A DNA stretch of 64,000 nucleotides from a virus: the IMG/VR virus record IMGVR_UViG_3300032241_002679, positions 32,001 through 96,000 of that record; one strand, written 5' to 3'. The notes under the pieces are model-generated. The model was given only the letters and a program-made list of their open reading frames with translations. It was not told the DNA's origin and searched no databases. Each line of letters opens with the position of its first letter. The stretch's first letter is position 1. Of the stretch, positions 1 through 64,000 are shown piece after piece. The translations under genes were made by a program, and so were the position numbers.

Positions 1-838
1 AATAAGACGCACCCGTAGCATTATAACCAGCATATTGACCAAGGAAATTTGAATGAGATGCGTTAATAGCATTATAACCAGCATATTCTGCACCAAAAAA
101 ACTATAGGTAGCATTTATCGCCCCATAACCAGCATAATCATTTAAAAATATTGAGTTATATGCATTTGTTGCCCCATAACCAGCTTGATTTCCCATGAAT
201 ATGGAATCACTGGCATAAGTTGCCTCAAAACCAGCATAAGCACCAATAAATGTGGCACCACCAGCATTAGTTGCATTAACACCAGCATATTCACCAATAA
301 AATTTGAATTACTTGCATTAATAACATTTTGACCAGCACTCTGTCCTAAAAAGTTTGAATTAGCCGCATTTGTTGCACCATAACCAGCATCCTTTCCAAA
401 GAAATTTGAATATGAAGAATTAGTAGCATTAAAACCAGCACCCTGCCCCAAAAAATTTGAATAAAATGCATTAGTAGCATTAAAACCAGCACCCTGCCCC
501 AAAAAATTTGAATATGAAGCATTAGTAGCATAATAACCAGCGCTATCCCCAACAAAAAAAGAATAGTTAGTTGAAAAATTAGTTGTTGATGGATTATTTG
601 AATAAATTGTAGAACCATCTATAGATAAGGGGCTACTATTTCCAATTGGTAAGTAAAGTGTAAATGTACCACCTGTATTATTAAAAAATGTGACTGTGGT
701 AGTTCCCGTATTATATGTAGCACCAGTTACAAATACATCAAATCCGCTATTAGGTAAATGTATATTTGGTATTAATTTGTTACCATCCAATGGTGCATAA
801 CCATTAGGTATTGCTCTGTTTAATTTACTTTCAAACAC
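1..838 (-). CDS. Tail fibre/adhesin-like protein with 14-aa (S/N)xFxGxxAGxxAxNA repeats, partial (runs off the window)
   Basis: Manual translation from GTG at 838 gives VFESKLNRAIPNGYAPLDG...SNFLGQGAGFNATNAFYSNFLGQGAGFNATN..., open to base 1. It is missing from the ORF track because no stop lies in the window. The 14-aa period resembles YadA-type beta-rolls. Confidence 0.75.
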   Translation of the reverse strand, partial: MFESKLNRAIPNGYAPLDGNKLIPNIHLPNSGFDVFVTGATYNTGTTTVTFFNNTGGTFTLYLPIGNSSPLSIDGSTIYSNNPSTTNFSTNYSFFVGDSAGYYATNASYSNFLGQGAGFNATNAFYSNFLGQGAGFNATNSSYSNFFGKDAGYGATNAANSNFLGQSAGQNVINASNSNFIGEYAGVNATNAGGATFIGAYAGFEATYASDSIFMGNQAGYGATNAYNSIFLNDYAGYGAINATYSFFGAEYAGYNAINASHSNFLGQYAGYNATGASY

Positions 839-853
839 TAGTTATAATTTTTT

Positions 854-1126
854 TTAATGTCCTGTTGTTAATATTTGTCTCAATCTTTCTATTACTTCAA
901 CGTCAGTCCATTGACCAATAGAATCATATGTCTGACCAGACCATAAAGTATAAACAATACCCTTATCTGTATATACTTTAACAGTTTTTTCAACTGGATT
1001 ATCTACTTCTTTAACAATAGTAATTTGATTGGTTGTAATATTTATACCGCCAATTGATTTAACTACAACAGGAGGGTTAAATGTTATTACTATACCAGCA
1101 TTTTTTGTTTCGGGATTTGTTGCCAT
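854..1126 (-). CDS. Small hypothetical protein in the tail-fibre cluster
   Basis: 90-aa ORF tightly packed between co-oriented fibre genes. Confidence 0.7.
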   Translation of the reverse strand: MATNPETKNAGIVITFNPPVVVKSIGGINITTNQITIVKEVDNPVEKTVKVYTDKGIVYTLWSGQTYDSIGQWTDVEVIERLRQILTTGH

Positions 1127-1143
1127 TTTATTTTTTATTTTTT

Positions 1144-3330
1144 TTATATATTATTTGTACCATTTATTTTTCTTTCAAGCGTATATGTACCATTAAATAC
1201 GGTATCAAATGTTATAAAATCAAAATTTGAACCATTTACAACGAATGAAGAAGTTGGCATTATTATTTGGCCACCACTAGTAATACTACCCACGGGCGTT
1301 CCACTAAAGGTAACCGTTAAACCATTTGCGGCTTGAAATTTTTGCGGAATATTTGATCCGTTAATGATATTTGTTAATGTCTCTGTAGAATTTGATGATG
1401 TCAATGTTATTATTCCAGCATAACTATAACTACCCATATTAATGCTATTTGCGTTTGTTATGTCAATTGTTATTGGGAATGTACTTGATTCGATAGAGAC
1501 ATACGCACCATCCAAATTTTCATTAATTGTTATTTCGGAAAAATATGCCTTTGCTCCAATTTTAATATTATAAACATGAATATTATTATTTAAAGTTATA
1601 TTATTAAAAATACAATTATTTTCTAATGTTATATATTGAAATATAGCACCATCATTTAATAATATAGTATATAATTCAGTATTTGATGCGACACTAACAT
1701 TTTCCAAATATGCGTTTCTACCAAATGTAATATTGTTTAATCCAGAAGATAAACCAATCATAATATTGTTTATTCCTGAATTAGTATTATTAAAAAAAAT
1801 GTACTCAAAATAAGAACCATTTAACATATTGACGTAAGAAATATTAGAATTTGCTGCGTAAAAATATATGTTTGAAAAATATGAATTATTAGTAACCTCT
1901 ATTGCATAAATAGAAGAAGAATCATTTCCTTGGATATTAGAAAAAGAAGAATCCATTCCTATAGTAACATCATACATATTTGAATTTGTACCAAAGTTTA
2001 TTTCACCAAAGTAACCATATGTTTCAATTTTTACATCCGAAATATCAGTATTATAATATAAATAAACCACTTCAAAAGTACAATCTTTGTCCATAGTTAT
2101 ATATTGAATATATGAATATGGATAAAGATATACCGAACTAAAATTTGAACCCCCCCCGACTTCTATATAATTAAATTGTATCCTACCAGCATCATTATTA
2201 CATGTAAATATACTATTAAAGTAAGCGCTTTCTTTTAATTTAATATTATAAATTTCTGTATAATCACCCAAATTCATTGATATCATATGACCACCCTTAT
2301 CTGATGTTATATTATAAATTTGTGTTCCAACGCCCCAATTATGCGCATTAAATCCACCGCCATTATCAAAACTTACATTAACAATATACCCATTTCCTTG
2401 ATTTGGAAAATTGACTAAAGAATCAAGATAAGAATTTTTAATGGTGACATTTAAAACATTAGGATGTCCCCATGGAAAACGATTTATATTATTATAACCC
2501 CAATTATTTGAAAACCATATATAATCTGAATATACTTCATTAGTATCATCCCTTCTATATGATATATTGTCATATTCATATTGATATTCAATAATATCAC
2601 ATACAAGTTTATAATCTGTTGTATTATAAAATACAGGAGTCCAATTGGTATTATCTAAATATACTTGTGTATATGGCCAACCAAGTGGTGTATTACCAAC
2701 ACCACCAGTCAAATTTTCCCAAACAATTCCACCCCAAATTACTTTTTGTCCAACACTATACGAAGCTTGTGAAATATAGCTAGAATATGCCGCATATGAA
2801 CCACTACTATCACCATATATATTTGTTGTTGTTGACCAATTTCCACCAGTATTAATAAATGTTAGGGTACTTTGACCAGGTATTTCTACAAGATAACCAG
2901 TTTGTCCTTGATCTCCATGTATATTCTCATTGAATTCAAAAAATCCAGTAGTTGAACCTATATTAATTCTATCTTTATTATCCCATACACTATATAGAGA
3001 ATAATTAGGATTATAAAATAAACCCCATCCTGATCTACTGAGAGTATTTTTAGATGTTGCTTGTAGAATAATATTTGTTCCACCATATAATGTAGGATGT
3101 ACACCTGTAATTTGATAAAAATTACCATTTGTTAGACCTGATATAGATAATAATTCATCCATTTCAGATTTTGTAAGAGTTATAAGTTGATTACCACTAC
3201 TAATGGTATTACCGCTTAAATCTTTTACTTTAATATTATTATCAGAAGCATCCACAAAAAAATTAACAGCACCAGATGGGGCTGCTGGAACTTGTGTTGC
3301 ATTTTGAGGTTGAAATTGTATATATTGCAT
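1144..3330 (-). CDS. Tail spike/fibre-like protein with a beta-helix repeat region
   Basis: 728 aa, N/S/Y/I-rich, with regular short repeats (e.g. NSNMYDVTIGMDSSFSNI) and an aromatic carbohydrate-binding-like segment YSVGQKVIWGGIVW. Confidence 0.6.
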   Translation of the reverse strand: MQYIQFQPQNATQVPAAPSGAVNFFVDASDNNIKVKDLSGNTISSGNQLITLTKSEMDELLSISGLTNGNFYQITGVHPTLYGGTNIILQATSKNTLSRSGWGLFYNPNYSLYSVWDNKDRINIGSTTGFFEFNENIHGDQGQTGYLVEIPGQSTLTFINTGGNWSTTTNIYGDSSGSYAAYSSYISQASYSVGQKVIWGGIVWENLTGGVGNTPLGWPYTQVYLDNTNWTPVFYNTTDYKLVCDIIEYQYEYDNISYRRDDTNEVYSDYIWFSNNWGYNNINRFPWGHPNVLNVTIKNSYLDSLVNFPNQGNGYIVNVSFDNGGGFNAHNWGVGTQIYNITSDKGGHMISMNLGDYTEIYNIKLKESAYFNSIFTCNNDAGRIQFNYIEVGGGSNFSSVYLYPYSYIQYITMDKDCTFEVVYLYYNTDISDVKIETYGYFGEINFGTNSNMYDVTIGMDSSFSNIQGNDSSSIYAIEVTNNSYFSNIYFYAANSNISYVNMLNGSYFEYIFFNNTNSGINNIMIGLSSGLNNITFGRNAYLENVSVASNTELYTILLNDGAIFQYITLENNCIFNNITLNNNIHVYNIKIGAKAYFSEITINENLDGAYVSIESSTFPITIDITNANSINMGSYSYAGIITLTSSNSTETLTNIINGSNIPQKFQAANGLTVTFSGTPVGSITSGGQIIMPTSSFVVNGSNFDFITFDTVFNGTYTLERKINGTNNI

Positions 3331-3335
3331 ATTTT

Positions 3336-3968
3336 TTAAATTATAATACCTGTTCCCGTTATTGTTGAATTTCCTGATAATATTATAGCACCAGCTACAT
3401 TTATTTCGCCATTATTAACTATATTACTATTAAGAATTAATAAATTACCACCAATAAATATCTGACCCCTATCATTAAATTCAATATCTCCAATATAAAA
3501 TTGATTATTTCCAGATGATACAAATAAATCTGAATTATTTAAAACATAATTACCAGAAATTACCAAAGTTTCTTCCGTATCAACTAATTTTGTCTCATTA
3601 TATAACCAATGTTTTACATTTTTAGGATATCCTGAAACATTAATTGTACCACCAGTTTTATTAACTAATGAAGTTATACCAGTATTATTGTTATAAGTAC
3701 CGCCAGTTATAACATCTTTTCCAGTTGTAAAACCAATAACATCAAAAGTTCCACCTGTTGAATTAGTAAATGTAGCTGTACCATTATTATTATTATAAGT
3801 ACCACCTGTTACATATGGGAAAACATCATCATTGTTTAAAAATGCTGTTAAGCCACTTATTGTTATTTTTTTTGTCTGACCATTATTCACAATAGGAATA
3901 ACATCACCCAAATTTGGATTTATATTAATTGGTAATTGGCTAATTGGTATATTACTATATGGTGGCAT
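3336..3968 (-). CDS. Putative tail fibre-associated virion protein
   Basis: VTGGTYNNNNGT/ITGGTYNNNTGI repeats, also seen in the 1-838 protein (VTGATYNTGT). Confidence 0.6.
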   Translation of the reverse strand: MPPYSNIPISQLPININPNLGDVIPIVNNGQTKKITISGLTAFLNNDDVFPYVTGGTYNNNNGTATFTNSTGGTFDVIGFTTGKDVITGGTYNNNTGITSLVNKTGGTINVSGYPKNVKHWLYNETKLVDTEETLVISGNYVLNNSDLFVSSGNNQFYIGDIEFNDRGQIFIGGNLLILNSNIVNNGEINVAGAIILSGNSTITGTGIII

Positions 3969-3974
3969 TTATTT

Positions 3975-5774
3975 TTAAATTAAAATTGAATATAAATTTT
4001 CTTGAAGTAACAAATAACCATTTTCTTGGCTCAATAAACCAATTGTTGGTGTATATCTAACTACTTCACTATTATAAATATTTGTTATATCATCAAAATA
4101 TAAATCACATAAATTAAATTTAAATTGAGATATATCACCGATAAATGAACCAGCAAAATTCTGTTCAATATTTAAACCTAAGTCAGCCGTATCTCTCCCG
4201 TCAAATGTCTGTGTTTCAATAAGACCCTGTGAACCGCCACCAAGACTAATATTAAATGGTACACCTACTTGTTTTATAGAATAATCATTTAATCTTCTGG
4301 CTATAAATTCTTTAAAATTATCGATGAAATATTTAAGTTTACCATTTACATAAAAACTAAGTCGCCCTAATCTAGCTGGTTTATTTTGTTCTATATCACA
4401 ATATTCATATGTATCATACATAGAATATCTTATAATAATATTTGTCCAGACATTACTCTGAACCATTCCACTTGGCGAATATCCCTCCTCAACGGTATAT
4501 CCACTAATTGTTGTTGTACCAGAACAATATCCTGTAATTGTCAATAATCTATAGCCTATGCTACCATCATCTCTAATTCTAAATCCAATTGCGTTGTCAT
4601 ATGTATCTGCTGTATATGGTAAATTGTCAAATTGTATTGATGTATCAAAACCACTAAATCCGCAAGCTACCTGTGTACCAAATCCACTTGGTCCACCACA
4701 ATTTGAACAATAACTTGTTGTTTTTGAATTGTTTACTTGTCCGTATATTAAAAATGGATTTGTAAAATTAGTCTGAACTGTTTTTGGTGTTGTTATTGTA
4801 ACTGGAATACCATCGTTAAAGCAAGCTATTTCTGTAGCAAATCCACTTGGTCCACCACAATTTGAACAATAACTTGTTGTTTTTGAATTGTTTACTTGTC
4901 CGTATAAAAGAAATTGATTTGTATATGTTACTGTATCAACTTGGTTTGGATACAGTGTAATCGTATCACCAGAATTATTAAATCCATCAGTTCCAATTAA
5001 TAAATTACTTTCTTTTAAAACTGTACACCATGGACTTAATGTATCGGTACAGCCACTATTTACAGTACAGCCACTTGTACAACCAGTATCAGCCCCTTCA
5101 AAAGCATTCCAGAATTTATTTTCTGCTCTAGTACCCATATAAAAGAAAAATCCTTTATTATTTGGGTATATATCATTTAATCTAGTACCAGTATAAGCAC
5201 TAGTAATTGTATCATCTTTTTTTAACCAAAATTCAGCTACCCAAGCCTGTGGTACACGTGTTGGTAAAACTTTATATGTCGAACCATCTATTTGATAATA
5301 ACCTTGATAAAATCCACCATTAAATTGTGCATATTGTCCTGAAAAATCAGAATTTAAATTAATTGGATAGATAAATTGATTAGTTGTACCCGTAACACTA
5401 TTTAAATGTAGTCTTGAATCACCTGATGGAATGAGTAAAGAAGTTCCAGTTAATGCTGATAATAATGCTAAATTAGCCGTATCACCACTATGTTTATCAA
5501 ATGTAACAAGACCATTATCAATACCAGTTAGGCCAATTGTATTAAAAGTATAACCAGTATTTGTCGCACCCGTCCAAGTTGCTAAACTTGAAATTAAATT
5601 TAATGATGTGCCACTATTAAAAATGGCTGGATTATTAAAGTCAAAATATGATACCAAACAGTCTTCAGCCTTATGTAAAGAAGACTCGTCATTTGCTAAA
5701 TAAAAATCCCAATAATCACTATTGGATAATAATACGTCTAATTTATTGAAATTAAAATTTTTAATATTTCCCAT
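3975..5774 (-). CDS. Virion structural protein, ConA/LamG-like with a Cys-rich internal duplication
   Basis: 599 aa; WTNIIIRY...LSFYVNGKL...FIGDISQFKF is LamG-like; C-terminal LLSQENGYLLLQEN motif. Confidence 0.6.
   Translation of the reverse strand: MGNIKNFNFNKLDVLLSNSDYWDFYLANDESSLHKAEDCLVSYFDFNNPAIFNSGTSLNLISSLATWTGATNTGYTFNTIGLTGIDNGLVTFDKHSGDTANLALLSALTGTSLLIPSGDSRLHLNSVTGTTNQFIYPINLNSDFSGQYAQFNGGFYQGYYQIDGSTYKVLPTRVPQAWVAEFWLKKDDTITSAYTGTRLNDIYPNNKGFFFYMGTRAENKFWNAFEGADTGCTSGCTVNSGCTDTLSPWCTVLKESNLLIGTDGFNNSGDTITLYPNQVDTVTYTNQFLLYGQVNNSKTTSYCSNCGGPSGFATEIACFNDGIPVTITTPKTVQTNFTNPFLIYGQVNNSKTTSYCSNCGGPSGFGTQVACGFSGFDTSIQFDNLPYTADTYDNAIGFRIRDDGSIGYRLLTITGYCSGTTTISGYTVEEGYSPSGMVQSNVWTNIIIRYSMYDTYEYCDIEQNKPARLGRLSFYVNGKLKYFIDNFKEFIARRLNDYSIKQVGVPFNISLGGGSQGLIETQTFDGRDTADLGLNIEQNFAGSFIGDISQFKFNLCDLYFDDITNIYNSEVVRYTPTIGLLSQENGYLLLQENLYSILI
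4679..4906. repeat. Exact 69-bp direct repeat (4679-4747 and 4838-4906), period 159 nt
   Basis: Identical copies, each encoding YGQVNNSKTTSYCSNCGGPSGF. Confidence 0.9.
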
Positions 5775-5825
5775 TACTAGTTAATACCCAATTTAATTAT
5801 AAAATGAATTTTTAAGGGTTTATTA

Positions 5826-5855
5826 ATAAATATTCACCGTTTCTAATATATTTAT
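5826..5855. promoter_or_regulatory. Back-to-back putative late promoters (ATATTTAT on each strand)
   Basis: ataaatat at 5826-5833 and atatttat at 5848-5855 lie in the gap between divergent genes. The same motif recurs upstream of other structural genes. Confidence 0.5.
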
Positions 5856-5871
5856 AATAAAAGAATTATTT

Positions 5872-6330
5872 ATGCCCATAAAGAAAAAAAGTGAAATTGA
5901 AGAATTTGTTGATTCTGATGGTTCTATTATTAGCGGTGATAGAAATGCTGTTAATAATAGCGAAATTGAAACAGGACCAACTGCCAAACCTTGGAATGAT
6001 GATTCTGATTATGAAAAAGGAGTATCCACAACAACTGACAGAGTTACAAGATATACACAAAATATTCCTTGGTTTGCCGTTTATAGTTATCGTAGTGCAG
6101 CTGGTAGGGGTCAAACAATGAGTGAAAATAAAAAAGTGATAAAGAAGAAAGAATTGGAAAAAATGACTGAAGAAGATTTGGTTAAAAAATCAAAATATGA
6201 TGAAATTTTACCAAAAATATATGATGCTGTTGATAAAATAATAGATAAGATTGAAGATGCTGATTTGTCAAAAGATCAATTAGAAAAAATTAAAAAAATA
6301 GTATTAACTAAAATAAAAAAGAATGCCTAA
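5872..6330 (+). CDS. Hypothetical protein, possible head/internal protein
   Basis: 152-aa ORF, first gene of the + strand unit. Confidence 0.7.
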   Translation: MPIKKKSEIEEFVDSDGSIISGDRNAVNNSEIETGPTAKPWNDDSDYEKGVSTTTDRVTRYTQNIPWFAVYSYRSAAGRGQTMSENKKVIKKKELEKMTEEDLVKKSKYDEILPKIYDAVDKIIDKIEDADLSKDQLEKIKKIVLTKIKKNA

Positions 6331-6775
6331 TTCACAACTTATAGATAAAGTATATCCAGTACCCGAACACCTCCAAAATTTTTTGGGTCCTAGTATTTCT
6401 TATCATAATCTTAAAATGAGTAAGACAAGAATGAATAAGGCTAAGAAAGAAGATTTAAATGAATTTAATGCTAAAGGGGGTGATAACGTATTAAAATGGA
6501 TTGAAGAGACTTTAAAAAAAGATCGTGACGCTATTCATAATGTTAAACAGACTGGTATGAATGCTGGGAGAAAAAATCAATTTATAAAGCCTCATGAAAA
6601 AGACAAAGATAATGCTAATCCTACAGCAGTAGGTGGTTTACCAAAAATGAATAAAGGTAATATTAGCAGAAAAATAATGAATAATAAAGAAGTTTATAAT
6701 GAATCTATTAAAAAAGAAATTTCTGAAATAAGATATTTAATAGAGTACATGAATAAAAATAAAAAAACAATTTAA
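6323..6775 (+). CDS. Hypothetical protein, possible head/internal protein
   Basis: 150 aa, overlaps the upstream stop; C-terminal YNESIKKEISEIRYLIEY. Confidence 0.7.
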   Translation: MPNSQLIDKVYPVPEHLQNFLGPSISYHNLKMSKTRMNKAKKEDLNEFNAKGGDNVLKWIEETLKKDRDAIHNVKQTGMNAGRKNQFIKPHEKDKDNANPTAVGGLPKMNKGNISRKIMNNKEVYNESIKKEISEIRYLIEYMNKNKKTI

Positions 6776-6777
6776 TT

Positions 6778-7155
6778 ATGCCAACACCACATTTACCAGA
6801 TGGAGGACAATCAGCACTTGAAGTAGCTGCAATTGCTCAAAGAAATACCTTAATCCCTATTAATCTTTATAATGGGAATCAACCAGCGAATGAATATACC
6901 GCTACGCATACTAGAGCTATATCCGATTCATTAACACCGCATAATGGAAAAGGAAGTGGACAATTTCTAGATATATTCAATTATGATGGAGTAGGTTCAG
7001 ACTGGGACCAAAATGGTAATCCATCAAATAGAAATGGACAGGGATCTGGACGTAATCCAGCTTTTGCAAATAATTTATCAACTTGGGGATATGGTCCAAA
7101 TAGCTATTATTTAGCACCAGATACCTCAAAAAATTCTGGACAAGTTATTATTTAA
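6778..7155 (+). CDS. Hypothetical Gly/Asn/Pro-rich protein, putative virion protein
   Basis: 125-aa ORF coupled to its neighbours. Confidence 0.7.
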   Translation: MPTPHLPDGGQSALEVAAIAQRNTLIPINLYNGNQPANEYTATHTRAISDSLTPHNGKGSGQFLDIFNYDGVGSDWDQNGNPSNRNGQGSGRNPAFANNLSTWGYGPNSYYLAPDTSKNSGQVII

Positions 7156-7778
7156 TGAAACTTTACAATTTATTTGAAGAACTTATATTAGAAGCAAAAC
7201 TTTTAAATGAAAGTGTGTCTGATGATGATGTTATTAAGGCACTTGAGGGAAAATATTTTGTAAAAATTACTTATGATGAATCAGAAAGTGGTAATAACGT
7301 TAGTAATAGAACTATAGGTGTATATAATCTGGGTCATACTAAGGCTGGGAATAGAGCCATAAGAGTTTTTCAAATTGGCGGTGATTCTAAAACAACTGTA
7401 GAAGGTGCGTGGAAAACACTGAGACTAGATAGAATAATGTCTTGGCGACCAACTAAGATGAAATTTTATAAACCAGCATCCGATTATAGTAATACCATAC
7501 CAATGTATAACGAAAATCCAAGTGGACAAGAAAAAGAAACTAGTCCAATGGGTCCTCCAAATGGTCATGTTGATAGATTTGTTAAATTTGATAGAGTTAA
7601 ATATCCTAAGACTCAACAGTCATATACTAGTAAAACAGGTGCTTCTAGAGAATTAACAGATAAAGAAAGAGAAGAATTATATAATACTAAAAGACCAACT
7701 TTGGTACCAACCAATAAGCCTAAATATGAAAAAAGAAAGCCTATTGATACAAGTGCCACAACTGGTCCTAAAAAATAA
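7155..7778 (+). CDS. WYL-like domain protein
   Basis: VKITYD...NRTIGVYNLG...IRVFQ...WKTLRLDRIMSW matches the WYL RxFRLDRI signature. Confidence 0.65.
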   Translation: MKLYNLFEELILEAKLLNESVSDDDVIKALEGKYFVKITYDESESGNNVSNRTIGVYNLGHTKAGNRAIRVFQIGGDSKTTVEGAWKTLRLDRIMSWRPTKMKFYKPASDYSNTIPMYNENPSGQEKETSPMGPPNGHVDRFVKFDRVKYPKTQQSYTSKTGASRELTDKEREELYNTKRPTLVPTNKPKYEKRKPIDTSATTGPKK

Positions 7779-7790
7779 AAAAAAATAAAT

Positions 7791-8360
7791 ATGGAAATAC
7801 CACAACCAGTAGATGTAAATAGACTAAAAGCAATTTTGGGCGCATCTAAAAAAATAATGAATAAAGTTGAGACTGGCGATTTTGAAACTGGACACATTGA
7901 TGCAAGAGCTTTAACAGAAGAAGGTGTTGCTGAATTAAAAGCAGAGGGTGTTACAAGACCAAAATCACAAATGAATCATGTAGGTTATACCGCTGAGAGT
8001 GTAAAAAATTCTAAACTACCAGAAGCTATAAAAAAAGTTATGCTTGAAAACCCAATACCACAAATGGTTAATCCAAATCATACATTTACAATAGATGATG
8101 TTTCTGAATTAGCAGATAAACCAATGGGATTACCAAGAATTCCAAAAACATCTAAAAAACAAATAGTCGAATCGTATAATTCTAATTCAAATTATATTAC
8201 GGTTAGTAAAGAAGAATTAAATGAAATGGTTAGCGATATGGTTAATGAAAAATTATTAGAATTTTTTGTGCAAAATCATAACAAAAGAATTACTGAAGAC
8301 GCAGTTAAAAAAACAATTAACATGCTAATTAAAGAAGGTAAACTTAAAAAAACTGTTTAA
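7791..8360 (+). CDS. Hypothetical phage protein
   Basis: 189-aa ORF followed by a terminator. Confidence 0.75.
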   Translation: MEIPQPVDVNRLKAILGASKKIMNKVETGDFETGHIDARALTEEGVAELKAEGVTRPKSQMNHVGYTAESVKNSKLPEAIKKVMLENPIPQMVNPNHTFTIDDVSELADKPMGLPRIPKTSKKQIVESYNSNSNYITVSKEELNEMVSDMVNEKLLEFFVQNHNKRITEDAVKKTINMLIKEGKLKKTV

Positions 8361-8386
8361 TTTTTTTTAAAAATATTTTAAAAATT

Positions 8387-8409
8387 GGGGCTTATAAAAG
8401 CCCCCTTTT
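8387..8409 (+). terminator. Intrinsic terminator
   Basis: GGGGCTT-ataa-AAGCCCC followed by cTTTT. Confidence 0.75.
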
Positions 8410-8458
8410 ATTTACATTAATATTTTAATTATTATATTAATTTTATAATTTTTATTTA

Positions 8459-9376
8459 ATGGGGAATAAAATTATTTTAGATGATAAATTGATTCAACTA
8501 ATTAAAGACCAATATATTTCTGGAATTGGCTCAACAATAATTAGTAAAAACTTAAATATCCCAAAACATACAATTTTAAAAATATTAAATAAATTAAAAA
8601 TAATAAGGAATAGACGTATATCTAAAGAATTTTATTCTAATTTTTGGGAAGAAGAAAACATGTGGTGTGGTAATTATGTATGTAAATCCTGCAACGAAAA
8701 AATAAAATTTTGTGTTAATGAAAAATCGTTATTAAATAGAAATTTAAAAAGAAAAAACATTTGTAAAAAATGTTCATTAAAAAAACAAATCGGTAGCAGT
8801 AATTCATTTTATGGAAAAAAACATATGGAAAAAACCAAAAAACAAATATCAAATAAAAAAATTGGTATTTGTACAAGTAACCATAGTAAAAAGCCTGAAT
8901 ATAGGAAACTATATAGCAAGTTGGCAAAAGAAAGGTGGGCTAGCGGTAAAATGGAATCAACCAGAATCAAATTAAGTAACTTGATGAAATCAAGGATAAT
9001 GAATGGTAAATTAAAGGGTTATATTAGATCTAAAGCCGAACTTAAAATAGTTGATGAAATTCAAAATCTAGGAATAATCGTTATAGAAAATTTTAAAATA
9101 AAAACAAAAGTATTTGATATCTATATACCAAAATTTAATTTACTGATAGAATACAATGGAGATTATTGGCATTGTAACCCTAAAAAATATAGTCCTAATT
9201 ATTTTAATAGTAAAAAAAATAAAACAGCGGAAGAAATTTGGAACTATGATAAGAATAAACTTGACTTAGCAAAAAAGTATAATTATACTTGCGAAACAAT
9301 TTGGGAATCGGATTATAAAAAAGATCCCGAAATAATAAAAAATATAATAAAAAAATATGACACAAAACATGATTAA
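8459..9376 (+). mobile_element. Free-standing Vsr-like (DUF559/EDxHD-type) homing endonuclease with a NUMOD3-like DNA-binding repeat
   Basis: SKAELKI...FDIYIPKFNLLIEYNGDYWH...KLDLAKKYNYTCETIWESD nuclease motif; NSFYGKKHMEKTKKQIS is NUMOD3-like; CxxC pairs. Confidence 0.8.
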
Positions 9377-11759
9377 TCTCACCCCAGTTCGTCAAAAAAT
9401 TAAGCTATTAGTGGTAGCTAGTGACAGAACTGGGGTGAGCTGACTAAGCTTTTTTAGATCAACAAAACCACATATTCATTTAGAAAAAAATTATCCTGAT
9501 GAATTTCAAATTGATATAGATTATGAACCACATTTGGATAATGATGAATGGTTAAAACAATATGATATTATTCACTATCACAGAACACTGGGTCCGTATG
9601 AACAAATGGAAAGTTTAATTAAAAGATTAGATAATTTAGGTATTGTTAGTATTATGGATTTGGATGATTATTGGTCACCTGGCCCTCATCACCCAGCTTA
9701 TCTCTTAATAAAGAACACTGGTTTAGACAAAATGATATTAAACAATATTAAACTTGCAAAAAATGTAACTACTACTACAAAAATTTTTGCTGAAGAAATT
9801 GCTAAACATAATAAAAATGTATTTGTATTGCCAAATGCAATTGATCCAACCGAAAAACAATTTACATATAATCCAGAAAAAAATGACCGAATTAGAATTG
9901 GTTGGTTAGGTGGTAGTTGTATGACACCAGATACAGAAATATTGACAAATGAAGGGTGGAAACGATTTGATAAGCTAAATCAAACCGAAGAAGTAGCGAC
10001 ACTAAACCCAGAAACAAATGAAATTGAATACAATAAACCAACTGGCTATATTTGTGAACCATTTGATGGACAATTAAATTGTGCTAAAAACGAGTTAGTT
10101 GAGTACGAAGTAACACCAAACCATAACATGTATGTATCAGAAGCTAAAAATCTAACACATAAAAAATTAGATTTACGGTTGATACAATCCGAAAAAATAC
10201 ATGGCAAAAATTTTCATGTTAAGATAGATGGTATTTGGAAAGGCGAAGAAATGAAATACTTTGTTTTACCAAAATTAAATTTTGAGACTGAGCAAGAAGA
10301 ATCATATATTGATTCTTTAATAGCTAAGAAATATAAACCAACTAATTATTTAGTTGATAAATATGGTTCGGATCTACATTTAGATATGGATAAATGGTTA
10401 AAGTTTTTTGGTTTTTGGATGGCTGAAGGGTGGACTAGTAAATCAAGAGGTTTATATCAAGTTGGTGTTGCACAAACTAAGGATAATAATTATTTATCTG
10501 AAATGTTTGATACTTTAACAGAATTAGGGTTTAACCCAAAATACACCAAAGATAAAAAACAACTTAGAGTTTTTGATAAACAACTATGGGATTATTTATC
10601 TTATTTTGGCCAAGCGTTTGAAAAATTTATACCCAACGATATTTTATCATTATCTAGTCGTCAATTGGAAATATTTTTAGAGTGGTTCATAAAAGGTGAC
10701 GGAACGGTAGAATCTAATAAATACCAAAGAAAAAGAGCCTTTACTAGTTCTAAAAAATTAGCGGATAATTTACAAGAATTAGCGTTAAAAATTGGTATAA
10801 CAGCCACTATAACAAATAGGGGAAAAAGAACATCCAGTATTAAAGGAAGACCGATTATAAATCAATACGATAGTCTTCAAATTAATTTTGGAAAAAAACC
10901 AAGTATTAGTAAACACAATAAATCAACACCATTAGTAAAATCTTCAGAACAATATAATAGATATTATAAAGGTAATGTATATTGTGTTGAGGTTCAGAAT
11001 CATATTATTTATGTTAGAAGAAACGGTAAAGCAATGTGGGTTGGTAATAGTCACCTTAAAGATCTAGAAGTTTTAAAAGGCGTAGCTGGTAGAGTAGCTA
11101 GTGAAGGATTATTGGATAAAATACAATTTGTTGTATGTGGTTTTGACCTAAGAGGAACCATGACAATAATTGATGAAAAGACAGGAGAACAAAAACAAAG
11201 ACCAATTCTACCACGTGAAAGTGTATGGTTTGAGTATGAGAAAATATTCACTGATGATTATAATATAGTTAGTCCTGAATATAAAGAATTTTTATTGAAA
11301 TTTAAAAATGAGGAGTATCCAAATTTAATGAATGAACCGTATAGAAGAGTATGGACAAAACCAATAAGTACATATGCCACTAATTACAATTTGTTTGATA
11401 TATCATTAGCACCAATTGAAGAAAACATATTTAATAGAGTTAAAAGTCAGCTTAAAGTTATTGAATCTGGATTTCATAAAAAAGCATTAATAGCACAGGA
11501 ATATGGTCCTTATCAAATAGATATTAAGAATGCGTATCAATTTGGTGGTGGTTGGGATGAAAATGGAAATGGAATTTTAATAAATAGCAATAAAAACCAT
11601 AAAGATTGGTCTAAATTTATTATTAAACTAATTAAACAGCCAGAATTAATTAAACAATTGGGCGAAAATTTATATAATACGGTAAAAAATACATATTCAT
11701 TAGATAAGGTTACTGAAGACCGAAGAAATTTATATCATAAACTAATAGGCAATAAATAA
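9357..11759 (+). CDS. GT-B type glycosyltransferase with an in-frame TGA at 9441-9443 (putative recoding) and an intein
   Basis: From ATG 9357 or 9369: ...KIKLLVVASDRTGVS*LSFFRSTKPH..., in frame with track ORF 9534-11759. MDLDDYW, LPNAID, RIGWLGGS/SHLKDL and KSQLKVIESG are glycosyltransferase motifs. Confidence 0.8.
9378..9450 (+). other. Putative translational bypass element: long stem-loop ending at AGC-TGA-CTA-AGC
   Basis: ctcaccccagttc (9378-9390) is the exact reverse complement of gaactggggtgag (9427-9439). Matched AGC codons at 9438 and 9447 flank TGA at 9441. Confidence 0.6.
9918..11048 (+). mobile_element. Intein (377 aa) with a LAGLIDADG-type endonuclease, in the glycosyltransferase
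   Basis: GGS|CMTPDTEILTNEGWK...VTPNHNM...FGFWMAEG...FLEWFIKGDG...VYCVEVQNH...WVGN|SHLKD. Confidence 0.9.
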
Positions 11760-11771
11760 TTTATTTTTTAG

Positions 11772-11802
11772 TTGCAGATTCAGGATTTTTTATGTAAGTT
11801 TG
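11772..11802 (+). promoter_or_regulatory. Bacteroidota-type promoter (TTG-N20-TAAGTTTG)
   Basis: ttg at 11772-11774 and TAAGTTTG at 11795-11802, upstream of ATG 11817. Confidence 0.5.
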
Positions 11803-11816
11803 TTAAAAAATATATT

Positions 11817-12398
11817 ATGTCCTTAAAATCTGAACAAATAGTTAAAAATACTAAGAAGTATTTTCAAACAGCTACTGATAATGGGTTTATGAATGAAGAT
11901 CTCATCAAATTTTTGGGTGAGGACTTTATTAAAGCACCCGCATCTACAATGAAAAATCTTCATAATGCTTTTGAAGGTGGTTTAGTTGATTACTTGTTAA
12001 ACGTAACAAAATTTGCTATTAATTTTAACAATTCATTACCCGAAGAAATGAGGGTTGATCAAAAATCTCTTATTAAAGTATGTTTTTTACATCAAATAGG
12101 AAAGGCTAAAATGTATAAGCCTTGTACATCAGAATGGCATATTGAAAAACAGGGTAAGATGTATGAATTTAATGAAAATTCTGTGTCAATGCGTGTCAGC
12201 GAACGTTCAATTTATTATGCGACTCAGCATGGTATACAATTTACTGATGAAGAATATTCAGCGATTTTAAACTTTGATAAAGTTGATGATAAAATGGCCG
12301 AATACCACAATACAATGCTTGGGGATTTATTAAAAACAGCTTCATTATTCACAATTAAACATTTAAAACAAAAATATAATGAAAACCAATCTAGATAA
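11817..12398 (+). CDS. HD-domain (YhaM-like) protein with a degenerate motif
   Basis: APAS...HNAFEGGLVDY...FLHQIGK; ATG 11817 preferred over TTG 11772. Confidence 0.65.
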   Translation: MSLKSEQIVKNTKKYFQTATDNGFMNEDLIKFLGEDFIKAPASTMKNLHNAFEGGLVDYLLNVTKFAINFNNSLPEEMRVDQKSLIKVCFLHQIGKAKMYKPCTSEWHIEKQGKMYEFNENSVSMRVSERSIYYATQHGIQFTDEEYSAILNFDKVDDKMAEYHNTMLGDLLKTASLFTIKHLKQKYNENQSR

Positions 12399-12948
12399 AA
12401 TGAGGGAAAAGATTTTTAAATTAATTGATTCTAATAGTAATTATAGTATTGAAGATTTTAATGCTGAATTTGCCCAAGTTAATCATGTTGAAAATTATAA
12501 AATTGCTTTAAATTTTGAGAATAAATCAAATAATCCAAATCCAGAGTATGCAACTGCTGGTTCTTCTGGATTTGATTTAAGAGCAAATCTTGAAAAAGAT
12601 GTCTGGATAGGTAAGGGTAAAAGAGAAATTATACCAACAGGATTATATTTTGAAATACCTGAAAATTTTGAAATACAAATACGTCCTAGAAGTGGTTTAG
12701 CTGCAAAAAATGGTATAACAGTACTAAACACGCCTGGGACAATTGATGCTGATTACAGGGGTGAAATAAAAATAATCCTTATTAATCATGGTGAAATACC
12801 ATTTTGTGTTAAACATGGTGATAGAATTGCACAAGCTGTGTTTGCATCTGTCATTGGCGAGAATGTTGTTAATTTGTCACAAGTAGATAAAATTTCAGAT
12901 AATACACAGCGTTCGTCTGGCGGCTTTGGTAGTACAGGTTTACATTAA
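12379..12948 (+). CDS. dut: dUTPase (trimeric type)
   Basis: SSGFDLRA, RPRSGLA, PGTIDADYRGEI, GDRIAQ and RSSGGFGSTG motifs. Confidence 0.95.
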   Translation: MKTNLDKMREKIFKLIDSNSNYSIEDFNAEFAQVNHVENYKIALNFENKSNNPNPEYATAGSSGFDLRANLEKDVWIGKGKREIIPTGLYFEIPENFEIQIRPRSGLAAKNGITVLNTPGTIDADYRGEIKIILINHGEIPFCVKHGDRIAQAVFASVIGENVVNLSQVDKISDNTQRSSGGFGSTGLH

Positions 12949-12961
12949 TTTAAATTAATTT

Positions 12962-13729
12962 ATGAAATTAGATTTTAACGATTTATTAATTGTTCCACAA
13001 AAAATCACTTCAATAACCTCTAGATCAATGGTTAATCCATTTGCTAAAGATTATCTTCCATTAATGACTGCTCCAATGGATACTGTTATTGATAATAATA
13101 ATAGTGATGTATTTTTTAAAAACAAAATTAGAGTTTGTTTTCCCAGAGGAATTTATGCTGAAAGAGGGTTTAAGTCTTTTTCTATCTCAGAAATGGCTGA
13201 ATTAGTTCAACAAAATAATATAAAGCCTGATAACAGTTACTTAATTGATATAGCAAATGGTCATATGAAAAATGTTTTAGAATTGGTTAAAACAATAAAA
13301 GAAAAATATCCTAATTTAAAGTTAATGGTCGGCAACATTGCTAATCCTGAAACATTTGCTTTATTATCTGATGCTGGTGCTAATTATATTAGAGTTGGTA
13401 TAGGCAATGGCGGAGGATGCATTTTAGAAAATTCTATTGTTTCAACTAAGTCGGGGGATAAACCAATTCAAAATGTCGAAATAGGCGATTATGTTTTAAC
13501 CCACACTGGTGAATATAAAGAAGTAATTAGCACAATTGCATATCCCAGTCGTGAAGAACTTATAAAAATTAACAACACGATATCAACTAAAACACACGAA
13601 TTTTATGTATTAAATAAGATTTATAAAGATTTAGTTGACGATGATAATATTCATAATTATGCTGAATGGATTAAAGCCGAAAATCTAACTAACGAATTTT
13701 TTTTATTGGAATATGATGAGAATGATTAA
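12962..13729 (+). CDS. IMPDH/GMP reductase N-terminal half fused to the split-intein N part (IntN 13418-13726)
   Basis: PLMTAPMDTV, IDIANGH, MVGNIA, IRVGIGNGGG|CILENSIVSTKSGDKPIQNVEIGDYVLTH...TKTHEF. Confidence 0.9.
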   Translation: MKLDFNDLLIVPQKITSITSRSMVNPFAKDYLPLMTAPMDTVIDNNNSDVFFKNKIRVCFPRGIYAERGFKSFSISEMAELVQQNNIKPDNSYLIDIANGHMKNVLELVKTIKEKYPNLKLMVGNIANPETFALLSDAGANYIRVGIGNGGGCILENSIVSTKSGDKPIQNVEIGDYVLTHTGEYKEVISTIAYPSREELIKINNTISTKTHEFYVLNKIYKDLVDDDNIHNYAEWIKAENLTNEFFLLEYDEND

Positions 13730-13753
13730 CCTTTTAATAGGTTCGACATATTT

Positions 13754-14800
13754 ATGATAAAACCCATTATGTTGAAGAAACTTTTTAATAAAAAAAATAT
13801 TTGTCTAGAATGCCAGGAATTTTTTAATAAAGATACCGACAATAAAAATTTTTTATCTTTTACTAGTCATTTAAAAACACACCATGGTATGTCTAATGAG
13901 GAATATTATCGTAAATATTATCTAAAAAATAGTGAGGGTCTTTGCGCTTGCGGATGCGGTAATAAAACCACATTTCATAAAGGTAAATATTTAAAGTATT
14001 TTTCTGACCATAAAAATTATATTACTCAGACAGATTTAACACTCTTAAAAATTAAAAAATCTAAAGAAAAATATAATAAAATTTCTAGTTTATTAAAAAA
14101 AACAGGTATAACATTTGATGAATTAAAAAAAACATATGATGAATTTATTAATTTAGAAAAACCAATTAGTGTTTTATCGAAAGATTTATCAATTGATTTT
14201 AGAACATTAAAGGATTATTGGTTAAAAGTTGGTTTAATTGAAAATAAAGAAATTTTTAAACGGACATGCTTAAAATCTCAAACTAAATGGCTAAATAAAC
14301 CATTGGTTCCAAATGATAATATTGTTGAAAATTTACGGTCTAAATTATTTTTAATTAAAGAACTTTTAAATAGGTCGGATAAAGTAACTTTTAACCAAAT
14401 AATTACTGTTATAGATTTAAAACTTAATAAAAATTATCTTGGTTGGTTTCTAAAGGAAAATCTGACATCTACAGAGTTAAAAAAGGTTAAATTCATTAAA
14501 CACAGTCAAATTGAAATTGATTTTCTTAATTTATTAAAATTTTATTTCGATAAATCGGTTTTAGGTTCTTTTGAGCTTGATGGTAAAATTTTTGATTACA
14601 AATTGGGTAAAAATATTTTAATTGAATTAGATGGCGAATATTGGCATTCATCCGATGAAACTAAAATCAATGATAAATTAAAAAATGAAATAGCTAAGTC
14701 TAATGGATTTACTCTAATTAGAGTTAATGATAAACATGTTAAATCATTAGATTTTTTAAATAATTTAAAAAATATATATGAAAAAATTAAAAAAATATAA
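13754..14800 (+). mobile_element. Free-standing Vsr-like homing endonuclease between the split-intein halves
   Basis: SQIEIDF...FDYKLGKNILIELDGEYWH...DKLKNEIAKSNGFTLIRV; N-terminal C2H2-like and CACGCG zinc motifs. The start may be ATG 13769. Confidence 0.85.
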
Positions 14801-15449
14801 ATTAAAAGAAATTGAAACTATTGAGTTTATAAATACTGAGTCATATAATATGTTACATGATATAACAGTTGATAAAAATCATTCCTATCAAGTTAACAAT
14901 AATATTGTTCATAATTGCCTCACAACTCAAAATACGGGTGTTGGATATCCAATGGCATCCCTAATTAAAGAATGTTATGAGGTATCACTGTCATTAAAGA
15001 ATCCAGCTTATATTGTTGCTGATGGTGGAATGCAGACATATAGTGATGTTATAAAAGCTTTAGCATTAGGCGCTGATTATGTAATGCTTGGTAGCATTTT
15101 TAATAAAGCACTTGAATCTGCTGGTTCTAATTATTTATGGAAAAAAATAAGAGTTCCACAAATAATTGCTAATAAAGCTTATAAATTCGGTGTTCCTGTT
15201 TATAAGAAGTTTCGTGGAATGAGTACTAAAGAAGTTCAAAAGAAATGGGGTTCTAAGAATATTAAAACTAGCGAAGGTGTAATACGATATAGAAAAGTGG
15301 AGTACACTCTTGGTCAATGGTGTGAAAATTTTGAACATTATTTACGCTCAGCTATGAGCTATACAAATGCTAAAAATTTAAAAGAATTTATTGGCCAAGT
15401 AGAATTGATTGAGATAACAAATAATGCGTATAAAAGATTTAATAAATGA
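14778..15449 (+). CDS. Split-intein C part (IntC 14778-14915) fused to the IMPDH/GMP reductase C-terminal half
   Basis: MKKLKKYKLKEI...HDITVDKNHSYQVNNNIVHN|CLTTQNTGVGYP...VADGG...KALALGADYVMLGS...FRGMST...SEG. Confidence 0.9.
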   Translation: MKKLKKYKLKEIETIEFINTESYNMLHDITVDKNHSYQVNNNIVHNCLTTQNTGVGYPMASLIKECYEVSLSLKNPAYIVADGGMQTYSDVIKALALGADYVMLGSIFNKALESAGSNYLWKKIRVPQIIANKAYKFGVPVYKKFRGMSTKEVQKKWGSKNIKTSEGVIRYRKVEYTLGQWCENFEHYLRSAMSYTNAKNLKEFIGQVELIEITNNAYKRFNK

Positions 15450-17092
15450 TAACAGTAGTATATTGTACTAGAGAGACAAAACCAAAACATAAAGAGCATA
15501 TAATTAAGACATCTGGTCTTGGTAAAGATATTGAAATTATTGAAATAATAAATCATGGAGAGGGATTAACGAAACCATATAATCGTGGTTTATCTCAGGC
15601 CAAGAATGATATTATTGTTTTTATGCATGATGATGTTGAGATTGAAACAACTAGTTGGGGTAAAAAATTATTAAAAACTTTTGAAAAAAATTCGGATTAT
15701 GGTATTATAGGTGTTGCTGGTACGAAAAATATGCCTAGTAGCGGTCGTTGGTGGGATGATAGGAATAAAATGTATGGTAGGGTAAAACATACGAGCCAAG
15801 GTAAAACTTGGCTTTCGGCTTATTCAGAAGACATAGCAAATGATGTTGAAGATGTAATAATTGTGGACGGTTTATTTTTTTGTGTTAATAGAAAAAAAAT
15901 TAAAAATAATTTTGATGAAGAATTTACTGGGTTTCATTTTTATGATATTAGCTTTTGTTTTCAAAATTTTTTAAATGGTTGTAAGTTAGGTATAATAACT
16001 AATATAAGGGTCAATCATATGTCTATTGGTATGACAAATGATGAATGGGAAGATAACAGACAATTATTTATAAAAAAATATTCCGATAAGTTACCAATAA
16101 CAATTAAAAGAACAAACTTTAAACATAAAAAATTAAAAATATTAATTGGTTGTTTAAGTTTTTCAAATTTTACTGGTTCTGAATTACATGTTTTTGAATT
16201 AGCAAAGGCTCTTACTAAAAATAATTGTGATGTAACCATCTGTTCTACGTTAGGTAATCCTCTTGTGAGTCTTGCTAAACAGTACAGCATTAAAGTCTGT
16301 GATATGAAAGAACCGCCTAATTTTAAATTAGGTGATGGTAAATGGCAATTAAACACTCCTGAAGGACTTGTAACATCAAAAGAAAATACCTTATATAAAA
16401 TATCCGATGAAAGATTTGATATAATACATTCTAACCACAAACCAATCACCGAATTTTTATTAAAAATATATCCAGATATTCCATTTATTTCAACAATACA
16501 TTCTGAAGTAATTGCATTAGAACAACCAGTTATTTCTGATAATATAAAAAAATATATTGCAATTAGACCTGAAATTAAAGAATATTTAATTACAAATTTT
16601 AATATATCACCAGATAAAATTGATGTTATTTACAATCCAATAGATATAAATAAATTTAAAATAATCAATAATACAATTAAAAGGTCTAAAAAAATTTGTT
16701 TATTTGTTGGTACAATAGATTATTTACGTAAAAATACAATACAGGATTTAATTAATACTACACGAGATAATAATGAAGAACTTTGGATTGTTGGTAAAAA
16801 AAATGATACATATTTAGAGAATATGATACAGAATGAATCACATGTTAAATATTTTGAACCAACATATAATATTGAAAAGTATGTACAACAATGTGATTAT
16901 ACGGCAGGTATTTTATTAGGCCGCACAACAATTGAGGGATGGTTATGTGGAAAAAAGGGTTGGATCTATAATGTCGATGAGTTTGGTAATATTAAATCAA
17001 AAACATTACATGATGTACCTGAGGATGTCAAAAAGTTTGGTTCTGATTCTGTTGCTAGTGATATAATTGAAATTTATAAAAGTTTATTATAA
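15446..17092 (+). CDS. Two-domain glycosyltransferase (GT-A/GT2-like plus GT-B/GT4-like)
   Basis: YNRGL...FMHDDVE...FHFYD N-domain; FTGSELHVFELAKAL, VIYNPID and GRTTIEG C-domain. Confidence 0.8.
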   Translation: MITVVYCTRETKPKHKEHIIKTSGLGKDIEIIEIINHGEGLTKPYNRGLSQAKNDIIVFMHDDVEIETTSWGKKLLKTFEKNSDYGIIGVAGTKNMPSSGRWWDDRNKMYGRVKHTSQGKTWLSAYSEDIANDVEDVIIVDGLFFCVNRKKIKNNFDEEFTGFHFYDISFCFQNFLNGCKLGIITNIRVNHMSIGMTNDEWEDNRQLFIKKYSDKLPITIKRTNFKHKKLKILIGCLSFSNFTGSELHVFELAKALTKNNCDVTICSTLGNPLVSLAKQYSIKVCDMKEPPNFKLGDGKWQLNTPEGLVTSKENTLYKISDERFDIIHSNHKPITEFLLKIYPDIPFISTIHSEVIALEQPVISDNIKKYIAIRPEIKEYLITNFNISPDKIDVIYNPIDINKFKIINNTIKRSKKICLFVGTIDYLRKNTIQDLINTTRDNNEELWIVGKKNDTYLENMIQNESHVKYFEPTYNIEKYVQQCDYTAGILLGRTTIEGWLCGKKGWIYNVDEFGNIKSKTLHDVPEDVKKFGSDSVASDIIEIYKSLL

Positions 17093-17093
17093 T

Positions 17094-17993
17094 ATGGGGA
17101 TATTAAAAGATTGGTTTAAAAATAAAGTAGCGTCATTAGGTATATCATTATCAAATGTCGAAAAAAATTTATTGAGTCAGGATAAAAAGAGTCTTGAGGA
17201 TGATACTAAACAAGTACAGAGACATTTACAAGGAACTTTACTCGATTCTTTATTACATGGTGAATTGACACAAGAAGTAAAAAATTTGAGATGGAGGACG
17301 TATAAGATATATAAAGAAATGTCCAAATACAAACCTACATTTAGTTATTTAAATGATGACGATGATAATCCACCTGAAATGATTAATATAGAAACTGTAG
17401 ATAAAAAAAAATATATTAAAAATATAAAGGTTGATGATTATGATAATTATGATTTAGAATTATCATTTAATAATATTCGCAGTACTCTTAATCTTACTGA
17501 TGCCATTGAAACTGAAATAACCTTAAAAGATTATGACGCAAAAATAAAGGGAGATGTTTCGTTAAAAATAAATAGGAATTTTATTCCAAAATTTTATATT
17601 GAAAATTTTACAAAAAAATTAAATATAAGAACTATTGATGACAAAAATAAACTTTTAGAATTCTACGTATCAAAATATTCTGATATGTATAATCCTCAAA
17701 CAAATGTTTTTATTAATCAAATTAAAAAGATTATAAATAATGGCCCCTCTAATCATAATTTTTTGGAGTTTGATGAGGTTGGTTTTATGACAAATAATAC
17801 AATTGGAGCTGATGATTTTTTATTATATACATATGATAACATTTTTTTTGATAAAATAGTTGAATTTGATGGTTATTATGTTATCAAATTTAAAGCTAAA
17901 GTTTTAATTAATGGTGAGGATTTATTAAAAGATTTTGTACAAGAAGAATTGGAAAAAAAATATGATAACAAAGAAACAAAAAAAGTGAAATGA
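17094..17993 (+). CDS. Hypothetical phage protein
   Basis: Long ORF; ATG 17094 directly follows the upstream stop. Confidence 0.7.
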   Translation: MGILKDWFKNKVASLGISLSNVEKNLLSQDKKSLEDDTKQVQRHLQGTLLDSLLHGELTQEVKNLRWRTYKIYKEMSKYKPTFSYLNDDDDNPPEMINIETVDKKKYIKNIKVDDYDNYDLELSFNNIRSTLNLTDAIETEITLKDYDAKIKGDVSLKINRNFIPKFYIENFTKKLNIRTIDDKNKLLEFYVSKYSDMYNPQTNVFINQIKKIINNGPSNHNFLEFDEVGFMTNNTIGADDFLLYTYDNIFFDKIVEFDGYYVIKFKAKVLINGEDLLKDFVQEELEKKYDNKETKKVK

Positions 17994-18610
17994 GTTTTAA
18001 CAAATATTTTGATAAATTATATTGTATAAATTTGGATAAAAGACCTGATAGATGGTTAGAGGCGAAGAATGAATTTAATAAATTTAAAATTGAGAATGTT
18101 GAGCGTTTTAGTGGTGTTGATGGCAATGAGTTAAAACAGAATTTAAAAATTCTTAATGGTGAAGCTGGTATCTTATTAACACATATTAATTTAATTAAAA
18201 AATGTTTGGATGATAAAGTTTCAAATGTTTTAATATTTGAAGATGATGTCATTTTTACAAATGAAATTAATTATTTAGATGACTATATGAATAAATTACC
18301 TAAAGATTGGGATATGATTTATTTTGGTGGTAATCATATATATGGGCCTAAGCCTATAAAAATAAATGATAAAATATTAAAAATTGATAGTACAGTTGCT
18401 TTACATTGTGTCGGAATAAAAAATACTGTTTTTGAACAAATATTACAACTTTTACCAAAGATGGCAAAACAAGTTGACGCATATTATACTATTATACAAA
18501 AGAGTTTTAATGCTTATTGCGTAACACCAAATATTGCAATACAAAGAAGGGGTTTTAGTGATATCCAAAATAAGATTGTTGATTATAGAAATTTTTTTAT
18601 TAATGAATGA
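17990..18610 (+). CDS. Glycosyltransferase family 25
   Basis: YCINLDKRPDR, RFSGVDG, LIFEDD, WDMIYFG. Confidence 0.85.
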   Translation: MSFNKYFDKLYCINLDKRPDRWLEAKNEFNKFKIENVERFSGVDGNELKQNLKILNGEAGILLTHINLIKKCLDDKVSNVLIFEDDVIFTNEINYLDDYMNKLPKDWDMIYFGGNHIYGPKPIKINDKILKIDSTVALHCVGIKNTVFEQILQLLPKMAKQVDAYYTIIQKSFNAYCVTPNIAIQRRGFSDIQNKIVDYRNFFINE

Positions 18611-19422
18611 AAAATCAATTAATTATATTTTCAAAAAATAGGGCTTGTCAGTTAAACTTATTGTTAGATTCGTTAAAGATAAATTCAGGAGATTTATTTG
18701 ATAATATAGCTGTTCTTTACACTTTTAATGAGGAATACAGAAGTGGATATGAAAAATTAAAATTAATACAACCAGCAATAAATTTTAAATTAGAACGTAA
18801 TTTTAGAAATAATTTATTATCATTAATAAATGATAATTATGAGGCCACTACATTCATGGTCGATGACGCAATTCTATTCAGACCAATTATAGAAAAAAAA
18901 ATAGATATTATAAAATCAGTAATTGAAGATTCTGTTATATTTTCTTTAAGATTAGGTCAAAATTGTGTTTATTCTCACCCCGCAAATTTACATTATACTT
19001 TAAATGATCATGAAATCGATAATAAGTATATAATTTTTGATTATACCAAACAACAAATTGGGGATTTTAAATATCCGTTATCAACCGATGGTCATATTTT
19101 TAATACTCAATTAATTAAAAATTTGCTAGTTGAAATTGATTTTATTAATCCAAATACACTAGAACATAGTTTACAAAAATTTGTTAATTCAAATTTTATA
19201 CCCAAGATAATTAAATGTTTTATTGACTCAAAATTAGTCAGCGTTCCTGTCAATTTGGTTAATAATGTATTTAAAAATAGACATGGGCTAGAATTCGGTA
19301 TTTCTGAAAATGAATTAAATAATAAATTTTTATCAAATGAAATTATCGATATAAATTTATTGGATTTTTCAAACATAAATGGTCCGCATAAAGAAATAAA
19401 ATATGTCTTTAAGAAAAGTTAA
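18607..19422 (+). CDS. Putative glycosyltransferase (GT-A-like)
   Basis: IIFSKNRACQL, FMVDD, YPLSTDGHIF, NPNTLE; cluster context. Confidence 0.6.
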   Translation: MKNQLIIFSKNRACQLNLLLDSLKINSGDLFDNIAVLYTFNEEYRSGYEKLKLIQPAINFKLERNFRNNLLSLINDNYEATTFMVDDAILFRPIIEKKIDIIKSVIEDSVIFSLRLGQNCVYSHPANLHYTLNDHEIDNKYIIFDYTKQQIGDFKYPLSTDGHIFNTQLIKNLLVEIDFINPNTLEHSLQKFVNSNFIPKIIKCFIDSKLVSVPVNLVNNVFKNRHGLEFGISENELNNKFLSNEIIDINLLDFSNINGPHKEIKYVFKKS

Positions 19423-20230
19423 AATTATCGATACTAATTTTGCTCACGCAAAATATAGTACTGATTATCAAGAATCAAAATATATTGAATGGGTGCGAAA
19501 CATACCACCCAATAATGATGAAATAATATTCTTTACTGATAATTCAATGTATAATGTTGATAAAATAAAAAATTGCAAGAAAATAGGTATGTTAATGGAA
19601 CCTAAGGCGATAAATTTTAATATATATGACTGGATCAGTAAAAATCACAATAAATTCGATTTAATTTTAACATATGATAAAGCATTGATTAATAATTTTG
19701 ATAATATTGAATTTTATCCGCACTGTGGTTGTTGGATTAAAGAAAAAGATCATAAAATTTACGATAAATCAAAGTTATTATCTATTGTTGCTTCAAATAA
19801 ATCTCAGACAAATGGTCATAAATTAAGGCATATAGCTATTTCAGAATTGAAAGAAAAAAAATTTGATTTAGATGTCTTTGGTAGAGGGTATAATTCTATT
19901 GATTATAAATTAACTTCATTAAAAGATTATGCCTTTTCATTAATAATTGAAAATAGTCGCTCTGATTATTATTTTACTGAAAAATTAATAGATTCATTTG
20001 TCACTGGAACTGTACCAATTTACTGGGGGTGTCCTTCTATTGGTAATTTTTTTAACTTAGACGGTATGATAATTTTTGAAGATATTAAAGATTTACTTTG
20101 TAAAATAAATTTATTATCTTTTGATAAATATAATAAAATGTTACCAGCTATTAAAGAAAATTTTATTAAGACAAAAGAATTTTTAATAGCTGAAGATTGG
20201 ATTTACAAAAACACTAATATATTCAAATAA
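19403..20230 (+). CDS. Glycosyltransferase family 10 (fucosyltransferase-like)
   Basis: YAFSLIIENSRSDYYFTEKLIDSFVTGTVPIYWG. Confidence 0.85.
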   Translation: MSLRKVKIIDTNFAHAKYSTDYQESKYIEWVRNIPPNNDEIIFFTDNSMYNVDKIKNCKKIGMLMEPKAINFNIYDWISKNHNKFDLILTYDKALINNFDNIEFYPHCGCWIKEKDHKIYDKSKLLSIVASNKSQTNGHKLRHIAISELKEKKFDLDVFGRGYNSIDYKLTSLKDYAFSLIIENSRSDYYFTEKLIDSFVTGTVPIYWGCPSIGNFFNLDGMIIFEDIKDLLCKINLLSFDKYNKMLPAIKENFIKTKEFLIAEDWIYKNTNIFK

Positions 20231-20231
20231 T

Positions 20232-20918
20232 ATGAATTTTACATTTGGAATAATTACTGGTGGTAATAATGAAATAAATATTAATCAAATTATTGATTCA
20301 ATTGAAAATCAAAATATACCAAATTATGAGATTATAATAGTCGGTGATTGTAATTTAAATAGAAAAAAAACACACATTGTAAAATTTAATGAAAGATCAA
20401 AACCAATGTGGATTACCAAGAAAAAAAATATAATTACAAATACTGCGAATTATGATAATATAGTCTATTTACATGATTATGTAAAATTCAATGATAAATG
20501 GTATGAGGGTCAAATCAAAAGCGGTTCAGACTTTAAAGTAAGAATGGATAAAATAATTGATTTTTATGGTAACCGCTTTAGGGATTGGTGTATTTGGCCG
20601 CATAATAATAATTTCATGGATTCAATAATAGAAAGAGATTGTTTAATACCATATAACATGATTCATTTATCTAAATATATGTACATATCTGGCACATATT
20701 GGATTGCCAAAAAAGAAGTTATGTTAGAATTTCCATTGGATGAAAATTTATCTTGGGGTCAGGGAGAAGATGTTTTATGGTCAAAACAAGTAAGAAATAA
20801 ATATGAATTTAATATGAATTCATACTCAACCGTACAACTTATTAAATTAAACAAAGATAAAGTTTTTAACGAGCCTAATGAAGAAAAAATAAAAATATTA
20901 AATAATATAAAAAATTAA
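20232..20918 (+). CDS. GT-A/GT2-like glycosyltransferase
   Basis: IDSIENQNIPNYEIIIVG, KKNII, VYLHDY, WGQGEDVLWS. Confidence 0.7.
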   Translation: MNFTFGIITGGNNEININQIIDSIENQNIPNYEIIIVGDCNLNRKKTHIVKFNERSKPMWITKKKNIITNTANYDNIVYLHDYVKFNDKWYEGQIKSGSDFKVRMDKIIDFYGNRFRDWCIWPHNNNFMDSIIERDCLIPYNMIHLSKYMYISGTYWIAKKEVMLEFPLDENLSWGQGEDVLWSKQVRNKYEFNMNSYSTVQLIKLNKDKVFNEPNEEKIKILNNIKN

Positions 20919-20921
20919 AGA

Positions 20922-21557
20922 ATGCATATATTAAACAAATGTTTTGATAAAATTTATGTTATAACAATAGAGGGTTCTTTCAGAATAGAAAGAATGAAAG
21001 AACGTTTAAATGGTATTGATTATGAATTTTTTTATGGTGTAAATGGTGCTACGTTGGATAAAACCCCATATATTCAAATGGGCTCCAAACAGACAAGGGG
21101 TCAATTAGGTTGTACACTTAGTCATTACAATTTATATAAAAAAATAGTTAATGAAAATCTATATGATAAAGTGTTGATATTAGAAGACGATTCAATTTTT
21201 ACTGATAATTTAAATGAATTAGAAAAATATATGAAACAATTACCCCAAGACTGGGGAATGTTTTACTTAGGTTGGGATGGCGGAGGTAATATTAAGCCTA
21301 ACTTTTCTCCTAATTTGTGTGAAATATCCAATAATAATTTATTTGTTCTTCATTGTACTCATGCCATATCAATAAGACCATGGTTTGCCCAGAAAATGCT
21401 TGAATTAAATAAAAATGCTTTATATACTGCTGATGGTTCATTTACGGAAATAGTTAAACAATTTGGGGTTAAAACATATGCTGCTATTCCTAAAATAATA
21501 AATCCAGATAACATGGAATCTATAACATGTAACATAGACAGAGATTATGGGTTCTGA
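20922..21557 (+). CDS. Glycosyltransferase family 25
   Basis: FFYGVNG, QLGCTLSH, LILEDD, DWGMFYLG. Confidence 0.85.
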   Translation: MHILNKCFDKIYVITIEGSFRIERMKERLNGIDYEFFYGVNGATLDKTPYIQMGSKQTRGQLGCTLSHYNLYKKIVNENLYDKVLILEDDSIFTDNLNELEKYMKQLPQDWGMFYLGWDGGGNIKPNFSPNLCEISNNNLFVLHCTHAISIRPWFAQKMLELNKNALYTADGSFTEIVKQFGVKTYAAIPKIINPDNMESITCNIDRDYGF

Positions 21558-22866
21558 TAAATTGATTAAACGAATAATAGATCTTTCTTATACATCAAAA
21601 GAAGGTCATATACCAAGTTCTCTTTCAGTCTTGGACATATTGTATGTTCTATATGGTAAAATATTAAAAAATGAAGACAGATTCATTTTGAGCAAAGGAC
21701 ATGCATCTCTTGGATTGTATGTTATATTAGAGCATTTCAATTTATTAGAATATAATCTTGATGATTTTTGCAAATATAATAGTAGTATAGGCGGTCACCC
21801 AAGTAATAAATTAAAACATATTGAAGCCTCAACTGGTTCTCTAGGTCATGGATTACCAATCGCTGTTGGTATTGCTATGGGTGAAAAAATACAAAAAACT
21901 AATAATAAAGTTTTTGTAGTTATAGGAGATGGTGAATCAAATGAAGGAACAATTTGGGAATCAGCTTTATTAGCCTCTAATCATAATCTAAATAATCTTT
22001 ATTGTATTATGGATTATAACCATTCAAATGATAGAGCGTTAAAATTGGATAGTGTAATAAATAAATTTAATGCGTTTAATTGGCATACGATAGAAATTGA
22101 TGGGCATAATGAAAATGAAATAATAAAAGCTTTAGAAACAAATTCAGATAAACCAATTTTTATTTTGGCTAACACCGTAAAGGGTAAGGGAATATCAATA
22201 ATTGAAAATAATCCAGAATGGCATCATAAAATCCCAAATGATGAAGAATATAAAAAACTTATTAATACAATTTATTTAGATAAAATAAATTTACTAATAC
22301 AATCATCTAATAATCTTGGTCAGACATTTCAAGAAGTTTTTAATTTGGTAAATTATGTAATTGAAACAAGAAATATAATTGGTGATATTGCTGAAGTAGG
22401 TGTTTATTCTGGGGACAGTGCTAAAATATTAGAATATTTTAAAGATGAAAATAAGAAATTATACCTATTTGATACATTTGAAGGATTAAAAGATTGCGGG
22501 GAAAAGGATGGTGATTATTTAAAAAACGGTTTTTTATTTTATGATTATAATAGTACAATAGAAAGATTTAAAAATAATGATAGTGTTATAATATCTAAGG
22601 GTTATTTTCCAGAAGAAACTGGAAATATATTAAATGATAAAAAATTTTCTTTTGTTCATTTAGATGTTGATACGTATCAATCAACTTTTAATTGTCTTAA
22701 TTATTTTTATGATAAAATGAGTAGTCATGGTATTTTTATTATACATGATTATACAGGAAATAATCAAACTGAAGGTGTTTCATTGGCTGTTGATGAATTT
22801 TTTAAAAATAAATTAGAAAAACCTAATATTATTGGAACGTCACAATGTATAATAATAAAACAATGA
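21547..22866 (+). CDS. Transketolase N-terminal (ThDP-binding) subunit fused to a TylF/MycF-like O-methyltransferase
   Basis: GHIPSSLS, DRFILSKGH, TGSLGHGL, GDGESNEG, then GDIAEVGVYSG, LFDTFEG, KGYFPE, FVHLDVDTY, IHDY. Confidence 0.85.
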   Translation: MGSDKLIKRIIDLSYTSKEGHIPSSLSVLDILYVLYGKILKNEDRFILSKGHASLGLYVILEHFNLLEYNLDDFCKYNSSIGGHPSNKLKHIEASTGSLGHGLPIAVGIAMGEKIQKTNNKVFVVIGDGESNEGTIWESALLASNHNLNNLYCIMDYNHSNDRALKLDSVINKFNAFNWHTIEIDGHNENEIIKALETNSDKPIFILANTVKGKGISIIENNPEWHHKIPNDEEYKKLINTIYLDKINLLIQSSNNLGQTFQEVFNLVNYVIETRNIIGDIAEVGVYSGDSAKILEYFKDENKKLYLFDTFEGLKDCGEKDGDYLKNGFLFYDYNSTIERFKNNDSVIISKGYFPEETGNILNDKKFSFVHLDVDTYQSTFNCLNYFYDKMSSHGIFIIHDYTGNNQTEGVSLAVDEFFKNKLEKPNIIGTSQCIIIKQ

Positions 22867-23744
22867 GAAAACAATTAATAAATTCTGTTGAAAAAGTATT
22901 GTTTAATAATGATAAAACAATTTTATTATTAGGGGACATTGGTGTATTTGGTTTTAGAAATGCGTTTCAAAATTATTCAGACAGAGTTTATAATATAGGT
23001 ATACTAGAGCAAAGTACAATTAGTTTAGCCTCTGGCATGGCCATTACGGGTCTTATACCAATAGTTCATACTATTGCACCATTTATAGTAGAAAGAGCTT
23101 TAGAACAACTTAAAATAGATTTTGGATATCAAGAATTAGGTGGAAATTTTATTACTGTTGGCGCATCATATGATTATGCTGCTTTAGGGCCAACACATCA
23201 TTGCCCAGCAGATGTTTCATTATTACTAACAATTCCAAATATGGAAATTATTGTGCCTGGGACTAGTAATGAATTTGATCAATTATTTAATATTGGTTAT
23301 AATAATAATACACCGACATATTATAGGCTTAGTGAATTCGAAAATAATGTTTCAAATAACGTAACTTATGGGAAAGGAAATATTATTAAAATTGGTTTTA
23401 ATGGGGTTATTGTATGTATTGGTAATATGTTATCCAATGTCATTGAAGCGACAAGAAATTTAGACATTACGATCTTATATTATACCAGTATTAATCCCTT
23501 TGATAGTGATTTATTATTAAATAATTATTTATACGATAAACCCATAATAGTAATAGAACCATTTTATGAGGGAAGTATAAATTATAAAATAACTAAAACA
23601 TTAGAAGGCAAAAATTACAAATTATTTAATATTGGTGTTCCACATAAATTCTTAAAAAACTATGGCACTAAATTAGAACACGATGAGCATTTAGGGTTAG
23701 ATATAAAAGGACTTAAAAATAAAATAGAACAATGTCTTATATAA
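22863..23744 (+). CDS. Transketolase C-terminal subunit
   Basis: NIGILEQ, FIVERALEQLKID, GPTHH; ATG 22863. Confidence 0.9.
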   Translation: MRKQLINSVEKVLFNNDKTILLLGDIGVFGFRNAFQNYSDRVYNIGILEQSTISLASGMAITGLIPIVHTIAPFIVERALEQLKIDFGYQELGGNFITVGASYDYAALGPTHHCPADVSLLLTIPNMEIIVPGTSNEFDQLFNIGYNNNTPTYYRLSEFENNVSNNVTYGKGNIIKIGFNGVIVCIGNMLSNVIEATRNLDITILYYTSINPFDSDLLLNNYLYDKPIIVIEPFYEGSINYKITKTLEGKNYKLFNIGVPHKFLKNYGTKLEHDEHLGLDIKGLKNKIEQCLI

Positions 23745-24751
23745 TTGAGGAGGAAGCAAAAAATATAGTCTCTAATATAAATTTTGAATTACTTAGAGAT
23801 AAAAAAATACTTATAACTGGTGCTTCTGGTTTAATAGGTATTTTTCTTATAGCTTCTTTAAAGGAAATTAAAGAAAAATATAATATTAGCATTTATGCTT
23901 GGATAAATAACTCATTAGATGATAATATTTCAAGAATATTTAGTGGATGTAATATATTACAAGGGGATATTACTAATATAAATACATTTCAAGATATGAA
24001 TATGTTTGATTGTATTATACATGCCGCTGGTTATGGGCAACCAACTAAATTTATGGATGATAAAATTAAAACAATACATTTAAATACTACAACTATCATC
24101 AACTTATTTAAGTATCTTAATCCTAATGGTAAATTTTTATTTGTTAGTACTAGTGAATTATATAGTGGTTTAGATTATGAAAATATTACTGAAGAACAAA
24201 TAGGTATAACAAATACAAATCATCCACGCTCATGCTATATTGAAGGTAAACGATGTGGAGAAGCTATATGTTATTCATATATCGATAAAGGATTTGATAT
24301 TAAAATTATTAGACTTAGCTTAGCTTATGGGCCTGGTACAAAAAAAAATGATGGTAGGGTATTAAATTCATTAATCCAAAAAGGATTGACTGAAAATTCT
24401 ATTAGACTAATGGATTCTGGTGATGCTATTAGAACTTATGGTTATATAACTGATATTATCGAAATGTTTTGGAATATTTTATTATTTGGAAAAGAAATAT
24501 TGTATAATGTTGGTGGTAAGTCGATAACAACAATATTAGAATTAGCCAGATTAATTGGTTTTGAACTTAATAAAAAAGTTATTATACCAAATGTATCACA
24601 AGAAATTTTAGGTAACCCTAAGTTTGTTAATATTAGTTTAAATAGATATTTAAGTGAATTTAAAAAAGAAAATTTTATTTCATTAAAAGATGGGATAGAA
24701 AAAACAATAAAATGGCAAAAAAAAATATACAATGGAACAAACAATACATAA
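23732..24751 (+). CDS. NAD-dependent nucleotide-sugar epimerase/dehydratase
   Basis: ILITGASGLIG, STSELY, YIEGKR. Confidence 0.9.
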   Translation: MSYIIEEEAKNIVSNINFELLRDKKILITGASGLIGIFLIASLKEIKEKYNISIYAWINNSLDDNISRIFSGCNILQGDITNINTFQDMNMFDCIIHAAGYGQPTKFMDDKIKTIHLNTTTIINLFKYLNPNGKFLFVSTSELYSGLDYENITEEQIGITNTNHPRSCYIEGKRCGEAICYSYIDKGFDIKIIRLSLAYGPGTKKNDGRVLNSLIQKGLTENSIRLMDSGDAIRTYGYITDIIEMFWNILLFGKEILYNVGGKSITTILELARLIGFELNKKVIIPNVSQEILGNPKFVNISLNRYLSEFKKENFISLKDGIEKTIKWQKKIYNGTNNT

Positions 24752-25552
24752 AATTACACCAAAAGATTTGGAAAAAATTTTAGGGTTTAATATTAATGAA
24801 ACATTAAAAAATAAAATTGAAAAATTTGATTTAAAATATAGGCCATTAACTTATGAGGAAAGAAATGATTATATATTAAATGTAATAAACGTATTAACGA
24901 ATGACATTATTAAATCTGGTGAACATAGAATATCTGAATGGGAAAATGCTTTATGCCATTAGTTGATAATTTTGATTATAAAATACATATTTGTTTAGTA
25001 GATGCCGTACTCCAACATTATTTACAAAATGTGGAGAATATATTTGAATTTGGGTGTGGGCCAGCTTATCATTTAATAAGATTAAATGAATTCAATAAAA
25101 ATGTCAAATTAAATGGTTGTGATTGGACAATTAGTTCGCAAAATATAATCAACGAAATCAATTCTTTATTAGATTTAAATATTAATGGGATTAATTTTAA
25201 TTTTTTTAAACCAGATTATAATATTGACATACCAAAAAATAGTGGTATATATACAATTGCAGCGTTAGAACAAATTGGGGAAAACTTTAAAGAATTTGTT
25301 GATTTTTTATTATTTAAAAATCCAGAGATCTGTATTCATATGGAACCAATCGATGAATTATTAGATAATAATTTAATAGATACTTTATCAAAAAAATATT
25401 TTAGAAAAAGGAATTATTTAAAGGGATTTTTACCATATTTAGAAAAATTAGAAACAGAAAATAAAATAGAAATAATAACAAAACAAAGAACTTATTCTGG
25501 AAGTTATTTTATAGAAGGCCATTCTTTGATTGTTTGGAAAATTAAAAAATAA
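24732..25552 (+). pseudogene. Class I SAM methyltransferase-like gene split into two out-of-frame pieces (24732-24962, 24938-25552)
   Basis: IFEFGCGPAYHL motif in the second piece; the pieces overlap at atgggaaaatg in different frames. Confidence 0.55.
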
Positions 25553-25555
25553 ACT

Positions 25556-26473
25556 ATGAATATATTAGTTACAGGAGGTGCTGGTTATAAAGGGGTTTTA
25601 TTGACAGAAGAATTATTAAAATTAGGGCATAAAGTTACTGTATTAGATAATTTTATGTATGGATATGATACTTTATTACATTTAATTTCGGATAAAAATT
25701 TAAGTATTAATAAAGTAGATATTAGAAATTTAAATAAGAAGGATGTTAAAAATTTTGAAATAATTTATCATTTAGCGGGGATTAGTGGAATGCCAGCTTG
25801 TGCTACAAATCCACATTCAGCTGAAAGTATAAATGTTGACTCAGTCAGAAATTTAGTGAGCTTTATGTCCAAAGAACAATTATTAATTAATGCTTCTACT
25901 ACATCTATGTATGGTTATTCGGAAACTATATGTACCGAAAATTCCGTAATATCACCTGTAAGCATTTATGGTAAAACAAAGTATATTTCTGAAAATATTA
26001 TTCAAGAAAGGGAAAATAGCATTTCACTAAGATTTGCAACTGTTTTTGGGATATCACCAAAAATGAGAAATGATTTAATGGTTAATGATTTTACATATAA
26101 AGCAATAACAGATAGAAGTTTAATTTTATTTGCTGGAGATACTAAACGTACTTTTATTCATATAAAAGATGCTATTAGAGCATATATTTTTGCTATGAAT
26201 AATTCATCTATAATGAGAGGTAATGTCTATAATGTTGGTGATGAAATAATGAATTTATCTAAAAAAGATATTGCGGATAACATTGCAAAATATATCAAAT
26301 TTGAATTAGTTACTTCTAATTTACCTGATTTAGATAAACGAAATTTTGAAATATCGTTTAAAAAAATAAAAAAAATGGGATTTAAATTAGAATACGGATT
26401 AAATGATGGAATAATGGATTTAGTAAAACTATATTCATATTATGTTCAATATGCACCTTATAAAATAATATAA
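25556..26473 (+). CDS. NAD-dependent nucleotide-sugar epimerase/dehydratase
   Basis: ILVTGGAGYKG, YHLAG, YGKTK, LRFATVFG. Confidence 0.9.
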   Translation: MNILVTGGAGYKGVLLTEELLKLGHKVTVLDNFMYGYDTLLHLISDKNLSINKVDIRNLNKKDVKNFEIIYHLAGISGMPACATNPHSAESINVDSVRNLVSFMSKEQLLINASTTSMYGYSETICTENSVISPVSIYGKTKYISENIIQERENSISLRFATVFGISPKMRNDLMVNDFTYKAITDRSLILFAGDTKRTFIHIKDAIRAYIFAMNNSSIMRGNVYNVGDEIMNLSKKDIADNIAKYIKFELVTSNLPDLDKRNFEISFKKIKKMGFKLEYGLNDGIMDLVKLYSYYVQYAPYKII

Positions 26474-27402
26474 TGGATATTAGATTATACTTTCATGAAT
26501 TTTGGGGTGATTTTAATAAAAACGATAACATATGGTTATGGCTTTTAAGACAAAATCATAATGTCATTTTAGATGATATTAATCCTAATTTAGTAATTAC
26601 TATGGGAACAGGACACAAACCATTTCCTAATGCTTATACAATTTATTATTGTAATGAACCATATTTTCCTAATTTAGATGATCTTGATACCATAGCTAAT
26701 CATTTCTTGTCTAATTTTTATATTGATATACCAAATCATACAAGATTTCCGTCATACTATATGTATATTCATGAATTTATAAGAACTGGACTAATATCAG
26801 ACTTATCATTTTTTAAACAAAATAATAGAAAAATACCAATAAAAACACATTTTTGTTGTTTTGTCAGTAAAAGTTTAAATGGTAAACGTGGAGATTTTTT
26901 TCATAAATTAAGTAAATATAAACAAGTAGATACTAATGTTTTACCATATGGTCATTTTAACGTCCCATATGATAATTCATCTTTTAATTCTTCTAAGCCT
27001 AAAATTGAATTTATAAAAAAATATAAATTTAATATAGCATTTGAAAATAATTACAGAGGCGGTTACCAATGCTGGCCTAATGCTATTTTAAATAACGGAT
27101 ATTTGGTTGACATGGGTGGATTAATATCGGAAAAATTAATTGAACCATTTATTAGTGGCACTATTCCAATATATTGGGGGAGTAAGATGGTATCGAATGA
27201 ATTCAATCCTAATACATTTTTAAATTATTATGATTTTGATAGTGAAGATAAATTAATTGAAAAAATAATAGAACTTGATAATGATGATAATAAGTATAAT
27301 GATTATTTTAAAGAACCCATATCTACAACCAATCAGGCTAATGTGTTAGATTTTGATTATATTATTAGTCTATTGGATAACATAATTAAAAATATAAAAT
27401 AG
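26473..27402 (+). CDS. Glycosyltransferase family 10 (alpha-1,3-fucosyltransferase-like)
   Basis: FCCFVS, KIEFIKKYKFNIAFEN, SEKLIEPFISGTIPIYWG. Confidence 0.85.
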   Translation: MDIRLYFHEFWGDFNKNDNIWLWLLRQNHNVILDDINPNLVITMGTGHKPFPNAYTIYYCNEPYFPNLDDLDTIANHFLSNFYIDIPNHTRFPSYYMYIHEFIRTGLISDLSFFKQNNRKIPIKTHFCCFVSKSLNGKRGDFFHKLSKYKQVDTNVLPYGHFNVPYDNSSFNSSKPKIEFIKKYKFNIAFENNYRGGYQCWPNAILNNGYLVDMGGLISEKLIEPFISGTIPIYWGSKMVSNEFNPNTFLNYYDFDSEDKLIEKIIELDNDDNKYNDYFKEPISTTNQANVLDFDYIISLLDNIIKNIK

Positions 27403-27403
27403 T

Positions 27404-28786
27404 ATGGAAAAAAATATAAAATTAATAATTTTTGATTTGGATGGTGTTTTAGTTGATGCTAAAGAAATACATTATGAGGCTTTAAATAAATCATTAAGTT
27501 CTATTAATAAAAATTACATTATAACAAGAGAAGAACATTTATCTATTTATGATGGACTACCTACAAAAATTAAATTAGAAAAATTAACCAGTAATAAAGG
27601 ATTACCTAAAGAATTTCATGAAATAGTTTGGCAAAGAAAACAAGAATTTACTAAAGATGTTATAAAAGAAAAATTATCGGAAAACACTAGATTAATAAAT
27701 GTTTTAAAATCTTTAAAAGAAAATGGTTATAAAATATATGTAGCATCTAATTCTATTAGAGAATCTTTAAAATTAATGCTATATAAAACTGGATTAATTG
27801 AATATGTTGATTATTATTTATCCAATGATGACGTTACTCATCCAAAACCACATCCAGAAATTTATTTAAAATGTATGATACATGCTGGTGCTAAACCAAG
27901 CGAAACATTAATTGTTGAGGATAGTTTACATGGCAGAGAAGCGGCAATAAGTTCTGGTGGGATATTATGTCCCGTGGATTCACCCGAAGATGTGACATAC
28001 GAAAAATTGAAAAAACAATTAGATGAAATAAGTGATAAAAAAAATGAAAATAAAAAATGGATATCCGATGATTTTAATGTTTTGATCCCAATGGCTGGTG
28101 CTGGTTCAAGATTTGCATTAGCTGGATATACATTTCCTAAACCATTAATAGAAGTGCGTCAAAAACCGATGATTCAAGTTGTTATTGAAAATTTGAATAT
28201 AAAGGCTAATTACATTTATATTGTTCAAAAAGAACATTATGAAAAATATAATCTTAAATTTGTTTTGAACCTCATAACCCCAAATTGTCAAATTGTACAA
28301 GTTGACGGTTTAACACAAGGTGCTGCATGTACAACACTTTTAGCAAAAGATTATATAAATAATGATAAACATTTATTAATAGCAAATTCGGATCAATATA
28401 TTGAATGGAATAGTAATAATTTTTATTATTCAATCATTAATAATAAATCAGATGGAACGGTTGTTACATTTGAATCCACACATCCTAAATGGTCATTTGT
28501 TAAATTAGATCATCAAGATTATATAAGTGAAATAGCCGAAAAAAAACCAATAAGCAATATAGCTACAGTTGGTTTATATTATTGGAATAAAGGCTCAGAG
28601 TATGTAAAATATGCTGAGAAAATGATAAAAAATGAAATAAGAGTAAATAATGAATTTTATGTTGCCCCAGTATATAATGAAGCAATCAAAGACGGATTAA
28701 AATTTAGAACCTATAATATAGAAAAAATGTGGGGACTTGGGACACCAGAAGATTTAAAAATTTATCTAGAAAATAAACATGATTAA
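27404..28786 (+). CDS. HAD phosphatase fused to a sugar nucleotidyltransferase-like domain
   Basis: IFDLDGVL, KPHPEIY, IVEDS; then LIPMAGAGSRF, PKPLI, NSDQ, VNNEFYVAPVYN, GLGTPEDL. Confidence 0.9.
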   Translation: MEKNIKLIIFDLDGVLVDAKEIHYEALNKSLSSINKNYIITREEHLSIYDGLPTKIKLEKLTSNKGLPKEFHEIVWQRKQEFTKDVIKEKLSENTRLINVLKSLKENGYKIYVASNSIRESLKLMLYKTGLIEYVDYYLSNDDVTHPKPHPEIYLKCMIHAGAKPSETLIVEDSLHGREAAISSGGILCPVDSPEDVTYEKLKKQLDEISDKKNENKKWISDDFNVLIPMAGAGSRFALAGYTFPKPLIEVRQKPMIQVVIENLNIKANYIYIVQKEHYEKYNLKFVLNLITPNCQIVQVDGLTQGAACTTLLAKDYINNDKHLLIANSDQYIEWNSNNFYYSIINNKSDGTVVTFESTHPKWSFVKLDHQDYISEIAEKKPISNIATVGLYYWNKGSEYVKYAEKMIKNEIRVNNEFYVAPVYNEAIKDGLKFRTYNIEKMWGLGTPEDLKIYLENKHD

Positions 28787-29671
28787 ATGAATTTAGTAAT
28801 ACCAACATATAATAGACATTACGAATATAATATTAATTTTTTAAAATCATTTGATAAATTTTGTTTGGATAAAAATGATGTAAAAATCAATTTTATTGTT
28901 AGTTCTAATGACTACAATAATTTTATTGGGCTAAAAAATCAATTTACAAATTTAAATATTAATTTTTTTAAATTAAATGATTTATTAATGAGTGTTGATC
29001 AAAAAAGGTTTTCGGATAATTTAAGTTTTTTTGCCCAAAAATATCCATTACAATCAATTAAAAAATTATTTGCTTATAAATGTGTTGATACTGATTATAT
29101 TGTTATTGATAGCGAAAATTTATGTCTTAAAGAATTCAAATTTTCAGATATATTTTATACATTAAAAAATAAACCAATACTCTATTGCAATAATATATAT
29201 CAAAATATTCAAAAAGATGTTAATCAATCATGTAATGATTTATTAAACTATACCAATAATAAATGGTTTTTTGTCAAAAGTTATTGGTTTTATGAACTAG
29301 AATATGTTGAAAAATTATTACAAGAATTAAAGGACTTACATAAAAACGATGTTACTTTAATATTAAAAGATAAATTATTTTTTGATTATCAATTATATTC
29401 TACTTATTTATTTAAACACAATAACAAAAAATTTCTATGTATTGATGAAATTTTAAAAAAAGATTATAATTTTCAAAAACAATTAGATGAATTAGGCGGT
29501 AATTACGAATATATGATGACAATATTAAACGAAGAAAATTATTTAAACTACACAAAAATATTAAATGATTTAGATGAAAGAATTATTCGCCTTCATTGGA
29601 TTGATGAAAATATTAAAAATAAAATAATAAATAATACCAATGTATCTATTGGTACTTTTCATTGGGATTAA
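28787..29671 (+). CDS. Putative glycosyltransferase-like protein
   Basis: LVIPTY, QSIKKL, IVIDSE (DxE); cluster context. Confidence 0.5.
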   Translation: MNLVIPTYNRHYEYNINFLKSFDKFCLDKNDVKINFIVSSNDYNNFIGLKNQFTNLNINFFKLNDLLMSVDQKRFSDNLSFFAQKYPLQSIKKLFAYKCVDTDYIVIDSENLCLKEFKFSDIFYTLKNKPILYCNNIYQNIQKDVNQSCNDLLNYTNNKWFFVKSYWFYELEYVEKLLQELKDLHKNDVTLILKDKLFFDYQLYSTYLFKHNNKKFLCIDEILKKDYNFQKQLDELGGNYEYMMTILNEENYLNYTKILNDLDERIIRLHWIDENIKNKIINNTNVSIGTFHWD

Positions 29672-29684
29672 TAAAACTTTATTT

Positions 29685-30047
29685 ATGGATACTAGACCTA
29701 AAACAATTTTTCTTGATATTGATGGGACATTAGTTGAACATTCTGAAAATATTTCAAAACAATACGTACATACTCCAAAATTATTAAACGGGACACTTGA
29801 AAAATTAGCGGAATGGGATAAAAAAGGTTATAATATTATTCTAACCACTGGAAGAAAAGAAAGTGGTAGAGCCGCAACAGAAAAACAATTATTAGAGTTA
29901 GGAATATTTTATGATCAGTTAATTATGGGAATTGGTGGTGGTATTAGAGTCCTAATTAACGATAGAAAAAAAAATAAAACATATGATACAGCAGTATCAA
30001 TAAACCTTGACAGAAATGAGGGTATTAGTTCAATTAAAGATTTATGA
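29685..30047 (+). CDS. Small capless HAD-family phosphatase
   Basis: IFLDIDGTL, LTTGR, LINDR; ATG 29685. Confidence 0.85.
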   Translation: MDTRPKTIFLDIDGTLVEHSENISKQYVHTPKLLNGTLEKLAEWDKKGYNIILTTGRKESGRAATEKQLLELGIFYDQLIMGIGGGIRVLINDRKKNKTYDTAVSINLDRNEGISSIKDL

Positions 30048-30394
30048 AAGAAGTAATAAAAATAGATAAGCCATGGGGTTTTGAAAGATGGATTGAAGTT
30101 AATGATAATTATGTGGTTAAAGAATTATTCATGAAAGCTGGTAACAGCTGTAGCTTACAATATCATGAAAAAAAACATGAAACTTTTTATGTAATTAAGG
30201 GTCAGTTAAAATTTTATGTTGGCTTGACTAAAGATTTATTGACTGAAATGATCCTTAAAGAGGGTGAACACTATACAATAGAACCATTTGTCATTCATAG
30301 AATGGAAGCAATGATAGATAGTCTATATTTAGAAAGTTCGACCAATTTTTTATATGATGTAATTAGAATAGAAGATAAATATGGAAGAGTATAA
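30044..30394 (+). CDS. Cupin, mannose-6-phosphate isomerase type II C-terminal-like
   Basis: KPWG, SLQYHEKKHETFYV, IHRM, DVIRIEDKYGR. Confidence 0.85.
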   Translation: MKEVIKIDKPWGFERWIEVNDNYVVKELFMKAGNSCSLQYHEKKHETFYVIKGQLKFYVGLTKDLLTEMILKEGEHYTIEPFVIHRMEAMIDSLYLESSTNFLYDVIRIEDKYGRV

Positions 30395-31955
30395 AGTTTT
30401 AATAACAACCAGTGGTATTGGTACTAGATTAGGTGATTTGACAAAATATACCAACAAAGCATTAGTTAGAGTTGGAAAGAAGCCAGCTATTTCATATATA
30501 GTTGAGCATTATCCTTTGGATGTTGAATTGGTTATTACCTTAGGTTATTTTGGAAATCAAATAAGAGATTTTTTAAGTTTAGCTTATCCAAATAGAAAAT
30601 TTAAATTTATTGAAGTTGATAAATATGATGGTGAGGGATCAAGCTTAGGATATTCTTTGTTAAAAGCTAAAAATGAATTACAATGTCCATTTATTTTTCA
30701 CGCTTCGGATACCATTATAGATAAAAAAGATTTAATAAAAAAACCCTTAGTTAATTGGTTGGGCGTTTGTTATAAAGAAAATACATCACAATATAGAACA
30801 GTATCATTCAATCACAATAATATGATTTATGATAAAGGGGATATGAATTCTAATTTTGTATATATAGGATTAGCTGGGATAAATGACTATCAAAAATTTT
30901 GGTCTGCTTTAGAAAAAGAATATATCAGTAATCCAAATAATTCTAGTCTTAGTGATTGCCATGCTATAAATAAAATGTTTATCAATAAATGGGAAACTTA
31001 CGAATATAATAATTGGTTAGATATAGGTAATGCCTCAGATTTAAAACATTCAAGAGAATTAATAAGTGATAAATTTGAATTATTAGATAAAGTAGACGAG
31101 TCAATTTTTATATTTGAAAATTTTGTTATTAAATTTTTTTATGATAAAACCATATGCTTAAATAGGGTTAAAAGAGCTAAAGAATTAGAAGGACTAGTGC
31201 CTAAAATAATAGGATTTACTGATAATTTCTATAAATATAAATTAGCCAAGGGGGAATTATTATCATCAATAATATCTGAACCCGTATTTCATAATTTTTT
31301 AAAATTTAGTAAAGAAAAATTATGGATTAAATATGATAACTCTGATGAATTTAAAAAAAAATGTAATGATTTTTATTTTACAAAAACATTAAAACGATTA
31401 GATATGTTTTATAAAGAACATAAAATTGTTGATAATGAATGTTTAATAAACAATATTAGTATACCGTCATTATTATCAATGATAAATAGTATAGATAAAG
31501 ATTGGTTATGCTCTAATCAAGAGTATCAGTTTCATGGTGATTATATATTAGATAATATTATATTAAATGAAAATAATGATTTTACATTATTAGACTGGAG
31601 ACAAGATTTTGCTGGTGATCTTAAAAATGGTGATATTTATTATGATTTGGCTAAATTAAATCATAACTTATTATTTAATCATGATATTGTAAACAAAGGA
31701 TTATTTTCAATTACTAAAGAAAATAATAATAATAATATGTCAATAATTAAATGTGATATATTAAGAAGTGATAAATTAACTAATTGTCGTGAAATATTAC
31801 ATGAATGGATTAAGGAAAATGAGTTGGATTTAAAAAAAGTCAAAGTATTAACCGCTATTATTTGGTTAAATATGTCACCACTTCATGATTATAAAATGGG
31901 TGAATTCTTATATTATTTTGGGCTTTTTAATCTTTACAAAGCGTTGAATAATTAA
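30381..31955 (+). CDS. Nucleotidyltransferase fused to an APH/choline kinase-like domain
   Basis: ITTSGIGTRLG...NKALV, WLDIG; then FHGDYILDNII, LLDWR, GDIYYDLAKL. Confidence 0.85.
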   Translation: MEEYKVLITTSGIGTRLGDLTKYTNKALVRVGKKPAISYIVEHYPLDVELVITLGYFGNQIRDFLSLAYPNRKFKFIEVDKYDGEGSSLGYSLLKAKNELQCPFIFHASDTIIDKKDLIKKPLVNWLGVCYKENTSQYRTVSFNHNNMIYDKGDMNSNFVYIGLAGINDYQKFWSALEKEYISNPNNSSLSDCHAINKMFINKWETYEYNNWLDIGNASDLKHSRELISDKFELLDKVDESIFIFENFVIKFFYDKTICLNRVKRAKELEGLVPKIIGFTDNFYKYKLAKGELLSSIISEPVFHNFLKFSKEKLWIKYDNSDEFKKKCNDFYFTKTLKRLDMFYKEHKIVDNECLINNISIPSLLSMINSIDKDWLCSNQEYQFHGDYILDNIILNENNDFTLLDWRQDFAGDLKNGDIYYDLAKLNHNLLFNHDIVNKGLFSITKENNNNNMSIIKCDILRSDKLTNCREILHEWIKENELDLKKVKVLTAIIWLNMSPLHDYKMGEFLYYFGLFNLYKALNN

Positions 31956-31967
31956 TATATTATTAAT

Positions 31968-32972
31968 ATGAAACAGACTAAAATATTTATAGGACCAATG
32001 AGTAAAAACATCGTTGATACCGTAATAAAATATTCAAATGAGTATAATATTAAATTAGGATTAATAGCCTCACGAAGACAAATCGAAAATACTGGTGGTT
32101 ATGTAAATAATTGGACGACAAAAGATTTTTGTGAATATGTAAGAAATAAATCTAAAAATGTTATCTTAGTTAGAGATCACGCTGGGCCGAATCAGGGTGA
32201 TATATTTGAAGATGGTATAGAATCTTTTAAAGAGGATTGTAAACCTAATATGTTTGATGTTATACATGTTGATGTATGGAAAAAATATAATGATTATGAA
32301 GACGGGTTAAAAGCTACAATAGAATTTATAAATTTAGGATATAATATTAATCCAAATGTATGTTATGAAGTTGGAACTGAAGAAGCTATTAGGGCAACTA
32401 CTCCAGAAGAATTAAATCAATTGTTAAGCGATTTAAAAAAAATATTAAATCATGATGTTTATTCTAAAATAAAATACGCTGTTATACAGTCTGGTACTGC
32501 TTTAAGCGGTAATAAAAATACTGGTCAGTTCAATCAAAATAGATTAAAAAAAATGATTGATGTTGTTAACAATTATTCTTTAATATCTAAAGAACATAAT
32601 GGTGATTATATAACTGATGAACTACTCAGATTAAAATTCAATAATGGATTAGATAGTATAAATATAGCACCAGAATTTGGTCAGATAGAGACTAAAATAA
32701 TTCTTCAGGAAATAAAGGAAAATTTTACGGAATTATATGATGAATTTTATAATATATGTCTAGAATCAAAAAAATGGGTTAAATGGGTTGATAAAAATTT
32801 TAATCCTAATAAAAATAAAGATGAACTAATCAACATATCTGGGCATTATGTTTTATCAAATCCAAAGTTCGTTGAATTAAAATGTAAATTATCTAAAAAT
32901 ATAGATGATTTAATAAAATTGGAAATTGAAAAAAAAATACAAAATTTAATAAATTTAAGTAATAATGAATAA
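31968..32972 (+). CDS. GatZ/KbaZ-like TIM-barrel (putative sugar-phosphate epimerase)
   Basis: IASRRQI...GGYV, RDHAGP, IHVD, YEVGTEE, VIQSGT, KEHNGDY, INIAPEFG. Confidence 0.75.
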   Translation: MKQTKIFIGPMSKNIVDTVIKYSNEYNIKLGLIASRRQIENTGGYVNNWTTKDFCEYVRNKSKNVILVRDHAGPNQGDIFEDGIESFKEDCKPNMFDVIHVDVWKKYNDYEDGLKATIEFINLGYNINPNVCYEVGTEEAIRATTPEELNQLLSDLKKILNHDVYSKIKYAVIQSGTALSGNKNTGQFNQNRLKKMIDVVNNYSLISKEHNGDYITDELLRLKFNNGLDSINIAPEFGQIETKIILQEIKENFTELYDEFYNICLESKKWVKWVDKNFNPNKNKDELINISGHYVLSNPKFVELKCKLSKNIDDLIKLEIEKKIQNLINLSNNE

Positions 32973-33753
32973 TAGATGCGCCTTTGTTATATTTGCTCAT
33001 AATAATATACAGACTAACGATGATATAGATGACATGATAAAAAACATTAATTATTTTCATGATAATTGTGATTTTTATATAAATCATCCGACTCTAAATC
33101 ATGATAAAGTAAAAATAAGACATAGATTAGGTCCACTTAATTACTCTAGTTTTATTTTTGGTGCGTTTGAGGCATTATTAAAAAAATTAACAATTGAAGA
33201 GATAAATAGTTTCAATCATTTTTGTTTGGTATCAGCCAATCAATATTTTATCAATAAATTTAACTTTCAAAAAAATGTAAATTATTTACAATTTTTAAAT
33301 ACTGAAAATTGGGAGGAGACATATATTGGCAAAGATAGTAGTAAAAAAATTATAGGATTCCCACTTCAACAACCATACGGTAGATGGGACCCTAAAGATA
33401 TGTATAAAACTTTAAATATTGAATCCCCAATGTCCGCTAATTGGGAATGTGCGGTGTTAACAAATAATGCAATGTTATTGGCTAAAGAACATATTGATAA
33501 ATGTCTTGAAATTTATCCTAATCAAGACATGATTAATATCTTTCCACCATATATGGCTTTATTAAGCGGAGAACCATGGGAATTTCCTAAACATTTTGGT
33601 ACATATGATCCATCTAATAAAGCTAAAAATTGGATTATTACAATACCCCAAGTAAAACAAAAATATGAAGAAGGTTATTATAGTATAAAAAGAGTTAATT
33701 ATCAAAAAAACTGTCCAGTAAAAGAATTTATAAGAAAAACATATATGGTATGA
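32965..33753 (+). CDS. Hypothetical protein, possible glycosyltransferase
   Basis: 262-aa ORF in the operon; FCLVSANQYF and IKRV recall GT14/DUF-like proteins only weakly. Confidence 0.55.
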   Translation: MNNRCAFVIFAHNNIQTNDDIDDMIKNINYFHDNCDFYINHPTLNHDKVKIRHRLGPLNYSSFIFGAFEALLKKLTIEEINSFNHFCLVSANQYFINKFNFQKNVNYLQFLNTENWEETYIGKDSSKKIIGFPLQQPYGRWDPKDMYKTLNIESPMSANWECAVLTNNAMLLAKEHIDKCLEIYPNQDMINIFPPYMALLSGEPWEFPKHFGTYDPSNKAKNWIITIPQVKQKYEEGYYSIKRVNYQKNCPVKEFIRKTYMV

Positions 33754-34070
33754 AAAAAGATAACTTAAAAAATTTTATTAACGGTTGGTTTATTGGTAAT
33801 TTTAATCCGTCATTATTATTAACAGATAATTTTGAAATTGCTGTTAAACGTTATAAAGCTGGAAATTCAGAAAAAAGCCACGTACATAAAATAGCAACTG
33901 AATATACGATAATAATAGATGGCGAAGTTGAAATGAATAAAAACAAATATTTAAAAGATGATATAATAATAATTGAGCCAAATAATTGGACGGATTTTTA
34001 TTGTTTAACAGACGTTACTACTTTAGTTATTAAAATACCATCAGTAAAGGAAGACAAATATTTTGATTAA
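33750..34070 (+). CDS. Cupin-domain protein
   Basis: GWFIGNF, HVHKIATE, VIKIPSVKEDKY. Confidence 0.75.
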   Translation: MKKDNLKNFINGWFIGNFNPSLLLTDNFEIAVKRYKAGNSEKSHVHKIATEYTIIIDGEVEMNKNKYLKDDIIIIEPNNWTDFYCLTDVTTLVIKIPSVKEDKYFD

Positions 34071-34758
34071 AATATTTATGCATATAGCAACAATGGGCGA
34101 GTATCAAAAAATAGGCTCAGAATTACTCGAAAAAATTATAATATCCGATTTATTATTATTTTGTGATGAATTAAATATATGCATTGTTGGAGATGGTATT
34201 TTTGAAATACCATATCAATCTGATAAAATTAAAATTCATAAATTAGGTCAAATACATGAATTTGAATTTCCAACACTTCAATTTATTGAAAATGTTATTC
34301 AAGAAACAAAAGAAAATATTAAAATTTTTTATTTAAATGGATTAGGTGTTACTAATAACACTATTTACAAACAGAGTTGGAGAAAATATTTAAGTTATTT
34401 CAATATTATTAAATTTAATAAATGTGTTGAAGCATTAGATAATGGATATGATATTTGTGGTGTTGACTGGAGAACTCATCCAGTACCACATTATTCTGGT
34501 AATTTTTGGTGGGCTAATTCTGATTATTTAAAAACTCTTCCTAAAATAGAATCCCTAAATAAATCAAATTCACCAATTATATTGACTTTAAGGCATAATG
34601 CTGAAATGTATATTGGCATGAATTCTAATGTTAAACCTAGAATTTTACATCAAAGCACTGTATCTCAATACACTAGACATCTAAAAGAATATGATGAAAA
34701 AAATTATATAGATAAAATTTCAGAAGAGGATATTATTATAGATCTCATACCAGATTAA
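34063..34758 (+). CDS. Putative glycosyltransferase-like protein
   Basis: FEFPTL, WRKYL, HYSGNFWWANSDYLKTLP; TTG start overlaps the upstream stop. Confidence 0.6.
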   Translation: MIKIFMHIATMGEYQKIGSELLEKIIISDLLLFCDELNICIVGDGIFEIPYQSDKIKIHKLGQIHEFEFPTLQFIENVIQETKENIKIFYLNGLGVTNNTIYKQSWRKYLSYFNIIKFNKCVEALDNGYDICGVDWRTHPVPHYSGNFWWANSDYLKTLPKIESLNKSNSPIILTLRHNAEMYIGMNSNVKPRILHQSTVSQYTRHLKEYDEKNYIDKISEEDIIIDLIPD

Positions 34759-34813
34759 TAAAATAAGCTTGCCTTTATAAAAAAAATGCCTACATTATAA
34801 AAAATAAAATTAA

Positions 34814-36112
34814 ATGAATATTGAACAAATATTATCAAATTTAAAAGATTATATTAAAAACAATAAACCAAAATATTTGTATAATCAATCATTTATTGCA
34901 GGTAAAAGTCAAGTATTATACTCAGGGCCATATTGGGATGAAGCTGAAATAATTGCGGCCATAAATACTTTTATTACTGGTAAATGGGTAGTCGCTGGTG
35001 AAAATGTCCATAAATTTGAATCCACTTTTGCTAAAATGTTTTCTGTTAAGTTTGCTCACATGGTAAATTCTGGAAGTTCAGCTAATTTAATACTCATAGC
35101 TGGGCTTAAAAAATATTTTAATTGGGAAGATGATGATGAGGTAATTGTATCACCAGTAGGATTTCCAACCACTATTTCCACATTAGTACAGAATAATCTA
35201 AAACCAGTTTTTATAGATATAGAATATAATACACTTAATTTTGATATAACTAAAATAGAAGAAAAAATAACATCTAAGACTAAAGCAATTTTTGTATCAC
35301 CAGTATTAGGTAATCCACCAGACATGGATTTTTTAACTAGTTTATGCGAAAAATATAATATTAAATTAATTGGTGATAGTTGTGATAGTTTAGGTACTAA
35401 ATGGAATGGTAAACATTTAAGTAATTATTATGTTGCGTGGTCCTCATCTTTTTATCCAGCTCATCACATTTCAACTGGTGAGGGTGGTATGGTATGTACT
35501 GACATAAATGAACTAAATAAATTATTTATTAGTTTTTCATGGTGGGGTAGAGATTGTTATTGTGTCGGGTCATCAAATCTTTTATCCTGCGGTACTTGCG
35601 GTAATAGATTTGATAAATGGCTTGATTCATATGATGGAATTATTGATCATAAATATGTTTTTACAACTATGGGATATAACCTTAAGCCGATGGATTTACA
35701 AGGTTCTATAGGATTAGTTCAACTAACAAAATTTGATGAAATAGAAATAAAAAGAAAAAACAGTAAATGTAGAATTGAATCTATTTTACTAGAAAACGTA
35801 AATAATTTAAAAGGTGTCACAACACTTACTAATGCTGATGTTTGTTGGTTTGGTACCCCCTTTATTTGTGATAATAAAGAAATGAAAAATAAATTAGTAA
35901 CATTTTTAGAGGAAAATAAAATACAAACAAGAAATTATTTTGCGGGAAATATTCTCATGCATCCAGCTTATAGACATTTAGATGATTTAACAAAATATCC
36001 AAATGCTAATCAGGTATTAGATAATGTATTTTTTTTAGGAGCTGCGCCACATTATGATGAAGAAATTTTTAATTATATAGAAAATATTTTTAAAGAAAAA
36101 TGGATAAATTAA
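34814..36112 (+). CDS. rfbH: CDP-4-keto-6-deoxyglucose 3-dehydrase (RfbH/DdhC; DegT/DnrJ family)
   Basis: VNSGSSANL, SFYPAHHISTGEGG (His in place of the PLP Lys), WGRDCYC...TC cysteines, DHKYVF...GYNLK, TRNYFAGN. Confidence 0.9.
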   Translation: MNIEQILSNLKDYIKNNKPKYLYNQSFIAGKSQVLYSGPYWDEAEIIAAINTFITGKWVVAGENVHKFESTFAKMFSVKFAHMVNSGSSANLILIAGLKKYFNWEDDDEVIVSPVGFPTTISTLVQNNLKPVFIDIEYNTLNFDITKIEEKITSKTKAIFVSPVLGNPPDMDFLTSLCEKYNIKLIGDSCDSLGTKWNGKHLSNYYVAWSSSFYPAHHISTGEGGMVCTDINELNKLFISFSWWGRDCYCVGSSNLLSCGTCGNRFDKWLDSYDGIIDHKYVFTTMGYNLKPMDLQGSIGLVQLTKFDEIEIKRKNSKCRIESILLENVNNLKGVTTLTNADVCWFGTPFICDNKEMKNKLVTFLEENKIQTRNYFAGNILMHPAYRHLDDLTKYPNANQVLDNVFFLGAAPHYDEEIFNYIENIFKEKWIN

Positions 36113-36804
36113 AAGTATTAGTTTTAGGTGATGGATTATTAGGTGCTGAAATAGTAAAGCAGACTAATTGGGATTATATATCTAGAAAAAAAGATAATTT
36201 AGATATAAATAATATATATCAATACATTCCTAAAGATAATAGTTTAAATCCGATACATAATGTTATTATTAATTGCATAGCAAATACGGATACATATTCA
36301 AACGATAAACAAAATCATTGGGAAACAAATTATGTCTTTGTAAAAAAATTAATAGATTTTTGTAATAACTATAATATTAAATTAGTACACATTTCTAGTG
36401 ATTATCTTTATGCTGGTTCGATATCAAATGCATCAGAGAATGATATTCCAGTTCATTGTAATACTTGGTATGGCTATACCAAACTATTAAGTGATGGGTT
36501 AGTTCAATTAGAATCCAGTAATTATTTATTATGCAGATGTACACATAAACCATATCCTTTTCCATATGAAGGAGCTTGGATAAATCAAATTGGTAATTTT
36601 GATTATGTTAATGTTATAGCTGAGCTTATAATTAAAATGATACAAAAAAATTTATTTGGTTTATATAATGTGGGTACCGAAATTAAAACGATGTATGAAT
36701 TAGCATCTAAAACTAAATCAGTAGTGAAAACGTTTGCCCCGAGTCATGTGCCCAAAAATCAATCAATGGATATAAATAAGATGAAAGAAAATTTATTATT
36801 ATGA
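36100..36804 (+). CDS. RmlD-like nucleotide-sugar reductase
   Basis: VLGDGLLG, INCIANT, VHISSDY, YGYTK. Confidence 0.8.
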   Translation: MDKLKVLVLGDGLLGAEIVKQTNWDYISRKKDNLDINNIYQYIPKDNSLNPIHNVIINCIANTDTYSNDKQNHWETNYVFVKKLIDFCNNYNIKLVHISSDYLYAGSISNASENDIPVHCNTWYGYTKLLSDGLVQLESSNYLLCRCTHKPYPFPYEGAWINQIGNFDYVNVIAELIIKMIQKNLFGLYNVGTEIKTMYELASKTKSVVKTFAPSHVPKNQSMDINKMKENLLL

Positions 36805-37754
36805 TAAATATAAATTATTTTTCTAATTCTAGATTAGAAATCTATCCACTTATATTTCATTTTTTAAAAAAAATAAAGACTGAAAATAAGAAAAATATAA
36901 AATTAAATATATTAACTACACAAGATAAAATTGATTTTTTTGAAAAATATATTGATGAAGATTTAAATACTGTTATTCTTACGTTTAATAATGGGTTTAA
37001 TTATACGGAGAAATTAAAATATGTTTTAGAATTAGATTCTGAATACTCTATTAAATTAGATGAAGATTGTATAATTAATAATCATATTTGGGATTATATG
37101 ATTGAAAATTGTGGTATATTAAATGATGAAAATAATTTATTATTGAGCCCATTATTATCGACCACGCTTCCATCTTGTGATGAATTTATAAATGAATTTT
37201 TGTCTAATGAAGAAGGGGAAAAAATAAAAAAATATTTTTTATCTCAAGAAATGCCAAATGGTTTATTTAATGTTGACTATTCTCCACTCAATAAATATAC
37301 TATTTATGCTAAGGAATGGATACCTAATGATTATTATAAAGGTCTAAGTGAATTAAAAACTAATATTAAAGGTATGCATCCTATGAGAATATCTTATAAT
37401 GCTCAAACAAATATAAATGATTTTATTTTAGATAATTATCAAAAACTTTTAAATAAAAATCAATATAGTATTTTTGAAATAAATTCGCCATATTTTACCA
37501 ATAATTTATTTTTAATAAAAACAAATACATGGAAAAATATATTTAATTTATATGGCAGTATCTATGACGAAATTCCTATTTCAGATTTTAAAAATAAATA
37601 CAATAAAAGATTTATGTTTATTAAAAATGGGTTTGGCATACATACCATGTATAATACAATATATGGTAATAATAATAAATGGAATATAGGCGGTATGGAT
37701 TCAGAAGAAAAAGAATTAGCCTTTATATCTAATTTAAAAAAAATAATATTATGA
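36801..37754 (+). CDS. Putative GT-A glycosyltransferase
   Basis: YSIKLDED (DxD); cluster context. Confidence 0.55.
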   Translation: MININYFSNSRLEIYPLIFHFLKKIKTENKKNIKLNILTTQDKIDFFEKYIDEDLNTVILTFNNGFNYTEKLKYVLELDSEYSIKLDEDCIINNHIWDYMIENCGILNDENNLLLSPLLSTTLPSCDEFINEFLSNEEGEKIKKYFLSQEMPNGLFNVDYSPLNKYTIYAKEWIPNDYYKGLSELKTNIKGMHPMRISYNAQTNINDFILDNYQKLLNKNQYSIFEINSPYFTNNLFLIKTNTWKNIFNLYGSIYDEIPISDFKNKYNKRFMFIKNGFGIHTMYNTIYGNNNKWNIGGMDSEEKELAFISNLKKIIL

Positions 37755-38395
37755 TACATTGCATAGGGGATAGTCACGCTTCAGTATTTTGTGGTAAAGA
37801 AGAAATGCAACCAATATGGCCACAAATTTCCGATGATAAAACACCTTTTTTTAAGACTTATAGAATTGGAGCTGCTACAGCATATCAATTAGATAATAAA
37901 AAACCAATAATTAATGAAATAATTCGTCTTAAAGTAGATATTAAAAATGATTCTGTTTTATTTTGTTTTGGTGAGGTTGATATTAGGGCTCATCTTTTAA
38001 AACAAGTGGAATTACAAAAAAAATCAATATCTGAAATTGTTAAAGAATGTGTTGACAGATATTTTTCGACTTTATTATATTATAAAAATTTAAACATTGA
38101 TGTTATTGCTTGGGGGCCAATTGCTTCTTGGCATGAATCAAAAAAATATACAGGAGGTCCATCTTTTGGTACATGTTTAGAAAGAAATATAGTAACGGAA
38201 GAATTTAATAAATATTTAGAAGAATTATGCGTAAAAAATAATATTAAATTTGTCACAATATTTTATAAAATGATTGATGAAAATAAAATAACTAATCCAT
38301 ATTATTTAGATAATTGGGAAGGTTCACATATGCATTTAAGTCAAACAGCTATGCCATTAATATTAAACGCTTTTTCTGAAAAAAAATTTATATGA
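37751..38395 (+). CDS. SGNH/GDSL hydrolase-like protein
   Basis: IGDSH, FGEVDIR, C-terminal MHL. Confidence 0.75.
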   Translation: MIHCIGDSHASVFCGKEEMQPIWPQISDDKTPFFKTYRIGAATAYQLDNKKPIINEIIRLKVDIKNDSVLFCFGEVDIRAHLLKQVELQKKSISEIVKECVDRYFSTLLYYKNLNIDVIAWGPIASWHESKKYTGGPSFGTCLERNIVTEEFNKYLEELCVKNNIKFVTIFYKMIDENKITNPYYLDNWEGSHMHLSQTAMPLILNAFSEKKFI

Positions 38396-38835
38396 TATTA
38401 ATAGCACATAGGGGGAATATAAATGGAAAATTTGAATCTTATGAAAACGAACCAACTTATATTGATAAAGCAATAAATGATGGATTTGAAGCTGAAATTG
38501 ATGTTTGGTATATAAATGGTATTTTATTTTTAGGTCATGATAAACCACAATATGGTGAAAACTTAAAGTGGTTTATAGATAGAATGACAAAACTTTGGAT
38601 ACATTGCAAAAATATTGAAGCTATTGAATTTTTCAACAAATTAGAGTACAAATTTAATTATTTTTGGCATGAAAATGATACTGTAACTCTTACATCTAGA
38701 GGTTATATTTGGGCATATCCTAATAAACAACCTATAATTAATAGTATTGCAGTAATGCCAGAAATTAATAATGAAAAAATAGATCACTGTGCTGGTATAT
38801 GTAGCGATGTAATTTCAAATTATAAAAAAATATGA
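38392..38835 (+). CDS. Glycerophosphodiester phosphodiesterase-like protein
   Basis: IAHRGN, EN, EIDVW, LGHD, WIHCKN, GICSD. Confidence 0.8.
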   Translation: MILIAHRGNINGKFESYENEPTYIDKAINDGFEAEIDVWYINGILFLGHDKPQYGENLKWFIDRMTKLWIHCKNIEAIEFFNKLEYKFNYFWHENDTVTLTSRGYIWAYPNKQPIINSIAVMPEINNEKIDHCAGICSDVISNYKKI

Positions 38836-38895
38836 ATAAATTATTAGTAACTAAATGTGAATACCATTCTTACAAAATTTAAAATAATTTAAGTT

Positions 38896-39918
38896 ATGAA
38901 AAATAAAAAAGCATTAATAACTGGAATAAATGGTCAAGATGGTAGCTATCTTGCCGAATTATTACTCTCAAAAAATTATGAAGTATGGGGAACTATTAAA
39001 AGAAATTCTGTATCTGAAACACAGTCAACAAGAATTGAACACTTAAGATCTAAAAATTTAATAAAATTAGAATATGCTGACTTAACAGATATGTCATCAC
39101 TTGTTCGAATATTATCCCATATTCAACCAGATGAGGTTTATAATTTAGCAGCACAATCACATGTTAGAATTAGCTTTGATCAACCAATTTATACCGCAAA
39201 TGTTGTTGCCATAGGAACACTTAATTTATTAGAAGCAATTAGAATTGTTTCACCAAAATCAAAATTTTATCAAGCTAGTTCTTCTGAAATGTTTGGTAAT
39301 ACAATTGATGAAGACGGATATCAAAGAGAAACAACAAAAATGAATCCTGTTTCTCCATATGGTTGTTCTAAAGTTTTTTCGTATAATATTTGTAAAAATT
39401 ATCGTAATTCATATGGGATGAAAATATGGAATGGTATTTTATTTAATCATGAATCCCCAAGAAGAGGAACTAATTTTGTGACAAATAAAGTTGTCAAATC
39501 AGCCGTTAAAATAAAGTTAGGTTTACAAGATTTTTTATATCTTGGTAATTTAGATGCCACAAGAGATTGGGGACATGCAAAAGATTATGTCGAGGCCATG
39601 TGGATGATGTTACAAACTGATACACCAGATGACTATGTTTGCGCAACTGGAATATCACATTCAGTTAAAGACCTTTGTGAGTACACATTTTCAAAATTAG
39701 AAATGAATTATCAAGATTATGTTAAAATAGAGGAAAAACACTTAAGACCAGAGGAATTAAATGTTTTAAAGGGTGATGCAACTAAATTAAAAAAAAATGT
39801 AAATTGGAAACCAAAATATACATTTGAAACTATGTTAGACGAAATGATTAATTATTGGATTAATCATTATGAAAATAATAACATCTATAATATTAATGAA
39901 GTTAATACAATATTTTGA
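38896..39918 (+). CDS. gmd: GDP-mannose 4,6-dehydratase
   Basis: ALITGINGQDGSYLAE, YNLAAQSHV, YQASSSE, SPYGCSK, GILFNHESPRRG, RDWGHAKDY. Confidence 0.95.
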   Translation: MKNKKALITGINGQDGSYLAELLLSKNYEVWGTIKRNSVSETQSTRIEHLRSKNLIKLEYADLTDMSSLVRILSHIQPDEVYNLAAQSHVRISFDQPIYTANVVAIGTLNLLEAIRIVSPKSKFYQASSSEMFGNTIDEDGYQRETTKMNPVSPYGCSKVFSYNICKNYRNSYGMKIWNGILFNHESPRRGTNFVTNKVVKSAVKIKLGLQDFLYLGNLDATRDWGHAKDYVEAMWMMLQTDTPDDYVCATGISHSVKDLCEYTFSKLEMNYQDYVKIEEKHLRPEELNVLKGDATKLKKNVNWKPKYTFETMLDEMINYWINHYENNNIYNINEVNTIF

Positions 39919-39938
39919 TATTTATACAAAAAGACTGC

Positions 39939-40775
39939 ATGAATAAAAAGACAGGAGAAAGAAAAACAAGAACTAGAAAAACTAACGAATTATCAGCATC
40001 ATCAGAGACCCAAACAGAAATAAAGAACAAACCAGATATAAACGAAATCATTCACTTCTACGAGCCATTTAAATGTAAAAATAAGCCCCAAAAAGACCTT
40101 ATAAATCTAATCAATGAGAAAGATATTGTAATTGCTTCAGGCCCAGCAGGGGTTGGTAAATCGTATATAACGATAGCTAGAGCATTAGAGCTATTAAAAG
40201 CCACAAATACTCCATTTTCTAAAATAATTTTATCAAAACCAGCCGTAGAATCGGATGAACATCATGGTTTTTTACCAGGCAATATGAGAGAAAAAATGGA
40301 GCCATTTATTGCTTCTTCATTAGATATTTTTGACAAATTAATTGGAAGATCAAATAGACTTAGATTAGAAGAATTAGAATATCTAGAAATACAACCACTT
40401 GCTTATATAAGAGGTAAATCTATTGATAATACAATTTTAATAATGGAAGAAGCTCAGAATATGACACCAGTCCAAATGAAAAATTTATTAACTAGAATTG
40501 GTAACAATAGTAAATTTATTATTTCTGGAGATTTAGATCAATCCGATAGGTTTAAGAATGTTAAACATAGTGGTCTATATGACGCAATTCAAAAACATAG
40601 CAATATATCTGAGATTGGTTTTATAGAATTCGATGAATCTCAAATAGTAAGAAATCAAATAATTAGTAAAATATTAGCAAATTATAAAATACCAGAATAT
40701 AAGCCAGAATATAAACCAGAATATAAAAAAGAAAAAAAATCATTATTTAAAAAAATATTTAATTTTTTTAAATAA
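39939..40775 (+). CDS. phoH: PhoH-like ATPase
   Basis: GPAGVGKS, GFLPG, PLAYIRG, EEAQN, LTRIG, SGDLDQSD, IVRN. Confidence 0.92.
   Translation: MNKKTGERKTRTRKTNELSASSETQTEIKNKPDINEIIHFYEPFKCKNKPQKDLINLINEKDIVIASGPAGVGKSYITIARALELLKATNTPFSKIILSKPAVESDEHHGFLPGNMREKMEPFIASSLDIFDKLIGRSNRLRLEELEYLEIQPLAYIRGKSIDNTILIMEEAQNMTPVQMKNLLTRIGNNSKFIISGDLDQSDRFKNVKHSGLYDAIQKHSNISEIGFIEFDESQIVRNQIISKILANYKIPEYKPEYKPEYKKEKKSLFKKIFNFFK
40692..40727 (+). repeat. 12-nt tandem repeat x3 (PEYK)
   Basis: ccagaatataag ccagaatataaa ccagaatataaa. Confidence 0.85.
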
Positions 40776-40813
40776 AAACTTGACTTATAGTATTATCTAA
40801 TTATTTTAGATAC

Positions 40814-41413
40814 ATGTTTATAAATGTATCAATAAATGAAGTATTACGAGATTTTATCTCTCAATTAACATATGTCTATGACAAATATATAGGACCGTCT
40901 AATATAAAGGAAGGCGATGTTACTAATTTTGAATTAATGAATTTTTTCAAATTTGATAGCAAATTTGAAATGAGTAAATTCATTTACATGGAAGCACCAT
41001 TAGAAATTTTTGGACACGCTGATTTAATGTCTGATAATCTAATGAATCATTTTAATTATTTCATAGAAGAAATGAAGGATGAGGAAATAAATGTTAAATT
41101 AGTTAGCAGAGAAGTAAATAAAAGTATACCATCTACCCTTTTCTTCCTATCTAAAACGGGTTGCAGGGCTCAAGATATTCACTTCGTTGATGACTCAAAA
41201 AAAGAATGGGATAACGCTGATATATTAATCACAGCAAACCCAGATGCATTAATTAATAAACCAAATGGTAAAATATCGGTTAAAATAAAAGCTAGCTATA
41301 ATAAAGATATAGCAGCTGATTTTGAATTGGATTCAATTTTAGATTTTATTAAAGACGAAAATCTTAGAACTAAAATTTTAACTACAAAAATAACAACATA
41401 CGAAGAAATTTAA
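40814..41413 (+). CDS. HAD-fold 5'-nucleotidase-like protein with a degenerate motif I
   Basis: INVSINEVLRDF in place of xDxDGVL; ASYN near the C-terminus. Confidence 0.5.
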   Translation: MFINVSINEVLRDFISQLTYVYDKYIGPSNIKEGDVTNFELMNFFKFDSKFEMSKFIYMEAPLEIFGHADLMSDNLMNHFNYFIEEMKDEEINVKLVSREVNKSIPSTLFFLSKTGCRAQDIHFVDDSKKEWDNADILITANPDALINKPNGKISVKIKASYNKDIAADFELDSILDFIKDENLRTKILTTKITTYEEI

Positions 41414-41416
41414 ATT

Positions 41417-41773
41417 ATGCTAGAATTTGGAGACTCAATCTATTATATAGATTTAAAAGCTTTTGACAACGTACTTACAATTAATAAGGGTAGTGATGGT
41501 AAAACAACAAGGGATCAAGAAATGAAAATAGTATATGATGGTGGCGGAAATATAGTGAGCACTGAAACATATGAAAGAATATCCCCACAGCATAAAGAAA
41601 TTGATGCGGCAAAATATGATTTACTTAAAACATTTATTGAATATATTATTGATTATGAAGATGAAAGTGATGATACACTTGGTGCTGAAAGAGCATTAAA
41701 TTCAACTCCATTAGGTTATAAAATAGTATTTAATACTCTATATAAAGAAGGTATTATAAAAGAAAAAAAATAA
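41417..41773 (+). CDS. Hypothetical phage protein
   Basis: 118-aa ORF in the operon. Confidence 0.7.
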   Translation: MLEFGDSIYYIDLKAFDNVLTINKGSDGKTTRDQEMKIVYDGGGNIVSTETYERISPQHKEIDAAKYDLLKTFIEYIIDYEDESDDTLGAERALNSTPLGYKIVFNTLYKEGIIKEKK

Positions 41774-41795
41774 TAATGTCTAAAAAAAAATTAAT

Positions 41796-42914
41796 ATGGA
41801 CGAAAAACAACAAAAATTAGAACAAATAAAACAAGTTATTGAAAAATTAAAAACAAAAGATTTTAATTTTTATTTTTTCACTTTAGATACAAAGGGAAAT
41901 CCAAGCGCTGGTATAGCTAATATTTATGAACATGTAAAACTTCTAAATGAATTTGGCTATAAAGCATATATTATGCATGAAAAAGCTGATTATAAACTTA
42001 GAGGTGATGAAAATGGTATGGGCATTGCTGATTGGCTTGGGGAAGAATATGCAAGCCTTCCACACATAGCAATCGAAGGACAAAATTTAAATATTAGTCC
42101 AGCTGATTTTATTGTAATACCAGAAATTTTTTCTACAATAATGGATCAAATTAAAACATTTCCATGTAGAAAAATTGTAATGTGTCAGAATTATGATTAT
42201 TTGTTGGAATTATTGCCAATTGGAAAAAGATGGGATATTGATTATGGATTTACACATGTAATAACAACGACTGAAAAACAATCTCAGTATGTTAGAAATT
42301 TATTCCCTACAGTTAGAACACATGTCGTTCCAGTATCCATACCACAATACTTTTCTCCTAACACAAAACCCAAAAAACCAATTATAGCAATCTTAAGTAG
42401 AAATCAGACTGATACTGTTAAAATTGCAAAATCGTTCTATCTCCAATATCCAATTTATAAATGGATTACATTTAAGGAATTAAGAGGACTATCACGTAAA
42501 ACATTTGCTGATGAACTAAAAGACTGTTGTCTAGCTGTCTGGGTAGATGATAGTTCTGGATTTGGAACATTTCCTCTTGAAGCTATGGAATGTAACACAC
42601 CAGTAATCGGTAAAATTCCTAATCTAATTCCAGATTGGATGGAGACAAAAGATGAACATGGTAATCCCGCAATTAAAAATAATGGAGTATGGACAAATAC
42701 TACATTAAATATTCCTGAGTTAATAGCAACGTATATGAAAATATTTTTTGAAGACGCTCTTCCCAATGATCTATTGGAAAGTATGAAAGAAAGTACTGGT
42801 CATTATACAGCAGAACAACAAAAAATTGTTGCAAGCAATGTCTATGATATTTTAGTTCAAGAAAGAATAGGGGAATTTAATAACATCCTAGCTAACGAAA
42901 GAGTGGAAGCTTAA
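41796..42914 (+). CDS. GT-B glycosyltransferase
   Basis: IVIPE, SGFGTFPLEAMECNTPVIG. Confidence 0.8.
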   Translation: MDEKQQKLEQIKQVIEKLKTKDFNFYFFTLDTKGNPSAGIANIYEHVKLLNEFGYKAYIMHEKADYKLRGDENGMGIADWLGEEYASLPHIAIEGQNLNISPADFIVIPEIFSTIMDQIKTFPCRKIVMCQNYDYLLELLPIGKRWDIDYGFTHVITTTEKQSQYVRNLFPTVRTHVVPVSIPQYFSPNTKPKKPIIAILSRNQTDTVKIAKSFYLQYPIYKWITFKELRGLSRKTFADELKDCCLAVWVDDSSGFGTFPLEAMECNTPVIGKIPNLIPDWMETKDEHGNPAIKNNGVWTNTTLNIPELIATYMKIFFEDALPNDLLESMKESTGHYTAEQQKIVASNVYDILVQERIGEFNNILANERVEA

Positions 42915-42959
42915 TATAACAATAAGATACTCAAATAGAAGTATAAAAAAAAATAAATT

Positions 42960-43775
42960 ATGAAACAAACAGAAAATAAAAATTTAACGGACATTTCTGT
43001 CATACTTCCAGTACACGAAGTAGATGAAATAACAAAACAATTATTTCTAAATTCAGTAAAGAGTGTTGAGGGACAAAAAGTTAGACCAGATGAACTATTA
43101 ATTGTTGTTCCGACAAATAGTGAAGCTAGTAATTATGTAAAATCAGTAGATTACGGAGAAATAAAGGATATAGTTACTATACTAGAGAATGATGGTCCAA
43201 CGGATTTTGCTAGTCAGACAAATTTTGGTGTCAGTAATGCAAAATCAGAATGGGTATCTCTATTGGAATATGATGACGAATATGCTAATACATGGTTTAA
43301 AAATGTATTAGAATATCGTGAAGCCTATCCGAATGTAGGTTTATTTATGCCAATTATTGTTGACGTAGATTCTAAAGGCTTATTTGTTGGATTTACAAAT
43401 GAAGCTGTATGGGCAACTAGTTTTTCAGATGAAATTGGTATTTTAGATCTCAATGCATTATTGGCATATCAGAATTTTAATATTGATGGAATTGTGATTA
43501 AAAAATCATATTTTGATGAATATGGCGGTTTTAAGCCAAGCATTAAATTAACGTTTATTTATGAATTCTTGTTAAGAATGGCGTTTAAAGATGTAAGAAT
43601 TATGACGATTCCAAAATTTGGTTATAAACATATAAACCAAAGAGAAAATTCTTTATTCGCTAACTATAAGGATAGTATTAATCCAGTTGAAGCTAGATGG
43701 TGGCTTAGTCAAGCTAAGAAAGAATATTATTTTGACAAAGACAGAAAAATAACATATGATAAATCAATAGTCTAA
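42960..43775 (+). CDS. Glycosyltransferase family 2
   Basis: ISVILPV, NFGVSNAKSEWVSLLEYDD, YGGFK, YEFLLR. Confidence 0.85.
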   Translation: MKQTENKNLTDISVILPVHEVDEITKQLFLNSVKSVEGQKVRPDELLIVVPTNSEASNYVKSVDYGEIKDIVTILENDGPTDFASQTNFGVSNAKSEWVSLLEYDDEYANTWFKNVLEYREAYPNVGLFMPIIVDVDSKGLFVGFTNEAVWATSFSDEIGILDLNALLAYQNFNIDGIVIKKSYFDEYGGFKPSIKLTFIYEFLLRMAFKDVRIMTIPKFGYKHINQRENSLFANYKDSINPVEARWWLSQAKKEYYFDKDRKITYDKSIV

Positions 43776-44501
43776 ATGGTTAATAAAAGGGGACGCAAAA
43801 GAAAGAATGAAATTTATTTTGGTCCAGATGAGGAGAAAGCCGTTAATGACTATTTAGCTTCAAGTGATGACAAAGAAAGAAACTTAATTTATAATCAATG
43901 GCTCAAAGATCCATTGGACAAAATGATAGAATCTATTATCAGAAGATATAAATTATATAGAAAGGGTGAAACGTTTGAAGATTTGCATACGGACACTCTT
44001 TCTTTTCTTATGACTAAAGCTCATAAATTTGAAAATGCAAGAGGTAAAAAAGCTTATTCTTATTATGGAACAATTTGTAAACATTATATTTTAGGTCTTT
44101 TAATAAAAGATGAAAAATATACTAGACAAACAGCTTCTTATGAAGATATTTCATCTAATATTGAAGAACGAAAAGATTTAAGTTATGTAATTGATGAAGA
44201 TGAATTTTCAATGGATGCATTTTTGTCTGAATTAATTGATGGTATCAAAAAAGAAATGGACGAAGATACTGTATCAAAAAAAAGGTTGACTGATAACGAA
44301 AAAAAAGTTGGCTATGCATTAATTGAAATATTAGAGAATTGGGAAAAAGCCTTTGATACAATGCGAGGCGGTTCAAAATATAATAAAAACTCAATTCTTG
44401 AGACAATGAGAAATTATACAAATCTATCCACTAAAGATATAAGACTCGCTATGAGAAGATTTAAAGAATTATACGAGTTATTAAAAAACAACAATTTATA
44501 A
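43776..44501 (+). CDS. Phage sigma factor (gp55-like, region 2)
   Basis: RNLIYNQWL...KMIESIIRRY...EDL...KFENARGKKAYSYYGTICKHY resembles sigma region 2 of T4-like late sigma factors. Confidence 0.65.
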   Translation: MVNKRGRKRKNEIYFGPDEEKAVNDYLASSDDKERNLIYNQWLKDPLDKMIESIIRRYKLYRKGETFEDLHTDTLSFLMTKAHKFENARGKKAYSYYGTICKHYILGLLIKDEKYTRQTASYEDISSNIEERKDLSYVIDEDEFSMDAFLSELIDGIKKEMDEDTVSKKRLTDNEKKVGYALIEILENWEKAFDTMRGGSKYNKNSILETMRNYTNLSTKDIRLAMRRFKELYELLKNNNL

Positions 44502-44548
44502 GCCTAAAAAAAACATTTTTTTAGGTATTTATATATAAACTATATTAT

Positions 44549-44932
44549 ATGCCTAGAAAAAAGAAACAGGATATTAAAATTAATAATTTAGCTAGTTTAG
44601 AAGGTCTATGTCAAGAAACATACAACGATGCTTGTTTGCAAATTATTGACGCTCAAATTAGTATAAATGAATTAAAGGTTAATTCCAATCCAGTTGATGT
44701 TGATGATTTAACAAAAATTGCTAAAGAAAAAGGTGGGTTATTGAAAGTTAAAGATTCCGCAATTAGAATTAAGTTGGAATTGGCAAAACTTCAGTCTGAA
44801 ATTATTAAAAATCAAGGTAATATCGAAGCTGCTGTACAAGAAAGAGGTCATGGACAAGCTTCATTAAATGATTTTAAGAGTATAAGAGAAATGCTTAAAA
44901 AAGACAATGACTTAAACACTGATTTTGAATAA
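44549..44932 (+). CDS. Hypothetical coiled-coil protein
   Basis: 127 aa, downstream of a hairpin and the TATTTAT motif at 44526. Confidence 0.7.
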   Translation: MPRKKKQDIKINNLASLEGLCQETYNDACLQIIDAQISINELKVNSNPVDVDDLTKIAKEKGGLLKVKDSAIRIKLELAKLQSEIIKNQGNIEAAVQERGHGQASLNDFKSIREMLKKDNDLNTDFE

Positions 44933-44934
44933 CT

Positions 44935-46377
44935 ATGGGAGTTTTAGATCAAAAACAACAAATATTTGGCAACATTGCAGCTGCTAGATCTTTAACTGAG
45001 GGACTTCCTACGTTAAATGCAAACTCCTCATTTCCATCAATAAATAATGATGGGGATTCAATTAGTTTTTTAACTGATTTAATAAAAGCTCTAGTCGGAT
45101 TTCAAGAATTACAAAAGACAATAGAAACTATTATTAGTACAAATTTAATAGAAATTGAAAGAGAAATTAAAATTGCTTTAAAATCACAACTTAAATCAAT
45201 TGTAAGTTGCAATGTCAATCCTTCCATACCAGATTGGTTAAAATATGGTAATGTAGGTGCTAAATTTAAAGTATCTCAAGTTGATTTTGTAAATTTAATG
45301 TTTGTTAACCCAACTTCAGATGCTGGCAAATTATTATATAATAATATTAAATCAAATTTAATAGATAGTACTGATTTTAATACATTTTTGTATCAAACCA
45401 TTCAAAATAATGGTACTGTAGAAGGATGGGGACATCAAACTATGGGCGATGATATTTTAAATTTTAAATATACAGCTAAAGATATAAGTAATACAGATCC
45501 AAACAATACTATAACTGTCAATGCTAGTAAGTATTATACCAATAATAAAACATTAACAGATTTAAATAATGATTATATTGATAGTGTAAATTTATTAAAT
45601 GCGCCAAAACTAATCACTAATTTAATTGATAATATTTTTGGCACCGTCTCAAGTACTCTTAATAAATCTCTTACACAATTAAATAAAGAAGCTCAAATAA
45701 CAACAGTTGTAAATAATCTTACAAAAGCAAAATCAAACGATGTTATAAATAGTAGTTATTTTCAATTTAATAGTAGTCAAATCAGTGCTCAGGAGGCAAA
45801 TGCATTACAGAGAAGAAACGGACAATCATTAGTAACTACTAGTAGTCAAATACAGACAAGCGTACCGTTTAGTTCTCTACAGACAATGAATACAAATGTA
45901 AGTAGTGCTACTAATCCTCTAGAAACAAGAAACGCTGTTTCATCATCATTAAATAGTATTGGAAATGATTTAGGTTCTTTAGCAACTAACCCAATTGATG
46001 CAAATACTATTAAATTAAATTTTATTCAATCATTAATTGATAATTTAATTAAATGCATTGTAGATACAATCTTATCCCCAAAAATTGTATCACTTTTTTT
46101 ATTAAATTATAAAATTATAAATGGACCAACAGCAACATTTACTGATGTTATTGATTTTATGGAAAAAAATAAAAATTTATTATATAATGTTATAAAGGGT
46201 ATTTCAGCTTCAATAATTAAAGTATTATTAAAATTTGCTTTAGGGGAAATTGGAAAATTGGTTACTGCATCTGTGGGGAAAAAATCATTAGATAAAAATA
46301 ATTTATATATAGCACAATTATTAACATTAGTTGGTGTTCCGCCAAGTATTATACAATTAATAAATAAACTAGTATGA
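44935..46377 (+). CDS. Putative virion (baseplate/tail) protein
   Basis: 480 aa, N/S/T-rich, in an operon with the gp5-like gene. Confidence 0.55.
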   Translation: MGVLDQKQQIFGNIAAARSLTEGLPTLNANSSFPSINNDGDSISFLTDLIKALVGFQELQKTIETIISTNLIEIEREIKIALKSQLKSIVSCNVNPSIPDWLKYGNVGAKFKVSQVDFVNLMFVNPTSDAGKLLYNNIKSNLIDSTDFNTFLYQTIQNNGTVEGWGHQTMGDDILNFKYTAKDISNTDPNNTITVNASKYYTNNKTLTDLNNDYIDSVNLLNAPKLITNLIDNIFGTVSSTLNKSLTQLNKEAQITTVVNNLTKAKSNDVINSSYFQFNSSQISAQEANALQRRNGQSLVTTSSQIQTSVPFSSLQTMNTNVSSATNPLETRNAVSSSLNSIGNDLGSLATNPIDANTIKLNFIQSLIDNLIKCIVDTILSPKIVSLFLLNYKIINGPTATFTDVIDFMEKNKNLLYNVIKGISASIIKVLLKFALGEIGKLVTASVGKKSLDKNNLYIAQLLTLVGVPPSIIQLINKLV

Positions 46378-46823
46378 GTGATGTAAATACAGGAATGCAA
46401 TCGCAAACTCCTACAAATAATTTTGATTTTAGTTCCATTAGTGATGTATTAAATGTCGTTAGTTCTTCATTTAGTATATCAGATACCCCTATAACACCTC
46501 TTCCACCACCACTTATATTAATTGGTGGTGTACTTAGAACTGGGTTGAGTGCTGATGAAATAGCATCAAATATTATATCAAGACAATCAGAAGCTGGATT
46601 AATTGTTGGGGATGCATTTGCTGATGGAAAAAATTCATTAGAACAAATGGAATTGATAAGAATTCAAGAAATAATAAAGGCACTAATGCTTAATGCTAAA
46701 ATAGAAGTTGTAATCCCACCAGGTGTTTCTGTTACATCCGTTGGTATAGGTAATTTAGGGGCACCAGTATTATCATTAGGTTATACAACAACTATTGGTT
46801 CTGGATATGGTGTAATACGTTAA
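46374..46823 (+). CDS. Putative baseplate-associated protein
   Basis: 149 aa with C-terminal VVIPPGVSVTSVGIGNLGAPV; operon context. Confidence 0.55.
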   Translation: MSDVNTGMQSQTPTNNFDFSSISDVLNVVSSSFSISDTPITPLPPPLILIGGVLRTGLSADEIASNIISRQSEAGLIVGDAFADGKNSLEQMELIRIQEIIKALMLNAKIEVVIPPGVSVTSVGIGNLGAPVLSLGYTTTIGSGYGVIR

Positions 46824-46833
46824 ATTTTTTAAT

Positions 46834-47013
46834 ATGACAGTAAATTTTGAGGAAATGTCTAATAATGAAATACTCTTTCATATAAAACAATTAGAAGCTG
46901 ATCATGAGGCTATAAAAATTAAAATGCTTAGGGATTATGATAAAATGATTGAATTAGAAAATGAATTTGATAAAGCAAATAAAATTTTATTAAAAAGATT
47001 AAAAGGCGAATAA
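46834..47013 (+). CDS. Small coiled-coil protein (59 aa, not in the ORF track)
   Basis: MTVNFEEMSNNEILFHIKQLEADHEAIKIKMLRDYDKMIELENEFDKANKILLKRLKGE fills the gap and ends 1 nt before the next ATG. Confidence 0.75.
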   Translation: MTVNFEEMSNNEILFHIKQLEADHEAIKIKMLRDYDKMIELENEFDKANKILLKRLKGE

Positions 47014-47014
47014 C

Positions 47015-47992
47015 ATGGCTGGTGGAGAATATAAATATATATTTGGACAGAATAAATTAGTTCCTAATGAAGAAGCTCTTAAAAGGGTTCAAATTGGTAT
47101 TGTGGCTAGCGTTGATGATCCAAATTCATTGGGGAGAATAAAAGCAGTTATCCAAGGACCAGCACAAAAAGGAGGTGATGACGGATTATCATTAGATGAA
47201 TTAGCTTGGTGTTATCCAATGGTACCAAAATTTTTCTTATCAACACCAAAAGTCGGTGAGGCTGTATTTATCTTTATTCTTAATGATAAAAAAACACATG
47301 CTGATAGATTATATCTCGGCCCAATAATTTCTCAGTTAAATAAGTTAGATTATGACTCAATTAATTCAACAGCCCTAAGCTCATTTAGTTTTGCTCTATT
47401 AAATCCAACATCTAATTTTGATACAATACCAGCATTAAAAGGTGTATTTCCATTAGTTGATGATATTTCAATCCAAGGTAGATATAACACAGATATTATA
47501 CTGAGAGAAAATGAAATATTAATAAGAGCTGGTAAATTTGTTGAAAGTACGCCAACACAGACTAATCCATATAATTTTCAATTTAATAATACCACACAGG
47601 GTTATTTTCACATAAAAAATAATGTATACCTTGAAGCACAGAGTAAATCAGATACAAGAGCAAAGGGTAGTGTCGCTAATATTATAGCAAACAAAATAAA
47701 TTTAATATCTCTTAATGGTACGCCACAATTTAATGTTTTACAACAAGACGGACAAATAAATGATGATGAAATATTAAATATAATTCAAAAAGCCCATCCA
47801 GTTCCATTTGGTGATTTACTTGTAGAATATCTTAAACTATTTAAAAAAGCATTTTTAAACCACGTACATAATGCATATGGTCAAGCACCACCCACAGATC
47901 TCACAAGTGGAACTTTAAATGTCACTGATTTTAGAAATAAATCCGATGATTTAGAAGCTAGAATGTTATCCAAAAATATTAATATTAACTAA
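47015..47992 (+). CDS. Baseplate hub/spike protein with a gp5/gpV N-terminal OB fold
   Basis: GIVASVDDPNSLGRIKA...LAWCYP...PKVGEAVFI; C-terminal NHVH. Confidence 0.8.
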   Translation: MAGGEYKYIFGQNKLVPNEEALKRVQIGIVASVDDPNSLGRIKAVIQGPAQKGGDDGLSLDELAWCYPMVPKFFLSTPKVGEAVFIFILNDKKTHADRLYLGPIISQLNKLDYDSINSTALSSFSFALLNPTSNFDTIPALKGVFPLVDDISIQGRYNTDIILRENEILIRAGKFVESTPTQTNPYNFQFNNTTQGYFHIKNNVYLEAQSKSDTRAKGSVANIIANKINLISLNGTPQFNVLQQDGQINDDEILNIIQKAHPVPFGDLLVEYLKLFKKAFLNHVHNAYGQAPPTDLTSGTLNVTDFRNKSDDLEARMLSKNININ

Positions 47993-48019
47993 TATTGTGA
48001 TATTTATTATAAAAAGATA

Positions 48020-49435
48020 ATGGTATTAAGAACCTTTTTTGATAAAACTAACACTATTGTTTATAATGATTACACCAATACTGGTAGAAACCCAATTGCT
48101 CAATTATTCTATGGTGGCTCAGATGGACTAAATACATATAGCCGTCTGTTATTTCATTTTGATGAATCTAGATTAATTAATTACTATACTGGTGGCACTT
48201 TTACAGATTTAAATAAAGTAAAACATATACTTAAATTAACAAATACTAGTTCGTTTGATAAATCATTATTAAATACTTCATACGATGGTATATATAATAG
48301 AAGCTCATCATTTGATTTAATTGTTTTCCCAGTTAATCAAATCTGGGACGAAGGTGTTGGTTATGATTATACAAATGGTTCAAATTTAATAAATGGAGAT
48401 TTGGCTGTTTCTACATTGCCATCTAACTGGTTTTATTCACAGAGTGGTATATATTGGGATAATGGTGGTGGTACTTTTTCAGGATCACCATCAGAAATGA
48501 TCATAGCGACACAACATTTCGATGCTGGTAATGAAAATATGGAAGTTGATGTAACTGATTTTGTGAATGGTATATTAACTGGTAATACAAATTATGGAAT
48601 GGGTATAGCATATTCTTATGCATTTGAACAAACAAGTACGCCACAAATACAGTATGTAGGATTTTTTACAAGACATACTCAAACTGCTTATGAGCCATAT
48701 ATAGAAACAAGATATGAAAACTATATTCAAGACGATAGAAATAACTTCTTTCTAGATAAGATTAACAAATTGTATTTATACGTTAATTTGGCTGGAAATC
48801 CGACCAATTTAGATACACTACCTACTGTTACAGTATATGATAATTATGGTGGCATATTTTCAGCCTATACAAGCTCTGACGTAAATCATATAACTAAAGG
48901 CGTTTATAGTATAGATTTACTCATACCAACAAATACATCATTTAGCGATGGTATGCTATTAAATGATGTATGGGGTAATATTCTTATTAATGGTATATCA
49001 AGACCAGATATAAAACTTAGCTTTGAATTAATGGATAGTTGGAAATACTATAATCTAGGTAGTAGCGATTCATTACCAAAACAAGTAGCTGTAACCGTAT
49101 CTGGAATATATGCAAATGAAAAAATTAAACGTGGTGATATTAGAAAAGTAATTGTATCAACAAGAATACCATATACCGTTAATCAGACCCAAGTAATAAC
49201 TGGATTAAAATATAGACTATACGTAACAGAAGGACAAAATGAATTAACTATTGTTGATTATGAACAAATAGAAATGACTAGCAATAGTAATTACTTTTTA
49301 ATAGATACACAGAGTTTATTACCAAATACTTATTATGTAGATATAAAAGTAGAATCTAATTTAGAAATTATTACATTAAGTAATGTATTAAATTTTGATA
49401 TAACAAGTCAATCAACATGGAGAATTAGCCAATAA
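48020..49435 (+). CDS. Putative virion structural protein
   Basis: 471 aa, beta-rich; SRLLFHFD, WDEGVG, FFTRHT...PYIE; TATTTAT motif upstream. Confidence 0.6.
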   Translation: MVLRTFFDKTNTIVYNDYTNTGRNPIAQLFYGGSDGLNTYSRLLFHFDESRLINYYTGGTFTDLNKVKHILKLTNTSSFDKSLLNTSYDGIYNRSSSFDLIVFPVNQIWDEGVGYDYTNGSNLINGDLAVSTLPSNWFYSQSGIYWDNGGGTFSGSPSEMIIATQHFDAGNENMEVDVTDFVNGILTGNTNYGMGIAYSYAFEQTSTPQIQYVGFFTRHTQTAYEPYIETRYENYIQDDRNNFFLDKINKLYLYVNLAGNPTNLDTLPTVTVYDNYGGIFSAYTSSDVNHITKGVYSIDLLIPTNTSFSDGMLLNDVWGNILINGISRPDIKLSFELMDSWKYYNLGSSDSLPKQVAVTVSGIYANEKIKRGDIRKVIVSTRIPYTVNQTQVITGLKYRLYVTEGQNELTIVDYEQIEMTSNSNYFLIDTQSLLPNTYYVDIKVESNLEIITLSNVLNFDITSQSTWRISQ

Positions 49436-49800
49436 TGAAAACATTTTTTAAAATATTATTATCCGATAGTAATAAAATATCTATGAAAAGATTCATAGGA
49501 TTATTATGTCTTATTATGTTTATAGCCTATGGAATTGTTGGTCTATATAAACCATTTAACCAAAGTTTCTGGATATTCTATGTAAGTCTATGTACCATAA
49601 CCATTTGGATCGCATTTAAATTTATGACATCCGATAAAATTCTTAAATATGATGTAATTGGTAAACTTACAAAATTTAATAATATTAAAAATGCTGTTGA
49701 AAATTTTACAGAAGAAGAAAATGAATTAGATGATAATATTCAACCAAATAATACAGCCTCAGGATCTACTTCAAATACAACATCCGCTCCAATGGAATAA
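49435..49800 (+). CDS. Small two-TM membrane protein (holin-like candidate)
   Basis: ISMKRFIGLLCLIMFIAYGIVGL and FWIFYVSLCTITIWIAF hydrophobic segments. Confidence 0.5.
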   Translation: MKTFFKILLSDSNKISMKRFIGLLCLIMFIAYGIVGLYKPFNQSFWIFYVSLCTITIWIAFKFMTSDKILKYDVIGKLTKFNNIKNAVENFTEEENELDDNIQPNNTASGSTSNTTSAPME

Positions 49801-49814
49801 TTTTTAAAAATTAC

Positions 49815-49842
49815 TTGACTATTTAATAATTATTATTATATT
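49815..49842 (+). promoter_or_regulatory. Host-type promoter TTGACT-N16-TATATT
   Basis: ttgact at 49815-49820 and tatatt at 49837-49842. Confidence 0.5.
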
Positions 49843-49860
49843 TTATTTACGTTAACTCAA

Positions 49861-49918
49861 GTATTGGAACCCAGAATTAAATGTCTGTTGAGTCATTAAA
49901 TGACAAAGGTTTTAGTAC
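49861..49918 (+). ncRNA. Putative structured 5' leader (three-way junction)
   Basis: gtattggaacc/ggttttagtac (11 bp including G-U pairs) encloses caga..tctg and gtcat..atgac hairpins, both containing attaaatg. Confidence 0.5.
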
Positions 49919-49949
49919 ATAATAACAAAAAAATTAAAAGTTAATTATT

Positions 49950-50807
49950 ATGAAAAAAAACTATGTAAATGGTGCATTGGCACCAAGTGCTGTGATTTGT
50001 ATTAACAAATCCAGACTAAAAATCTATCACAAAGAAAGTAATCCGACCTATTATCTAGAAAATGGTCAGGAATTCTCAATTGAACTTCACAATCCAACTC
50101 ACAATACCGTTCTAGCTAAAATAGAGCTTAATGGTAAGCAGATCTCACAGGGTGGTATAGTATTAAGGCCAGCAGAAAGAATCTTCCTAGAGCGTTATAT
50201 AGACGTTCCTAATAAGTTTAAATTTGAGACATATAAGGTCTCAAATACTAAAGAAAATAGGGAAGCAATAAAGGAAAATGGGGATATTGTCGTTAGGTTT
50301 TATAATGAATCAACACCATATACCACATATACATATAATCCAATCCTTACCAATGGTACATATTATAATAATAATTTACAATATTATTATAATAACCCTA
50401 ACTTTACTACTGCATCACCTAAGTTTACGGTAACTACTACCAATGGAATTGCTACTAGTGGTTCTTATAGTGCATTAAATGCATTAAACACTACCAATAC
50501 CTTTAATTCATCTGGTACATTGAATATGACCACAATGGATGCTTTTGCTGGTAACGCTACAAGTAATTATACATCATCAATAGAGACTGGTCGTGTTGAA
50601 GGTGGAAGTGATTCAAATCAGAAATTTCAATTTGTAAACAAAATGTTTGATAATTATCCGTTTTTTACTGTTGAATATAAATTACTACCATTTTCCAATA
50701 AAATTAATACTGTGGGGGATATTAATGTTAAAAGATATTGTCACAATTGTGGGGCAAAATTAAAATCAGAATACAAATATTGTCCACACTGTTCTGTAAA
50801 AATATAA
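49950..50807 (+). CDS. Hypothetical protein with a C-terminal zinc ribbon
   Basis: 285 aa; CHNCG...CPHC at the C-terminus; T/N-rich linker. Confidence 0.8.
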   Translation: MKKNYVNGALAPSAVICINKSRLKIYHKESNPTYYLENGQEFSIELHNPTHNTVLAKIELNGKQISQGGIVLRPAERIFLERYIDVPNKFKFETYKVSNTKENREAIKENGDIVVRFYNESTPYTTYTYNPILTNGTYYNNNLQYYYNNPNFTTASPKFTVTTTNGIATSGSYSALNALNTTNTFNSSGTLNMTTMDAFAGNATSNYTSSIETGRVEGGSDSNQKFQFVNKMFDNYPFFTVEYKLLPFSNKINTVGDINVKRYCHNCGAKLKSEYKYCPHCSVKI

Positions 50808-50827
50808 ATAAATAATTGAGTTAACGT

Positions 50828-50856
50828 AAAAAGCTGAGATTTACTCAGCTTTTTTT
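50828..50856. terminator. Bidirectional intrinsic terminator between convergent genes
   Basis: AAAAAGCTGAG-attta-CTCAGCTTTTTTT. Confidence 0.85.
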
Positions 50857-50859
50857 AAT

Positions 50860-51258
50860 TTAAACGGTATATTTAATTTTGTCATCATCCGCAACATTTG
50901 TCTTTAATTCTGATTTTTGAAGTATTTTAATAGCGTTATCTATAGATATTATTTTAAACATAGTAAAAGGAACAATACCATCCCATACTACCTCTTCTGC
51001 ATAACCATATTTTGGCAATTTATTCGTCTTAAATAATATAGCAACTTGTCTTTTTTCATTCTTTGGTAAAACAGCACCTTTATTATATATTCCCCATTTT
51101 GCTGAAACCGCCCATGTACTAAAACCATCCTTACCTAATGATTTTTTATCAATTATATTTTTACTATTTTCTAATGTAGTAAAATGTATAAACATATCAT
51201 CACTTAAACTTTTTTTAATTAGTTCTTCTTTTAATATTTTTTTTATGAACAATTTCAT
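50860..51258 (-). CDS. Hypothetical protein, possible head-packaged protein
   Basis: ATG 51258 gives MKLFIKKILKEE; ATATTTAT at 51263-51270 upstream. Confidence 0.65.
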   Translation of the reverse strand: MKLFIKKILKEELIKKSLSDDMFIHFTTLENSKNIIDKKSLGKDGFSTWAVSAKWGIYNKGAVLPKNEKRQVAILFKTNKLPKYGYAEEVVWDGIVPFTMFKIISIDNAIKILQKSELKTNVADDDKIKYTV

Positions 51259-51282
51259 AATAATAAATATTGTCTTTAAAAC

Positions 51283-51310
51283 AAAAAAGCCCCACATAAG
51301 TAGGGCTTTT
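51283..51310 (-). terminator. Intrinsic terminator after the major capsid gene
   Basis: aaaagccc...gggctttt stem with a U tract on the - strand. Confidence 0.75.
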
Positions 51311-51331
51311 AAGTTTATATTCTTGAATCGA

Positions 51332-53224
51332 TTATCTCAATTCAGCTACATTAAATGTAACCACACCATCAACTCTAACACCAGCATAGAATCTGTTATT
51401 AACAGATTTCTTAGCATAACGTGTCATGATACCTTTAACAGGAGCAAAGTTGAAAGGATTGTACATAGTTGGGGTTAATTGCAATGGCACATATGGCGCA
51501 TAGATATAACCAGTATCCAACAATGATTTACCTTTATGACCTACAATGACACTGTAAGCAGGAGAATAAGGGTCACGATACACTTGGTAACGACCACTCA
51601 ATGTTCCAATTCTTTCAATACCCATGTTATATTGGTCTTGCTCAGGGTTAGCATCACTTACGTGGAAATATTCAAGATCATCGAATATTGCAGAAATTTC
51701 TGAAGATACTACGATGAAGTTTGCACCACCACGCAATGTTGATTTATGAATTTGTGCGCTAAGTTGATTAATCTTAGTGATAAGAGTTTGGTTCCAGTCT
51801 TTTTGTGTATAAGGACTAGCAGCTGAAGAAGCTTTTCTCCAACCATTATAATCCCAACGCAATTGCCAAGCACCAAGTTTACGTAAATCTCTAAGGATTT
51901 CACGGTCAATTTCAGCAGCAATTTGTTCAGACAACATAGCAGTCAATTCAGCTTCAGCGTCAATGTTATGGAAAGCACTAACGTCTTGAGCCAATTCAGG
52001 TGACCACGTTGCTCTTAATTTTCTTTCTTCAACAGCCACAACAACTTCTTGAAGTGTGAAGGTAACTTCTCCAAGTTCTGTTTCAAGTTCCAAAGAACTA
52101 TATTCAGCCCATGCAAAAGAGAAAATATTAGTATATGCTGATGCTGTAGAACCAGAAGCTCCTACATAACCATCATAAGTTGATGTACCGTTAACGGCAG
52201 CACCAGTAGCAGATGTACCAACTGGATGTCTAAGATCCATCTCAATATATATTACACCTTGTGGTGATGTTAATGAACCTTTATTTTGAACAATAGCCTT
52301 ACCATATTGTTGAGTTACTACTCTGAAAGGAACTTCTTTATTAGCAGCAACAATAACGTTATTATCTTGGTCCAAAATGTTTGAAGAAGTAACACAGTGT
52401 AATGAAGCTAAGAAAGATTCAGTATCCATGTTATTACCATCTGGTCCTGTTAATACTTCAGTACCATTAGAACCACCAGCACCGCCACTAAATCCACTTA
52501 AACCGATAATTACACCTCTCAATGAACCATCAGTACTTGTAGGTAAAGAAGAAGCTGGAGCAGCTACATTAAGATTACCAGTTGAATCAAATGTATAAGC
52601 GTTTAATGAAACACCAGTACCTGCACCAGAAGTTTTAATAGTCAAAGTACCTTTAGAATTATCAAACAAGCCATCATTGTAGAAAATATCATACAAATTT
52701 TTAGCATAGAATTGAGTTAATGGTGTGTTATTTGTAGCTTTTACTACTGCATAAGGTAATGCAGCATTTGTAGCAGAACCATTGTGTTCACCATTCAATC
52801 CAGTATGTGCTGAATATGTTGTACCATATACATCACTACTTGAAGTTGTGCTATAATCATTTCCTGCAACACCACCACCGTCAACACGGCTAGATGTCTG
52901 AGGTACGAAGTAGAACAATTTACCGATAGGCATGTTCATTGCTTGAACAGATACGATATCGTTAGCCAATAATTTAGAGAATACTCTTCTCACAATTGGG
53001 AATACAACTGTTTCGAAAGAACCTGATGAAGTAGCAGTTGTAGACTCATTCAAAAGCGTTGATGCTTGGTTCTCATATAATTGGGCAATGTTTTCTTTTA
53101 CATGACCTTTAAGGCCTTCCAAGAATCCCAAGCTATCCCATTTTGCTTGAGTTTCTTTACGGATTGCTTTCATATGGTTCAATCCGATGTTACCAACTTG
53201 TCCTGATGTTAATAAATGTGACAT
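51332..53224 (-). CDS. Major capsid protein (T4 gp23-like)
   Basis: PIVRRVF...DIVSVQAMNMPIG, RKLRATWSPELAQD, AEIDREIL, YAPYVPL, GIMTRY. Confidence 0.95.
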   Translation of the reverse strand: MSHLLTSGQVGNIGLNHMKAIRKETQAKWDSLGFLEGLKGHVKENIAQLYENQASTLLNESTTATSSGSFETVVFPIVRRVFSKLLANDIVSVQAMNMPIGKLFYFVPQTSSRVDGGGVAGNDYSTTSSSDVYGTTYSAHTGLNGEHNGSATNAALPYAVVKATNNTPLTQFYAKNLYDIFYNDGLFDNSKGTLTIKTSGAGTGVSLNAYTFDSTGNLNVAAPASSLPTSTDGSLRGVIIGLSGFSGGAGGSNGTEVLTGPDGNNMDTESFLASLHCVTSSNILDQDNNVIVAANKEVPFRVVTQQYGKAIVQNKGSLTSPQGVIYIEMDLRHPVGTSATGAAVNGTSTYDGYVGASGSTASAYTNIFSFAWAEYSSLELETELGEVTFTLQEVVVAVEERKLRATWSPELAQDVSAFHNIDAEAELTAMLSEQIAAEIDREILRDLRKLGAWQLRWDYNGWRKASSAASPYTQKDWNQTLITKINQLSAQIHKSTLRGGANFIVVSSEISAIFDDLEYFHVSDANPEQDQYNMGIERIGTLSGRYQVYRDPYSPAYSVIVGHKGKSLLDTGYIYAPYVPLQLTPTMYNPFNFAPVKGIMTRYAKKSVNNRFYAGVRVDGVVTFNVAELR

Positions 53225-53244
53225 AGTGTTATTTGTTTTTTTTT

Positions 53245-54693
53245 TTAATACTTATCTTTATTTTCAACTCTCTTAATCAAATCTTTAATTCTTTGAGTTG
53301 AAGGGTCAACATATGCATTTGCTTCGTTTAATTGTTTTGAAGTGCTACTTGTGACCTCTTTTATTATTTTGTTCCCTAAAGCTTCATTTATTGGTTTTCT
53401 TGTACCCAATTCATTAGCAATAGTCTTGTATAATTTTTTAGATTCTTTAAGGTTTGTTACTTCCTCATCAAATCTTTGAATTATTTTTTTCTTTTCATCC
53501 TTAGTAGTAGAGTGTTCCATAAACAATTTAGTTACGTAACTTAAATTGCTATTGAATACAACTGTTTCTACTAACATGCTTCTGAACTTCTTAAGAGCCT
53601 TTCTGAACTCTTCATTTTCGTTCTTAAGTTGTGTAGCTTCGTTCAACAATTTCTTGTATTTTACTTCGGCTTCAGAAACAATAGACTTTGTGGAACTTTT
53701 AGATTCTGTTTTAATTGCACCATATTCCTGACCGAATTTAGCACCAGCGCCTTTTGGTTGCCCAATATCAGCACCAGCACCACCCTTGTGACGGGATTGA
53801 GCATTTCCGACTGGAATGGCTTCTTCAACAACATCTTCATCTTCCTGATCAACTTCAGTTATTGATTCATCTTCTTCATCTTCTTCAGCCTCTGTCATTG
53901 ATTCATCTTCTTCAGTTTCTGTAATGTTGTCTTTAGGATTACCTTTTTTTGTGGGTTTCATTTCATCATGGTCGGCACCTTTCATATGTTCTTTGATTTC
54001 AGATTCGTCTTCCTCATCTTCTTCCTCATCTTCCTCTTCTTCTTCATCATCTTCATTAGGTTCCTCATCCATATCAATTTCATATGTTAGGCCTTCATCC
54101 TCATTATCCATGTCTTCCATTTCTTCCATGTCTTCTTCGCCAGATGTCTCCATACCAAGGTCTCCCTTTTTGACGATGTACTCACCTGGTTCAGAAATGT
54201 TGAGATGAATTTCATCTCCCACGATTTCAATTTCATCATCACCACTCAATTTCTTGTAGATAGCAATAACGTCATCATCTGATGCACCTGTCATGTCTAA
54301 TTCATCCCCTCCAAACGCATCTGCGTCCATTCCTGCTTCTTGGTCTTCTGGACCAACTTCAGCTGAGGCTGGAATCTCGGTGTCATCATCACTGTCCATG
54401 GCTTCAGGTTCGTCATCAATTGTTACATCTCCTTTATCACCAATTTCATCAGAAGGCTCATCACCATCTTTTTCAATTGGTTCATCAGTTTCAGTTTCAT
54501 CTGATTCCATACCATCATCATCAACAGCTTCTTCTTCGTAATCACTTTCTTCTTTAAGTGATTCTTTCACAACACCATCAATTTCTTCTTTCGCAACGGA
54601 ACGAAGTATTTCTTTGGTATTGGCATTTAAAGCCTCTTGAATTTTTTTCAAATCCAAAATAGCTCCTTCTAAAATTTCTTTTTTTTCTGCCAT
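53245..54693 (-). CDS. Prohead core/scaffold protein (gp22-like position)
   Basis: Very acidic centre and coiled-coil C-terminus; lies between the protease and capsid genes. Confidence 0.75.
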   Translation of the reverse strand: MAEKKEILEGAILDLKKIQEALNANTKEILRSVAKEEIDGVVKESLKEESDYEEEAVDDDGMESDETETDEPIEKDGDEPSDEIGDKGDVTIDDEPEAMDSDDDTEIPASAEVGPEDQEAGMDADAFGGDELDMTGASDDDVIAIYKKLSGDDEIEIVGDEIHLNISEPGEYIVKKGDLGMETSGEEDMEEMEDMDNEDEGLTYEIDMDEEPNEDDEEEEEDEEEDEEDESEIKEHMKGADHDEMKPTKKGNPKDNITETEEDESMTEAEEDEEDESITEVDQEDEDVVEEAIPVGNAQSRHKGGAGADIGQPKGAGAKFGQEYGAIKTESKSSTKSIVSEAEVKYKKLLNEATQLKNENEEFRKALKKFRSMLVETVVFNSNLSYVTKLFMEHSTTKDEKKKIIQRFDEEVTNLKESKKLYKTIANELGTRKPINEALGNKIIKEVTSSTSKQLNEANAYVDPSTQRIKDLIKRVENKDKY

Positions 54694-54827
54694 TGTATTT
54701 TTTTTTATTTTTCTATTATAATTTGTATTTGCAGTTGCAGATACTTTTCAATAAAATAATGGGAATTATCCACTTACATAATAAATATGTCTTATTTATC
54801 AAAAAATCATTTTAAGATTAAAATATT

Positions 54828-56633
54828 TTAATCTATTAAAAATCTATCGATACTTTCTATCAAACGTTCCTTTTTGATAATTCTGTTTTCTACGTATGGT
54901 TTTGATTCTTCACGATTTTTAAATACCCATGACCCTGGCGTACTTGGAGCAGTAACAACATCCCAACAAATCAATTCAAAGTCATCTTGTACAATTAAAT
55001 CACCCTTGACTTCTTTAAGACTACCAACACCCCTTGATGATACACCAATCATTATATTATGACGTAATAAATCTGCTACTAAATCTCCTTTAGTAGATAC
55101 TATACCATAAGTCTGATATCCTTTAGTCATGAGGATTTCCATCTTACCCATTAGGGTATGATCCTCCCACCATGTTTCAATAATATTGTGTGAAATTCTA
55201 TCCGCTGAAATAACGCTTGATTCTGGGTGGTCACAATTATGTGTCCATGCAGATGCGTTGTTATATCTCATAAGCCATGTGTTATTAGGTACAGAGACAC
55301 AATAAACATTATCATTAATTTTTTCTAATTCTGCTTTTATAAACCTATTATCTAATGATATACTTGAAGAATTTTTTTCGGATACTATATACAATGGTTT
55401 TGAATTAGAGGCTAATATCTTTCTTTTAATTTTTTTACTTATGACTGAAACAGTTCCATTTTCATCCTCAACTTCATTTTCAACTTCATTATCAATAATG
55501 TACCTATCAGTTTGTATTCTAGTATTAATTGAAGCACCACTACCTAATTTTAATATTATTTCATAGACATCATCAGCTAATTTTTTGGATGTTGTATAAT
55601 ACTCTCTGAGTAGTTCTCCCTTCAAATTATGCCTATTTCTTCCGTCACCCATTAACAACCATTCAAATAATATATTTAATATTTCAACACTCCAATTTTT
55701 AGCATAATTTGGAATATACTTTTCCCAAGAATTTCCTAAAACTTTTAAATGTTCATATAAATTTTTATCTGTTATAATGAATTGTCTATTATTTGATACC
55801 CTATATTTAAATGGTAATCTATTAAGTAGCTCTATTAATTTTTCTTGTTGAACTGATTTGGTCTGTGTTATAATAACATTATTTATAGTTTTACCGCCAC
55901 GGCTACCAGAAGTATGCCCCTCAGCAATAAAAATACCTAAAAATGCAGCCCAATCTTTTATATCTATTTTAATATCTGTATTTGGTAAAATGAAAAATTC
56001 TTCATTTTTACCATTCCAATTACCACCATAATGAATAGAGGAATGAGATAATGTAGAATTTTTATTTTTCAATTTCTCATAAAATTCAATAGCTGTTAAT
56101 TCATATGGTTTATTATACCTATCCCAAAGAATCATTTTATGGTTCTTTGTTAATTTCATATCTAAAGAACATTTTTTATTATATATGTGAACTAATTCGT
56201 CATTATATTTTTTTTCAATTGTATATGAAATTGGCTGTAATTCAATCTCATTTTTATTTACATTAAGTGTAAAAATTTTCTCACCAGCTACAACATCTGT
56301 TATATTTTTCCAGCCAGTACTTGTCAATATTTCTGTGTCTCTGGTAACACATTCACCGACAGCTCTTCTTTCTCTTATATTTTGTTGATAAATTTCATTC
56401 TGTTTTCTTAGAATATCTTCTGGATATATTCTACCGTTACGGTTTTTTACATTGTATTTTTGAAGAACGACATATACTATTAATTTGTCTGAAGTACTAG
56501 ATTTTAAATCTATTTTTTCAAATTCACGTATAATATTTTTATTTCTTTCATCCAATGGTGAAATAAACCCTGCATCCCCTTCAATTAAAAATCCATAACC
56601 AGTTTCATTAGCCTTTAATATTTTTATATCCAT
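54828..56633 (-). CDS. Prohead protease (T4 gp21-like) containing an intein
   Basis: KNRNGRIYP, AVGE|...|CDHP, RISH, GVSSRGVGS, WDVVTAPSTPG; ATG 56633 preferred. Confidence 0.92.
   Translation of the reverse strand: MDIKILKANETGYGFLIEGDAGFISPLDERNKNIIREFEKIDLKSSTSDKLIVYVVLQKYNVKNRNGRIYPEDILRKQNEIYQQNIRERRAVGECVTRDTEILTSTGWKNITDVVAGEKIFTLNVNKNEIELQPISYTIEKKYNDELVHIYNKKCSLDMKLTKNHKMILWDRYNKPYELTAIEFYEKLKNKNSTLSHSSIHYGGNWNGKNEEFFILPNTDIKIDIKDWAAFLGIFIAEGHTSGSRGGKTINNVIITQTKSVQQEKLIELLNRLPFKYRVSNNRQFIITDKNLYEHLKVLGNSWEKYIPNYAKNWSVEILNILFEWLLMGDGRNRHNLKGELLREYYTTSKKLADDVYEIILKLGSGASINTRIQTDRYIIDNEVENEVEDENGTVSVISKKIKRKILASNSKPLYIVSEKNSSSISLDNRFIKAELEKINDNVYCVSVPNNTWLMRYNNASAWTHNCDHPESSVISADRISHNIIETWWEDHTLMGKMEILMTKGYQTYGIVSTKGDLVADLLRHNIMIGVSSRGVGSLKEVKGDLIVQDDFELICWDVVTAPSTPGSWVFKNREESKPYVENRIIKKERLIESIDRFLID
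55236..56351 (-). mobile_element. Intein (372 aa) with a LAGLIDADG-type endonuclease, in the prohead protease
   Basis: VGE|CVTRDTEILTSTGWK...LTKNHKM...LGIFIAEG...LLMGDG...VYCVSVPN...WTHN|CDHP. Confidence 0.92.
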
Positions 56634-56669
56634 AGATAATTTTATTATAATAAATATGCTAATGGACAT

Positions 56670-56698
56670 AAAAAAAACGCCAAATAGTTTTGGCGTTT
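56670..56698 (-). terminator. Intrinsic terminator
   Basis: aaacgccaaa / tttggcgttt stem with a U tract on the - strand. Confidence 0.75.
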
Positions 56699-56721
56699 AA
56701 TTTTTAATTTTTATTTTATCT

Positions 56722-57165
56722 TTATTTTTTTCTTTTATGAAATTCAAAAATTTTATTATTCTCAAAAGATTTACTAATGACATGATTAATTACTTCTTCA
56801 ATCTTTGGTTTAATTATTTCTGAATTTATTGGTATTTCAGTATCCATAAATAATGTTATTTCGCAATTTAAATAACTCTTTTTACCAAATTTTACACCTG
56901 ATTTTCTTATGTCAAAATCAACAATTGTATAATCTTTCATAAATGGTGTAAAGAGATTTTTTTTAATAAAATCATAGATATTTTGTCTAATACATTTATC
57001 AAAATTTTTGATGATTCTATTATAATTAATATTATCATTAATGAGGGGTTCAACCCATGAAGAAATATTAATATATAATGCTTTAGGGTTTTTATTGTTT
57101 ACTGTTCCATAAACAATATTATAATTTTTAAAAACGTCTAACTTAAGTTCTTTTCCATATTTCAT
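56722..57165 (-). CDS. Hypothetical phage protein
   Basis: ATG 57165 gives MKYGKELKL; has its own promoter and terminator. Confidence 0.7.
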   Translation of the reverse strand: MKYGKELKLDVFKNYNIVYGTVNNKNPKALYINISSWVEPLINDNINYNRIIKNFDKCIRQNIYDFIKKNLFTPFMKDYTIVDFDIRKSGVKFGKKSYLNCEITLFMDTEIPINSEIIKPKIEEVINHVISKSFENNKIFEFHKRKK

Positions 57166-57182
57166 ACCTGGTATTTTTTCCA

Positions 57183-57211
57183 AGTATAGACAAAATTTTT
57201 GGTAGTGTCAA
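57183..57211 (-). promoter_or_regulatory. Near-consensus host-type promoter TTGACA-N17-TATACT
   Basis: Reverse complement reads TTGACA ctaccaaaaattttgtc TATACT tg. Confidence 0.7.
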
Positions 57212-57216
57212 GGAAT

Positions 57217-57561
57217 TTATTTCATTTTTGCCCAATAAATAATAATAAACCCCATTACAATTTGAATAAAAGTTATAATAGCAATAGTAGCAACCCATTT
57301 ATTCTTTTGTTTATAAATTTCGTCTTTTGCTTCTTTCATTTGTATTGGTGACCATACATCAGTCACTTTCTCAATCCATAATTTTTGGTCTATTACCAAT
57401 CTTTCAGTATTTTTTAAATCAGATAGTGTTGAAGTCATTTCTTGAAAACGAGTATCTATTTCTTCTCTCATTTTCTCATAATTATCATTTAATCTTTCTA
57501 GTTCCTTTAATACTAATTTGCTGTAATCACCCCACGTTTCATTTTTTTCTGGCGTTGACAT
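57217..57561 (-). CDS. Coiled-coil protein with one C-terminal TM helix
   Basis: WVATIAIITFIQIVMGFIIIYW. Confidence 0.65.
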   Translation of the reverse strand: MSTPEKNETWGDYSKLVLKELERLNDNYEKMREEIDTRFQEMTSTLSDLKNTERLVIDQKLWIEKVTDVWSPIQMKEAKDEIYKQKNKWVATIAIITFIQIVMGFIIIYWAKMK

Positions 57562-57562
57562 G

Positions 57563-57805
57563 TTAAGTAAATTTAAATCTATTTAATATTATTTGTATTT
57601 TAGAACAAATTTTTTCATAACATTTAAGCCTAATTTCTTTATCAGTATTCAGACTCGGATTTTCAGTTTCTAAAACTTTTTTTATTTCATTAATTACATT
57701 TTTATACTTTTCCTCTTCATCATGCTCAGTTTTTTCATACTGACAAATTCTGTCTGATAACTCTTTTAATTTTAAAATATTTGTATTTGAGAAATTAGAA
57801 ACCAT
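57563..57805 (-). CDS. Hypothetical protein
   Basis: 80-aa ORF in the operon. Confidence 0.6.
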   Translation of the reverse strand: MVSNFSNTNILKLKELSDRICQYEKTEHDEEEKYKNVINEIKKVLETENPSLNTDKEIRLKCYEKICSKIQIILNRFKFT

Positions 57806-57819
57806 AGTATTATAATTTT

Positions 57820-58587
57820 TTAATTAATAAGATTATTTTTAAGATCAATTAATTTTATTATTTTTTCAAGTAATTGATTTTCATTAATATTTTTATCTTT
57901 TAATAATTTTTCTTTTACTTTTATTAATTTATCCTTTGATTCTTCATTTGTATTTTCCAATAAATTATTTACCAATTCAAGACATTCATTAACGGTTTTA
58001 TTATAATATTCTTTTTTAGAATTTAAATCAGAATTTAATAACACTTTTAATAGTTCTTTATCCTCTAAATCTAAATCAGCATATTTTTCATTATATTTCT
58101 CAACCATTATCTTTGTTATAAGACTATTTGGTAAATCAATACTTTCATTAATTTTTGGTAATTCATTATTATTAATATAATTAATAATATTTTTAAGTTC
58201 ATTAGTTATTTTGTCTACATTGTTAGCATTAGATTCCGTTAATATTAAATAAGATAATGATTCATGAAGTTTATTATCCTCAGTTTTATTTAATTTTTTA
58301 TTCTCCAATAAATTTAATAATTTTTTATTTTCCTCTAAAATATCATGAACTTTATATTTTTTTAAAATTTTAATATTTTCTGATACATATAGTGCAGCAG
58401 AATTAAAATCTTTCTCTATCTTAGTTTCAATATTATTATAGACTAAAAACTGATCTTTTAATATTTCACTTTCTTTTATAGTCTTTAAATATTTTTTAAA
58501 AAGATTTTTGCTCTTCTTATCCTTTTTTATAATTCCGTCAATAAGAATATTATTGAAAATTGTCTTTATATTACCAAAATCTTGCAT
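57820..58587 (-). CDS. Hypothetical head-module protein
   Basis: 255 aa, directly downstream of the portal; ATATTTAT at 58607-58614 upstream. Confidence 0.7.
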   Translation of the reverse strand: MQDFGNIKTIFNNILIDGIIKKDKKSKNLFKKYLKTIKESEILKDQFLVYNNIETKIEKDFNSAALYVSENIKILKKYKVHDILEENKKLLNLLENKKLNKTEDNKLHESLSYLILTESNANNVDKITNELKNIINYINNNELPKINESIDLPNSLITKIMVEKYNEKYADLDLEDKELLKVLLNSDLNSKKEYYNKTVNECLELVNNLLENTNEESKDKLIKVKEKLLKDKNINENQLLEKIIKLIDLKNNLIN

Positions 58588-58633
58588 TTTAAATTATTTA
58601 TATTTAATAAATATCATTATTAGATTAAAAGAA

Positions 58634-61600
58634 TTATTCACTCTCTAACATATCATCTATTTCCCTTATCATTGTATTTACACTCTCATTAATATGTACG
58701 TTTTTATCATAAATTTTAACCTTTTCAATTGGTTTAGGTTCATTATCAACCATTTCAATTAACTTATTAACAAATAACCCCTTATATTTTTCAGTTCTTT
58801 CATTTAATTTTTTGGAGATTTTTTCTTTCTCCTCTTTAAGAAGGTTTTCGATTTTTTTAATATTTTCAGCCGTTGGTGGTGCTTCAGTCTCTGGTTTTTC
58901 TGCCCCAGCAGCTTCAGCAGCCCCAGCTTCAGGGCCACCAGCCTCAGCAGCTCCAGCTTCAGGACCACCAGCTCCAGCCGCTTCAGCTCCTTCGGTTTCT
59001 TCTGTACCCTCTGCTCCAAAATTTAAATCGGCTTCAGTAGTTCCACCACCACCAAATCCACCGCCTCCACCACTGAATCCGCCACTAGGTTCTTTTCCTT
59101 CTTCAGTACCTCCTGTACCCCCTTCAAGTGCTTTATTCATATCGCCATATATTCTATCAACCGTATCAAACATACCAGTATGTTTAATAACACTTGCAGA
59201 ATTTGCGAGTTCCGCAGCAGCAGCTTTTTCCATACGCTGTTCTAATAGATCTTGTTTAATTTCATTATCAGGCCATCCAAATATTTCTCTTCTGGCTCTT
59301 GTCATACTCATTGCGCCAAAACCATTACCAGCATCACTAACAGCATCTTTATATAATGTAACTTTTAATTGCATATGTTCAACCTTAAGCATTTCTGCTT
59401 GTGTTGACGGATTATTTAATGTTATTGTGAAATTATCCAACTCATCTTCAAATCCCAATAAATACAAATGAATAATTATAACCTTATTTAATTCTTGAAG
59501 CATCGATTGTTGAATTCTATTAATTGTTCTTGAGAAACGTATATCTTGAAGTGCTAAATTTTTACCCTCACCAGTAGTTTCATCAAAGCCTAAAAATGGT
59601 TTAGGTACTCTCAATGCTGTGAATAATTTTTTCTGAAGATACTCAATATCTGCAATCTGATCCAAATTAGAATTTTTTACATAAATACCTGATTCTAAAG
59701 CAAATGTGTGGTTTTTATTAAATTTTTCCTCACCATCAACAGTAATTGTACCTGTATCTTGTGTGTCATCTAACCATTCAATATTAATTATTTTATGATT
59801 ATATAATTCTATTTTATTTTCTTTTTCAATATAGTATTTCCAAGCCCTAACATTTTTATATCCTAATTCTTCAGCAGTTATTTTACACCATTGACGATAA
59901 TTTTTAAAACCACGTTGTTTAAGCATTTTTTCTAAATGATTATGCGTAAATTCATTTAGATTTGTTAATGCGCTTCGTATATTTGTATTATTACTTCTAA
60001 ATTCATTAATAAAAGTTTCATTTGAATTTAAAACAGATAATGTTAGATCAGCTCTACCTAATTTATTATATTCCCCTAAAAACATATCATATAATTTATC
60101 ACTAAATATTATATTCTGATTTTTAGAAAAAACACGTTTTTTATACCCCTCTTTTTTCCATTGCTCTGAAGCAATTTTAGAAAATTTCTCTTTAAATTCT
60201 AATGTTGATTTAACATTACTAATTGCTTTTCCCCTTAATGAAATTATATCATTTTTATTTGGGTTATCATCAAATGTTTTTTTAGCTTTATTTCTAGATT
60301 TTATTGAATTATTTTTAGAATTGTTTGCCCTAAATATTTTTTCTTCTTTGGTTAAATTACTAATATATTTATTTATTCCATTAGTTATTTTTTCTTTATT
60401 TAATTCTGGATTAGCCCAAATAGTTTCTTTTATAACTGATTGATGATATCTCATATGATCACCACCGTTCATCCAAACTATATTATCTGGATTATTATTA
60501 AATCTATTATGATCCCTATGATGTCTAATTTTTTTATCACTGTCACTATATTTTTCATCGAAAATAAATTCCTTTATTAAACCAAATTTATCTAGTTTAT
60601 CGGTAACTAATCGATGTGTAAATATCCATTCTTGTTTATTTGAATCCCATGTTCTATGATATTCTCCGTTTGTGTTTGATTTAATTTTGGCTGTATCACT
60701 ATAAAATGGCATTAAACTATCACCAATATTTAAATGTTGTGCTTCAACAAATCCGTTTGTTCTATGAACAAACTTATGATCTGGTGTGGCTATAACTTCC
60801 TTACCATTATCGAGTGTTATTTTTAATACTTGTGTATTTTTACGTGTAATCCCAGCCCATGTAATTGGGCCTATAGTTGATTCACCAGTGTTAGGGTTGA
60901 CAGAATACACCCACATATTCTTATTTCCATTATCCCATTCTTTAATAATTTCTTGTAATTCAAGGATTCTTCCGTCAAGTAATGGTATACGTGTATTCAA
61001 AGCAAGGCATGCACCTGGCAATGTATCAATGGGACTTGGCGCATCTTCAGTTCTAACGGGAATAAAATAATCCTGATCGTTCGAATTTCTTAAGAATGAA
61101 CCACTTACGGATACATTATTTTCATAATCTAATGATAAAGCTGCAAAATTATGTCTATCATTCTCCCCATTTGGACCAACTACGGTCATGCAATACACAT
61201 CATCACCTCCAACTATTTCAATAGATTTAACTTTATGATTTTTACTATGTGAATTAATGTAATCGGTTATTGTTTCAAAACCCTCTTCAATTAATAATCT
61301 TTCTATGACAGTACGCTCAATTTTACGTTGACGATGTAATCTTCTATTAGTATTTATCGAAATAATATGATTTAATTGCTCATCCTCATTTAAAAATTCT
61401 ACTAAAGTTTTTCTATTTTTTATTTTTTTATTGATAATATTTTTTCTAATTAATTCCCAAATAATAGAATCAAATTTAATTTGCATTGCTTTAGACCTAA
61501 CTTTTTTCTTTTCTGGATTAGACCAATCTTTTAACTGAGCATCTTTCCTTAGGATATTATGTTGAGTATGTAAATCAGAATGATTATATTCGATAAATGT

Positions 61601-63211
61601 ACTAGCCCAATCTTGTTCTTTGGCTAATTCAATATTTCTAATACGTTTTTTTTCAGATTTATTATATTCTATTAGTTTTGGCACAACTTTATTATATAAT
61701 CCATTTTTCCATTTGGTTTTCATTAATTCTTTATGATAGTTTTGATGCTCATGCCAATTAGTCCATAAAAGATTTTCTGGGTTATTGTTTTTAGAATTAA
61801 AATCTATATGGTGAATGGTATTATTATTTTCTCCTAAATTACTAATTTCCTTTGCTACAAATCTATGCGTAAATTCATATTTTCCAGTTTTAGGATTAAA
61901 TACTCTATAATACTTGCTAGCATTTGGTGTAGTGGTAAATGCTTTTTCATCACGATAAAAAGGCATTAAGGAATCATTTTCTTTTAATTCATCAGCTCTT
62001 TTATGAGAACCATCTCTCAATATAAACGGATGTTCTGGTGCTGTTGTTATATGTGTATTATCATCTAGCCATATTTTGATCATTTTTTCTGCTGTATAGT
62101 TTTTTCCACACCATTTAACTTTACCGCCAACAAGTTGGTGGGTTTTATCGTTAATTGAGTGAACCCAATTTTCTTTACCCTCATCATATTCTTTAGCTAG
62201 TTCTTCTATTGTAAGTGTCCTACCATCTAATAAGGGTATAGGTGTATTTTTCCATACGGGAAGTTGATTATATCTCAAATCAACTTGACCAGTTTGAGGA
62301 TCAACCATTGGTGTACGTTTAAATCTATTTGCAATTTCATTTACATATGACTCAACGTCTTTATCATCTATATTACCTACATATATTTTATATATCCTTC
62401 TTTCAGGTGCTCTAGTAACACGATAAACAAGCATGGCATCTTCAGACAATAAAAGTTGTTTCCAAATTCTACGTGCTTTTTCTAATAAACTTGTGCCATA
62501 TGGCAATCTACGATCATCGCCAAATATTCTAAAATGTGCTATTTGCCAAGAATTAAATTCAACATCTCTACCACGCCAATAAAATTTAACTTTATCTGCT
62601 TTATAATCTTCATTCATTCTTTGTGTAAGAATATCATATAATGCGCCATCCCTACGTTCCATTTCATAATTAGGCATTTGTTTAGCGCCTACAATACCAT
62701 TTTTTTCATCAATATGCAAGAAAACAAAATTATCGCCATATTTTACAGTATTTCTAGTCCACATTGGAAGTGAGGTATGAATATCTAATCTATTAAATAA
62801 TAAATCTTCAATTATGCCTTTTACTCTTTTACTATCAGAATAAACATTAACCATACGACCATTATTATTTAATGTCGTACTTTCTTCCATAAAAATATCT
62901 AAAGCTGCGGCTATTTCTGGATAAAATTCCATTGCCTCAAAGTCTGAATAAGAACCAATCCTTGTTGTTTCATAATTAACAGCTTGTTGAAAAAGACCAT
63001 GTTCTACTTTTTTCCAAACTTGGCCTAAATATTTATTCTGTTGAGCTTGTAATTTTGCTATTTCATATTCTTTCTTATCAGTTGTTTTAAGAAGAACATC
63101 ATTATTCATCTTATATCTCTGAGTCTGTTGTTGGGTCTGTTTAATTTTAAAACCATCAGGGCCTAATATTTGCCCTAATTTTTGAAATATTGTTAAATTA
63201 TTTTTTGCCAT
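58634..63211 (-). CDS. Portal protein (T4 gp20-like) with two inteins
   Basis: YPEIAAALD, EDAMLVYRVTRAPERRIYKIYVGN, DYFIPVR...IDTLPGA/SNLDQIADIEYLQKKLFTALRVP. Confidence 0.93.
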   Translation of the reverse strand: MAKNNLTIFQKLGQILGPDGFKIKQTQQQTQRYKMNNDVLLKTTDKKEYEIAKLQAQQNKYLGQVWKKVEHGLFQQAVNYETTRIGSYSDFEAMEFYPEIAAALDIFMEESTTLNNNGRMVNVYSDSKRVKGIIEDLLFNRLDIHTSLPMWTRNTVKYGDNFVFLHIDEKNGIVGAKQMPNYEMERRDGALYDILTQRMNEDYKADKVKFYWRGRDVEFNSWQIAHFRIFGDDRRLPYGTSLLEKARRIWKQLLLSEDAMLVYRVTRAPERRIYKIYVGNIDDKDVESYVNEIANRFKRTPMVDPQTGQVDLRYNQLPVWKNTPIPLLDGRTLTIEELAKEYDEGKENWVHSINDKTHQLVGGKVKWCGKNYTAEKMIKIWLDDNTHITTAPEHPFILRDGSHKRADELKENDSLMPFYRDEKAFTTTPNASKYYRVFNPKTGKYEFTHRFVAKEISNLGENNNTIHHIDFNSKNNNPENLLWTNWHEHQNYHKELMKTKWKNGLYNKVVPKLIEYNKSEKKRIRNIELAKEQDWASTFIEYNHSDLHTQHNILRKDAQLKDWSNPEKKKVRSKAMQIKFDSIIWELIRKNIINKKIKNRKTLVEFLNEDEQLNHIISINTNRRLHRQRKIERTVIERLLIEEGFETITDYINSHSKNHKVKSIEIVGGDDVYCMTVVGPNGENDRHNFAALSLDYENNVSVSGSFLRNSNDQDYFIPVRTEDAPSPIDTLPGACLALNTRIPLLDGRILELQEIIKEWDNGNKNMWVYSVNPNTGESTIGPITWAGITRKNTQVLKITLDNGKEVIATPDHKFVHRTNGFVEAQHLNIGDSLMPFYSDTAKIKSNTNGEYHRTWDSNKQEWIFTHRLVTDKLDKFGLIKEFIFDEKYSDSDKKIRHHRDHNRFNNNPDNIVWMNGGDHMRYHQSVIKETIWANPELNKEKITNGINKYISNLTKEEKIFRANNSKNNSIKSRNKAKKTFDDNPNKNDIISLRGKAISNVKSTLEFKEKFSKIASEQWKKEGYKKRVFSKNQNIIFSDKLYDMFLGEYNKLGRADLTLSVLNSNETFINEFRSNNTNIRSALTNLNEFTHNHLEKMLKQRGFKNYRQWCKITAEELGYKNVRAWKYYIEKENKIELYNHKIINIEWLDDTQDTGTITVDGEEKFNKNHTFALESGIYVKNSNLDQIADIEYLQKKLFTALRVPKPFLGFDETTGEGKNLALQDIRFSRTINRIQQSMLQELNKVIIIHLYLLGFEDELDNFTITLNNPSTQAEMLKVEHMQLKVTLYKDAVSDAGNGFGAMSMTRARREIFGWPDNEIKQDLLEQRMEKAAAAELANSASVIKHTGMFDTVDRIYGDMNKALEGGTGGTEEGKEPSGGFSGGGGGFGGGGTTEADLNFGAEGTEETEGAEAAGAGGPEAGAAEAGGPEAGAAEAAGAEKPETEAPPTAENIKKIENLLKEEKEKISKKLNERTEKYKGLFVNKLIEMVDNEPKPIEKVKIYDKNVHINESVNTMIREIDDMLESE
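59672..61009 (-). mobile_element. Portal intein 2 (446 aa) with an HNH endonuclease
   Basis: LPGA|CLALNTRIPLLDGR...ATPDHKF...RHHRDHNRFNNNPDNI...NHTFALESGIYVKN|SNLD. Confidence 0.9.
61085..62260 (-). mobile_element. Portal intein 1 (392 aa), atypical Pro1, with an HNH endonuclease
   Basis: YNQL|PVWKNTPIPLLDGR...TAPEHPF...IHHIDFNSKNNNPENL...DVYCMTV...FLRN|SNDQ. Confidence 0.85.
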
Positions 63212-63253
63212 ATTTTTTTATATATTATAACGTTTTTATTTAAAAAATAAAGA

Positions 63254-63508
63254 CTATTCTATATAGCCACAAGCTACATATGCTGATCTTTCTATTATAC
63301 CATTTACAACAGAAATATTATATACATAATTCACTGTCCAGTCTTGTCCCTGTGAATTAGCTGTTGCATTACAAAAATTATTTGTTACTTGTTGATTTAA
63401 TAAAGAAGTAGCTCTTTTTTTAACATTAGCCTCTGGGCTCCAAGTATATAAATTACTATCAAAAGTTTTAAGAGTATATTTGCCTCTTTTTTGTGCTTTT
63501 TGTGCCAT
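63254..63508 (-). CDS. Small hypothetical protein between terminase and portal
   Basis: 84-aa co-oriented ORF. Confidence 0.65.
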   Translation of the reverse strand: MAQKAQKRGKYTLKTFDSNLYTWSPEANVKKRATSLLNQQVTNNFCNATANSQGQDWTVNYVYNISVVNGIIERSAYVACGYIE

Positions 63509-63521
63509 ATTTTTTTAAATT

Positions 63522-64000
63522 TTATCTAGCGCCACTAAATAACCACATATATTGTCCAGTTGGATCTTGCATATTTTTTGCTACAATTGGACTAAAATTT
63601 GGTCTTTCTGTCTGTTTTTTATATCTATTATTATTTGATACAAAACCATGTCCCTTCATTCTATCATTTATAATTTCATTAGGACTATTTGGACTAATCC
63701 AACTGCTTAACATTGCTTTTGTCTGTTTTTCAAGTCTTTCAAGATTTTTAAAAGAATGTTCCAATACCCACAAACACATTGCCATTGCAAAAATTAAATC
63801 GTCATGATAACCATCCATATGGTCTGGCCTTCCATTTTTAAATACAAACGTTTTCATTTCTGAAATCATTCTAATTGATTTAATTTTTACTAAATTATTT
63901 CTGACTTTTTCTTCGAAGTTTGATATCATCTGTAGACGTATGCTACTTACTTGAAGGCCTGGTACTTTATTATCTTTTTTAAATGTTTCCATTTGTTTTT
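63522..64000 (-). CDS. Terminase large subunit, C-terminal nuclease part (partial)
   Basis: ISEMKTFV...DGYHDDLIFAMAMCLW matches the gp17-type GxHDD motif; lies upstream of the portal. Confidence 0.85.
   Translation of the reverse strand, partial: KQMETFKKDNKVPGLQVSSIRLQMISNFEEKVRNNLVKIKSIRMISEMKTFVFKNGRPDHMDGYHDDLIFAMAMCLWVLEHSFKNLERLEKQTKAMLSSWISPNSPNEIINDRMKGHGFVSNNNRYKKQTERPNFSPIVAKNMQDPTGQYMWLFSGAR

Follow-up and report, generated by a model that had tools for sequence, protein, structure and literature searches.

In a 64,000-nt stretch of viral DNA, hereafter the window, a glycosyltransferase (GT) gene is broken after 28 codons by an in-frame stop codon, and 769 further codons follow in an intact frame. 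How could such a gene yield a protein, and how did it come to be interrupted next to an endonuclease gene? Comparison with related loci makes it likely, in our judgement, that a homing-endonuclease cassette has brought programmed translational bypassing over a short range to this locus. The first-pass annotation had proposed a minimal bypass element travelling with the neighbouring endonuclease, and the comparison strongly supports the core of that reading.

Organisation of the interrupted glycosyltransferase locus

All features of the locus lie on the + strand. The upstream gene (7791–8360) is followed by a terminator-like hairpin, located by a terminator scan at 8387–8404, and the left edge of the cassette comes after it. 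A free-standing endonuclease gene (8459–9376) encodes 305 residues with an HTH/NUMOD3 N-terminal region and a Vsr-like C-terminal region; by alignment with the canonical locus L008, its ATG lies at about the position expected for the canonical GT start codon. The GT frame opens at ATG 9357, with a second ATG at 9369, within the last 20 nt of the endonuclease ORF, and reads ...KIKLLVVASDRTGVS*LSFFRSTKPH, with a single in-frame TGA at 9441–9443. Its first exon (9357–9440), which codon-by-codon alignment marks as a replacement 5′ exon, has 28 codons, the last being the putative take-off codon, AGC for serine (9438–9440). The putatively untranslated gap TGACTA (9441–9446), made up of the stop codon and CTA, has no counterpart in 65 canonical loci, and is followed by the candidate landing codon AGC (9447–9449), 9 nt from the take-off codon. 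The whole AGC TGA CTA AGC string (9438–9449) stands just 3′ of a strong hairpin (9378–9439). If 9441–9449 are skipped, the product reads DRTGVSFFRS, the canonical sequence of loci L027, L028 and L034.

Exon 2 (9450–11759) translates as 769 codons plus a stop and contains a 377-residue LAGLIDADG intein (9918–11048; LAGLIDADG_3 at 3e-10). An intein-less relative, L015, matches the glycosyltransferase family phrog_7162 at 9e-41, and the host gene is a jumbo-phage glycosyltransferase. Gene callers shorten the window GT to 741 residues. GC content is about 26% around the locus and 28% in the genome. On re-check, everything that the first-pass annotation had read directly from the sequence (the two starts, the break, the stem and the intact remainder with its intein) held.

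Interrupted and canonical alleles

The insert had been predicted to be absent from normal alleles, and it is. Among 80 related loci, 65 are uninterrupted and carry, at constant spacing, the motif M..K[VI]LVVPSDRTGV[SG][YF][YF]RS. A 735-kb phage has a homologue of 35% identity with the same uninterrupted motif and spacing, and the length of the loop at the break is invariant among 47 distinct canonical alleles. As homologues lack extra residues at the break, a simple nonsense mutation does not account for it. The contig comes from one virus record assembled from a metagenome, as would suit an artefact of sequencing or assembly or a nonsense mutation private to it, but the architecture is common to 44 distinct alleles from many independent samples. 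Moreover, two samples yield at least three contigs with the same endonuclease protein, each time ahead of the same truncated 741-residue gene call, which implies the same upstream stop. An artefact or private mutation is scarcely credible.

In the 44 interrupted alleles that we collected, which are not phylogenetically independent, the break follows the same codon in every case. The take-off codon is always AGC, AGT, GGT or GGC, and a stop codon lies directly 3′ of it in all 44 (TGA in 32, TAA in 10 and TAG in 2). Gaps among the relatives are 2–7 nt long and each opens with the stop. The displacement from take-off to landing codon is +5 in 3 alleles, +6 in 9, +7 in 13, +8 in 17, +9 in the window alone and +10 in 1, and a change of frame is needed in 34 of the 44; +6, +7, +8 and +9 all occur within one Ser-type group. 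With displacements running from +5 to +10, a single mechanism has to work in each of the three frame relations.

Both halves of the interrupted gene appear, from their patterns of conservation, to stay functional. Wherever the available DNA covers an allele completely, the ORF downstream of the gap is unbroken (391–407 residues, or 763–787 with the intein), even in alleles whose endonuclease is frameshifted, truncated, reduced to a 43-residue remnant or gone. Exon 1 is 27–29 codons long, and that of the window aligns codon for codon with 43 other cassettes. Its amino acids are kept across both codon families of serine, arginine and leucine, and retention through such switches indicates that exon 1 is under selection at the protein level.

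A conserved hairpin ends at the putative take-off codon

The hairpin upstream of the break (9378–9439) consists of a perfect 13-bp helix (9378–9390 with 9427–9439), a second helix, GTCA/TGAC (9391–9394 with 9422–9425), and a 7-bp apical helix (9403–9409 with 9413–9419). A 111-nt RNA of the window folds at −35.9 kcal/mol, against −18.1 ± 3.1 kcal/mol for shuffled sequences (z −5.8), with none of 200 shuffles as good. The 5′ arm of the stem had been expected to co-occur with the insert, and it does so in every case: in an unbiased, protein-based set, the hairpin is present in 15/15 interrupted and 0/65 canonical alleles, and a pattern search that permitted uninterrupted alleles returned none with the hairpin. 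Minimum free energies are −31.1 kcal/mol in interrupted and −6.7 kcal/mol in canonical alleles.

The stem also covaries over the 44 sequences, as had been predicted. By alignment, 90.8% of cells are paired, against 32–52% when the arms are slid relative to each other. Compensatory changes occur at six stem pairs, and pair 24–84 is found as CG (20), UA (10), GC (9) and AU (4). The presence of G-U pairs points to RNA on the sense strand. The last base of the 3′ arm is also the first of the take-off codon, and it covaries with its partner in the stem (UA 20, CG 11). In interrupted alleles glycine is always GGG and aspartate always GAC, unlike in canonical alleles. Four invariant G-C pairs (CCCC/GGGG) never covary, for which reason GGGG may have another role. 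A Shine-Dalgarno-like function of GGGGU(GA) beside the take-off codon, as in prfB, was not supported, since no Shine-Dalgarno enrichment was found across 113 gene starts of the phage. A second, smaller structure noted in the first reading, AGCU-GACUA-AGCU, is present in the window, where it arises because AGCT is palindromic, but it is absent from Gly-type relatives, and no stem-loop within the gap is conserved among the interrupted alleles.

The hairpin begins one base after the endonuclease stop codon, and homing endonucleases can damage non-essential genes. Both observations would fit an interrupted GT that is dead or dying, with the endonuclease having broken a dispensable gene and the hairpin serving the stability, processing or termination of the endonuclease transcript. 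We considered the hairpin as an intrinsic terminator and rejected it, as the terminator scan made no call and no T-run is conserved 3′ of the stem in the cassette family. Nor would a dying gene be expected to keep an ORF of 391–787 codons beyond the gap in every complete allele of a 28% GC genome, even where the endonuclease has decayed or been deleted, or to show protein-level selection on exon 1. The hairpin is, in addition, kept in cassettes that lack an endonuclease, and in every allele its stem stops at the take-off codon, with covariation that extends to that codon's first base. We consider a dead gene quite unlikely.

Candidate take-off and landing codons

The window has the pair AGC/AGC, from which a requirement for matched codons had been proposed. 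Across the family, the second base of the take-off and landing codons matches in 44/44 alleles and the first two bases agree in 35/44; the remaining 9/44 show an A/G difference at base 1, and third-base differences are mostly C/U. The first bases of the two codons are associated at p = 5e-5, a value uncorrected for phylogeny. Eight alleles go from a serine take-off codon to GGC and one from glycine to AGC; U36-G wobble would permit landing of the serine tRNA on GGC, and the nine base-1 mismatches mostly run in that direction. Landing is on AGA, an arginine codon, in three alleles, at a position that is otherwise always serine or glycine. TCN is the landing codon of no interrupted allele and is found at this position in 17/47 canonical alleles. 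What stands of the original proposal is that the landing codon can pair with the same tRNA; identity of the two codons does not, and the nine base-1 differences together with the three AGA landings argue that strict matching is not required. The match could also be partly inherited, as co-conversion delivers the landing codon along with the cassette.

These patterns bear on whether the gap might be decoded instead of skipped, by readthrough (+6, +9), +1 frameshifting (+7, +10) or −1 or +2 frameshifting (+5, +8), leaving one to three extra residues after strand β1. A stop codon in the A site and nearby structure are classic frameshift stimulators, and in the listed gaps no allele has a stop in the frame that each route reads. 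Decoding would, however, require three mechanisms that share one conserved hairpin and interconvert among close relatives. There is no slippery sequence, and at AGC-UGA neither the +1 nor the −1 frame offers tRNA-Ser(GCU) a codon to re-pair with. Extra residues would be set into a loop whose length does not vary in the 47 canonical alleles or the 35%-identical homologue, and an AGA landing would give arginine where the residue is always serine or glycine. TGA is an ordinary stop here, ending 42 of 172 long ORFs, and the contig carries no suppressor tRNA or any other tRNA. We regard a decoded gap as unlikely. Recoding of TGA, or an alternative genetic code, was rejected on the same use of TGA as a stop, the same lack of tRNA genes and the 34/44 alleles that need a frame change; the GT was the only clean single-TGA merge.

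A scan of the 142-kb contig for other candidate hop sites, defined as a codon, a stop and a matching codon after an inverted repeat, gave 56 matches against 20–34 in shuffled sequence. Apart from the GT site none was convincing, as the arms were AT-rich in all the others.

A mobile replacement exon and its endonuclease

The first-pass annotation had taken a 9-nt insert to be the mobile unit. Instead, the unit is a replacement 5′ exon of about 140 nt, with or without the endonuclease gene, that comprises a new start, an 11-codon extension containing the 5′ arm, recoded N-terminal codons, the take-off codon, the stop and the gap. Loci L014 and L015 differ solely by a patch of about 140 nt, and in L003 the cassette sits inside a GT otherwise identical to that of L012, with the orphaned 5′ end left behind. 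Many other relatives likewise have the cassette within the GT gene and the original 5′ end orphaned upstream; the window has no such orphan, as we found no second SDRTG-coding stretch upstream in it. On a quick GT tree, the interrupted alleles are scattered, needing 14 changes for 16 rows, which equals the shuffled mean, and at least four of the changes are forced by well-supported branches. Near-identical pairs of canonical and interrupted alleles also exist. By these comparisons, the cassette is mobile.

Since L003-type loci have the cassette between an orphan exon and the remaining gene, the gap, or the whole cassette where the orphan 5′ exon is kept, might be taken out of the RNA, either through editing or as an intron that is very small or degenerate. 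No orphan exon from which to splice exists, however, in the window or in many relatives, and the 8-nt junction repeat of L003 does not let the 5′ exon end in U and the intron in G at the same time. An intron structure cannot fit a gap of 2–7 nt, and exon 1 is conserved as coding sequence. No Rfam family matched at E ≤ 1 in the window (7500–12000) or in four orphan-bearing loci. RNA-level removal is, in our view, very unlikely; a group I or group II intron was rejected for want of an Rfam match at E ≤ 1 and of an upstream exon in the window.

The endonuclease had been described as Vsr-like, which structural comparison bore out. Its NUMOD3 match scores 20.7 bits against a cut-off of 20.4 (residues 1–184), MTES_1575 is weak, and it matches PHROG homing and HNH endonuclease families. 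We collected 388 homologues, several labelled Vsr by JGI and most with PF07460 precomputed. Residues E231, D235, H238 and D264 are invariant in 22 homologues and fall within an IEYNGDYWH block common to this enzyme and a second nuclease of the window. That second, EDxHD-type nuclease accompanies a textbook fractured IMPDH-like gene. A PDB sequence search with the endonuclease gave nothing useful. From an AlphaFold model (pLDDT 80), Foldseek's best PDB match was the catalytic domain of I-Bth0305I (3r3p; probability 1.00, TM 0.78 by target, 23% identity), followed by Vsr (1cw0/1vsr); the E-values are only 4e-3 to 2e-2, the query being the whole three-domain model. As modelled, the C-terminal domain has a Vsr-like fold of the EDxHD family.

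The linkage first proposed between endonuclease and interrupted alleles was also found: the gene occurs only beside such alleles, and in many it is decayed or lost. Cassettes without any endonuclease (L015, L048, L060, L079, L090 and L102) keep the hairpin. The cassette junction coincides with the gap, and the stop and gap lie at the insertion point, presumably the endonuclease target.

Proposed mechanism

The comparison shows how the locus is built, the series of alleles, the covariation of the stem, the tie to the endonuclease and the mobility; the hop itself, its efficiency, the driving role of the hairpin and protection from cleavage are what we infer from it. The cassette would bring its own replacement 5′ exon to the GT gene that it invades. 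Translation would start at ATG 9357 and read 28 codons through the hairpin region, then pause with peptidyl-tRNA-Ser on AGC 9438–9440 and UGA in the A site. Rather than terminating, the peptidyl-tRNA would release the mRNA, which would shift 9 nt through the ribosome until the same tRNA re-paired at AGC 9447–9449; decoding would restart at UUU 9450 to give the canonical ...DRTGVS-FFRS... protein, from which the intein would be spliced out afterwards. At take-off the 3′ arm of the hairpin would sit inside the ribosome. The CCCC/GGGG helix could then zip up behind the ribosome with each base moved, for a modelled gain of about −13 kcal/mol in the window allele, assuming a ribosome footprint of 12 nt 5′ of the P site. 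For T4 gene 60, the mechanism as published favours pairing of exiting mRNA as what drives forward movement (Wills et al., bioRxiv 10.1101/2024.12.09.627546). At the DNA level, an allele with the stop and gap would no longer be cut, and canonical alleles would be cut and converted. Taken over the whole family, we think it likely that selection maintains one natural cassette with hops of 5, 6, 7, 8, 9 or 10 nt over a stop into any frame, powered mainly by the re-forming hairpin. Besides introns and inteins, this would give homing endonucleases a third way into a conserved gene that leaves it alive, with the replacement 5′ exon joined to the remaining gene at translation.

Comparison with known systems

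The closest parallel is T4 gene 60 with its endonuclease, MobA. As in that system, two ORFs in the window would give one protein, a stop codon follows the take-off codon directly, and one peptidyl-tRNA could pair with both the take-off and the landing codon. Also shared are a nascent chain that would not yet have left the ribosome when the hop begins and a stem-loop in the mRNA upstream of take-off. Both travel with a free-standing homing endonuclease and persist if it is lost or replaced. T4 gene 60, however, has a gap of about 50 nt in a topoisomerase large-subunit gene, a take-off stem-loop, a Shine-Dalgarno-like GAG and an HNH enzyme, whereas the window has a 6-nt gap in a GT and a Vsr-like nuclease. 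The displacement is 5–10 nt in the present family against 50 in T4 gene 60, so that neither a stem-loop at take-off nor a landing aid of the Shine-Dalgarno kind would fit within the gap. Unlike in T4 gene 60, the break is at codon 28 and the cassette supplies the whole replacement 5′ exon; the 5′ stem-loop, conserved and covarying here, is not conserved among gene 60 clades (bioRxiv 10.1101/2022.08.31.505936). A sequence relationship between the two cassettes is not possible: that of the window works, on our reading, like the T4 gene 60/MobA family and is not a member of it. The first-pass annotation knew of no description of bypassing paired with a Vsr-like nuclease. The combination has partial precedent in VSR-like nucleases beside some gene-60-type cassettes in metagenomes (Manning & Atkins, bioRxiv 10.1101/2022.08.31.505936), but in the literature we found no published description of the present short-hop GT cassette.

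In the terminase of the Streptomyces phage phiHau3, bypassing of 10-nt UUA-initiated inserts is a candidate (Antonov et al. 2023, PMC10732093), with partial experimental support for bypass over frameshifting (PMC10732093). Like the window, phiHau3 has a short gap in a phage gene (10 nt, in an essential gene), a landing codon close by and a 5′ stem-loop put forward as stimulator. Its trigger is a rare sense codon acting as a regulatory sensor, in contrast to a stop codon here; it has no endonuclease cassette, and a few examples stand against an allelic series in all frames. An internal Shine-Dalgarno sequence is invoked for phiHau3, whereas the genes of the window phage lack Shine-Dalgarno motifs.

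Stop-hopping and short hops were reportedly seen in E. coli test constructs by Weiss et al. in 1987, O'Connor et al. in 1989 and Kane et al. in 1992. In such constructs a peptidyl-tRNA passes over a stop or slow codon to a matching codon that lies 5–6 nt, or two codons, further on. Those hops are low-level, unprogrammed or synthetic, whereas the window site belongs to a natural gene, where selection appears to keep it along with an RNA structure dedicated to it. The byp elements of Magnusiomyces capitatus mitochondria are numerous mobile stop-containing inserts that are bypassed without Shine-Dalgarno sequences (summarised in PMC10732093). They share with the window cassette their mobility, their stop codons, their location in coding sequence and the lack of Shine-Dalgarno help, and differ from it in being 27–55 nt long and mitochondrial, with structure inside the gap and no link to an endonuclease gene.

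Lastly, the window enzyme resembles the EDxHD homing endonucleases in fold and in joining NUMOD modules to a Vsr-like catalytic domain, and it too is encoded by a free-standing gene inserted in a conserved phage gene (Dassa et al. 2009, PMC2677866). I-Bth0305I cuts adjacent to its own insertion site (Taylor et al. 2011, PMC3239194), which fits a gap at the cassette junction. With known EDxHD members, intron splicing or split-intein trans-splicing restores the host gene; here the rescue would be translational. For gaps of hundreds of bases, Dassa et al. mentioned bypassing only as an alternative that they held to be unlikely (PMC2677866).

Implications

The systems known for efficient programmed bypassing are few: the byps of yeast mitochondria, T4 gene 60 with its homologues, and a single candidate from a Streptomyces phage. 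If true, the present cassette adds an independent family, a much shorter natural counterpart of T4 gene 60 with dozens of natural variants in which hop length, frame, stop codon and codon pair vary around one common covarying hairpin. Such variation brings three questions within reach of direct tests: the force behind forward sliding, the distance over which a hairpin can push, and the extent of anticodon pairing required for landing. The allelic series would be a ready-made set of mutants for how a sliding ribosome picks its landing site. The annotation of phage genomes is affected too: genes beside endonuclease genes that look stop-interrupted or frameshifted may be intact. For selfish endonucleases, it would be a new tactic, in which the invaded gene is rescued by translation.

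Architecture of the interrupted glycosyltransferase locus

The window covers bases 32001–96000 of a 141,843-bp IMG/VR viral contig (28% GC) with an estimated completeness of about 40%, and the contig therefore derives from a jumbo phage. A 305-aa endonuclease ORF (8459–9376, + strand) overlaps the start of a glycosyltransferase (GT) gene, whose ATG at 9357 falls within the last 20 nt of the endonuclease ORF. The first piece of the GT frame, 28 codons ending in SDRTGVS, runs into an in-frame TGA (9441–9443), after which the same frame resumes as LSFFRS for 769 codons. The break reads AGC TGA CTA AGC (9438–9449), comprising a take-off codon, which the ribosome is proposed to leave, the stop, the gap, and a landing codon with which it is proposed to re-pair. 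A three-helix hairpin (9378–9439) has its 3′ arm terminating inside the first AGC, with a folding energy of −35.9 kcal/mol against −18.1 ± 3.1 in shuffles (z −5.8). The stop, the flanking AGC codons, the stem and the open frame, all reported in the first-pass annotation, hold on re-reading the sequence. The canonical GT start position is approximately matched by the window's endonuclease ATG, 98 nt past the upstream gene.

Within the GT lies a LAGLIDADG intein of 377 aa (9918–11048; junctions GGS/C and VGN/SH) that terminates in Gly-Asn, not the usual His-Asn. An intein-sized insertion is present in about half of the interrupted relatives (763–787 aa) and missing from the other half (391–407 aa). 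Between the GT operon and a fractured IMPDH-like gene lies an ORF of 189 aa (12379–12948), assigned by eye as dUTPase-like.

Nine additional bases and an unaltered genetic code

Searching viral contigs at the protein level recovered 80 related loci (56–80% identity). Sixty-five are uninterrupted (canonical) and encode M..K[VI]LVVPSDRTGV[SG][YF][YF]RS with invariant spacing, so the window has nine additional bases; a homologue from a 735-kb phage, 35% identical, shows the same uninterrupted motif and spacing. Deletion of the nine bases yields DRTGVSFFRS, the exact sequence of three canonical relatives, which bears out the earlier proposal of a seamlessly removable insert, as homologues carry no residues at the break. 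We rejected sequencing error, since two samples together yield at least three contigs that encode this same endonuclease protein, each with the same truncated gene call of 741 aa downstream. Reassignment of TGA was likewise rejected: TGA is an ordinary terminator that closes 42 of the contig's 172 long ORFs, the GT is the sole gene repaired by reading it as sense, and the contig has no tRNA genes.

Allelic series of interrupted cassettes

Fifteen of the 80 loci are interrupted, all at the same codon, and DNA-pattern scans of viral and metagenome collections brought the total to 44 distinct cassettes. Their first exon comprises 27–29 codons, the last being AGC, AGT, GGT or GGC, and is followed directly by a stop in every case (TGA 32, TAA 10, TAG 2). 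After 0–4 further bases comes the landing codon (AGC, AGT, AGA, GGC, GGT or GGA), then, in frame, [YFHKS][FY]RS and the remaining gene. Take-off and landing codons are offset by +5 nt in three alleles, +6 in nine, +7 in 13, +8 in 17, +9 in the window only and +10 in one. A frame change is required in 34 of the 44, and readthrough is therefore not a general answer. Decoding of the gap by readthrough combined with +1 and −1 frameshifts is improbable: three mechanisms would be needed beneath one conserved signal, slippery sites are absent, a loop of invariant length would grow, and Arg would land at a Ser/Gly position.

The downstream ORF is intact in every allele with complete sequence (391–407 aa, or 763–787 aa with an intein). 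Within exon 1, amino acids are unchanged across switches of codon family for Ser (AGT 24, AGC 12, TCA 3, TCT 3, TCG 2), Arg (AGR 25, CGN 19) and Leu (TTR 27, CTN 17); exon 1 is therefore translated, with selection acting on its protein product. That the interrupted GT is simply a dead gene seems very unlikely, given this selection on exon 1 and ORFs that stay intact even beside endonuclease genes long since decayed. Removal of the gap at the RNA level is less probable still: there is no Rfam match at E ≤ 1 in window positions 7500–12000 or in four orphan-bearing loci, the window lacks an upstream exon, and a gap of 2–7 nt is too small for structure.

A conserved hairpin accompanies the interruption

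The first-pass annotation anticipated that the 5′ stem arm would co-occur with the insert and that the stem would covary, and both predictions proved correct. In the unbiased protein-based set, the 5′ arm is present at 15 of 15 interrupted loci versus 0 of 65 canonical ones. Canonical genes lack the 11-codon N-terminal extension (..TPVGRK..) that contains this arm, and a DNA-pattern search that permitted uninterrupted alleles with both arms returned none. The 66 nt up to the take-off codon fold with −31.1 ± 2.3 kcal/mol in the 44 cassettes versus −6.7 ± 2.9 in 48 canonical sequences. Across the cassette alignment, 90.8% of cells are paired. Shuffling the columns gives 85.6%, with none of 500 shuffles reaching the observed value, and sliding the partner by 1–3 columns lowers pairing to 32–52%. 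The pair at the Val wobble base occurs as all four Watson-Crick types (CG 20, UA 10, GC 9, AU 4), and base 1 of the take-off codon covaries with the base opposite it in the stem (UA 20, CG 11, UG 4). G-U pairs are also present, which points to structure in the sense-strand RNA. Gly is GGG and Asp GAC in all 44 cassettes, whereas in canonical alleles GGT or GGA is favoured for Gly, and GAT and GAC are equally frequent for Asp. A second proposed element, the mini-hairpin AGCU-gacua-AGCU around the gap, is not conserved among relatives.

Four core C-G pairs (alignment columns 26–29 and 79–82; window 9382–9385 and 9432–9435) are invariant in the 44 sequences, in contrast to their freely covarying flanks, and other Gly codons would be possible there. 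This suggests a constraint on the core beyond pairing, either stability or another interaction of GGGG.

Matching of take-off and landing codons

Base 2 is identical in the take-off and landing codons of all 44 pairs, and bases 1–2 are identical in 35. The exceptions include Ser-to-GGC (eight alleles), a landing compatible with U-G wobble at anticodon position 36, and Gly-to-AGC (one). The first bases of the two codons are associated (Fisher p = 5 × 10⁻⁵, with allele kinship ignored). TCN is never the landing codon in the 44 cassettes, versus its use at that position in 17 of 47 canonical alleles, and three alleles have AGA (Arg) as the landing codon, at a position that is otherwise invariably Ser or Gly. 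These patterns fit a landing codon that would pair with peptidyl-tRNA yet never be decoded. Part of the matching may be inherited, because the cassette supplies its own landing codon by co-conversion, as seen in the related loci L014 (TCG) and L015 (AGT).

The gap marks the junction of a mobile cassette

On a quick maximum-likelihood tree of the N-extein with 16 interrupted rows, interrupted alleles are scattered (14 changes in 16 rows, equal to the shuffled mean), and at least four changes are forced by well-supported branches. Canonical and interrupted alleles of near-identical sequence exist. L014 and L015 are about 97% identical outside a patch of about 140 nt that contains a new start, the 5′-arm extension, recoded N-terminal codons, the stop and gap, and the landing codon; the mobile unit is thus this replacement patch, with or without the endonuclease gene, not the 9-nt insert alone as first supposed. 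A further locus, L003, follows canonical L012 through GTA AGC TAC TT, is interrupted by an insertion of about 1 kb carrying the endonuclease and a replacement exon, and resumes its match at AGC TAC TTC, leaving the original 5′ end orphaned upstream.

Such orphans accompany 12 of the 44 cassettes and in each case break off about 8 nt into the S/G-Y/F codons; no orphaned GT 5′ end is present in the window. The shared cut point implies that the cassette inserts at a single fixed position and that the gap is its right-hand junction. Since I-Bth0305I cleaves immediately beside its own insertion site (PMC3239194), the insertion site may plausibly, by analogy, be the target of the endonuclease, and the gap may shield the allele that carries it. 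The orphans (L003 1930–1990, L004 1940–2000, and ten other loci about 0.7–1.1 kb upstream of the gap) lie 5′ of the endonuclease gene. Each spans the start codon through ..SDRTGV[SG][YF] and roughly 2 nt more, then enters a short out-of-frame tail, and if translated would give a peptide of about 25–30 aa.

A Vsr-like endonuclease at several stages of decay

The endonuclease has NUMOD3 and HTH elements at its N-terminus and 388 homologues, several named Vsr by JGI, with invariant E, D, H and D residues. In an AlphaFold model (pLDDT 80), the C-terminal domain best matches the I-Bth0305I catalytic domain (3r3p, TM 0.78 by target), followed by E. coli Vsr, and the modelled fold places the protein among the Vsr-like/EDxHD homing endonucleases described by Dassa et al. 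2009 (PMC2677866) and by Taylor et al. 2011 (PMC3239194). By tblastn its gene adjoins the GT, immediately upstream, at interrupted loci only, in keeping with the suggested tie between nuclease and insert. The gene is frameshifted in the L004 group (L004/L005/L006 2066–2928), N-terminally shortened to 168–255 aa in several loci (e.g. L021 843–1346; L053 2231–2902), a 43-aa remnant in L067 (2789–2917) and missing in L015, L048, L060, L079, L090 and L102. Judged from these sequences, the series represents the homing-endonuclease life cycle caught at several stages. The bypass cassette and GT are intact beside the decaying endonucleases.

Downstream, the fractured IMPDH/GMP-reductase-like gene has the same layout as the IMPDH gene of Dassa et al. 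2009 (PMC2677866). The N half of a split intein closes its N-terminal piece (12962–13729). Next come a second Vsr-like endonuclease of 348 aa (13754–14800), which shares an IE.DGEYWH block with the first, and the C-terminal piece, which, from 14778 onward, opens with an intein C half (..IVHN/C).

A proposed ribosome hop

At take-off, AGC would be in the P site, UGA in the A site, and the helix 1 3′ arm in the E site and mRNA exit channel; helices 2 and 3 would already be outside the ribosome and could serve as a nucleus. An mRNA advance of 5–10 nt would then let the CCCC/GGGG core zip up. In a model that assumes the ribosome shields 12 nt 5′ of the P site, zipping would yield between −3.6 and −16 kcal/mol (−13.3 in the window allele). 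The hop, its efficiency and the driving role of the hairpin are predictions of this model; for gene 60, pairing of the exiting mRNA has been proposed as a driver, the same role that we assign to the cassette hairpin (bioRxiv 10.1101/2024.12.09.627546). Across 113 gene starts of the contig there is no Shine-Dalgarno enrichment (GGAG 2% versus 1% background), and the host probably starts translation without Shine-Dalgarno pairing.

Full-text literature searches returned no description of the cassette. A survey of the gene 60 family covers topoisomerase genes only, with gaps of about 50 nt, VSR-like nucleases beside some cassettes and a 5′ stem-loop that is not conserved (bioRxiv 10.1101/2022.08.31.505936). 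A terminase candidate in phiHau3 has 10-nt gaps and a rare UUA codon as trigger (PMC10732093), and E. coli constructs are known to show short stop-hops, in work that both of these sources cite. The comparative evidence indicates that the feature described here is real, recurrent and selected. What happens at the window site is most likely a programmed ribosome hop of 9 nt, one of a family spanning 5–10 nt, and such hopping would be a new form of translational bypassing, carried on a Vsr-like homing-endonuclease cassette.
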